A stretch of 64,000 nucleotides of DNA from the human T2T-CHM13v2.0 reference genome, Homo sapiens: NCBI RefSeq assembly GCF_009914755.1, contig NC_060926.1; one strand, given 5' to 3'. Positions 1 through 64,000 of this stretch are shown piece by piece; position 1 is the first letter of the stretch, and each line of letters starts with the position of its first letter. The notes below the pieces were generated by a model, which was given only the letters and a program-made list of their open reading frames with translations, was not told the DNA's origin and ran no database searches. The position numbers and the translations under genes were made by a program.

Positions 1-294
1 CATGGTAAGTGCCCTATAGAGGTGTACAGTTTGTTTATACTGTATTTTTACTGTACCTTTTCTATGTGTAGATACATAAATACTTACCATTGTGTTACAG
101 TTGCCTACAGCATTCAGCAGTATATAACATGCAATACATGTTTGTAACCTGGGAGTAGTAGGCTATCTCATATAGCCTAGGTGTGTACTGGGCTGTAACA
201 TCTAGGTTTGTGTAAGTACACTCTTCACACAATGAAATTACCCAATGATGCATTTCTCAGAAAGTATCTCTGTCATTCAGCTACGCATGACTAT
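1..294. mobile_element. Tigger3/MER7 (GOLEM)-type DNA transposon end
   Basis: Ends in ...gatgcatttctcagaaagtatctctgtcattcagctacgcatgacta, resembling the Tigger3 terminus; recognised by eye. Confidence 0.7.
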
Positions 295-860
295 ACATTA
301 TTATTGACTGTAGTCACTCTGCTGTGCGGTAGATCTCAAAACTTGTTCCTTCTGTCTTCTGAAACTTTGTACCCTTTGACCAACAACTCCGCATTCCCTC
401 CCTCCTCAGCTTCACCCAGCCTTAGATTCTTCATATAAGTGAGATCATGCAGTATTTGTCTTTCTGTGCCTGGCTTATTTTACTTATGGGCCCTCCAGGT
501 TCACCCATGGTGTCGCAAATGACAGAATTTCCCTCTGAATTTAAGGCTGAATAGTTTCCCATTCTATATCAGTACACGTTTTCTTACATTCATCCATCGA
601 TGGACACTTAGGTTGAGTCCATATCTTGGCTTTTGTGAGTTATGCTGCAGTGAACCCCATCAACATATTGATTTTGATTTTTTTGGATATTATCCAGCAG
701 TAGGATTGCTGGGTCATATGGTAGTTCTGTTTTAAGTTTTTTGAGTAACCTCCATTTCATTTCCATGATGGCTATAGTAATTTACATTCCCACCAACAAT
801 GTACAAGAGTTCCCTTTTCTTTGCATCCTTGCCAACACTTACCTTTCATCTTTTTAAATT
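295..860 (-). mobile_element. Old L1M (L1MA-like) 3' fragment
   Basis: Typical antisense L1 3' text: gagatcatgcagtatttgtctttctgtgcctggcttatt, ggacacttaggttga, ttacattcccaccaaca. Confidence 0.75.
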
Positions 861-1459
861 AATTTTGAGTGAAGGGACAGGGTAAAAAAGCAGAGAGACT
901 TCTTAGAGATTTTGGTGGAAGATATAAGCATAGAAAATAATATGAAATTACATCTTGGTAGCAACCACTGCACTTTGCTTTTTTTCACTTACATCTTGGA
1001 GAGCACTTAAAAAAATTATTTTGGAATAATTTTAGATTTATAGAAAAGTTGCAAAACTTAGAGTGGTACAAAGAATGCCCATATATCCTGTATCCAGATT
1101 TAACTGTTGTTAGCATTTTATGCCATTGTTTGATCATTTGTGCCATTTTTCCTATCTGTCTACCTACCTACTTGTGTATCTGTGTAATTTTATTTCTGCG
1201 TCATTGATTATAAGTTATATCCATCCTGACCCATTACTCCTGAGTACTTTAAAAGACTAAAACAAGGTAGCTAGGTAATGAAAAAATAAGCCAAACAAAA
1301 CCAGAAACAATCTAAATGTCTATCAACAGGAAAATGGAAAAAAATGTGATATAGTCATATAATGGTACAGTAAACCACTATGAAAATTCATGAACTGCAG
1401 CTGCAAGCAACGTGAATGAACCTAAGAAACATTATATAGAGTGTGAAAGGCAAAGCTCA

Positions 1460-1615
<156 letters not shown>

Positions 1616-3145
1616 TCATAACTTTAAAAAAAAGGCAAAGCTCAGAAAACTACATACTATGGTATAATACTGTCTTTTTAAAAGGCAAGTTAACAATGAG
1701 CAAAATTCAGTAAACTAGTTACCTCTGGAGGCAGAGACAGAGGGATGGGATAGGGAAGAAGTATACTAGTAGATACAACCATATTGGCAATGTTTTAGTT
1801 CTTAAGTTGGGTAGTGGATTCATAGGCATTTATTATTACCAGGCTTCATAGCTTACAGATATAGTATATGTATTCTTTTGCATTTTTCAGAATTTTAAAG
1901 GCAGCTAAAGGATGTTGTCTAAATAGAATTTATAAAAGAGAGGAGTAGAAGACAGTATGTCATGCATGATTTGTTTGTATATGTCTTACATCCTTAACTA
2001 AAAGTGTAAATTAATTGAGCATAAAGACCGTATTTAATGCTTCTATTTTATTATCTATATTATAGATTCTATAAGACCTACTATAATTCCGTCTACAAAA
2101 TAAGGACTCAGTCTGTGTTTATTGATTACATGATTTGAAATAGCTATAAAACAGTAAGTTTAAACACTTTATTTTCAGAAAAATTCAAATTGATCTGTTG
2201 GGGAGTTTTTCTCACATAGGTAGGAAATTTCTAGACTGCTTCTGATATATTTATTATACAATATATCAGAAGGCCACTAAATAGTGGCATTTGGTTAAGA
2301 GAAATTTAAAGAAAAAACATTCTATTAAATTTTAGTGGTAAATATATAAAGGATATAACTTCTGCTTGTTAGCAAGGACATTTAAAAATAAGAGTTATGG
2401 GTGTGTCAGTATCATTCATATGAAAAAGTTAGCAGTTCATATTCTTACCAGTATGCTGAAACCAACAGTGAATTACTCAGGCTAGAAAATGTATCTGAGG
2501 CTACATTTATATTTCTTTTAGAATCATACCTCATGTTTGCCAAGTGAAGCTGATAATTTTGTGTGGATTACCTGTGATTTTGTTTCATCCTGGGCCAGTA
2601 TGCCCCAGTACCCAGTATACCTGGGGCTTCCCTCACCTGTCCCTCCCAGGAGGAGAGAATGGGAACCTGGTGTTAGTTACACTAGCCTAAACTAAACCGA
2701 GTAACGGCAGAGGTAAATCTGCTGCAAGAGTAATCACATGACCCTTCCAAAATCAAATAGAAATTATTTTGAGATTATCTAGTCTTCTCGATACCATCTT
2801 TTAAACTTCATTACCACAGATATGTGAAATTGGAACATGGCTATGCAACAATCAGCAGAGCGTTTGGAGAACAGGCACATATTAAGGAGGACTCCAATAG
2901 GTTTTTACCAGCTCTGATCCTGGGGCCAAAACAAATTATTATCTCCTGTTCAGTTGGCAAATCCTCATTGGTCAGCAGTTCATAATTTTGTATTTGTTCA
3001 TAAGGTTTGTGTTTGTCTGTACAAGTTGACAACGCGTTTCTAAAAAGGCCTCATCCTCAGGGCCAAGACTATATTTCACATAAAGCAATATGTTCACCAC
3101 AAACTCCCAGAAGACTAGATTTTGAACACAAAAAAAATTTTTTGT

Positions 3146-3443
<298 letters not shown>

Positions 3444-3737
3444 GTATTTTTTCTACTACATGGTAGGTTTACTGTCATTAAGAAAAGTCTAGCAGATTAA
3501 AAATGCAAGGTGAACTATTTATGCATCATGATACATGTGGAATTCATTTTATTCTTTTTCCATAAATAATTACAGTGCTTTGTCATTACTTCTGATAGTT
3601 TTATTCCTTGTTAATTCTCCTTTGTTATGGAGAGTCTTGATAACAGTTTGGTTTAACAGGTGCACTTAGCATTAGCTTTTTCTCAGTTGAATCTGCCTCA
3701 AAACAACAATAAGAATAAGTAAGGGTGAGGCACTGCA

Positions 3738-3740
<3 letters not shown>

Positions 3741-3766
<26 letters not shown>
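3741..3766. repeat. Poly(T)26 run
   Basis: Direct observation; not attached to an Alu body. Confidence 0.95.
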
Positions 3767-3770
<4 letters not shown>

Positions 3771-4550
3771 AGCTGAGCAGGAAGTTTGCCTCTGACAGGG
3801 TATTGTAATCAGGTTTATCACAGGAGCCTGCTGTTGTGTAACAGAAACTCTAGCCTGTCCTTACCTGTCTTAAAGTATTGCTTCACGAAGGAAAGTAAAC
3901 TCGCTGTAATATTTGTGAAATTCAATAAAATGCTTTCCCAAGCACTCCGTTTTTAATGCATGCTGGAACAATTTATTGTAGCTTTGTGGTCTTTTAAAAA
4001 ACATGTTAAACTTGTGATTTCTTACTATTGTAATGAAATGGACCTGTATCACTCGAGAAGCCCTGTATGTCACATTTATTATTCCTTTTAGACACATCCT
4101 CAGCCAAGTGTAGTAAATGTCCACACTCCCTCCCTGCTTCCCTCCCTTCCTTCCCTCTTTTTTCAAGAAGAGGAGGTTTGTGTTGCCTTCAGATGACTGT
4201 TGATTTAATTGACAGGCAGCTTTTCTTCATTGTGTGCTTTTTGCTTTTGCTCACAAAAGTGCATTCACTATTCTATAGTATGTTGAAACTTTTAAATGGA
4301 AACGGCTTTTCATTAACAAAGGAAGCATTTTCTTCCCCCCTTCCATGCCTTAGCTTTCTCCGCTAAGTCTTGGCTTCTTCAGCAGCTGTACCTCCACCAG
4401 AAATGACAAAAGGTGCAATTGTGCTAGGAGATGGCGATGAAGATATGCCAGTGGAGTTTTGTGTGTGGGCTGCTGGGGACTGTTTTCCTTCTGTGTTTGG
4501 TTTTGTTTTATTTTTGTTATTCCAGAAAGTTGAGAGCACATCTAAAAACC

Positions 4551-4573
4551 AAAAAAAAAAAAAAAAAAAAAAA
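4551..4573. repeat. Poly(A)23 run
   Basis: Direct observation; not attached to an Alu body. Confidence 0.95.
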
Positions 4574-6124
4574 TGCTTTAAAAACCCTTTTCAAACCTTT
4601 ATCCCAGCTGAGCTGTTTCTTTCCATTAAGTTGTTCTGTTAGTATTTCAGTGGCCCCTCTGTCTTAATAACAACAAATCTGGCAAAACTCACTTAAAGCA
4701 GAGGGACATGGAATACAGAGAGTGTTGATGTGGTTTTTCTTTTTCTAAGCAGGCCGTGAGAGTCTGAGTCTTCCTGCCATTATCCTGACTTAAGAGCAGA
4801 GCAGAGCTCAGGAGAGGAGATAGGTGTGCAAATTAAATTTTAGTCTTTCCAGCCATCTCCTTTTTCTGAGTTGTGATTCCTGAGCCCAAGTAGATAGCCA
4901 GTTCATTTCATTTACTTAAATTAATTTGGAGATAACCCTCTTCTCCTTTTTCTGCCTCTGCCTCTTCTGCTGCTTCATTTGTGACTCAACTTTCTGGAGT
5001 ATGGTGCTGACTTGAAGCCCTATTTACTTCTAGCAAAAATCTTTCAGTTTACCTGGTAGAATAAACTGAAAATCTAGTACCTTTCAGGGGCACCATCTCT
5101 TCACAGCATACCAAATAATCAGATCACTGATTGAACCAAAGTATTGGGTCTAGATATACTTGTCTGTATTAGATACAATTTATTCTGTCAGTGACTTAAA
5201 ATAGGGCTACTTCTATCTTTTCAGCCTTGATTTTCTTGATATATTTTAAACCTACAGATCAGTTTAAAAATAGATAATATGTAACATAGATACTATTCTT
5301 CCACAGTCCTTGGCAGTGTTTCTCAGTCCTCTCAAGAATTAGTCATTTCATCATCCCTCACTAGACGCAGCAAGAAGGGATAAAGAGGAAACTGGAAATT
5401 TGTTCTGAAGTACATCTCCAATATTTTGAATGTTGATCAACAGCATTCTGATCTTCTCCCTGAATGAGTAAAAAGAAAAGATGTAATACTGGGTCAGCCA
5501 AACCCACTGCGTGGCACTTAGCCAGGATGATTCATTTTGCTTGGAGCAATCTTACACCCTTTGTGAAACTGGGTTTCTTTTGGTTGAAGGAAGAAAAAGA
5601 CTCGTCCAGAGCTGTCAGTCACTTCTTAAGCACCTTCAAATGAAGGCCTTATTGGATTGTTTTGATCTGCCCAGAATCTTCAAACCTGACTCTAGATTTG
5701 TTCACCTTCTTACTCTGTAGGCCACATGTAATGCTTGGGATTTTTTGTACAATCTTTATTAGAATAATAACCTGACAGGTTTCAAATCTACTTGAGGGAA
5801 GTTGAGGTGAACATAATGATCAGGTTCCCTCATTTCTACTCTTCCCTCCCAGACAGCATGAGGGAGAGAAGCCAGCTGGTGTTTTCTTGTGTTCCTGGCC
5901 CACTTCCCCCAACCCCCCACCCCGCCCCCAGCTACCATCATCTCAGCCTCACTGGAATGTGTATGTGTGCTTCTCTTTCCAAACTTGGAGAGTAAAACTA
6001 TCTGAGCACTTCCTCCTGTCTACAAGAAAAATAGCCTCTGCATTTTATTTTTTGTTTCCTACAACCGGCATATTCTGTTTTCTGGGGATCCATAGCAATT
6101 TCATTAATCTCTAGAGGCTCTCAG

Positions 6125-6290
6125 GCTTTAGTATGCATAAGAATATCCTGGAGAGCTTGTTTAAACTGCAGATTCTTAGACCCAGTGTCAGAAATTGATT
6201 CAGTTAAGTATAGTGTGGGCTCTAAGAAGATGTTTTTCGTAAGCATCTTGCAAGTGATTCTGATGGAGATTACGCTTTGAGCAGTGCATT
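6125..6290. mobile_element. MER5-like hAT DNA transposon remnant
   Basis: gcataagaat..cctggagagcttgtttaaactgcagattc...aagtgattctgatg...tttgag pattern. Confidence 0.6.
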
Positions 6291-6919
6291 ATATAAGCCT
6301 TATCTCTATGTCTGTCTTTTGTTATTCCACCTTGTTCCACAGAAGATTTGAGGTAGAATTAGCAGATAACCAAAGGGTCAGTATAAAACAAAATGCTGTT
6401 ATACCTTATTAAGTATGTGTTGTTTTAAACAGGATTCTGTTTAAAACTGTTTGGGAACTATATCTATTGAGAAACTGGTCTGTGAGTTTAACATATATGA
6501 AAACAGTGAAAATCAAGGCTGAAAAGATAGAAGTATCCTTACTCTCTCTGTAAGTCATTGACAGAGTACAGTGTATCTAATGGAGAAGATTCTGGCAGGC
6601 TTCTTATTCTGGGAAATGTAGACACATATCTTGGTGTTACATTTTTAATAATTATAGTTTAATAACTCCGTATTTCCCCCCAAAGTGTATTTATGAGAGG
6701 TTTCGTGTAAGATAAAAGTAGATATTAGCAAGTGGTATAGATTTTGAATGTCTGTAGATTTCATATATGCTGAATTTTTTAAATTTCCAGCTTTATTACA
6801 CTTCTAATTATGACCTCTTTAACATGTGTTTTTTTTTTCCTTTAGACAGACATTACTTAATTCCTTTTTTCTTTTTTTTTTCTCCTGCCACCTTGTCTGA
6901 GAACTTAGGTTCCATTTTA

Positions 6920-7600
6920 TACTTTTTTTGGTGGCAAAATATACATAAAAGTTACCATTTTAGCCATTTGTTAAGTGTGCAGCTCAGTGGTATTAAGTGT
7001 ATTTATATTTTTGTGCATCCATCACCACCATCCATCTCTAGAATTTTTTCATCTTCCCACGTTGAAACTCATACCCATTAAACACCAACTTCCCATTCCC
7101 CACTTGTTCCAGCCTCTGGTAAACACCATTCTACTTTCTGTCTCTAGGAATTTGACTTCTTTAGGTATCTCATACGTGTGGAATCATACAACATTTGACT
7201 TTTTGTGTCTGGCGTCTGGCTTACTTCACTTAGCATAATATCTTTAAGGATCACCTATATTGTAGTTCGTGTCAGAATTTCATTCCTTTTCAGGCTGGAT
7301 AATATTCTATGATATATATAAAACATTCAAAATCTATATATACTACTTGCTAATATCCAGCTTTGTCTTATATAAAATATATATACATTTACGTACATAC
7401 ATACCACATTTTGTTCATCCATTCATTGGTGTACATTTGGGTCGTTTCTACCTTTTGACTATTGTGAGCAGTGCCAGTAGGAACATTGGTATACAAATAT
7501 TTGTTCGCATCCCTGCTTTCAGTTCCAGAAGTGCAATTAGTGGATCATATAGTAAGTCTATATTTAATTTTTTAGACAACCACAATATATTTTTGAATGT
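6920..7600 (-). mobile_element. L1MB-like 3' fragment
   Basis: accattctactttctgtctcta, ggaatcataca, cttacttcacttagcataat motifs. Confidence 0.7.
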
Positions 7601-8183
7601 TTTTTTCTTATTACAAAGGTAATGTATTCAGAATTAGAAGGAATGTAGAAAATAATGAGAAGTACAAAGAAGGAGATGAAAATCACAGTCTGATTTCTCA
7701 TGAATGCCATTAACATTTGCTATTTTTGATTGTCTTGTTTAATGTGCATAAACATATTTGCAAAATTAGGATTGAAGCATGTATACAAATTTGTCTCCTG
7801 CATTTTAAAAATTGAGCATTGTACTATGAATATTTTCCTAAATCATAAAACAGCCTATCAAAGCACGTTTTCTTAGCTGCTTAATATGATGCATGATATG
7901 TATATCTAACATAAATATCCAGTAATAAGGAAATGATGGATTCATAAAGAAGAATGTTTTCCAGTCACTCAAAATAATGTTCTCACAGGCTATCTCGTGG
8001 CATTAGAAAATTCTCACAAAACATAATGTTAGGTCAAAATTCAGGAGATGAAACTATATTCCTAATCCAGTTTGTACAAAAGCTCTCAGACAGGCAGGAG
8101 CTTAGCCTAAGAGCAGTGTAAACTATTAGAGGGATTTTAGTAGGGGAATGACATACCAGATTTTCATTTTGTAATCTTACCCT

Positions 8184-8493
8184 GGGCTGCATGCAGTGGC
8201 TCATGCCTGCAATCCCAACACTTTGGGAGGCCAAGGCAGGCAAATTGCATGACCCTAGGAGTTCAAGACCAGCCTGGGCAATATGACAAAACTCCATCTC
8301 TACAAAAAATACAAAAAATTAGCTGGGTGTGGTGGTGCATGCCTATAGTCCCAGCCTACCCAGAAGGCTGAGGCAGGAGGATCACTTGAGCCCAGGAGGT
8401 CAAGGCTGTAGTGAGCTGTGATCATGCCACAGCACTCCAGCCTGGGCAATAGAGTGAGACCCTGTCTCAAAAATAATAATAATAATAAAATAA
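8184..8493 (+). mobile_element. AluJ
   Basis: Full Alu with (AAT)n tail; TSD aatcttaccctgg on both sides. Confidence 0.88.
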
Positions 8494-10159
8494 AATCTTA
8501 CCCTGGCTCCCAGTTGCAAAGAGCTAGAAGCAGATATAGGGCTGTCAGGAGGTTTTTGATAGTTCGGGTCTGGGGTAGAGTTGTTAAAGTGATGAGAAAG
8601 ACTATCACTGAAGACCAGGCTTGGAGGTGGAGTAAACAGTCTGTGGAATGGAATGAATGTGGTGTGTGAGAAAAGGGAGGTGTCAAGGATGTTCCTAAAT
8701 GTTTGCTTTTTGCGACAGGGTAAGGAACACTGCTGGAGGGATTAAAATTTAGGGATGTGGAAGATGTTGGGATATAGAAGTTTGACATACTAGAAAGATA
8801 ATCCAAGTAGAGATGTCAAATAGGCTGTTGAATTTAAATCCCAATGTTATAAATATGGATGTGCCCAAATGAGCTGAGAGAAAAGTCCACCCAGATCCTA
8901 ACAGAGGGTTTCTCTAAGTTGTCAGAGATTTTTATTATCTTTTAGTATAGAATTTTATATTTCCTAAATTTTCTATAATGTTGATGTGTTATTTTTATAA
9001 TCAAATTTAAATGTTGCTAACATATATTCATCATAGCATTCTTTATACTGGTTTAAAAATGGGAAACAACCTAAATGCATAACAATGAGGCAAGACTGGT
9101 TAAAAGAAAATGGGATAGGATTGAAAACCTTTAGCCACCTTTAAAAAAATATTTTGAGTGTTACTCAAAAAGGAAAAGTTGGTTCAGTTTAAAAATAAAA
9201 GAAATTTTAAAAAATGAAATCTGTAATACTGAATTGAGACTAGCAGAATCTGGAATCGAATCTATAGGATAGATAGGTAGATATGCACACTTAATTATTT
9301 TCTCCTCAATTCATATTCGAAAGAATAGTGGCCTCTTTGTCACCAGATGTTGACTTTCATGTATCAGCTTTTAGTGTGGAAGTTTTGAAAAGATGCTAAA
9401 TCCTTGTAGCCTACCAAATTGCTTCTCATTAGTGACCTTACACATACTTGTCATGAATTTATCATCCATTAAATCATTTTTTAGATGATTTTTTTTCTAA
9501 GGGGAACATTTACTGCTCTAGTGTTTTGTTTGCAGATAAAAGTACTTAATTGCATCTCTTACCTGCATTATTTAAAAGGATTAAGATTGCTGTAAATCTT
9601 ATTAGTAATGTTAAATTGTCTCAGCTTGAAAAGATGCTTCAAATTCTGTGCAGAATGAACCAGAGGTCTAAATTAATTAATTTTACAAATAAAAAGGAAG
9701 ACACCTTCTTTTCAAAGTTCACTGAGAACTTATGTTTTTCTTTTCTCTCTTTAAAATTCACAGATTAAAATACAATTAATAGTATTTTAGTGTACAAGTA
9801 GAATAACTGTATCCCAACATTAACAAAAAAACTTAAAATGCCACATTGCTACTTTGGATTAAGAGAAAATTACTTTGTATTCTTCAGCTACAGATCAATC
9901 ATATGTTGATAATATAACATAAACTGAAGGCATTTTTCCTAAGGAAATATAAGAGTTTAGCTATTGAAATAGTTGTACCAAAATAAATATAATACAGGGA
10001 AGATTTTAGCTTCAGGCAAAGTAAAATCAAGCATAGTTATAAATTCTAAAAATTAACAGTGTAATTGTCTCCGTTAAGCATATACCTCTGTACCATTAAG
10101 GTCTTTCCACCTTTGTATTTGAGCAATGATTTCTCCCACAAAGGTGATATATGAAGCAT

Positions 10160-10760
10160 TTTTTTTTTTTTTACTTTTTATTGAGGTAAAATAGACACAT
10201 AGGAAAGTCTACACATCATAAATGTATATACAGTGTGATGAATTTTCACAACCTGAACACAGCCACAGCACCCAGCTTCATGGAGAGGCGTTACCAGCAC
10301 CCCAGGAGCTCTGCTGGGTGCTCCCTTCCAGTCATGTCCTACCCACCCTTAGAGTAATCAAATCCTGACTTCTAACAGTACAGAAGATGGGGACAGAGTT
10401 ACTGAGTTTTATACTTTATATAACTGGAATCATTCTCTTTTGCATCTGGCTTTTTTCTTTGAACATTATGTTTTGAAGATTGATTCATTGTTGCATGTAG
10501 CACATTCACTTACTGAACACTGTTCTATTGTGAGATTATATCACAATTCACTTATCTATTCTAGATACGTAATTTATGGACATTTGAGTAATTTCCAGCT
10601 TAGAGTTTTCACAAATAGTGTTGTTATGAACATCCTAGTACATGTCTTTTATGGGCATGCATACGCATTTCTGCTGAGTATACATAGCTAGGAGTAGAAT
10701 TCCCTTGACCTAGGAGGTACATATGCTCAACTTTAATAGATACTGCAAAATGGATTTTCA
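10160..10760 (-). mobile_element. Old L1MC/ME fragment
   Basis: Degenerate antisense L1 3' motifs (tggacatttgagtaatttccag, atgaacatcctagtacatgtc). Confidence 0.55.
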
Positions 10761-11003
10761 AAATTTTTGTATTAGGCTCAATTTTGATACTGTTCTACCA
10801 TATCAGAAATGTTAGTTTTCTGAAATCCTACATGCACATGTGTGTTGTACTATAGTTATTTATCCAAGCCTTCTATCTCCTTTCTCGATTGTCAACTGCT
10901 TAAGGAGATTGTCTTATTCATCTTTTTATTTCTGAGATTATCTTATTCATGTTTTTATTTCTCAAAGTACTTTGCACAATTCCTTGCATAGAATAGGCTC
11001 TAA

Positions 11004-11314
<311 letters not shown>

Positions 11315-12037
11315 ACTCTAAACTAAATTTTTTATGTGAATAGATGAGTAAGTGAAAAACTACATGCAGTATTAATATTAAGAATGTTTATAAATTGCAA
11401 AAATACAAATGGTATATGCAAAAAACTTCGAGTTCTTAAAGTAAGTGCTAGACAGAATATATTAATATTTGTTCATAGCTTTTCTGAACTTTGTAAGAGA
11501 ATCTTACATATTTTTATATGTGCGAGTTTAGTATAAAGTTGAATTGTGGATTTTTAACTACTAGACTTAAAACCTGGTGTTACTCCCATGTGGAAAGCAC
11601 GTGAATATTATGTAACAGTGAGCCGCATTTGTTAGCTATGAATTTGAAGAGTAATGAGAGAGTGCAGGTGGGAAAGGTGAGAGGGAGGTTGTGTATCAGA
11701 GCAGTCATGACAACATTATAACTCTGATTGGGTTGTAGCTTTCATCCTTTCTCCAGATTCTTCTAAGGCAAGAAGTAGTGATTTTACCATATCATGGGAA
11801 AACCCAGTAAGAGTTTTAAGAGCCAAATAGAATTTTAGTGGCTTTTAACATTTAGTATTTATGACTTAAAATTGCTGAGTTAAAATATTAAGGATTTATG
11901 GGGGTTTTCTCCCTTCATGCTTTTCTCCAAATTCCAAATTTTATTCAGTAAGTGCATATTAGTTTTATCTGTTCCTTTTTCTTTTCTTAAGCATTCCAAA
12001 TACTCTGGCTTGGAACATACTACTTGCTAAATCAGAA

Positions 12038-12713
12038 ATTTTTTTTTTCTTTCCAACTTTGATTTTAGGTTCAAGGGGCACATGGGCAGGTTTGTTACAT
12101 GGGTAAATTGAGTGTGGTGGGGGTTTGGTGTACAGATTATCTTGTCACCCAGGTAACAAGCACAGTAAAGGTAGTTTTTTGATCCTCACCCTCCACCCTC
12201 AAGTAGGCCCTCGTGTCTGTTGTTCCCTTCTTTGTGTGCATGTGTACTCAATGTTTAGCTCCCACTTATAAGTGAGAAATGCAGTATTTGGATTTTTGTT
12301 ACTGCATTAATTTGCTTAAGATAATGGCCTCCAGCTCCATCCATGTCACTGCAAAGGACATGATCTTGTTCTTAGGGCTGTGTAATATTCCATGGTGTAT
12401 ATAGACGACAATTTCTTCATCTAGTCCACTGTTGGTAGGCATTTAGGTTGATTCCATGTCTTTGCTGTTGTAAATAGTGCTGTGATGAATACACACGTGC
12501 ATGTGTCAATGACATATTCCTTTGGGTATATATCCAGTAATAGGTTTGCTGGCTTGAATGGCAGCTCTGTTTTAAGTTCTTTGAGAAATCTCCAAACTGC
12601 TTTCTACAGTGACTGAACTAATTTACATTCCTGCCAGCAGTGCATAAGTGTTCCTTTTTCTGCACAACTTCACCGGCATCTGTTATTTTTTTACTTTTTA
12701 ATAATAGCCATTC
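12038..12713 (-). mobile_element. 5'-truncated old L1PA (L1PA15/16-like) 3' end
   Basis: T-run then ttccaactttgattttaggttcaaggggcacatg; TSD ctaaatcagaa at ~12027 and ~12714; ends ~75 bp before a TAF1B exon. Confidence 0.8.
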
Positions 12714-12787
12714 TAAATCAGAACATATTTTTAAAAATAATTTTTTTTGCAAAAATTGCAACTATGATGGTCTCTCTTTTATTTCAG

Positions 12788-12935
12788 TCTTGGCCTGACT
12801 ACGAGGACATCTATAAAAAAACAATAGAAGTTGGAACATTTTTAGATTTGCCTCGTTTTCCAGACATAACTGAAGACTGCTATCTTCATCCCAACATACT
12901 GTGTATGAAATACTTGATGGAAGTCAACCTCCCTG
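12788..12935 (+). CDS. TAF1B: TAF1B coding exon (probably exon 9): [49 protein letters not shown]
   Basis: ttttatttcag acceptor, G|gtaagt donor, 148 nt (phase 0 to 1); peptide recognised as TAF1B and frame continues through all later exons. Confidence 0.96.
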
Positions 12936-14816
12936 GTAAGTGTGTGGCATATATTGTGGGGACACTTTAACTAGTAGAGTAATAATAAGCAGAGTATAGA
13001 ATCTTTTCAAATCACAGACTATTAGAACCACCTGAAAAGGTCCATGGTTACATGAAACTTAATGTCAAAATCCTTTCTTAAAATAATTCAGACCTTTTAA
13101 AATCATTAAAGGGACAATATTCAGAAATAGAGTTTTCAGAAATAAGAGTTCTGTTTTGGTGTGAGGGATTTATGCTTGAGAGAATATGTTTGATTTTTAT
13201 AGTAAGTTTGCTAAGTGCAAGTAAAGTACCAAATGTTTCAGTATATGTTTTTAATGACCTGTCCTCCATCCCAAAACGGCACTTTTTAATTTGCATGAGG
13301 CATTATTATTACATAATGAATTCTAATTTTTAAAAAAATCCTAGAAGCTAATCTGTGGTAACATTTTTGTTGCTTGGTAATATATCCAGTCCATAAAACA
13401 AATGGAGATCAAAGTCTGGTCAGATCATATTGAACTCTTTAAGGCAGTGAAACATAGAATGTAAAAAGAGCCTCACTATACCTGGTTCATAGTATACCAA
13501 CACACAGGTAACCTCAGTGGAATCTGCTGGTGGAATCCAGTCCTGAATTTCTTGTTAGACTAGAAATGTGAGAAATTTTGGACTTATATTCTTAAGAGAA
13601 AATACAAACGTGGTGTGACTATACCATTGCTGAAGCAATGTAAAAAATGTGATTGAATGTATTGTTAATAGGAGAGTAAAATACATGTGTTATGTGAAAA
13701 AAGCAATATATGAAATTGTATGTACAGTAACTATAAATGTGACTATAAATATGTAGTAACATATATAAATGTAAGTATTGTCATAATTTAAAAATATTTT
13801 TAAAAACAGGAACAAAAATAATTTAAATTTTTCAAATGTAACATTTCTAAAGCTAAGGAATATGGCTCTTATTGAGATTCCAGAAATCAGTAATTATTTA
13901 AGATTCCAGAATTTGGAAGATCTTATTTCTGCATTTGGACATGTTGTATAGATCAGAATTACTATTTTGGATTTTTTTTTCTTTCTGCTTCTTTGATGGG
14001 TCTCTCAAGTGTGGAAAGTTCCCGTATGCTGTCTTATGTTCTAAATCCTGAGTTTATAGAGAGAATACTGGGTTATGGAAGGCATACCAGGGATTATCAA
14101 AATATAACTGATGCAGCCTGGTTAATAGCAAGCAAGCATCTATGTCACGTGTTTATTATTGGACAGAGAGGGGATGATAGGTTTTCTGGCTGTTATCTAT
14201 AGTTTAACCATATTTCTTGCCTAACATTTCCTGTGCGTAAGGAGTAGAAATAAATCCGTTATAATATACAGAGAGACATTATTGTCATTTGATATTTATT
14301 AAGTGACTTTTTGGAGGCAGTATTATAAAAAATGGAGGTAGAAAAATTTCACTTCTCACAGTCTGTTCAATAGAAATAATTTGAAATATAGAAAAAAATT
14401 ACCCATAAATGTCATTAGTCTCTTTATTTATAATATTGAAAAATCAGAAACAAATATCCAAAAGAAAGGGAAGGGTTATGTAAACAGTGTTGTGTATGTT
14501 CAGTGGAACTTTAGGTATGTAGCTTTTAAAATAATGTTTATGAAGAGTTCATAAAAGCATGGAAAATGTTTATGTTATAATAAAAAGTCGAACAAGCCAA
14601 ATTACAAAATTATGTATAACATAACCACAGCTACAGAAAATGAAGACATTCATGAAAAGATTAGAAGTAAATATACCAAAATGTTAAAGTGGCTATTTCT
14701 ACCTTAGGGTAACACATGTTATTTTTTTCTTCTCCTACCTTTATGTATCTTATAAATATCCTATATTGAGTTGTATTACTTATTAATGGGCACGGGGAGT
14801 GCAATAAGCTTTTGCA

Positions 14817-15117
14817 ATTTTTTGAAGATAAGATCTTGCTCTGTTGACCAGGCTGAAGTGCAGTGGCGTGATTGTAGCTTATTACAACCTTGAACTCCTG
14901 GGCTCCAGTGATCCTCCCACCTCAGCCTCCCGAGTAGCTGAGACTGCAGGCACGCACCACCATACCTGGCTAGTTTTTTTTATTGTTATTATTTTTAATA
15001 GAGATGAGGTCTTGCCATGTTCTCCAGGCTGGTCTTGAACCTCCAGGCTCAAGCCATCTTCCTGCCTTGACTTCCCGAAGTGCTGGGATTACAGGCATAA
15101 GCCACCAAGCCTGGCCT
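14817..15117 (-). mobile_element. AluJ
   Basis: Diverged antisense Alu. Confidence 0.85.
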
Positions 15118-15955
15118 GTTTTTTTTTTTTTAACAAAAAATAGATCTACAAATTAAGTTACGATAGTCCCTATACCTTAGGATGTAGATTCTAAAATGTT
15201 TACAGTTGGTTTGCAAACCACCCATACATAAGATTACAAGAGTATTTCCAGAATGTGCCATTTGTAATTACAAATATTGCTCTCGGTAATGCCATCAGTT
15301 GTGCGGTGCCATTGATCAAAAAGAAGAGATCTATGTATGTGGCACTTTTACAAAGAGAGGGTTTAGGGTTCCCAGAAAGCTAAAAGCGGTTTTAAACATG
15401 CTGAGACAATAGCCGCCCCTCCTCAACGCCTTTAAAGGTGACCAGGTAGCCTCTGGGGCTCGGGGAAAGGTTTCGGCAAGTATGTCACACACACCCTGCC
15501 TGAGTAAGCGCTGCCCCTTTGATGGCCATGAATGAGCTCAGATGCACTCTCCACCCTCTACTATGGTTCCTCCCATTGTCACCCACGAGCCTGCTGGATA
15601 GAGTTTCTGATGGCTTTCATGATCATTTATGTAATTTCTGTTTCATGTATGTAATTTCTGAAGTTTCCAAAGTGCCCATATATAAATTCTCTTCTTTGTG
15701 AAGGTGGGAAGGGAGGGCAAGCAGGCTTCCCCTTGACAGATGAGACTTAGGGCAGTTCAGGGACACTCAGCTGGTAGATGGCAGAGTAGATTCCTACAAC
15801 CCAGTCTTCCCCTTCCAGGGCCTGTGCTCTTCCCACCCTCTGCTCCCTTCCAAGACCCTATACTGTTCTTGCTACCATTCTCATCATTTCTTCCAGTTGC
15901 TTTTCTTATTAGTCTGTACTTTTGGCATAAGCGGAGCAGTTCAAGATCTTAATAC

Positions 15956-16264
<309 letters not shown>

Positions 16265-17629
16265 AGATATTAATTTTAGAAGAAGAGAAATATTTCAAGA
16301 AATGTCATTTTTTTAGAATAATAATACTAATATGGTTTTGATTTTTAAATTATCTGAGAAGAGACTGTAGCTTCTACAACCCAATATAGATAATGGTTAA
16401 AATTTTAGTGAAGGTATTTTAAAATTAATTTTTTCCATGTTTGAAGTGTACATGTTTGAGTGCAAGAGTCCTATCATTCATTTCTCTAATTTCCTCCATT
16501 ATATTAATGCACAGTATCTTGTACCTAGTAGACACTCAGTAAATGCTTGTTGAATTGAGCTTAATTTTCTATCTCCTAATCTTTTTGCATCTGAATGAAG
16601 CCCAGGAGTAAATTCAGGTGACACCTGTAAATTGAAATTATCTTAATAGTATAATAGTCCAAATTCTCTGCCTCACAAAGACCTGCACTGTCTGGCTCTG
16701 CCAGCCTCTTCACATTCAACACTAAAGCCTTGTTGGACTGTTTGCATTTCCTGAAAGCACCATCCCATGTTTGTCATAGCCTGTAGCATACTGCATTCTC
16801 ATTAGGAAAAGGACTTGAGGAAGAGGACTGTGTCTGTGTCTTAAGTACCCAGAACACACTAGTTGCTCAATAAATGTTTGTTGGAAGAATAAAAGCCAAG
16901 TGAAAACCTGAGCCAAGCTACCAGAATCTGGTAGACAGAAAAATACTTTGATGCGATATTTTGAATTATCATTGTTATATGTGTTCTGTTTCTATGTTAA
17001 CAAAGCATTTTTTAATCAGCAAAATTTTTTTACTTAAATGTTTCAAGAAAGAAATTAATTTTGTGTTTTATTCTTTATCATAAACGTGTAATTAGTACGA
17101 ATTATGTGTGGGTTGTAGCAGTTAGGAAGACAAATAAAACAAGATTGAGTCACCCTCAAGTTTAAGAGGGAAACAGAAAGATAAACCCTTAACTGTGCAA
17201 TAGAAGGGTACATGCCAGGACATCTGCTTTAGCACTCAGAAGAGGGCCAGTCACAGGAGGCTGTGGTATCATGTCTGTTCTTAGAGGAGGTCACTGGTAT
17301 AACCAAGTTCTCTAAGATGAGTGAGCTTCAGCCAGGCAGAGCCTGAGATGAGGAATGGGGGAAAGAAACTGGCTTTCTAGGCAAAGGGGCAAAAGTAGCT
17401 GTGCAAAGCAGAGAGGCAAGTGAGAATATGGCTTGTTTGGGGGAACTATGGAGATTAGGCTGGGAGCTAAAAGCTTTAGTGAGTTTATGAGAGCAGGGGA
17501 ATACGATGATTGGGCCACAGGAGAGTAAGACTAGAGAAAGGGAGAGCAGTTATAAGGGTGGCCTAAGGAGCAACAGTGACGGGAAGAAAGGGGATGGATT
17601 GGAAAGCAGTCAGCACTGATCCAAGTGCC

Positions 17630-18180
17630 TTAGGTATATTCATTAATTTAGTCTTCACAATAGCTATGAAGCAGGTACTATTCTTATTCCTATTTTAGAT
17701 AGATTGTTTAAAAACTGAGGCACAGAAAGGTTGTATAACATGTCCACGGTCACAGAGCTAGTAAGTGATGGAGCAGGGACTCTAGTCCAGGCAGTTTGGT
17801 TCCATAGTCTATTCTCAACCATGGTACTATATGCCACATTGAGAGAATGGAATTAACAGGACATGGTGACTGAATGCATGTAGAAGATTCAGTTCAGTTC
17901 CATGCAAGCTCATTATCTCTTATAAAAAATGGCTGTCATACTTGAAATTGATTAGAGTAGGGTGTGGTCACAGCTTACATACTTAGATTGGGAAGTACAG
18001 AAATTTTTTGTTTAGTTTTCAAAGTCTATTCACTTGAACATAACCTCAATTTATTCTCATTATAACCCATTTTGCAAGTGAAGAAACTGAGGCTAAGTGA
18101 CTCTGATCCAAGAGTCACAAAGCTAGTGATTGGAAAGCTTAAATATAGGTCCTAGGTTTTCTGGTTCCAAGTCCCACATT
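17630..18180. mobile_element. Two MIR fragments (~17630-17830, ~18060-18180)
   Basis: MIR core aaactgaggcacaga...ggtcacagagctagtaagtg. Confidence 0.7.
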
Positions 18181-18664
18181 ATTCAGTCTTGAGTAATAGG
18201 TGTAGTCTATGCTGAACATATAATTTCTTTAGGAAAGCAATATATCTAGTTAAACAGTTGTTGAGGGCTTCCAGTGTGCTAGCCAGGATGCCAGCCAGTG
18301 CACATACATTGCTAGAGAAGCTTTTGGTCTCATAAGGGAGTTAGTTTTAGGTGAGCAAACACTGCTATAGAAACACAGACAAGAGATGTGGATGAAACAA
18401 CTGGTATGTGGCTGCCAGATGCCAGGATGTGTCCTAGAAATAGTAGATGTTTTAGGAAGTCGGAATAGGGAATGATACGCCGTTTTAAGATTCTACCATT
18501 CATTTTTCTATATGGATGCCATGTTTTGATGTTTTATTCACAAAATGTGGGTCTCTGAGTTCTTGCATAGTGTCGTGTTTTAAGATAAAGGTTATTTTAT
18601 GGATATATACATTGGGGATGGTCTAGTTGGCAAATAATTTACATTTTACTGTTTTGTTCTTCAG

Positions 18665-18842
18665 ATGAAATGCATAGCTTAACTTGCCACGTGGTAAAAA
18701 TGACTGGAATGGGAGAAGTGGATTTTCTGACATTTGATCCTATAGCCAAAATGGCAAAAGCTGTTAAGTACGATGTACAAGCTGTAGCTATCATTGTGGT
18801 GGTATTGAAACTGCTCTTTCTATTGGATGACAGTTTCGAGTG
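18665..18842 (+). CDS. TAF1B: TAF1B coding exon (probably 10): DEMHSLTCHVVKMTGMGEVDFLTFDPIAKMAKAVKYDVQAVAIIVVVLKLLFLLDDSFEW
   Basis: ttgttcttcag acceptor, TG|gtaagt donor, 178 nt, phases fit neighbours. Confidence 0.96.
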
Positions 18843-19439
18843 GTAAGTGTACCTCAATTTTATGACAAGTAACATTTTATGGTGCTGATCTTAGTTTTTT
18901 AAGAAAGCTTTAAATGTCATGAAGACACTTTAAAAAAAGAGCTAAAGAAAAAATTTGTACCGTATTTACCTAATTATATGTTATCTCAAAAAATGGAGAC
19001 TCTCAATTGTTACAGAACATTGACTAGTAGTCACAATTATTTCTTACACAGTACTTTGACTCAGCTGGTTGTCAGTTGTTTGATCATGTTTTATACCTGT
19101 TATTCTTTAGGTAGCAATGTTCCTCATTGCTCCACTGATTTCCTAGTTTTAAAGTATCTTCATAAATCTCTATCTATATCCCTTTAGGCTCCTGGCAATA
19201 TGTGTTCTCAAAGATTATTTTAGAAAGTAAAGGAATCTTAATATGTCACCCCTCCCAGATGCCAACAAAGAGTGACAGTATTTATAGTGTCTCCTCCTCT
19301 GTTTCAGTGATTGCTTCTCCATTAAAACATGGTATCAATTTCAAATACTGTTCTACACTTTTCTCTCAGAAGAATTCAGAATTTATCTTTCCAAATACAT
19401 GACTTCTAAATAAATTGATTTGTTTATTGTTATCTCCAG

Positions 19440-19486
19440 GTCTTTGTCTAATCTTGCTGAAAAGCATAATGAAAAGAACAAAAAAG
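19440..19486 (+). CDS. TAF1B: TAF1B coding exon (probably 11): SLSNLAEKHNEKNKK
   Basis: tatctccag acceptor, G|gtattt donor, 47 nt, phase 2 to 1. Confidence 0.94.
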
Positions 19487-21082
19487 GTATTTTAATTTTT
19501 TATCATTCAAATTCAAAGTGGTTATAGATGATAGATTAAAAGATGGAATAAATGTAGGCAAACAACTTTGAAAAATACACATATACACATAGACACATGT
19601 ATACAAATTGTATATTGTACCAGTATTGTTTTTTCATATAATTACCTACTTGTATCTCTAGGGTACTAAAAAATATCAGTGAGTCCGTATTATATGTAAG
19701 ACCAGGCTGCTTTGTATTCCCAACTTCTACTCACCAGCCATGCTAGATCATGAATTTACAGGCAGCTTTGTGACCATCCTGTCGATTCTGATGCTTTCAG
19801 CCTTTGCTCTTGTTGGTCCCTCTATCTGAAATGCTCTTTCCTTCTTACCCCAACTCCTGTTCAGTCCCTGGCAAATGCCTCTTTATTCTTGAAGATGCAG
19901 CATAAACACCACTCTTCTGTCTGGTCTTCACACCTATCCACTTCACAATGCTTCACCTCTTCCCAAATCAGAACTAATAACTCCTGCCGCAGTCACTCTT
20001 GTTCAGACTTCTGCTAGATGTTTAGTGCCTTGAGGTCTAACTAATGGCCTAAGTACTTCTGTCCCTATTAGATTGCCAATATTTGTAAAGTGCTTAGAAG
20101 AGTATCTGGCATCTAATAAGTACTTTATAAGTGATAGACAGATAGACAAGTGAAGTGTGAGCTTCTGGAGGGAGGGATCATATCTTTTTTTTTTTTTCTT
20201 TTAATGTATCTTTAGTGCCTAACATAGTGACTAGCCTAAGAGCAACTCAGTGAAGTGTGGTGAATATGTGGATTATTAAATTCAATTCCAGTTTCTTAAT
20301 GTTCTCATTAGGATTTATGTTCATTGGTTTTAGAGGCTTGAATTTATTGGAAGCAATCAGTTTGTGTGTTCTTTCCAGAATATGTGCAAAATAAAATACT
20401 ACTTTCTGTACATTGCTCATGTTGGCTTCTATGTAGAGTGAAAGGTTGAACTAGCTGTCTTCTAACATCCCCTCTAATGCTAAAAGATGATAATTTACTA
20501 CGTAGACATGTAGAATAAACAGAGCGCTTTGACCTGTCTCCCTGTAAGCCTCAAAATAAATCCATGCTGTCAGCAGGGCAAAGATCACTGTCATTTCTCT
20601 CTGCTCTGTCTGCTAATCACCATCCCCTGCCCCCAGCATTATTGATGGGGAGATTGAGGTTTAGAAAAGTTGTGATTTACTCCAGGTCCAAGAACCGTGA
20701 GTTCTATTGATTACTATAGTTTTCCTCTGTTCTTACAATTCTTTCGGTAGTTTCCTCTCTTCTGTGGCTGTATGGTCTACAAGGTCATATTGGATTAAAC
20801 AATTATCATATTGACCAGTTGAAAAGATTTTTAGTTAGGCATGGAAAGAGACTGCCTTCGCCAGAGAATAATGGAGAATAATCCCTGTATGGAGTGAAAG
20901 AGTGAGGAGTGAGTTTTTATACTTTACTGCATTCAGTTCTGTTGTCTCTCTAATGTCTACATCTTGATCACACACTCACACCAACTGCCCAGTGCAGTCA
21001 ATTAATGAAAACTCAGATGAACAATGTATATTATTATAGTGTGGTTTATTTGGTTAATAATCTTGGATTTTATTTCTTTCAG

Positions 21083-21173
21083 ATAAGCCATGGTTTGATT
21101 TCAGAAAGTGGTACCAAATTATGAAGAAAGCTTTTGATGAGAAAAAACAAAAATGGGAAGAAGCAAGGGCCAA
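21083..21173 (+). CDS. TAF1B: TAF1B coding exon (probably 12): DKPWFDFRKWYQIMKKAFDEKKQKWEEARAK
   Basis: tttctttcag acceptor, AA|gtatgt donor, 91 nt. Confidence 0.95.
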
Positions 21174-23089
21174 GTATGTTCTCCTTCCTGGTTTAGATGC
21201 ACCTGCTTTACTTCTGTGTCTGTTACTTTACATTTGAAAGCTGAAGCTTCATCAGTATACACTTATCTACATTGTGACTTTTTTTTCTGGAAATATTAGC
21301 CCTACACTCTAATTAACTTTTCTCTTTTTTACATTACTATTAATCAAAGTTTAGATTTGATGTGGATTTCACCAGTGTTTTTATTAATGTCCTCTTTCTG
21401 TTCCATGATCCAATGCAGGATACCACAGTATACTTTTTATAATTTAACTTTTTATAATTTGCATGAGACTTGCCTATATTTCTAATACTCCTCCCTCTTC
21501 CCCTTTCTCAAATTTAGTCATTTCTCATCTATGCTTCCCAATATTAAAAAGATTACAAATGTTACCTTGCAACATATGTAATTGGAATGTTCCCCCAAAA
21601 TAAAGATCCCTGTGAAAATTAAAACAAAGGAAAGCAGATAGCAAGTCCATTTGATTCAGCCAGTGTCACTGCCTTTCTTTGAACTGTCATTCTGATGTGG
21701 GCTCATTGTGGTAGGGTAGAAGAGAGCATAAGCAGCGCTAGGTTTGAATCCTGTCTGCATTACAAGCTAGCTGTGTGCCCATGGGCCAGTTACTTAACCT
21801 TCTGCTGAGTCTGAGTCTCTTTGAGGCTTTGAAGAAAAAGGTAACATCTCTGTATTTAATGTAAATTTACAGTAATACTAATTCGACTCAGTAATTTTAT
21901 ATCCTTTGAGAAAAATCAAGGTTCCCCGTATTAGTTGAAATGAGAATTTGTTCAGCTCCTATTTCTTCATCAGTAAAATAGACATAATAATGCCCACTTA
22001 TATACTGTAATTAAGACCCAATTTTCCAGTATGAGAGTAGAACTAGATTATTTTTCCTCTAAATTTCAGAGGGCTTTTAAATAGAAAAACAGACTCTTGG
22101 GGTGGAAAAGGCACTGTGGAGATGATCCTTTCCATAGCAGGGAAGTGTGACAGGTTCCCTCTCAGTAGGCAGGATTGATGCACAATGAAGAAGAGGGGTG
22201 GAGGTGAATTTATCCCAACAGCCCATGGATTCCCAGGAAACCAGGCTCCCCGCCTCCTCATCAGAGAAGGAGTGACTCTTCAGTCAGTGGCTCTCAGTGG
22301 GCACAAGAATAGCAGCAGGAACAAGATTTTGTTATGTGTCTTAGGTCATTTTGGAGAATCAGCCTTCCTTTCTGTGGTGCTAGCTGGGGTTAGTCCTGAC
22401 GGATCCTAAGGACTGGGTGCCTAGGGGCCATTCCTCCCTGGGGTCTCAGTGGTGACAGGGCTTTCCTTACCCCAAGCCAGACACCAACCTACACTTTAAA
22501 CATAGCTCTTGGAGGCCCAGTTCATTATTGCAGTGTTATGTCAGTTGCACATTTAAGACTTACCGGCTTTTAGCTACTTTAGGGAATAATTTATTGGCCA
22601 AAGAAAGTAAGTCTGGTTATAAAATGGCACTTTCCAGGGAGGTACCGGGCCCCAAGGTGGAGGCTGTCGAGGGGACCCGTTTCCAAGGTCCTTCTTCCTA
22701 GAGTATGTGCTGAGGGCTGACACACACGTGCAGTGTGAGTCACTGCTGAGTAATATGCGAAGCACTACCAACTGCTGCTCAGGCCCAGAGCTCGGTGCGT
22801 GGTGGCCACCTGTCGGTTTCACCCTTCCCCACCCCCATGTTGACATACATGTCTAATTTTTCTCTTTGTTTCTCTGAATATTATCATCCATGTTGTCAGA
22901 TGAAAATTATTAAAACATTTTCTATATCTGAGCATGGGTTCCTATGCATGAGATTATGAAAAACACTAATAAACAATAGTTGAAAACCTAAAACAGCGTA
23001 AGAGGCTACTTTGATGACTTCTAGCTGTTATAGAAGATGTTGAGAAGAACATGGAGAAAAATTAAGCCTGTGCAGAAAATCTCTATGCC

Positions 23090-24150
23090 CTAATTGGTGT
23101 ATAGTGATATCTCATTATGGTTTTAATTTGAGTTCACTGCTAATTTTTGCCTTCCCTTTTGGGTTAGGCAGAAATTTCTTAGATGTGACACCAAAAGCAT
23201 GATCTATAAAAGAAAAAAAATTGGTAAATTGGACTTCATCAGAAGTAAGAACCTCTGCTCCACAAAAGAACTTAAACGAATAAGAAGCTACAGACGAGGA
23301 GAAATTAAATGCAAATCACATATCCGTTTAAAGATTTGTATCTAGAGTATATAAAGAATTTTTAGGCAATAAGAAAAAAACTCCATTTTTTTAAATGGGC
23401 AAAATATTTGAAAAGACATTTTACCAAAGATGATATCAAGATGGCATGTGAAAAGATGTTTAACATCATTAATAGGGAAATGCAAATTAAAACGACAATG
23501 ACATATCATTATATACCAATTAGAATGGTTCAAAACAAAACAAAAACAAAAACTGATCATTCCAAGTGTGGGAATTCAAAATGGTACTGCTATTTTGAAA
23601 AGTTGTCAGTTTCTCAAAGTTAAACATACATTTATTATGTTATCCAGTGTTTTTCACTCCTAGATATTTACCCTAATGAAATGAAAACAAGCTCACACAA
23701 AAATCTGCATAGGAATGTTTCTAATGGTTTCATTCATAATTGCCAAAAACTGGCAACAAACCACATGTTCTTCAACTGGTGACTAGCTAAACTGTTGTAT
23801 CCGTACAGTGGAATACCATTTAGCAGTACAGACTTCTTATGCATCCAGCAATATGAGTGAATCTTAAATGCATTATGCTATGTGAAAGACTCAAAAGGTT
23901 ACTTATGCTATGATTCCATTTATATGACATTCTGGAAAAGGCTAAACTATGGGGACAGAAAAACAGACCAGTAGTTGCCTGAGATCAAGGGTTGACTGTC
24001 AAGGGATGTGGGAGATATTTTGGAGTGATGGAACTGTTCTACGTAGTAATTGTGGTGAGTACACACATGCAACTGTATGTGTTTGTCAGTGCTAGCAGAA
24101 CTACACTGAAAAGAGTAAATTTTACTGAATGTAAATTATACCTTAATTTT
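23090..24150 (+). mobile_element. L1MB/MC ORF2-end and 3'UTR fragment
   Basis: ORF 23408-23623 (KRHFTKDDIKMA...REMQIKTTMTYH) is a decayed L1 ORF2 C-terminus. Confidence 0.8.
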
Positions 24151-24757
24151 TAAAAATGAGGAAACATATGCAGACAGACAAGAGAGAAATACATAGATAA
24201 CATGTAGCTGGAAAACATGGTTTGTGATGTGTCTCCTTTTGTAGTTTTATGTAATGAGAAAAGGCAGGCAAGGTAAAGTCAATTTTGGAAGAAGCTTTCA
24301 TTTCAGGTATCTAAACACTTAAGAGTATTTTTATTTTAGATCACCTTTCCCATTCTTGGGGCATATCACCCCAAGGGCATCATAATGCTTTCTTGATCTG
24401 TGGCATGATTGCCACTTGTGTAGGCATTTACTGTAAATGCATAAGAAACTTCCATTTAGATTAGGTATTCACAAGGAATGTTTAACAGTGAGTGTGCCCA
24501 GGGATTGGGATTAGACTGTTCAGGGAACTTCTTTATCCTTTGAGATTTTATTATTTAAGAAAATTAATGGCAAAAAAATATATTTTAAAGAATCGCTAAC
24601 TCATTTACCATAACATTAAATGACAAACTCTCTGATATATTTTAAATGTGGTATGGTTCACTAAAGTTTAGTTTCACATGATTTTCAGGAAACCATCTCC
24701 TGTATAACATTAATTACATCTCTACTGCTACCTAATGATTAGAAAAATTTCCTTTCT

Positions 24758-25099
<342 letters not shown>

Positions 25100-25721
25100 T
25101 AATATCATTGCAGAAATTCAAAATAAAAAGTCAACATCTGTTTTATGTATAGTCATGATTTTACTGACTTGATCAAGTATTTTTTAAAATTCTTGAAAAA
25201 ATCAGTTCTTAAATCGGTTAAAATGATTATTTGCTAAATGATATTACTAAAATATTGTTAAAAATGTGTGCTTTTATATACGTATTACTTCCTAGTATTA
25301 AAAATAAATGGTGAGAAATTATTATAGATGCTACAGATTTTTAAAATATTTGTATTTCTGGCTTCCTATTTTTAATCTGTTTTTCTGGAAAGTTCACAGA
25401 TATTTCTTGAGTACTAGCCAGGCACTTTGTCAAGTACTAATAATAATTCTAATTATTGTATAGGATTTAAAGAACCGATACATACAGCATCTTATTCTTC
25501 AGAATAACCCTGTGAAAGTAGAGGATAAGTTTAGAGATGCTAAATTCATTTCTTTGTTCATTTATTCACCCAATTATTCTTCAACAAATGTTTAAATGAG
25601 TTCCTACTCTCTACCACTCCCTGACAACACTAGGGGCATAAGGATGGCTGAGACAGTCTCTGCCTTTAAGAACCTCCATAATTTGTCATTCAAGGTCATG
25701 CCACTAGAAAATGGTGGAGCC

Positions 25722-26116
<395 letters not shown>

Positions 26117-26971
26117 TTAAAATTATTATAAGTTATGAAAGTCCTCTGCTCTAGGGAACACAGAAATAATAAAAATGAGACCAAGAATGAACCTTGTTGT
26201 CTTTGTTCCAGAGCAGCAGCGTCTGCTTGGCAAAGTTTAGCAACAGCCACTAGAACTAGAAATAGAACATGTCACTTCCTTTTGGAGTCTGGAACTGATC
26301 ACCCTCATCTGTAGGAACCTTAGATGGCTCTTAGTGTTTGTCCTGGAGGGAACCCCAAGAGCCAGAGCAATCCAGGACCCCCATTTTACAGTGGAAACTC
26401 CCTGGCCATCCTTCCCTTGGCAAGAATAGGCTGAGTCAGAACAGGGACTACTGGGACTGTGTCATCCTGGAATCCAGTCTTTTCCTCTCCTTTACACCAG
26501 GAATAGAATAGATTTCCTGGCATCAGATGCCAGAGAGACGCATTTACTGTTCACTGTGTGTAAGTTATCAGAATCAGAAGTACTACTAACAACTCTCAGC
26601 AAAAAGGCATTGGGACAAAGGCAATGAGGAACAGTTGTTTCTGAGGTGGCTTCACTTTATGAGAATGAGCAGCAAGGGAAATTTATGGTGAAGGAAACAG
26701 TTTCTATGTTTTTTGTATAATTAATAGCTTCTTCAAGATGTCACAGCATCTGGGTGGCTTTTGAGAGGAGCACACCATTCTCTTGGCCTGGGCTGTTGGT
26801 CAGTGGTTCCTTCTAGGGCCTAAGTTCAATAGGCAATATAGACATGTGCCAGTAGGCCATTCCAAGCCAGAGCTATAACGAAATATCAGAAATCTCAGAT
26901 AGTGCTTCAGACAATGTGTTTATGTCCGTTTCATCTCCGTCCTGCTCCAGCTGTTTCTTTACCTTGTACAG

Positions 26972-27042
26972 GTACCTGTGGAAAAGTGAAAAGCCACTCT
27001 ACTACTCATTTGTCGACAAACCAGTAGCATATAAAAAAAGAG
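26972..27042 (+). CDS. TAF1B: TAF1B coding exon (probably 13): YLWKSEKPLYYSFVDKPVAYKKR
   Basis: ccttgtacag acceptor, G|gtaagt donor, 71 nt. Confidence 0.95.
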
Positions 27043-27528
27043 GTAAGTCAAATTTTGTCTTTTTAATACCAAGTAGCAACACAGTTGTAGAAAAATTAAA
27101 TATCTGGACTTGAAATGTTGAATGCTTAAGTTTTTTACTTTTTTTAAACAAATGTTCCAGGGCACATGTACATCCAAAGGAGCATCATACTCTGCAAGAA
27201 ATCTCTGCAGGAATCTACTTCAGGAATATGTCGTTCTTCAAAACAGAGCCTCAGTTCCTGCCAAAATCTAAAATCCTAAATCGTTATGATTTTGGAAATT
27301 CTTTGCTTATAGAATTCCTTTTAGACTGTACATTCTTTTTGAAGTAGGGTTTCCCCCATGCACCTCATCCAGTTTCATTTTCCCTTAACGTTATCCTGTT
27401 ACATTACTGTGGTACATCTGCCAAAACTAAGGAACCAATATTGGTACATTCCTATCAAGTAAATTCCAGGCTTTATTTGTGATTTAACATTACTTGTTAT
27501 TTTGTTTCCTTTTTTTCTCCGGTTCCAG

Positions 27529-27751
27529 AAATGGTGGTGAATCTACAGAAACAATTTAGCACACTGGTCGATTCAACAGCAACTGCTGGAAAAAAAAGCC
27601 CTTCAAGTTTTCAGTTCAACTGGACTGAAGAGGACACTGATAGAACGTGTTTCCATGGACACAGCCTTCAGGGAGTCCTGAAAGAGAAAGGCCAATCACT
27701 GCTGACTAAGAATTCATTATATTGGCTTAGTACACAGAAATTCTGCAGATG
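27529..27751 (+). CDS. TAF1B: TAF1B penultimate coding exon (probably 14): EMVVNLQKQFSTLVDS...LSTQKFCR
   Basis: Long pyrimidine tract then ggttccag acceptor, TG|gtaata donor, 223 nt; ORF track 27531-27755. Confidence 0.96.
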
Positions 27752-29040
27752 GTAATAATGCTTTTAGAAAAAGTCACATATAATTGAAGTAGTTGACTGT
27801 ATAAGAGCCAGATAGGTTTTTTGTTGGAATTAGAAGCTGGTGAGCTTAAAGTCACGAAAATCAGAATTATACATTGAGTCTTGTGTAGGAGTTCTAGGAA
27901 AGCTGGTAAAAATCAAGAAAGAGGATACAGGGCAATTAGCACAAACTATCCCCTCTAGCTAAATTAACCTGCAGTGTGGCAGGCAAGCAATAGAAGTGGC
28001 TGTAAATGCTGATCAGGAGAATGTGCTGTATTTTTTAGTACATATCACTTCTCTGAGTCAGTTACCTTTATCATGTCTTTCTACCTCTTAATACTTCCTT
28101 AAGTATTTCCTAAAAATAAGGATATTCTCTTAAGTGACCACAGTACAGTTATCAAACTCAGGAAACTTAATACTGATACGATACCTTTATCTCACCCACA
28201 GTCCATATTCCAATTTTCTCATTAGACCCCCAGTGTCCTTTTATAGCAGGATCAAGTTCAGGAGTAGGTATGGCATTGATTGATTTTATCTCTTCGGTCT
28301 CCTTTAATCTGATTGTCCCTCAGCCTTTCTTTGTCTTTCATGACATTGAGCTGTATTTTTCAGAAATGTCAGTGATGTTACACAATGTTTCTGAGTATGG
28401 TTGTGATGGTTCCTCATGTTTAGATTCAGGTTCTGCATCCCTGGCCAAAACAAGTGCCGTGTCCTCCTCAGGGTATCATTTCTCAGGGTATGGCGTCTGT
28501 AGACTGGGGCGGGGGGCGGGGGGTCCATTTGCCCCTCAGGTGTTAATAGTGATCACCCAGTCAAGGTGCTGTGTCGTTTTTCCACAGTGTAGTTACTATG
28601 TTTCCCCTTACAACTAATAAAAAATCTGCAGGGAGATACTTGGTCAGTGAAATACTCTGATCTTCATTCAACTTTGTCCCCTTGATTTCATGTTTTATGT
28701 TCTGTCCTCGTATCTGTCGAGTGTGGGCATGTGAAGTCTAGAAAACAACACGCGCTTTTATGGTTATTGGGTCTGGATAAAGTAGGACTAAAGATGGGAA
28801 GCTGCACTGAGGAGAGGAATCTGTGTAGGACATAGTGGAAAACTTGTATGTCTAAATAGTAAGACACAGGCTTTTGACTTCATCAGGTTTAATTAATGAT
28901 CGGCTCTGTGGCATACTGGCTCTTAGACTTCTGGCTTAGTAATAGGCTGCCTTCTTATTTTTGCTTTATTTTTTCAGAAGAGTTATATATTCCCTATAAA
29001 CGGTCGATATTGGAATAATACAGTGTAAATTCTTAAGTAA

Positions 29041-29364
<324 letters not shown>

Positions 29365-30149
29365 TAGTGAAGAACATATTACTCCCCAGAGCATATTCGT
29401 TTTTCTTTAATTGTACTGAAAATCAACTCCAAAAGTATTTTTTGAGTACTTGATAAAAATAAGTCATTATCCTAAGTCCTAGATAGATACAAAGGTAACT
29501 CAGGAAGTTTGTTTTCCAAGTCCACTTGAAGAGAAGATTTTTTTAATAAGAGTATGTTTTCCCCACTTTCCTTCTGTAGTGTCTTAATAGCTGTAGAGAG
29601 GAGTATATGGATTAAAAATTACAGAGATAATCAGTGGGGTATACAGGTGTTTACCATAAAATTCTTTCAACTTTGCTGTATGATTGAAATTTTTTATAAT
29701 AAAGTTTGAGGAGAAAAACTAAAAAGATTCAGGCTATGCCATGAAGTTTTTTTCTCCTTGCCTATTTTAACTTTTAGTTCCGTTTTATATAATAATAGCG
29801 AAAAGGCCATTCAATAAAATAGTTCTGTGACTTTGAAGTTACTTTACCTTTCAGTGTCTTCCTGTTAAAAATAAAAAGACTAGACTAATATTCCCTCACT
29901 AAAGTTCTCAGTAATTAACGTGTGAAAAATAAAAGCATAAAGGCTTTTCTCATTGTGACTATATTTAAAGTAATCTCATCCCCATATTGACATAGAAATT
30001 GCCCAAGAGGAAATTTTCTAGTAGCTAAGAGGACTTGCTATAGAATCATAGAATCGGGCTGTTTCTATCCTAAGTCTGCCACTTGCTAATTGTAGGAAGG
30101 TTACTCACTTCTCTACAGCTGTGCTGACCCAGTTGTAAATGTGGGGATA

Positions 30150-30750
30150 ATACTGATCTTTTCCTCTTCTCAAAACCTTCAGTGGCTCCCATCTCATTGA
30201 AAGGAAGACCCAAAAAACATTGTGGAGCCAACACGGCCCTCTTGACCTTCCCTCTGCTGTCCTCTGACCTCCTTGCTGTCACCCTATGTTCAGAGTGACC
30301 TCCCAGCTGCTCCTTGAGCTTACCAGACACTCCCCACATGGGCCTTTGTACCTGCTCTGCCTCCTGCCTAGAATGTTCTTTCCCCCATGTATCCACATGG
30401 GCTCACTTCTTTCAGGTTTTTGCTCAAATTTCACTTCCTTGGAGAGATTTTTCTTAGCCATCCTGCCTAAAATAGCACCAATCATTCCCCCAACACCCCT
30501 CATTATTCTCTGTCCCCTGGCCTATTTCATTTTTCTTTGTAGTTTTCATCACTATTTAATAGAATATATTATTATATATTTATTTTGCTTATTTATCCAT
30601 CTCCCCACACTAGAATGTAAGGGCCTTGAGAATGTAAGGACTACTAGAATGTAAGGAGGACTCTGTTTTATTTAATGAAAAATCCCAGCGGCTAGACCAG
30701 CGCCTAGCACAGACTAGGTGCCCACCAAGTATTTATTGAATGAATGAATG
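30150..30750 (+). mobile_element. L2 3' fragment
   Basis: ctagaatgtaag...cctagcacag...tatttattgaatgaatgaatg L2 terminus. Confidence 0.7.
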
Positions 30751-30893
30751 GAAAATAGGGCCTACCCCAAGTTCTTGTGAGAATTGAATGAGGTATTTGA
30801 TGTGTGTCACATAGTAAGTACTCAATCAAACATAAGTATGACCATTATTATTTTAAACAAAGCTAATTTTCTGTTAACTAATGTTATTTCCTG

Positions 30894-31257
<364 letters not shown>

Positions 31258-31326
31258 CTATATTAAGATTTGCTGCTTAAAAAAAAAGTTGAGCTGCATC
31301 TACAACGATTAAAGAGTGGCACTGTT

Positions 31327-31621
<295 letters not shown>

Positions 31622-33088
31622 TTGATTTAAGAGTGGCACTGCTTAATAGCAGCCACGGGGAAAGGCCAGAACCCCAACCCAGGGTCAGCGCCATGTCTGA
31701 GGTAATCGATTCCTTTGCATTGGTCATGTCAATGATTTTCAGATTTTATCCTGAAGAGGAGAAAGAGTTATAGTCCCCAGTGAAGAGTGCTTGCCCACAA
31801 CTCCAAGTGAAGACATGGTGTGCCATGCCCTGCCTCCTCCAGCTGCAGAGTTGGTCCTGAGCAGCTTATGTCGTGATCCGTACCTTTGTGCTTTTTCACA
31901 GGGCAGGAGGGTGGATTGTGGATTATCTCAGATTTAATACTGCAGTATAATGCAGTGAGTTATACATAGAGCTTAGTATAGTCAGCGATGAAACTGCTGA
32001 GATTTTTTTCTCTGCATGAAGTATAAAACTAAATTCTAACTGTATGAAGTTTCAGTGATACCATGACTTTAGGCACCAAACTTATCTGTCAACCTTACCT
32101 GTTCTAGACCAGAGCCTAGAACTGCAGAGGAAGCAAAAAAGGCTTCAGCTGGGCAGTAAAAATGCCACAGAGACCGTGACTAAAACTCAGCCTTTTTTCT
32201 CAGAGAGCCCCTTAGCCCCTCGCTCAGAGCCCCTGACTCTGCCCTTAGGATGAGTTGTCTGATTTCCAAACTCCTCATCATCAAAGAAACAAAAGGAGAG
32301 GTCTGAGAAGCACTCTGCTGATAGACATCTTGACGGCAAACATAAATGACACCCTTTGACAACAATAGGGGAGCCAGCATCAGAATCCAAAGCAGACAGA
32401 GCTCCAGTCGCAGAGCCTGAAGTTCATGGCTCCATGCCACTAAATAAGGGGACCACATCCCTGCTTCAGCACAGCACCTATCCTAAGACGCTGTGTGCCT
32501 TCGTGGTGGGTTTTATTAGCATGTTTTCTAATGTTTCTACAATAAAAACAGGCAACTGTAATAATATCATTGTAAAGGCTAAAATATGCCAAATATGCTC
32601 TAAGACAACCATTGAAAATGATTACAATGAAAAGTGATGCTTATGAGAGCAAATATTTAGCTATGTATCGAATTTTGTTAGGCAGAAGGACTCATTTCTG
32701 AGTGTTCAGAAGAAACAAAACATTTGCTGTAAAATTGTGAAAACACTCAGAGCTTGGGAACTAAGCAGAGAAAGGCCACAAGAGTACTTCAGGTATGGGA
32801 GGCTGTTTATTCTTCCTAGCTGAGGCAGAGTTAACAATTTCAATGAATTGAAATGCCCTTACTATTCCTCCAATTGTTATAACAGTTGGCTAGGTCAGAA
32901 GACCTGACTTCTTGTAGGTGGTGGCCGTCACCTCCCTGGGAGTTCCACAGATGAGGCAGAGCAGTGGTCTTTAGTTGTATTCCACAGGAAATGGAAGTGC
33001 TTTGGCAGCCCCACAAAAATGTGATTTTAATTTTTTAAAAATTATTTTTTAACTATTTTTTTAAACTATAGTGAAAAAACAGTACTCA

Positions 33089-33443
<355 letters not shown>

Positions 33444-33519
33444 TCACAGCTAATGGGTGGCAGAGGGTTTTGTTTGGTTGGTTGATTGGTTTTGGGTTTT
33501 TTTGTTTTGGGGTGTTTGT

Positions 33520-33805
33520 TTTTTTTTTTGAGACAGAAGCTCGTTCTGTCACCCAGGCTAGAGTGCAGTGACACAATCTTGGCTCACTGCGACCTCCCTG
33601 GGTTCAAGCGATTCTTGTGCCTCAGCCTCCCGAGTGGCTGCTACTACAGACATGCGCTACCACCCCTGGCTAATTTTTGTATTTTTAGTAGAGACAGGGT
33701 TTCATCATGTTAGTCAGGCTGGTCTCAAACTCCTGACCTCGTGATCTGCCCGCCTCGGCCTCCCAAAGTGTTGGGATTACAGGCATGAGCCACTGTGCCC
33801 AACCA
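33520..33805 (-). mobile_element. AluS
   Basis: Antisense Alu, tail-to-tail with the preceding Alu (~140 bp apart). Confidence 0.85.
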
Positions 33806-34487
33806 AGTGGCAGAGTTTTATGGTGCAAACATAGACATTCAGGAATTTAGGGCCGTATATATTATGTAAGTCATAATATCTCAATGTCTATAGCTTCTAT
33901 ATGTTATTTCTTTACTTGCTTTTTAAAGTTGATAATGGGAAATTTCTGGTATACTCAGAAGTAGAGTAGTATAAAGAACACCCCATCTCTGTCACTCAAT
34001 CTCAGCAACTGTGACATGGCAAGACTTGCTTCACCCAGGCTCCAGCTTACTCTACCCCTCTGCCCCCGATTATTTGGAAACAGATCTCAAACATCATATT
34101 TTTTAAAGTAAAACCATAATACCATTAATCAGATATAAAAAATTAAGTCATTTCTTAATATTCTCCAATATGCAGTCAGTGATTAGATTTTTCCCTATTG
34201 TCATAAAATTTTTTAAATGAGTTTAACTCAGAATCCAAATCAGGCCCATATATTGCAAGTGGTTGACATGGCTCATAAGTGTTTCAGTTCTTAAGGCCCC
34301 ACCTCTTTATCTCTCTCTTTTTTCTTCTTACAATGTACTTACTGAGTAATCCTGGTCATGTGTCCCATACAATTTCTCATAGTCCAGATTTTGTGTATAG
34401 ACAGTGCCATATGATGCCATCTAACCTCTTCCTCTATCCCTGGATAGCCTATATGTTGATGTAGTTAGTTTGAGATTGGCAGTTATG

Positions 34488-34755
34488 GCCAGGTACGGTG
34501 GCTCATGCCTGTAATCTCAACACTTTGGGAGGCTGAGGTGGGTGGATCACCTGAGGTCAGGAGTTCGAGACCAGACTGGCCAACATGGTGAAACCCCATC
34601 TCTACTAAAAATACAAAAATTAGCCGGGCATGGTGGTGCATGCCTGTAGTCCCAGCTACTTGGGGGGCTGAGGCAGGAGAATCACTTGAACCTGGGAGGC
34701 AGAGGTTGCAGTCAGCGGGGTGAGACTCTGTCTCAAAAAAAAAAAAAAAAAAAAG
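34488..34755 (+). mobile_element. AluSx-like with internal right-arm deletion
   Basis: Jumps from ttgcagtcagcg to gtgagactc; TSD gagattggcagtta. Confidence 0.85.
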
Positions 34756-35698
34756 AGAGATTGGCAGTTAACATTAGTTAGAGATTTGATCAGATTCAGG
34801 TTTAACTTTTTTTTTATATATATACTTTAAGTTCTAGGGTACATGTGCACAACCTACAGGTTTGTTACATAGATACATGTGCCATGTTGGTTTGCTGTAC
34901 CCATCAACTGGTCATTTACATTAGGTATTTCTCCTAATGTTGTCCCTCCCCCTGCCCCCCACCCCACGACAGGCCCCAGTGTGTGATGTTCCCCACCCTG
35001 TGTCCAAGTGTTCTCATTGTTCAATTCCCATTATGAGTGAGAACATATGGTGTTTGGTTTTCTGTCCTTGTGATAGTTTGCTCAGAATGATGGTTTCCAG
35101 CTTCATTCATGTCCCTGCAAAGGTCATGAACTCATCCTTTTTTATAGCTGCATAGTATTCCATGGTGTATATGTGCCACATTTTCTTAATCCAGTCTATC
35201 ATTGAAGGACATTTGGGTTGGTTCCAAGTCTTTGCTATTGTGAATAGTGCCACAGCAAACATACATGTGCATGTGTCTTTATAGTAGCATGATTTATAAT
35301 CCTTTGGGTATATACTCAGTAAGGGGATCACTGGATCAAACTGTATTTCTAGTTCTAGATCCTTGAGGAATTGCCACACTGTCTTCCACAATGGTTGAAC
35401 TAGTTTACAGTCCCACCAATAGTGTAAAAGCATTCCTGTTTCTTCACATCCTCTCCAGCACCTGTTGTTTCCTGACTTTTTATTGATTGCCATTCTAACT
35501 GGTGTGAGATGGTATCTCATTGTGCTTTTGATTTGCATTTCTCTGATGGCCAGTGATGATGAGCATTTTTTCATGTGTCTGTTGGCTGCATAAATGTCTT
35601 CTTTTGAGAAGTGTCTGTTCATATCCTTTGCTCACTTTTTGATGGGGTTGTTTTTTTCTTGTAAATTTGTTTAAGTTCTTTGTAGATTCTGGATATTA

Positions 35699-36578
<880 letters not shown>

Positions 36579-36581
36579 TTA

Positions 36582-37061
<480 letters not shown>

Positions 37062-37074
37062 TCATTGGTTCTGT

Positions 37075-37389
<315 letters not shown>

Positions 37390-37415
37390 TTTGGTTCTGT
37401 TTATGTGATGGATTA

Positions 37416-37508
<93 letters not shown>

Positions 37509-37511
37509 TCA

Positions 37512-37775
<264 letters not shown>

Positions 37776-40700
37776 TTATTGCCTCAATTTCAGAACCTGT
37801 TATTGGTCTATTCAGAGATTCAGCTTCTTCCTGGCTTAGTCTTGGAAAGGTGTACATGTCCAGGAATTTATTCATTTTTTCTAGATTTTCTAGTTTATTT
37901 GCATAGAGGTATTTATAGTATTCTCTGATGGTAGTTTGTATTTCTGTGGGATCGGTGGTGATATCCCCTTTATCATTGCATCTATTTGATTCTTCTCTTT
38001 TCTTCTTTATTAGTCTTGCTAGCGGTCTATCAATTTTTTTCATCTTTTCAAAAAACCAGCTCCCGGATTCATTGATTTTTTTTAAGGGTTTTTTGTGTCT
38101 GTATCTCCTTCAGTTCTCCTCTGATCTTAGTTATGTCTTGCCTTCTGCTAGCTTTTGAATTTGTTTGCTCATGCTTCTCTAGTTCTTTTAATTGTGATGT
38201 TAAGATGTCGATTTTAGATCTTTCCTGCTTTCTCTTGTGGGCATTTAGTGCTATAAACTTCCCTCTACACACTGCTTTAAATGTGTCCCAGAGATTCTGG
38301 TATGTTGTGTCTTTGTTCTCATTGGTTTCAAAGTACATCTTTATTTCGTTATTTACCCCATAGTCATTCAGGAACAGGTTGTTCAGTTTCCAAGTAGTTG
38401 TGCGGTTTTGAGTGAGTTTCTTAATCCTGAGTTCTAATTTGATTGCACTGTGGTCTGAGAGACCATTTGTTGTGATTTCTGTTCTTTTACATTTGCTGAG
38501 GAGTTCTTTACTTCCAACTATGTGGTCAATTTTGGAGTAAGTGTGATGTGGTGCTGAGAAGAATGTATATTCTGTTGATTTGGGGTGGAGAGTTCTATAG
38601 ATGTCTATTAGGTCCACTTGGTGCAGAGCTGAGTTCAAGTCCTGGATATCTATCCTTGTTAACCTTCTGTCTCGTTAATCTGTCTAATACTGACAGTGGG
38701 TTGTTAAAAGTCTCCCATTATTATTGTGTGGGAGTCTAAGTCTTTGTAGGTCTCTGAGGACTTGCTTTATGAATCTGAGTGCTCCTGTATTGGGTGCCTA
38801 TATATTTAGGATAGTTAGCTCTTCTTGTTGAATTGATCCCTTTACCATTATGTAATGGCCTTCTTTATTTCTTTTGATCTTTGTTGGTTTAAAGTCTGTT
38901 TTATCAGAGACTAGGATTGCAACCCATGCTATTTTTGCTTTCTATTTGCTTGGTAGATCTTCCTCCATCCCTTTTTTTTGAGCCCATGTGTGTCTCTGCA
39001 TGTGAGATGGGTCTCCTGAATACAGCACACTGATGGGTCTTGACTCTTTATCCAATTTGCCAGTCTGTGTCTTTTAATTGGGGCATTTAGCCCATTTACA
39101 TTTAAGGTTAATATTGTTATGTGTGAATTTGATCCTGTCATTATGATGTTAGCTGGTTATTTTGCCTATTAGTTAATGCAGTTTCTTCCTAGCCTTGATG
39201 GTCTTTACAATTTGGCATGTTTTTGCAGCGGCTGATACCGGTTGCTCCTTTCCATGTTTAGTGCTTCCTTCAGGAGCTCTTGTAAGGCAGGCCTGGTGGT
39301 GACAGAATCTCTCAGCATTTGCTTGTCTGTAAAGGATTTTATTTCTCCTACACTTATGAAGCTTAGTTTGGCTGGATATGAAATTCTGGGTTGAAAATTC
39401 TTTTCTTTAAGAATGTTGAATATTGTCCCCCACTCTCTTCTGGCTTGTAGAGTTTCTGCCGAGAGATCAGCTGTTAGTCTGATGGGCTTCCCTTTGTGGG
39501 TAACCGACCTTTCTCTCTGACTGCCCTTAACATTTTTTCCTTCATTTCAACCTTGGTGAATCTGACAGTTATGTGTCTTGGGTTGCTCTTCTCAAGGAGT
39601 ATCTTTGTGTGGTGTTCTCTGTATTTCCTGAAGTTGAATGTTGGCCTGCCTTGCTAGGTTGGGGAAGTTCTCCTGGATAATATCCTGCAGAGTGTTTTCC
39701 AACTTGGTTCCATTCTCCCCGTCACTTTCAGGTACACTAATCAAATGTAGATTTGGTCTTTTCACATAGTCCCATATTTCTTGGAGGCTTTGTTTGTTTC
39801 TTTTTACTTTTTTCTCTAAACTTCTCTCTTACTTTATTTCATTAATTTGATCTTCAATCACTGATACCCTTTCTTCCACTTGATCGAATCGGCTATTGAA
39901 GCTTGTGCATGTGTCACGTAGTTCTCATGCCATGGTTTTCAGCTCCATCAGATCATTTAAGGTCTTCTCTACGCTGTTTATTCTAGTTAGCCATTCGTCT
40001 AATCTTTTTTCAAGGTTTTTAGCTTCCTTGCGATGGGTTTGAACATCTGCCTTTAGCTCAGAAAAGTTTGTTATTGCCGACCTTCTGAAGCCTACTTCTG
40101 TCAGCTCGTCAAAGTCATTCTCCATCCAGCTTTGTTCCGTTGCTGGCAAGGAGCTGCAATCCTTTGGAGGAGAAGAAGTGCTCCAGTTTTTAGAATTTTC
40201 AGCTTTTCTGCTCTGGTTTCTCCCCACCTTTGTGGTTTTATCTACCTTTGGTCTCTGATGTTGGTGACCTACAGATGAGGTTTTGTTGTGGATGTCCTTT
40301 TTGTTGATGTTGATGCTACTCCTTTCTGTTTGTTAGTTTTCCTTCTAACAGTCAGGTCCCTCAGCTGCAGGTCTGTTGGAGTTTGCTGGAAGTCCACTCC
40401 AGACCCTGTTTGCCTGGGTATCACCAGTGGAGGCTGCAGAACAGCAAATATTGCTGCCTGATCCTTCCTCTGGAAGCTTTGTCCCAGGGGGCACCTGCCT
40501 GTATGAGGTGTCAGTCGGCCCTTACTGGGAGGTGTCTCCCAGTTAGGCTGCACAGGGGTCAGGGACCCACTTGAGGAGGCAGTCTGTCCGTTCTCAGAGC
40601 TCAAACACCATGCTGTGAGAACCACTGCTTTCTTCAGAGCTGTCAGACAGGGACGTTTAAGTCTGCAGAAGTTTCTGCTGCCTTTTGTTCAGCTGTGTGC

Positions 40701-40808
40701 TGCCCCCAGAGGTGTAGTTTACAGAGGCAGCAGGCCTTGCTGAGCTGCGGTGGGCTCTGCCCGGTTTGAGCTTCCTGACCGCTTTGTTTACCTACTCAAG
40801 CCTCAGCA

Positions 40809-41054
40809 ATGGTGGACGCCCCTCCGCCTGCCAGGCTGCTGCCTCGCAGGTCAATCTCAGACTGCTGCACTAGCAGTGAGCAAGGCTCCGTGGGCGAGGG
40901 ACCAGCTGAGCCAGGCTCAGGTTATAATCTCCTGGTGTGCCGTTTGCTAAGACCATTGGAAAAGCGCAGTATTTGGGTGGGAGTGTCCCGATTTTCCAGG
41001 TACAGTCTGTCATGGCTTCCCTTGGCTAGGAAAGGGAAATCCCTTCCCAGGTGA
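40809..41054 (+). CDS. L1 ORF0 homologue (81 aa) in the L1 5'UTR antisense-promoter region
   Basis: MVDAPPPARLLPRRSISDCCTSSEQGSVGEGPAEPGSGYNLLVCRLLRPLEKRSIWVGVSRFSR aligns colinearly with L1HS ORF0 as recalled (MAGAPPPASLPPCSLISDCCASNQRDSVGVGPSEPG...RVGVTRFSR); context gcaATGg. Expression is not shown. Confidence 0.75.
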   Translation: MVDAPPPARLLPRRSISDCCTSSEQGSVGEGPAEPGSGYNLLVCRLLRPLEKRSIWVGVSRFSRYSLSWLPLARKGKSLPR

Positions 41055-41715
41055 GGTGATGCCCCGCCCTGCTTCGGCTCACCCTCCGTGGGCTGCACCC
41101 ACTGTGCAGCCAGTCCCAGTGAGATGAACCAGGTACCTCAGCTGGAAATGCAGAAATCACCCGTCTTCTGATCATGCTGGGAGCTGCAGACCAGAGCTGT
41201 TCCTGTTCAGCCATCTTGTAACGGAAGGCTTTCCTATTTTAAAATAATGGAAATTGCTTGGTAAACTCTTCTCTCACAATACATATAGTATTGCAAGCTA
41301 CATTATAAAGTCTAGTGTCTTATTTTGGGTGGAAGTCAGGAATTATTTGTTTTCTTTAGTTTGTTTTAGAAATATGTTCAGAATCTCTCCCTGTGTGCTT
41401 TTGTTTGCCTTGACCATGGTAAGAAAGTGGAGTGGTGGCCCATCTGGAGTGAAGAAACTTTGAGCAAAGAGTTGAAGGACCAGCTCTTAGCACCACCTGT
41501 GGCCCTTGTGTGGTGGCCATGGACAGTGTGAACATGTTTTCCTTTGTGCAGTTAAGGAGTTAACAAATTCTTCTAAGTTTCCTTCCAGCTCAGGGTCCTG
41601 TTTTAAGCCTAACCATATATATTTGCTAAGTTATTTGGGGGGATGTTCAGGGGTTAGTGTGTGCATTTCTTGGTTACCATCTAAAGATAAATTCTTTTTT
41701 CTTTTTCCCTTCTAG

Positions 41716-41917
41716 CTATTGTACACATGTGACAACCTATGAAGAATCAAATTATTCTCTGAGTTATCAGTTTATACTAAATCTCTTCTCCTTCCTGCTC
41801 AGAATAAAGACTTCCCTTCTCCATGAAGAAGTGAGCTTAGTTGAGAAGAAACTTTTTGAGAAAAAATACAGTGTAAAAAGAAAGAAATCAAGATCCAAGA
41901 AAGTGAGACGACATTGA
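41716..41917 (+). CDS. TAF1B: TAF1B terminal coding exon (probably 15): CYCTHVTTYEESNYS...KRKKSRSKKVRRH*
   Basis: ctttttcccttctag acceptor, phase 2 matches previous exon (TG|C), TGA at 41915-41917. Confidence 0.96.
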
Positions 41918-42340
41918 GAAAATGAAATAGAAACTTTCTGGAAAAATATTTTAATAGTGATAATAACATCAGATTTTAATATAACATTCCAGAGAATTGT
42001 GGAAAATACTGCATATATATGTATAGACTCTGACACATATTTACATATATATCAAGTGTGCTTAGAAAAATGTATATTGTAAAGCAGGTGAGCTTCATTT
42101 GATTTTATTTTTCAGAGTATGAACATTCTAAGAGAAAGTTAAAACAATAGCAAATTGTATAATTGTATCCAGAAATGTATACTCATCGTATTTTAAAGCT
42201 AAATTTATTTTTTAAACTAGATCCCTTCATTATTCTTTATGCCCCAGAGTAAATCCCAGATGGATCAAAGATCTAAACATAATCTTTCATATGTAAAAAT
42301 ATAAAAGTATTAGTAGAAAACAAATATGAATGCTTTGATG
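41918..42340 (+). other. TAF1B: TAF1B 3'UTR (end approximate)
   Basis: AT-rich sequence after the stop; only variant poly(A) signals seen (AGTAAA 42248, TATAAA 42300). Confidence 0.55.
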
Positions 42341-42474
42341 ATCTTGGAATGGCAAAGTCAATTTTTGCAGCATATGGTGGACAAAGAAATAATTTCTTTA
42401 ATGTATCAATAGCTCTTGCAAAGCAAAAGGAAAAAAGCAAACTGAGTAAGGGATATGAAAAATTAGTTTTCTGA

Positions 42475-42890
<416 letters not shown>

Positions 42891-43642
42891 TTATAAAGAT
42901 GTGTAAAACCTGGTATGGACATTGGAAAATCAGGCATTCTTGTTCTGAGTTCATTTATGCATGCAACAGATAGCAACTCCTGTGTTTAGGCATGTTCTAA
43001 GCACTGGGGATACAGCACTGAACAAGACCCCCACCTTTAAAGATCATAGGTTCCAACTAGGTGAAAGCTGATAGTAAAAATATATATTATTTTTGAGGGA
43101 ATTAAGTACAATGAAGAAAAAGCAAGAAAAGATAAATGATAAGGTAGGCCATTTTTTAAAGGGCGGCTGAGGGAGGATCCTCTGGGGCAGTGGCATTAGA
43201 GCAGAGACCAACTTGCCTGGAACACAGTAGCACGAGCAGCCATGCAGCCATCCAGGGGGAGATCAGCCCAGGCAGAGGAAAGATGTGCAGAGGTTCTGAG
43301 CAGGGGCATGCTGGATGCAGTCAAGGACTGGCAGGGTGTCCAGAGTGGCTGGAGCACTGTGGATAAAGGGGAGAGGGAGAGCAGATGGGCAGGTGGGATG
43401 GTAGAGGTTGCTCTGAGGTCACGGTAAGGATGACCTTACCACGGTTGGCTTTTTTCTCAAATGTCACAGGAAGCCACTGGAAATTTTTAAACAAAAGAAT
43501 GATGTGATCCAACGTATATCATAAAAGTATCACTGACTACTCTGATGAGTACACCGTAGTGGGGATGTGAGCAGTGGTTAGAGAGTTCATTTTGAATTGA
43601 ATGTATTTTGTTACTCTCTACCTGTTTCACTTATTGTAAGGT

Positions 43643-44668
<1,026 letters not shown>

Positions 44669-45726
44669 GTTTGGTAGTTTCTTAAAAGTGAAAATTAGAC
44701 CTACCATGTGACCCAGCCATTCCACTACTAGGTGTCTACCCAAGAAAAATAAAAGCATGTTTCCACACAAAGACTTGTATACAAATATTCATAGCAACTT
44801 TATTTGGACTAGCAAAAAAAAGGGAAAACAACCCAAACAGCCATCAGCAGGTGAATGGATAAACACATGGTGGATATCCATACAATGAAACACTGCTCAG
44901 CTGTGAAAAAGGAACAAACTATTGAAACAATATCCCTGTTCAGGAGCAGGATTTGGAGAATATAAGAAGCATATCTTTTATAATTTAAAAACTTGCTTTC
45001 TAAGATTTGAACTGAAAGATCTTTTTTGAAGATGAGTGTCATGGAATTGACATGATTTGAAGTGTTATGGCACTTCCTTTGAATAAAAAAATCGAAGTTG
45101 CTAACAAGTTCCATGTACTTAAAAATATTGGGACAGAGCGCTCAAAGCTATGAAAAGTTTTGGGCCACCCATGAATATGAGATAAGATTAACAAGAGAGG
45201 AGAAGGAAGTGAAAAATATGGCTTTCCATGCATTTCCAATTGTATGAATTACCATTGAAGGCTAGTGATGAAATGTTACTCTCTAGGAGTCAGTGTTTTC
45301 ACATCTAAAAATGGTATCAGTCATAGAAAAAGCTTATCTGTCTACTGCCAAAAAGGGAAGAGGGTAATAGCACGTATTGAGCACCTACTGTATATTCAGA
45401 TGAGGTCCTGCCATACGAAATTCAGTCCCCACTGTTCTGGGGGCCATGCAATCGTCTTTAGATAATAGGTGTGGGGCTAGGGGTTCCGCTGTGAAGTTAC
45501 CTTCCTTCCCAGGGTGCTCAGCCAGCACAAAGCTGTGGTGAGATTTGGGTCCAGGTCTCAGACTCCAGATTCCAAACCACATTTAAAAAAAAAAATCATC
45601 ACCTGCAGACTGCCTATAGCTTTGACAGTCTCTGTGTCTCCCTTTCGTTTGCATCCTTTGGGTGGAGAAAGGTTTATGAATATTTTAGTAAATTTGATTC
45701 AAAAGACATTTCTTGATTATCACATT

Positions 45727-45870
45727 GGTTCTCAAAGTGTGGTCCCTGGACCAGTGACATCAGCATTACCTGGGCACTCATTAGAAATGCACATTCTCAG
45801 GCCTACTCCTGACTCCCAATCCAGAAACACAGTGTGGGTCCAACAATCTGTTTTAACAAGTCCTCTGGTT
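45727..45870. mobile_element. MER5A
   Basis: ggttctcaaagtgtggtccctggaccag...cagcattacctggg...ttagaaatgca. Confidence 0.75.
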
Positions 45871-46466
45871 CGCTCCAGGCTCCAGGGTGGGACAGTCACT
45901 GGTGCTTCTGCTGGCTGGGACAACAGGGCCCCACTGTGGAACTTGAAGCCTGTGACCCCCTCCTAACGGCTCCTCTCAGTTCCCGTGGTCCCAAAAGCCC
46001 TCTGTCCCGTGCAGGGCTGCCCCACAGTGGCCTTCCACATCCTCCTGATAGCAGAGGCCCCCGCCACCCCCAGGGCCACCTCTGCAGCTGTGCCGCAGCT
46101 TCTCTGCCCAGGCACCTGCACTGACACGGAGCACCCTGTAGGTTGTCTGCTTGAGGCCTTTACCTAAATGCTTGCCGCAGCTGTTTCTAAACTACAAAAG
46201 CACACAATCATGAAATGAGGCAGAGGTGGGCTGAGTGCCACAATGGATGCCAAGAGGAAGAGAGATGGACATGGCGCTGGGAGGCTCTGGGCACCACTGG
46301 AGGGGGGCGCTGAGTTCCCGGGCTGCCCCGGCTGGGAGAGGAGTCGAGTCTTAATCTCCTTTAAGGAAACATAATAAATAAACTACTTTGCCACTAGAGT
46401 GATTTATGTGTTGATTTGGGTGGAATCTCTTTCATGAACACATTTTATGTCTTTTTAAAAAAATTA

Positions 46467-46834
<368 letters not shown>

Positions 46835-47116
46835 CTAAAGGGAAATAAAACTAAGTGAGATTCCACATGGTCTCAGTAATACCTGTAGTGCAAAATCAAA
46901 TGCTTATAGGGAGTGAAACAGAATGCGGCCGATACCTGTGGAAAAGAGTGCTTCAATTGTCTTATGTCTACGACCAGCCTAAGCTCATAGCCATACAAAT
47001 ATATATACCATACATGTGCTGAAACTAAGTTAAATTTCTTGTTTTTAATTGTCTTAAGTATCAAACTTGGATCATCAGAACATGTTGGAAAAACACGGCT
47101 CTGAAGCCAACTTATT

Positions 47117-47276
47117 AAGCACCTGTGCTGTATCGAACATTTTACATTTGTTCATTTAACATATCTAGATAAATCTACTCATTTACAGCTATAGTGATCC
47201 AAGATTTCATCACAGCAGATTAAAACAAAACCTTTAAGTTAAAAATAATTTAAAATCAGTGAATATATTAATACTA
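47117..47276 (+). repeat. Copy 1 of a 160-bp dispersed direct duplication (copy 2 at 51438-51597)
   Basis: Shared text cctgtgctgtat.gaacattttacatttgttcatttaacata...aaaatcagtga.tatattaatacta. Confidence 0.92.
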
Positions 47277-47599
47277 TGAGAGTCTTTGCCTATGAGAATA
47301 CAGAACTTTGGCCCAAATGTTTCATTAATCTACAGGGTTATATACATTTGGAGCACAGTTTTGTTGTTTGTTTGTTTGTTTTTAATCCTCTTCCCAAAAA
47401 TGGGTTTCTTTAGGCAGCTCGAGACTCCTGTGTTAGACAAGAGGAAAAGGAGTGGGTGCCTCTCGACTGGGACCAGTGGACATCATTATGGGAATATACC
47501 AGTGGTGGCAGGTTGATGACCTTATCTCCCTGTAGGGTAGTATTTCTCTCTGGGCTCTCAGCAGGTCTGCCTGTCACTGCCACCCAGAAGTGGAGCCAC

Positions 47600-47673
47600 C
47601 TTCTGAAGCCCAAACCGAGGAGGGAGAGCCCAGGGTCTTCTGAAGCCCAAACCGAGGAGGGAGAGCCCAGGGT
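47600..47673 (+). repeat. Perfect 2 x 37-bp tandem duplication
   Basis: cttctgaagcccaaaccgaggagggagagcccagggt twice, no mismatches. Confidence 0.95.
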
Positions 47674-50600
47674 CCTCAGGCGCCTCGCAGCAGGAGGCCA
47701 GGAGTTCACCCACAGTGTCTAGTTCTTTGTTATCTTTCTTTTTCCCTCCATTGGCACAAAGCCACCTAGAAAAAAAAAGGAGTATTAATTCATCCCTCTA
47801 TTCACACAAGAAGACAACATATTGTTTAAATAAGAAAGGAGCATGATTTCCCGAATCTTCAGCAAGACCTTGAATACAGTTTCCAAAGTAGGCCTGCTGT
47901 AAAAGTTCTGTGGATTATTATAAACTGCAGGTAGTTAAGAGTGTGTGTTTTTATCTTGAGTATGTAGCTGGTGACTTTTTAAAAAAATTAAAATGCCTCT
48001 GTGTTCCTGAAAGCTGAGTAAATTCACACAGTATTAAGTCTCTCACAAAACGAATTCAAGCAGCTCTAAGTGTATGTTCCCTTGTTTCGTGCCCTTGTGA
48101 AGTATTTAAGCATAAAGAGCTTTAGTGCCAGACTTACCTGATAATATGCTATGACTTCAGAAGAGCTTACAAAAGAGTGCTTTTATTGACTTTATAAATT
48201 AAGAACCTGGTATTTCAGCTCAGTTGGCCTTCTGCCCTTCTGAAACAATCATTCCCTTCTGGGACAATTAGTACATGTTTTATGGATATTTGCGTTGAAC
48301 TGGGTGACTTGCAGACACTCCCAAAGGAATTTTTAGTTAGAATACCACTTAAATGCAGTTGCCTTTTGTCACCATTGTTGTCCACATTAATTTAAATTAA
48401 GTAAGTAAGTTAAACATTACCTACAATGAAAAAGGTGGTCCTGAATTTTTAAAACTCCCCCCAAGGTTTAAAGTAGGAAAAAAATGTATTCTTTGCCATG
48501 TTCGAGGATAAGAAAATGTTGTAAAACATGAATACTTATTTTTACCTTTCTCTCCTTAGCAACTGACACCAGAATAAAAATCTCCCTGGAAAGGCTCCTC
48601 TGGTCCCAAGCGGTCACCTGCTCCGGCCCCAGAGCCCCCGGGGGTAGGGAGGTGGGCTCTGTGCCTCTTCCCCCTCCACCGTCCATCCTGCCACAGCAGT
48701 GCACAGGGTCAGCTCTTCCGCTCTAAAACTGGTTTTGTTTTTTGTTGTTTTGTTTTGTTGCAATTGCCCCGTGCTAAGTGCAGCCCACGGCCCTCATGTG
48801 GAATGGGAATCAGGTAGTAAAGTCAGTAATGTTGGTTTCGCCTGCCCCTCCTCACCACAGCCCAAGGGTCAGAGCTGTGGAATGGCCTCTTAGAACCCAG
48901 CTCTATCACGCCCTCCCATCTCCCACTGCTGCCCAGGAAGGGTAGGGACCCAGGTTCCTGCACCCCTCAGATCATTCTGTCTCCACTCACTTTCTTCAAT
49001 TCCTCCGCACCTACAGCACAGCCTATTTTTGACATTATCATAGCCTGCTTATGTGTGTCCTGGTTTACTAACTAGACAGGCTTTCGTGAGACATGGCTCC
49101 TACAGAACCCTAAATCCAACAGATGTTCAGTAAATGCTTTGATGAAAGTAGTGATGAGAAAGGGGAAAATTACAAAAAGCTTCCCACTTTCTGATCAGCT
49201 ACTGCTGTACTGTTTTCACTATTCAGTGATTTCACCATTCTGTGAATGGGCTCAGTTGTCTGCCTACAAATGTTGGTTTTGAGTCAAACTGAAGTTATTT
49301 GAAGACAGAAGGAGGAAATGGGCCTAAGTTTCGCCCCTGGCATTCCTGTGGCCATATCAAATATTTATATAGTGCTTAGAGTGGGCCAGGCATTTCACAT
49401 GTATGGACTCTTTTATCCATACTTTTAGCAGCCCTACGGTCCTGTAATATTGTACAAAGGACGACCTGGAGACACACAGAGGTTCAATTACATCCCCAGG
49501 GCCGTGTTGGTAAGCATGGAGCCGGGCTCTGATTCCAGGCTGTTGGCTGAAGTCTGTGGGCTTGGCCAGCCTACCGTGCTGCCTCACCAAGACTCAACCC
49601 CTGGTGATGTCAGTTTGGAATCTAAGGAGCCCAAAAGCTGCTCAGAAGAAAACTAGATCATTTACAACTAGCATATATCCTCACCACCCCTCCTCCATGC
49701 CTCCACCCCAAACCTGTTCTTCCTCTGCCTTCCCTGACTCAGTGACAGCCCCGTCCACCTAATTGCGCCAAGTCATAAATCTCCAGCCCCTCCCTCCCTG
49801 TCACCTCCAAATCTCATCCTCACTTCGCTGACTTTCTACCACCAAGCACCTCTGGACTCCGCCCTCCTTCGACAGTCACTGCCCAGCTCTGGCGCTCCTC
49901 GTGTTCTCCCAGGAGCTGCAAAGCTCTCTCCCCTCCAACACACATTGCCCCTCTGCCAGTTATTTTCCCAAATCGGGTCTAAACCCACCCCCCACCCCCC
50001 CCACCCCCACAATATGCAGCATCCTCCCAAGGCTCCTGTTGCCTAGAGGCAAGAGACAGTGTGTTCTGGTTGAGCTATCAGAGTGTGGCCCCAACACTTT
50101 TCCCATCCCCCGCCCTGCCTTGCGCCCTCGATCTCAGGCAAGCCATGGCCTCTCACACCCTGAGGCCTTTGCCTGTGTTGTATGCTCTATCAGAAATGTC
50201 CTTCTCTCTCTTCTTCCTTTAGGACTCTTGCTCTATGCCATCTCCCTTCAACCCTCCCTACCTCAGCTCCCCAAGCAGAGTTCATGGTTTCCGAGCACAG
50301 AGCTCAGACCTCCGTAAGGGCATGCACCGTCTGTGCCACATGCCTGGGTCTCTAGATGGAGCCTCCTTGTGCTGGCCCATGAGCTTTCTGTGCACACAGA
50401 TGCCAGTACCCACAGGGCAGGTAGGCACTACGGTTAGCGCTCCCTCCCCAACCTGACAGCTTGGTAGATTTTAAGATTAAGAAACTTGAGATCTTACAGG
50501 AAAAATATCACAATGATAATAGAGGCCACATACCAAAGAAGCATATCTAGGAAATGTTACACATCTAGTTTGTAATTACAAGTTTTATACAATTAATTTC

Positions 50601-51045
50601 CACTTACCAGCTCATCAGAAACTTTCCAGGTTTGCTCTTCTCTGCATTTTCAATGCGATGACTACATTTATTTAGCTTTATTAAGAATCCTATGCATACT
50701 AAGATTTGGCTTTTGCATGTTACCTGGTCCTCCATCTACACGAACAGCTCTCTAATTTCGTGTCAGTTAGTGCCTGCCGTCTGCTGATCCCCATAATGGC
50801 CCCAGAGCAGAGTAACTTGAGGTTTTATGATGCCTTGAGGAACTTTTATTAAAAGGACCACAATACCTAAGTAAATAATGCTCAAGGAGCTCCCCAGTTC
50901 TAAACCAGGAGAGCATGGTTGTGCCCATGATAATTTCAGGCCCAACACACACAAGTCTCTGCCACTCCTGAAGAGCAATCCCAAAACTCCAAGACCTGCT
51001 TCCCTTCTTTTCCCTCTGATGCTTATCACAAAATTCTCCTGATTT

Positions 51046-51379
<334 letters not shown>

Positions 51380-51824
51380 TCAGCCTCTAGCTCTTCCTTT
51401 TTCTAATCATCACCAACAGTGATGCCCACTGATTTGAAAGCTCCTGTGCTGTATGGAACATTTTACATTTGTTCATTTAACATACTAGATAAATCTACTT
51501 ATTTACAGCTATAGTGATTCCAGATTTGGTCACAGCAGATTAAAACAAAACCTTTAAGTTAAAATTAATGTTAAAATCAGTGACTATATTAATACTACGG
51601 GAATCAACTCAAAAGTACAGATATTGAAATCAGTAATATCATGGTTTAGAAAAGACATATCAACATGGGTTGCAAAAGGCTCAGACTTCAAGTAAGGGAG
51701 CTGGCAGCTGGGGAGGGATTACTGTAAAAACACAGTTAATAAAATGTCAATTTTGGCTGGATGATTTAATCCCTCTTTGCTTTTTCCCTACCTATAAAGC
51801 AAAGATAAATCTCTCTTGTACTAA

Positions 51825-52146
<322 letters not shown>

Positions 52147-54542
52147 AGCTCCAACAATTTTAAATGGACATTATTTTATAATAGAGATGTTTGATCATTA
52201 ATAACCCTTTCTTCAAAGAGTGAAATATGCACCTGTGAGCCAGCAAGCCTCACCACAGCCTCTCAGCTCCCCTGTTTGGGGTGTTTGCTTGAAATGGCAT
52301 TGAGCCAAATGGCTCCACCCCACTCGGTGTCAGTCAGAAGCAAGAGAGGTTCACTGGAGGTTAAGGCCAGGGCGCTTGAGCCCAGGGCTTTTTGGTAACT
52401 GTGTTGCAACTATTGAGCCTCCCTTGGAATGATCACTCTACAGTGAAGCCACAGGAAAAGAATGTGAGAGACCTAGGTTCTTCTAGCTGCCAACAAGTGG
52501 GTGACACCCAACATGACATAGCTGCTTCTGCCTACATTCTGAAACAGGGAGAGCTGGCTGCTGGCTTCTTGGCAACTGGGTCTGGGTCAAGTCCCAAGTA
52601 TTTGACAAGACTCACCTGAGACTCCAGTCATCCTGGCAGTGGCAGGCAGGTATGGTGGGGACGGGTGTCAAACCTTCATAAGCAAGCATGCTCAAGACAG
52701 TGTCACGGAAGACACAGGAAAACAGAGCCTGTGGATACCAAACAACCGAGAGCTAATCCACAGTCAGTGTGTTCTCTAAGTTTGAGAATCAACTTAGAGA
52801 GTAATCAAATGCCATCTTCTGAGCCAGACACTGTCACTAGCACCTGCCACGGCTGCCACGTGTCCAGGTGCTCTGTAATGAGTGCTGTGGGCTGAACCCA
52901 AAATCTCATGCAGAAACACCCACCCATTGGCAGTACCACCACTAGAAGGAAAATACGGGGTTTGGAAACAAGATATCTGGGTTCTAGTCCCAAACTTATT
53001 GACTATGAGACTGAATTGCGTTATTTGATCTCTCTGGACTTTGTTTCTCCATCTACAAGGTGGGTAGAACCCTGTCTACTTCCAAGGGTTGTTTTAAGAA
53101 TCAAATGAGCTCAGGTATGTGATCACATTGAGCACTGAATTCTGCCAAAAGAAGGTACATGTCATTATCATCCTGAATAACTACAGTAATTGTTGATCAT
53201 CTACCATATGCTTGTCTCTATGCCAGATGATGAGGACGTTTTAAAAATATGAGATATAGTTTTTGTCCCTTAAGCAGCTTATGCTACAGTGAGGGAAAAT
53301 GGGGAGGTGGAAAGTTTAATATTGACCTAGTTCCTGAAATGTGCCTGGCATTGTCTGAGATACTTTTCTTAAACCAAAACAAACACAACCTTTGGTGATA
53401 GGAATGATTATCCCGTATCCCACAGCTGAGGAAAGTGAGGCTCAGAGGGTAAGAAACTTTGTCACAGAGCTGGTGGTGAGGGTGGAGATTTTACACTCCC
53501 TGCCTCCCACACCAGTTTCTCCAGAGTGGAAAGACTTTCATCTCGCACTGGCACGACCTTGAGACCCCGGGTTCTGATGAACTGGGGGGACAGGTGCTTG
53601 GATGTCAGGGTGAAGGCTCTGCCATCATCTTTCAGCCCCCTGAGATGTCCCTTCAATATGGGCTGTTTCATCAGGGCTGAAGTCCCTGAATGTGGGGAAT
53701 TCCACACATGGATTAGGTAACATGTCCAACCAACAAGGATGTGGAGGAATTGGACAGGGTTCCTACTGCCTAGTCTTTAAAGAAGATGAACGCCATCTGC
53801 CAGCGTCTGTCTGCCAGGCATTGTGTGAGTCTTTAAGTACTTTATTCATAGTTAACTCCACGTCTCTTGATGTATTTTCCATGTTTTACAGATAAGAAAA
53901 GCAAGGACTGGCAGCGAAGTAGACTAAAGATAAAAATCAGAGGCAGCCCTGGCATGTGAATCTGTATCTGCCTCAGTTCCTCCCTCGGAATTGTGCGGAA
54001 CTGAGTCAAGTAAAGGCAGAGCCACTTGCGATGAGTGGCTTCACGAAGGACAGCGGAGGTGCTTGGGGAGTCCTCCTACTGGGATGGGAAGGGTTCCTGG
54101 AAGAGCTGGCATTTGAAGTTGGCCACTAAAGATGTAACTTGGGTGGCAAGGGAGAGAGGAAAAGCACAGGCAATGCCAGGCGCCTGAGATTCAGGACGCG
54201 CTCAGAGAACTCTGTGACAGGGGTGCAGTGACTCTACTGAGATCACCCTGCTGGTCAATAGAAGAACCTGGACTAGAACCCAGGTCTTGTAACTCTAAAT
54301 CTACTAGCCACCTCCCAACCCCACTCAATGCACCCATGAGCCTGTTAGTACCGTACCATATGGTCTCCAATGGGAGCGGGGGTCCCAAATTAGTTCTCTA
54401 CTCTGAAACTCATGGCTTGGGAAGGTACCTTCAAAGATCCTCTTTCTTTGAAAAAACACTACCTTTGAGTTTAAAAAGATTATTGCCAAACAAATAAAAA
54501 GATGAAAAACCTCACTCATAACTTAAAAAAAAAAGCAATTCA

Positions 54543-55025
<483 letters not shown>

Positions 55026-55364
55026 CAAATGGCAGCTGTGCATTCCCTTTTCTCAGTAACTCCGATTCTAGGAATTTATCCTATGGCAATACCTGATCAA
55101 GTGTGCAAAAATGTAGTTAGAGGAATGTGTTATTGTGAATGTTTGTAATTAAGAAAAGCTAGGGGAAAAAACCCTAATTGCTCACCAATACATTCAAGTT
55201 ATCATATAGCCATTCAAGGAAACACCATACAGCCATTTTTTAAAGTGAACTAGATTTCTATGTGCTGATGTGGAAAATGTTTAAACCATAGAAAGGAAAA
55301 ACAAGCAAGCTGTGGAAGATTGTGCAGTCCGAATCCCATTTGTCTAAGAAAATAAACCATGTGA

Positions 55365-55869
<505 letters not shown>

Positions 55870-55871
55870 TA

Positions 55872-56235
<364 letters not shown>

Positions 56236-57175
56236 CAGGGTTCATGGCAACAGGTCATAGATAGAGATTTTCATTTCTGTTTTAGAGAGCTATTAGAGAC
56301 AAACTAAACAATCCCATATTCAAATTGACAAAATAGACCCAATGTTTTTAATTACTACAGCTATGGTCTAATAACCTCAGGCTCTTCCTGTTCTTGTTTT
56401 TGGCTTTATGATTGGATATTTCTTCATTCATCCCCTATTTATTTTGTGCCTACCATGTATTAGGCTCAAGGACTTTCATCTTCTGCAACGGTGGGGGGGG
56501 TCATTTAAAAGAGCCCTAGCTATGCTACAGAAGGGAGGAGACTGGGCGCAGAACGCATGCCTGCAGAGGACTGCATCCATTCAGTAGACATTTGCTGGAT
56601 ATTTTCTATGTATATACCAGGCACCAGGAACATAAAAATGAAGGTGGTACAACCGCTGCCCTCTCTGGAAAAGCTCACACTTGGTGGAGACAGACACAAA
56701 CAGGAAAGCCCATAAGACAAACATGGTGATGGGCAATGCAGAAGGCGCTGTGGATCCCACAGGACACCTTGTCCAGCCTAGAGGGTTGGGAAGGCCACCT
56801 GGAGGAAATGAGCCAGGCTGGAAGTTGAGTGGAGTGGGCCAAGCATGGAGGGAAGGAGCAGGGAATGCGGGGACGGTGCTTGGGAGTGAGCAGTAAGGGA
56901 AGTGCTGGGCCGCCAAGGGGAGGCTGAGCTCAGGAGTGTGGACTTTATGGTGAGTATAACTGAGTGACAAGAAATCTGTGTTTTATAAAGGCCACTCCAG
57001 TGGCAGTGTGGAGCCGGGTCAGAGGAAATAGAAGAAAGGCAGGTAGAGGGACACTGTTCCCAAGTCAGTCACTTTGGCACCACCCTGATGACTTGTACCC
57101 TATTTGGGACCATCTGTGCTGTTATTGACTAGCATTTTTCTTAAATTAGCGTGCTTAGAAAACATAATTGATTTG

Positions 57176-57701
<526 letters not shown>

Positions 57702-57859
57702 TCACCTCCTTCCCTTGGCTTCCACGCTTCCATTGCTTCCGACCTCGGTGTCCCCGTCTTCTGTCTCCTCCACTGGCTCTTCCTCCCAGCCTTTCTGTGT
57801 CGGAGGCTCCTGGATCCAGCATGGGTCCCATCCTCTTTCCTTCCTGCCTTCTCATGGCT

Positions 57860-58400
57860 TTAAATGGCCTCTAGACGTGGGCGGCGCCCAGATGTGAGCT
57901 TCAGCCCAGACTTCTCCCTTGCACTCCAGCCTCGTACCCAGGAGCCCACCTGATTCATGGATTTTTATCTCCCATACATCTTGAGCTTAGCACGTCCAAA
58001 ACAGACTCTCGTTCTCCCCCAAATCTTCTATGCCCCAGGTCTTCTGTATCCCAGGGGATGGCAAATCATTCCTCCAGTTGCCCAGCTGGAAACGCTGTAG
58101 TCATCCTTGATTCTCTCTTTCTCTCACACCCCATATCCAATTTTCAGACAATCCTGCTGGTCCCACCTTCAAAGCATATCCAGAATTCGGCCACTTCCCA
58201 CCACCTCACTCTATTGCCCTCGGCCTGCATCATGGCAATGGCCTCCTACCTGGTCCCCACCACGCAGCAGCAGAGAACTATTTTAAAATGTGAGACCCTG
58301 TCACTACCCTGCTCCAAGCCCCTCCAAGGCGTCCCCACCTAGCCCAGAGGGAAAGCCACAGTCCTTACGGAAGCCGGCAAGGCCCTGCTCAATCCGCTCC
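57860..58400 (+). mobile_element. L2 fragment
   Basis: gtcatccttgattctctctttctctcacaccccatatccaa pattern. Confidence 0.6.
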
Positions 58401-58649
58401 CCTGCGCCCACTATCTCTGACCGCAGCTCCCGCCTCCCTGTGCCCCACCAGCCACCCGGGTCTCCTCAAGGGTCACAAAACACACCAGGGTCCCTGCCTC
58501 AGGTACAGTCCCACCTTCGTGGCCCCTCATCTCCTTCAAGCCTGAAAGCCTCGCTCCTCCCCGCCTCCCCAGGGCCTGCCTGCTTTACCTTCCAACCAGC
58601 CACACCATTTACTTGTTTTTGTATTGCCCGTTACCCCAACTAGGAAGGC

Positions 58650-60370
58650 GAGGAGTTGTGTCTGTTCTGTTGACTGCCCTGTCCCCGGCGTCTGGGGCCG
58701 CGCCTGTCCGAGGGTCAGGTCCGACGCTGGGCATGTGGGGACTCAGTGAGCGGACCCTGGGAAAGACGGCAGCTCGGGAAGGACAAGTGGGGGCCGTCGC
58801 GGTGGAGTGGTGCCCGGGGCCGGCCCGGGGCGCGCGACTGCACGGGCAGCGTGGGGCGGCCGCGCGGGGAAGTGGCGCCCGGGAGGCTGCGGGGCACAGA
58901 CATCGCGGAGCCCCAGGGACTGCCGCCGAGGGGACCGCGGGAGCTGCGAGGGCAAGAAATCCTAAAAGCGCGCGGCCGCGGTGGGCCAGGAGAAGGGACA
59001 TTCCGGAGACGGCTCTCGGGGGAAGCCACGGGACTCGGGCGTGACAGCCTGCGAGAACCGAGAGGTGAGACGCGCGACCGGGGAGCGCGGCGACCGGCAG
59101 AGGCGCCCCCGCCGGGCGAGCGCAGGGGCAGCGCGGGGCGCTGGGGCCGGAACAGCGGGCAATGTGGGCACGGGGCGCGGAGGCCTGAGTGAGCGAAGAA
59201 GGAGGCGGCTGTACGGCCGGGGCTCGTCGCGAAGGGGATGGCCGGGGACGGCGGGGACGGCGGGGGCGGCGGGGGCGGTGGCGGGGCGCGAGCGGGGGCG
59301 CTCTCGGTGCGCGCGGAGGTTGGCGGGTGCGCGCCGCAGCCGCAGCGCTCCCTCTCCTGTCAGGGCAGGCGCGTACGGCCGCGAGTCGGGCGCGCAGCCC
59401 CGGGAGCGCAGTCCCGGGCGCAACCTCGCGGAACGCGCGGCCCCCGCCCCCCGCCCCGCGCCGCTCGTCCCCGTCAGCCCCGCCCCGGCGCTCTTCTCGC
59501 CGACCAATCAGGAGGCGCGACCGGCCTCCCAGCCCCGAGGCCTCGCCCCCAGCCGGCGCATCGCCAGCCAATGAGCGGCCGAGCCCGGCGCCCAGTGCGC
59601 GCAGCCCGCGCGGAGCCGGCTCAGAGCGAGAAAAGCAAACCCAACCCGTCGGGGCCGCCGCTCCGGACCCGCAGCCGCCGCCGCCGCCTCCTCCCCCCGG
59701 ATCGGGTGTACTGTCCCAACCCGAAAGTCCAGTTCTGCGGCCCGGCAGCGGCGAGCGGGCGCGATGACACAGGAGTACGACAAGTGAGTGAGGCGCAGGA
59801 GTCCGGCCGCCGCGGGGGGGCCGCGCTGAGGGGCCGCACCTGCAGCGAGCGAGCCGGGCGCAGACCCGAGGCCGCGCGGGCGGGCGGGCGCGGGGCGCGA
59901 GCCGGGGGCCGCTGTCCACTCCACGCCGCCACGGCCTTTGCCCCTTAGCCCTGCCGTGCTCTTTGTTCGGTCGGAGCCTCGGGAGGAGAGACCCTGTCCT
60001 CGGGGAAACTCGACACCGGAGGGGCCACCCTCCTCCCCTCCTCCGCGGCCAGGTTGGGTCCCCTCGGGCGCGCACCTTGGGGTCCGGGCCCCCGGCGCGG
60101 TCGGGTGCGGCGCGAGGTCGGGGCGCAGCCAACGCCCCCGGGCCTCCCCGCCCCCCTCTCCTGCCCGGTCGGCCTCGGGAGCCTGGTGGGGCTCGCGCCG
60201 CGTCGGGACAGGTGGACTTCTCCAGGTAATCTGTGGTCTCAGGCTCGTCACTCGGCGACCTGCTGGAACCTCCAAAACAGAAATGTAGGGAAAGGTTGAA
60301 GTGCCCCGATGTCCGGGCGTTTTCTTTTCCCTGGCTGGCGGCATGAGTGGGAAAACGGCTGTAGGAGTTA
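58650..60370. promoter_or_regulatory. GRHL1: CpG island and TATA-less GRHL1 promoter
   Basis: Very high GC and CpG density; GC boxes ~59441-59486; CCAAT boxes at 59504-59508 and 59568-59572 upstream of exon 1. Confidence 0.92.
59764..59783 (+). CDS. GRHL1: GRHL1 exon 1 coding part: MTQEYD(N); 5'UTR starts ~59620
   Basis: gcgATGACACAGGAGTACGACAA|gtgagt; joins exon 2 in frame (AA|C). Confidence 0.95.
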
Positions 60371-62844
60371 TTTTGCCACTTGCATCATTGATGGTAATTA
60401 CAGATTACCGTGTTTTTAGTGCTCGAGAGAATCAAGAGGATGAAACTTTGAAATCCGGGTGTTAAACGAGAAAGTACTGTACAAGCTAATATGCTTTTTA
60501 GAGTGTGTGATTTAAAAGCGTATTTCGACAAATGTGAGGTGGTAGTGTAATAAGGCATGGGGGATTAACTGGGCGAGGGAGTTTTCTGTATTTTCTTTGC
60601 AGCTTTTCTGAAAATATAAAATTGTCCTAAAAATTTTAAAAACTTACTAAAGAAAAAACAGGGAAATCGCACCAGGCCAGTCAGTATATTTCAGATCAGG
60701 AAGTTTAAGGCAGATAGGTACCCCTCCCAGTTTCTTAGTTATTTGTGAAGGATCGGTTTTTGTCAGTGTGTTCTTTTTCTGGATGAGATAGATATTTTGT
60801 ATGGAGTATCTTAAATGGATTACTCTTATGTTGTAGAATATGCAGTTAAATTATTGCCTGAAACATATTTCAGAAGTCTGAGAGATCGCAGACGCGGAGT
60901 TTAAGGCTCACCTGAAAGTGATGATGAGCCTTCGGCGACTGAAGCCTACTTCCTGACTGTCATGAGGAAGTGGACTAAGAAAGGCAACTGGTTTTGTGTT
61001 TATTTCTTGACGTATAGTTTAGATAAGGCAAATTTTCCAAAGCTAACATTTTGGCCTTAGGCAGGCTTTGGAAATATGAAACACCTTCAGGGTGATTCCA
61101 AACATAAAGCCATTTCTTTCTCTGTTTTCTATTGCTTGTACAAATTTGGGATGTGGGTGGGAGAAGAAGGGAAGTTGAAAACTAGCATTAAGGGAATTGA
61201 ACAGCCAAGTGCTGTCATAGTCTTCTGGAAGTAGCTATTACGCTATTAATTATAGCTTAGCAGTACATCAGTCAATCAGTCCATGGCACCAGCCGTTCAG
61301 TAGCTGTTGTACTCTGGTCCTGATGGCTCAGGGAATGCCACTTTGTATATTTCTTTATTTTCTTTAAAGTTGAGATTTGTGTAAGCAATCTTCTCCATTT
61401 TTAGACAAATGATCTGCTGGCTTTGAACAGTCTTTTATGTTTGTTTTGTGTTAAAATAGTATACCACCTCAAGACTTTCTTACCAAATGTAACGTTTATG
61501 CCAAAACGTGAGTAAAAACATTGGCTTTCAAATAACACTTCATTTTGACTGAGGATACATTGTTGGATTTTTTTCCCCTTTTTTGAAGATGTTCTCCTTT
61601 TTCTAAATCTGTATCTGTTCTTAAAGGCCCTGGGTGACTCCCAAACGCTAACCTTTGTTGATTACTTGAAAAGATAATCAGTCTTTCTACATTCACTTTT
61701 AAAATAGGCAGGTCACCTTTAGGCCATTTACATATTTCATTTGTGTGTTGCAATGAGAGCCAGTCCTTCAATTTGCTTGTTAGAATTGTAATAATTCAGA
61801 GGAGTTCCAAACATTTAAAATTTATTTTTCTCCTTGAAAATAAACTGCTTTGTTTTGCTAGAGTCAGTGTTCCATTTTTTCTCTTTATTGACTTATTAAA
61901 TAGTACCAACCGAACAGTTGTTGAGACTGTTTACATTTCAAGTTTTTGGAATTAGTAATGTTTGCTTTAATCTTTTAAATTAAATCTTCTGTAAGGTTTC
62001 ACTAAGATCGCCATTGATTTTTTTGGATTTTTCCCACCAAACTACAGTGTTAAAATGAAACAGTTCTTGTGCAATGTGGAAAACTAGCAAAGATTTTTTA
62101 AAAGCCAGATTTTCCCACCTATTTTTTTTAAAACTTTTTGTTCAGTGGCTTCATTTATTGTTGGATATCCTTAAGTGTTTATCTCTAAGATAAACAGTTA
62201 ACTCCCATGCCAGAAAATTATGCCTCTTTATTGATTTACAGTCCCCTTTGGCCACATTCCATGCTCAATCTGCTGGTAATCAGTAGAATATTCTGGCTTT
62301 CTCATATACCCTGGAGGATTGCGTGAAGGATCCCTTTTTCTTTCTGCTGCTTCTCCCCTCCCCACTGTGTTCAGGTAGGAATTTTTAAGGCATGGCAGCC
62401 ACAGTAGAAAGAGGGAATAACATGTAGCAGTGTGATGAACGGCACACGCTCTTCTCAAGAGGGGACAGTCCTGATTGTGTGTTGGAAGAGAACAAGTATT
62501 CTCTTTTCTTTACTGTGTCCTTGTGTTTGTTTATGGAAAGTATTTGAATAGCCTGGCATTTTCTCGGGGATGGTTTTGTTTCGCTTTTTTGCCAAATAGT
62601 ATACCCTGGGTTCCACGTGTAGGTGAACTGCCAGTTCTCTGGCTGCCTAGATACTTTATGTCTTACTGTGGGACCCATTGGTCTGCACTTACGTGGTTTG
62701 TCTTCTGGTCTTGTCTTAATTTGACTTCCTAGGGTCATTGATGAAACAATAGGCTATTTTATAGGAATGTCAAGGAATTGGTAGCTTATGATACCTTGCA
62801 GTAGAAAAGTGTGTGTTTTTGTTTTTTTTTTAATTTCTCTGAAG

Positions 62845-63031
62845 CAAACGGCCAGTGTTGGTTCTTCAGAATGAAGCACTTTATCCACAGCGGCGGTCCT
62901 ACACTAGTGAGGATGAGGCCTGGAAATCCTTCCTGGAAAACCCTCTCACTGCAGCGACCAAAGCGATGATGAGCATCAATGGAGATGAAGACAGCGCCGC
63001 TGCGCTGGGCCTGCTCTATGACTACTACAAG
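62845..63031 (+). CDS. GRHL1: GRHL1 exon 2: [62 protein letters not shown]
   Basis: Grainyhead-like N-terminal activation motif ([35 protein letters not shown]); ctgaag acceptor, AAG|gtgggt donor, 187 nt. Confidence 0.97.
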
Positions 63032-64000
63032 GTGGGTTTGCCTGCCTTTAAAACCCTTAACAGCAGTCTCCAATGCACTTGATTCAGCAGCATAGAAACA
63101 GACATTTGCTGGTAGAATGCCATGCAAGTTGCTTCTGTAGTGACTATAAATAGTTTAATGAGTACTTTGACTTACTGTGATTCGAAGCTAAAAATCTGTG
63201 ATTGTAGAATCAAAGGGTTGTTTTTAAAACATGCAAAGCGGTCAGCTGCTGTGGCTCTATCCAGAAGGTGAAGCTACCGTAAAAGAAGATGCTAGATGTG
63301 CCTTCTTGGGTTTGAGCATCTCACTGAAGGTGGTTCTTAGTGCCATGGAAAGTGGGCAGGGGTCATTTACCTTTTCACCTTTGTTCCTGGGTAGTCAGGA
63401 TGATTTCCTTTCCCTAAATGATACTACAGAGCCTTTGAAATCATATTCTGTAGTCTAGGACTGTCCAGTTCCAAGATCAGGATATGTTTTGTTGCCTGTT
63501 TCTAGAGATTTGGAGTACTCTTAATTAAATATAATCTATACTCTGCATGGAATTTTACATGATTTTCATTATCTGGAAGTGACACTACTGATTTGTCTCA
63601 TCATCATTGTCCTGATAACACTAGCTGCCACTATTATGCTAGACATGTTACCAGCCTGCGTGCGACTTCTCACTCAGAGGTCACAGCTAGGATGTGTGCA
63701 TCTGGGGCCCTAGTCTGGTCCATGGCCGAGGCCACTGTCTTTCTAATGCAGCGTGCATACCGCTCTCCTTCTGGATTCACCTCTCCATTCTTCCTTCTGA
63801 CCAGAAACACACATTTGGGGGTGGCTACGTCTTTAGGGTGCTACTTAAAACAGCAGACTGAGTTGAAGCACAGCTTTGCCACAGGGCCTTTGTCTCATTG
63901 TCACTCTGTGTGACTAACCTGTGTAATCATTGTGTTGTCATCAGTACCTGTATAAAAACAGGATCTGTTTGGGATTACCAGAAGCTTCTTAATGACAGTG

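What the first reader, a model, noticed from the sequence alone, without database searches (positions are those of the whole stretch)
40809..41917. Intact L1 ORF0 with two donors both in frame with the TAF1B terminal exon: predicted ORF0-TAF1B fusion proteins
Seen: the L1's 5'UTR lies ~500 bp upstream of the last TAF1B acceptor (41716). On the + strand it has an open 81-codon ORF0 homologue with a strong Kozak ATG (gcaATGg, 40809), although ORF1 and ORF2 are broken. Donor TCCAG|gtacag (exon end 40999, 191 nt from ATG) and donor CCCAG|gtgagg (exon end 41050, 242 nt) are both phase 2, the phase the TAF1B exon needs. AG|C gives Ser, then YCTHVTT...KRKKSRSKKVRRH*, so the products are 130 aa and 147 aa and carry TAF1B's basic, NLS-like tail. 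The second donor appears to reach phase 2 through a ~14-nt deletion relative to the L1PA consensus as I recall it. Known: the primate L1 antisense promoter drives ORF0 and ORF0-exon fusions. Inference: this locus could make a stable fusion mRNA (no premature stop) when the L1 is demethylated, e.g. in pluripotent cells, germline or tumours.
Basis: partly seen in the sequence, partly recalled or inferred. Interest (0 to 1): 0.85.

Follow-up and report, generated by a model that had tools for sequence, protein, structure and literature searches.

The report
Dead L1 could fuse ORF0 to TAF1B
An old, dead L1 retrotransposon in the last intron of TAF1B keeps a small antisense reading frame and two splice signals that could be joined in frame to the gene's last exon, but this is an ordinary example of a well-known arrangement and no spliced product has been seen.

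Summary
There is an 81-codon ATG ORF at 40809-41054 (+) in GCAATGG context. Donors follow 40999 (CAG|GTACAG) and 41050 (CAG|GTGAGG), 191 and 242 nt from the ATG, both phase 2. Joined to the TAF1B terminal acceptor at 41716 they give open products of 130 and 147 aa. A 14-nt deletion at about 41043 puts the second donor in phase. The host is a full-length, shattered L1 (about 34809-41225, minus strand), labelled L1PA6 in a published table.

None of this exceeds what the family gives. The ATG, its context and the first donor at nt 191 are family-typical. 15 of 29 relatives keep the frame open through donor 1. The same deletion cuts this subfamily's usual 110-codon frame to 81.

The locus is already listed as unvalidated L1 chimera ID_214_215 (Pinson 2022, Table S2), with 8 read pairs in 11 brain and glioma samples. 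All mates lie in the intron, so the RNA seen is unspliced and may be TAF1B pre-mRNA. An EST catalogue of 988 L1-antisense transcripts lacks this junction. The fusion is a legitimate but untested prediction: an ordinary new member of a known kind.

The parts
34809..41225 (-). Full-length (about 6.4 kb) dead L1, labelled L1PA6 by RepeatMasker in a published table. Its 3' poly(A) appears as a T run at about 34808-34817 on the + strand, and its 5' end lies at about 41220-41225.
   Evidence: RVT_1 hit at E 7.4e-26 on 36579-37061, minus strand. The reading frames are shattered into pieces of 84-211 aa. The T run and L1 3' end are visible. Alignments to relatives run to 41208-41225. Pinson Table S2 gives L1PA6 at hg19 10069586-10073421, minus strand, which is window 37390-41225.
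40809..41054 (+). ORF0 homologue of 81 codons plus TGA, antisense to the L1 5'UTR. Codons 1 to about 78 are homologous to the family ORF0. The tail is shifted by the 14-nt deletion.
40806..40812 (+). Start context GCAATGG (G at -3, G at +4). It is the first ATG for any + strand start between 40613 and 40808.
   Evidence: The same heptamer occurs in 26 of 29 relatives and in 4 of 4 young copies that have an ATG.
40997..41005 (+). Donor 1, CAG|GTACAG, exon end 40999, 191 nt from the ATG, phase 2. It matches CAG|GTAAGT at 6 of 9 positions and lacks G at +5.
   Evidence: It sits at nt 191 in 27 of 29 relatives, and the exact 9-mer occurs in 16 of 29. Three of four young copies have CAG|GTGCGT at the same place.
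41048..41056 (+). Donor 2, CAG|GTGAGG, exon end 41050, 242 nt from the ATG, phase 2. It matches at 7 of 9 positions. The ORF's TGA (41052-41054) lies inside it.
   Evidence: GT is present in 29 of 29 relatives, but at nt 256 (phase 1) in 22 of 29 and in phase 2 in only 2 of 29.
41041..41046 (+). Site where 14 nt present in nearly all relatives are missing. This moves donor 2 from phase 1 to phase 2 and shifts the ORF into its stop.
   Evidence: The 28-nt junction occurs at only 2 places in the genome at up to 3 mismatches: this locus and one unrelated copy on C8.
40620..40808 (+). Zone where an antisense-promoter start site would have to lie for the ORF0 ATG to be included. This is inferred, not shown.
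   Evidence: The antisense promoter's start ranges of +300..+500 and +150..+250 are quoted in PMC9396940 section 5. The ATG lies at about L1 position 417 in this copy, about 436 with the deleted bases added back.
41716..41917 (+). Coding part of the TAF1B terminal exon (exon 41716-42349). It contributes one base of the junction codon plus 66 residues ending in a basic tail. Its acceptor follows an all-pyrimidine tract.
   Evidence: The hub annotation gives the exon. Searches show 18 of 18 pyrimidines at -20..-3. There is no Pfam family and no PDB chain at E up to 1.
40941..41652 (+). Extent of published candidate L1 chimera ID_214_215. The L1 side is 40941-41222 and the unique side 41226-41652. 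It is unspliced and lies wholly upstream of the TAF1B acceptor.
   Evidence: PMC9396940 Table S2. Coordinates were converted with hg19 = window + 10032196, checked on two anchors: gene end 10074545 = 42349, and EST start 10059725 = exon start 27529.

Best explanation
A full-length, coding-dead L1PA6 element sits antisense in the last intron of TAF1B. Its 5'UTR still carries the family's antisense ORF0 start, an 81-codon open frame and the family's two GT donors.

Donor 1 is in phase 2 by family design. A rare 14-nt deletion brought donor 2 into phase 2 as well. Either donor, if spliced to the strong TAF1B terminal acceptor, would therefore give an open ORF0-TAF1B tail reading frame of 130 or 147 aa.

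This is a latent, sequence-permissive configuration of the known L1 antisense-promoter / ORF0 chimera class, not a demonstrated gene product. The + strand RNA recorded over it is low-level and unspliced. Any fusion mRNA is most likely rare or absent in ordinary tissues.

Shown: the anatomy, the homology, the phases and the deletion. Inferred: antisense-promoter activity at this copy, donor use, translation, and any function.
For: - ORF, donors, phases and products.
- ORF0 homology and a shared start context: (38-40 of 63-64 aligned residues identical, GCAATGG in 4 of 4 young copies). The donor-1 position at nt 191 is shared by 3 of the 4.
- Family-typical features among 29 relatives: ATG in 26 of 29; donor 1 at nt 191 in 27 of 29; ATG with the frame open through donor 1 in 15 of 29; donor 2 at nt 256 in 22 of 29.
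- Deletion.
- Dead L1.
- L1PA6 label and 8 unspliced chimeric read pairs in 11 samples, not validated.
- In the same paper, 31 of 32 tested L1PA1-7 chimeras started in the antisense-promoter regions, and 1509 such chimeras involve about 17% of L1PA1-7 copies with a 5'UTR. Antisense initiation here is therefore plausible and unremarkable.
- ORF0 is described as 71 aa, with about 3200 genic loci and 57 observed exon fusions, in PMC4908685 passages citing Denli 2015.
- No upstream ATG lies between 40613 and 40808, and there is no AATAAA or ATTAAA between 40500 and 41802.
Against: - No spliced L1-to-exon junction was found. All mates of the published chimera lie in the intron.
- The EST catalogue of 988 L1-antisense transcripts lists TAF1B only for another element.
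- The hub's RefSeq table has no L1-initiated TAF1B exon.
- Four full-text searches pairing TAF1B with L1 terms gave 0 papers each.
- The + strand is the TAF1B sense strand, so the recorded reads may be pre-mRNA.
- Donor 1 is weak (6 of 9 matches, no G at +5).
- Much of the published start range (+150..+250 and +300..about +436) lies downstream of the ATG and would omit it.
- Three other pyrimidine-rich AG sites (41370, 41589, 41594) lie before the TAF1B acceptor.
- I could not see RNA-seq, CAGE or Ribo-seq data, other haplotypes or ape orthologues.
Confidence: 0.8

Rival explanations
1. The fusion is real. In cells where this L1's antisense promoter fires (pluripotent, germline, placental or tumour cells), transcripts start upstream of 40809 and splice from 41050, or less often 40999, to 41716. 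They are then translated into a 147- or 130-aa nuclear ORF0-TAF1B-tail protein.
For: - The frames are open and the stop lies in the last exon.
- The start context is strong, and it is the first ATG for starts between 40613 and 40808.
- Donor 2 matches the consensus as well as or better than 6 of the 8 annotated donors scored in the window, and the terminal acceptor has the strongest tract.
- L1PA6 is described as carrying the antisense promoter (PMC9396940 introduction).
- Chimeric reads exist at this locus.
- ORF0-exon fusions are a described class.
Against: - No junction evidence exists. The reads seen are unspliced and few (8 pairs in 11 samples) and the entry is not validated.
- The junction is absent from the EST catalogue.
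- CpG observed/expected is 0.34 in an old, roughly 10% diverged 5'UTR.
- Only 57 of about 3200 genic ORF0 loci had observed fusions.
Confidence: 0.12
2. There is no antisense-promoter activity at this copy. All + strand RNA over 40941-41652 is TAF1B pre-mRNA or a retained intron, and the ORF is a neutral relic that is never translated.
For: - The L1 is intronic and antisense to the gene, so gene-sense pre-mRNA mimics an L1 chimera.
- The samples were Ribo-Zero total RNA.
- The read mates lie in the intron only.
- The paper's title and abstract say that L1 chimera levels follow the host locus.
- The 5'UTR is decayed.
Against: In that paper 31 of 32 tested L1PA1-7 chimeras did not amplify with a primer upstream of the antisense promoter, and 201 of 204 had long-read 5' ends in the 5'UTR.
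Confidence: 0.45
3. The donors act inside TAF1B pre-mRNA rather than after an L1 start. A cryptic acceptor in the antisense L1, such as 40693, pairs with 40999 or 41050 and exonises a 307- or 358-nt L1 piece. That would shift the frame of the last exon.
For: There are pyrimidine-rich AG sites at 40337, 40352 and 40693 upstream of the donors. Both candidate exon lengths are 1 mod 3, from arithmetic. Exonisation of antisense intronic L1 is a described phenomenon, seen here as the title of reference 17 in PMC4908685.
Against: No transcript evidence was seen, and the hub's table lists no such TAF1B exon. These are consensus-level sites only.
Confidence: 0.05

Closest known systems
L1 ORF0 and ORF0-proximal-exon fusions (Denli et al. 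2015, Cell; not held here, known to me through passages in PMC4908685, PMC7746726 and PMC9396940)
   Same: - It is an antisense ORF in the 5'UTR of a primate L1PA element.
- It has the same GCAATGG start context.
- It shares 38-40 of 63-64 aligned residues with the 70-71-aa ORFs of young copies.
- Its donor at nt 191 matches three of those four copies.
- A second donor lies downstream.
   Different: - The frame here is the older type, which among its closest relatives usually runs 110 codons. It is cut to 81 by a rare 14-nt deletion that also changes the phase of donor 2.
- No transcription, splicing or translation has been shown for this copy.
L1 chimeric transcripts from the L1 antisense promoter (Criscione 2016, PMC4908685; Pinson 2022, PMC9396940)
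   Same: This very locus is entry ID_214_215 of Pinson's Table S2: L1PA6, gene TAF1B, chimera/L1 strands +/-, 5'UTR present.
   Different: The entry is unspliced, supported by 8 read pairs, and flagged not validated and not in the EST literature.
Exonisation and cryptic splicing of intronic antisense L1 sequence
   Same: It would use the same GT sites in the antisense 5'UTR, and the element lies in an intron in the gene's sense direction.
   Different: It needs an upstream acceptor and the host promoter rather than an L1 start. It would disrupt TAF1B's frame rather than create an ORF0 fusion (arithmetic).

Membership tests
L1 ORF0 | Lies antisense in the 5'UTR of a primate-specific L1 (L1HS, L1PA2-8) | tested here: met
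   The ORF lies about 170-417 nt from the 5' end of a minus-strand L1. The 516-nt query has 7049 first-look candidates in the genome, of which 40 were scored, and the non-self hits are 84-88% identical. The body gives an RVT_1 hit. Pinson Table S2 labels it L1PA6.
L1 ORF0 | ATG in a strong context at the homologous position | tested here: met
   GCAATGG is found here, in 26 of 29 relatives, and in 4 of 4 young copies that have an ATG; 2 of the 6 copies fetched had none.
L1 ORF0 | Peptide homologous to the 71-aa ORF0 of young L1 | tested here: met
   Residues 1-64 align to 70-71-aa ORFs of L033, L034, L035 and L037 with 38-40 of 63-64 aligned residues identical. Those copies were found with the ORF0 reverse primer printed in PMC7746726. 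The 71-aa length is as stated in PMC4908685.
L1 ORF0 | Two splice donors that allow fusion to downstream exons (this feature is recalled from Denli 2015 and was not read here) | tested here: met
   GT is present at both family positions. Donor 1 is at the same nt 191 as in 3 of 4 young copies. Donor use was not tested.
L1 ORF0 | Transcribed from the antisense promoter and translated | not testable with these tools
   No expression, CAGE, Ribo-seq or proteomic data were on hand.
L1 chimeric transcript / ORF0-exon fusion | RNA that starts in the L1 antisense-promoter region | tested here: inconclusive
   Chimera ID_214_215 has 8 read pairs and LCT_validated = FALSE. Gene-sense pre-mRNA would look the same.
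L1 chimeric transcript / ORF0-exon fusion | Observed splice junction from the L1 5'UTR to a gene exon, in frame | tested here: inconclusive
   The frame is compatible. No junction was found in Criscione's 10 supplementary files, in Pinson's Table S2 entry, or in the one held supplementary file of PMC10760525. Raw data and Denli's tables were not seen.
L1PA6 subfamily | Subfamily assignment by diagnostic positions | not tested
   The label is taken from RepeatMasker as printed in Pinson Table S2. My own data show only 88-91% identity over aligned columns to the best relatives and 82-83% to young copies, which fits an old L1PA.

The most novel reading that the evidence does not exclude
In L1-derepressed cells this copy's antisense promoter fires upstream of 40809. 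Donor 2, put in phase by a nearly locus-private 14-nt deletion, splices to TAF1B exon 15. The result is a stable mRNA and a 147-aa nuclear or nucleolar ORF0-TAF1B-tail protein. Such a protein could serve as a tumour- or pluripotency-restricted antigen, or could interfere with the RNA polymerase I factor SL1 through the TAF1B tail.
Probability: 0.08. Interest if true: 0.4.

Novelty: new member of a known kind. Interest (0 to 1): 0.15.

Why it matters
If the fusion were expressed, it would add one more ORF0-exon chimera to a class with dozens of observed and thousands of potential members. It would also offer a candidate tumour-restricted junction peptide.

It would not change what is understood about L1 or TAF1B. 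The piece of TAF1B involved is a 66-residue tail with no recognised domain.

The useful result here is calibration. The ORF, the start context and the donor-1 phase are inherited family features, and about half of the sampled relatives keep them. An in-frame match to a downstream exon is therefore expected at roughly one in three suitably placed copies and is not evidence of function.

Tried and rejected
- Denli 2015 by DOI: not held. What I say about it rests on other papers' passages or on recall.
- Full-text searches returned 0 papers each for TAF1B + 'L1 antisense promoter', TAF1B + L1PA, TAF1B + LINE-1 + 'chimeric transcript' and TAF1B + ORF0. These searches cover main texts only.
- Lanciano 2024 supplements (PMC10879037): the two TAF1B passages shown, of 5 occurrences in a file that was cut when stored, both concern a different L1PA4 at hg38 chr2:9860962-9867093.
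- PMC10760525 (long-read CAGE): 0 occurrences of TAF1B in the one held supplementary file.
- Paper reading closed. The supplements of PMC10619931 and PMC12791003 and the ORF0/splice-donor papers listed were therefore not read, and they may bear on whether this junction has been seen.
- Pfam on the ORF0 peptide and on several L1 pieces: nothing above cut-off except RVT_1.
- Pfam and PDB sequence searches on the TAF1B tail: nothing at E up to 1.
- I asked whether the 14-nt deletion marks a sub-lineage. This was rejected. Only one other genomic place carries the junction at up to 3 mismatches, and that copy is only 84.9% identical overall, less than the 29 relatives.
- No quantitative splice-site model was on hand, so donor strength is given only as matches to CAG|GTAAGT (a recalled motif) beside the window's annotated donors.
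- I did not fold or model the fusion. It would not have changed the verdict.

Full report
**1. What is there**

The + strand at 40809-41054 carries an 81-codon ATG ORF under the standard code. Its start sits in gcaATGg, with G at -3 and G at +4.

Two GT sites follow. CAG|GTACAG has its exon end at 40999, and CAG|GTGAGG has its exon end at 41050. They are 191 and 242 nt from the ATG, both 2 mod 3.

The coding part of the TAF1B terminal exon, 41716-41917 in the hub annotation, is 202 nt, so it needs two bases from upstream. A script that joined the pieces by coordinates gave open frames of 130 aa and 147 aa ending at the TAF1B stop.

**2. The host element**

On the minus strand, from a T run at about 34808-34817 to about 41220-41225, lies a full-length L1 of about 6.4 kb.

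- One fragment, 36579-37061, matches RVT_1 at E 7.4e-26.
- The coding region is shattered. The largest stop-to-stop pieces are 84-211 aa.
- A published table labels it L1PA6 (Pinson 2022, PMC9396940, Table S2).
- A 516-nt query from its 5'UTR has 7049 first-look candidates in the window's own genome. Forty were scored, and the 39 non-self hits are 84-88% identical by the tool's measure. The 29 fetched copies are 88-91% identical over aligned columns.
- Four young copies are 82-83% identical.
- CpG observed/expected in 40700-41222 is 0.34, so the CpG island of the promoter has largely decayed.

**3. Is the ORF an ORF0?**

PMC7746726 prints the reverse primer used to clone ORF0. Its L1-specific part with the stop occurs 856 times in the genome (428 on each strand).

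I fetched six of those copies. Four have an ATG-started ORF of 70 or 71 aa in the same GCAATGG context; two had no ATG. The window's ORF aligns to these over residues 1-64, with 38-40 of 63-64 aligned residues identical. In three of the four copies CAG|GTGCGT stands at the same nt 191. The 71-aa length agrees with PMC4908685. Homology to ORF0 is therefore met by test, not only by recall.

**4. How special is it?**

Among the 29 best-scoring relatives, L002-L030, which are the top of 7049 candidates and so a biased sample:

| Feature | Count among 29 relatives |
|---|---|
| ATG at the homologous place | 26 |
| Donor-1 GT present | 28 |
| Donor 1 at nt 191 | 27 |
| ATG plus a frame open through donor 1 | 15 |
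| 110 codons read from the homologous start | 10 (9 with ATG) |
| Donor-2 GT present | 29 |
| Donor 2 at nt 256 (phase 1) | 22 |
| Donor 2 in phase 2 | 2 |

In the window, 14 nt are missing at about 41043. Twenty-six of the 29 relatives show a 13-14-nt gap there. Of the other three, L005 shows 11 nt and L024 3 nt, while L006's 14-nt gap nets 12 nt by donor distance.

This deletion does two things. It moves donor 2 to nt 242, which is phase 2, and it shifts the frame into the TGA that lies inside donor 2. 'Intact ORF0' is therefore true against the 71-aa young form but not against the 110-codon frame usual among this copy's closest relatives.

The deletion junction occurs at only two places in the genome at up to 3 mismatches. 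One is this locus. The other is a copy on C8 that is only 84.9% identical overall, so it is not a close relative.

The start, the frame and donor 1's phase are all inherited. The phase match to the exon is therefore about a one-in-three event, and donor 2's match is the outcome of one indel.

**5. Features that bear on expression**

- 40809 is the first ATG for any start between 40613 and 40808. The only other + strand ATGs in 40400-41060 are 40503, 40610 (two codons) and 41012 (five codons, in another frame).
- No AATAAA or ATTAAA lies between 40500 and 41802.
- The TAF1B acceptor has 18 of 18 pyrimidines at -20..-3, the best of all AG sites listed.
- Donor 2 matches CAG|GTAAGT at 7 of 9 positions, equal to or above 6 of the 8 annotated donors scored in the window.

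Against it:
- Donor 1 matches only 6 of 9 positions and lacks G at +5.
- Three other pyrimidine-rich AG sites (41370, 41589, 41594) precede the acceptor.
- The published start ranges for the antisense promoter are +300..+500 and +150..+250 (PMC9396940 section 5). The ATG lies at about position 417 of this copy, so much of those ranges would yield RNAs without the ATG.

With the stop in the last exon, a spliced mRNA would escape classical nonsense-mediated decay. That is an inference from the established exon-junction rule.

**6. What is in print**

*Pinson 2022, Table S2.* I saw part 1 with the header and the passage with this row. The row reads:
- chimera ID_214_215, hg19 chr2:10073137-10073848 (+);
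- L1 side 10073137-10073418;
- unique side 10073422-10073848;
- L1PA6 at 10069586-10073421 (-), gene TAF1B;
- CLIFinder reads 1, 0, 0, 1, 3, 1, 0, 1 in eight gliomas and 1, 0, 0 in three control brains;
- 5'UTR present TRUE, validated FALSE, EST literature FALSE.

I converted coordinates with hg19 = window + 10032196. This was checked on two anchors: gene end 10074545 = 42349, and EST start 10059725 = exon start 27529. The chimera then spans 40941-41652. The non-L1 mates therefore all lie in the intron, upstream of the acceptor at 41716. The RNA seen is unspliced, and because the + strand is the gene's sense strand it may be pre-mRNA.

Section 5 of that paper, read whole, reports that 31 of 32 tested L1PA1-7 chimeras began in the antisense-promoter regions. 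It also reports 1509 chimeras involving about 17% of such elements. Antisense initiation here is therefore plausible but common.

*Criscione 2016.* I saw passages and a search of the 10 supplementary files. TAF1B is named once, for EST T96948 and an L1MC3. That EST starts exactly at exon 14 (window 27529), not in this L1.

*Other sources.*
- The two Lanciano 2024 supplement passages shown concern another L1PA4.
- One held supplementary file of PMC10760525 has no TAF1B.
- Four full-text searches pairing TAF1B with L1 terms found no paper.
- Denli 2015 is not held.
- Paper reading closed, so further supplements could not be checked.

**7. The TAF1B part**

The 66 residues from the last exon match no Pfam family and no PDB chain at E up to 1. 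The fusion would carry a tail with no recognised domain. The NLS-like reading of the basic run is an inference.

**8. Verdict**

The most likely state is a latent, permissive configuration of an old dead L1. I put about 0.12 on a real spliced fusion mRNA in some derepressed setting, and less on a detectable protein. The novelty class is a new member of a known kind, and interest is low.

Noticed in passing
window 27529-27751 and 41716-41880: Criscione 2016's supplement lists EST T96948 (hg19 chr2:10059725-10074076) as an L1MC3 antisense-promoter transcript of TAF1B. Its start maps exactly to the first base of annotated exon 14. It therefore looks like an ordinary 5'-truncated TAF1B cDNA, not a transcript started by an L1.
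   Followed up: partly
window 40976-41181: The hub's table lists a RefSeq 'silencer' element that lies entirely within roughly the first 250 nt of the L1 5'UTR and covers both ORF0 donors. I could not see what experiment defined it.
   Followed up: no
window 41589-41652: The unique side of Pinson's chimera ends at window 41652, exactly at a GGG|GTTAGT site (6 of 9 donor matches). Pyrimidine-rich AG sites lie at 41589 and 41594. A 59-64-nt cryptic exon is conceivable, but this may be coincidence.
   Followed up: no
window 41803-41808: An AATAAA hexamer lies inside the coding part of the TAF1B last exon, 109 nt before the stop codon.
   Followed up: no
window 41004 and the 29 relatives (L002-L030): The older L1PA-type copies have one extra base just after donor 1 compared with young copies. 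That is why their antisense frame often runs to 110 codons instead of 71. Ten of the 29 sampled old copies still read 110 codons.
   Followed up: partly
window 34600-34760: An Alu-like element with an A-rich tail ends about 50 nt before the L1's 3' end.
   Followed up: no
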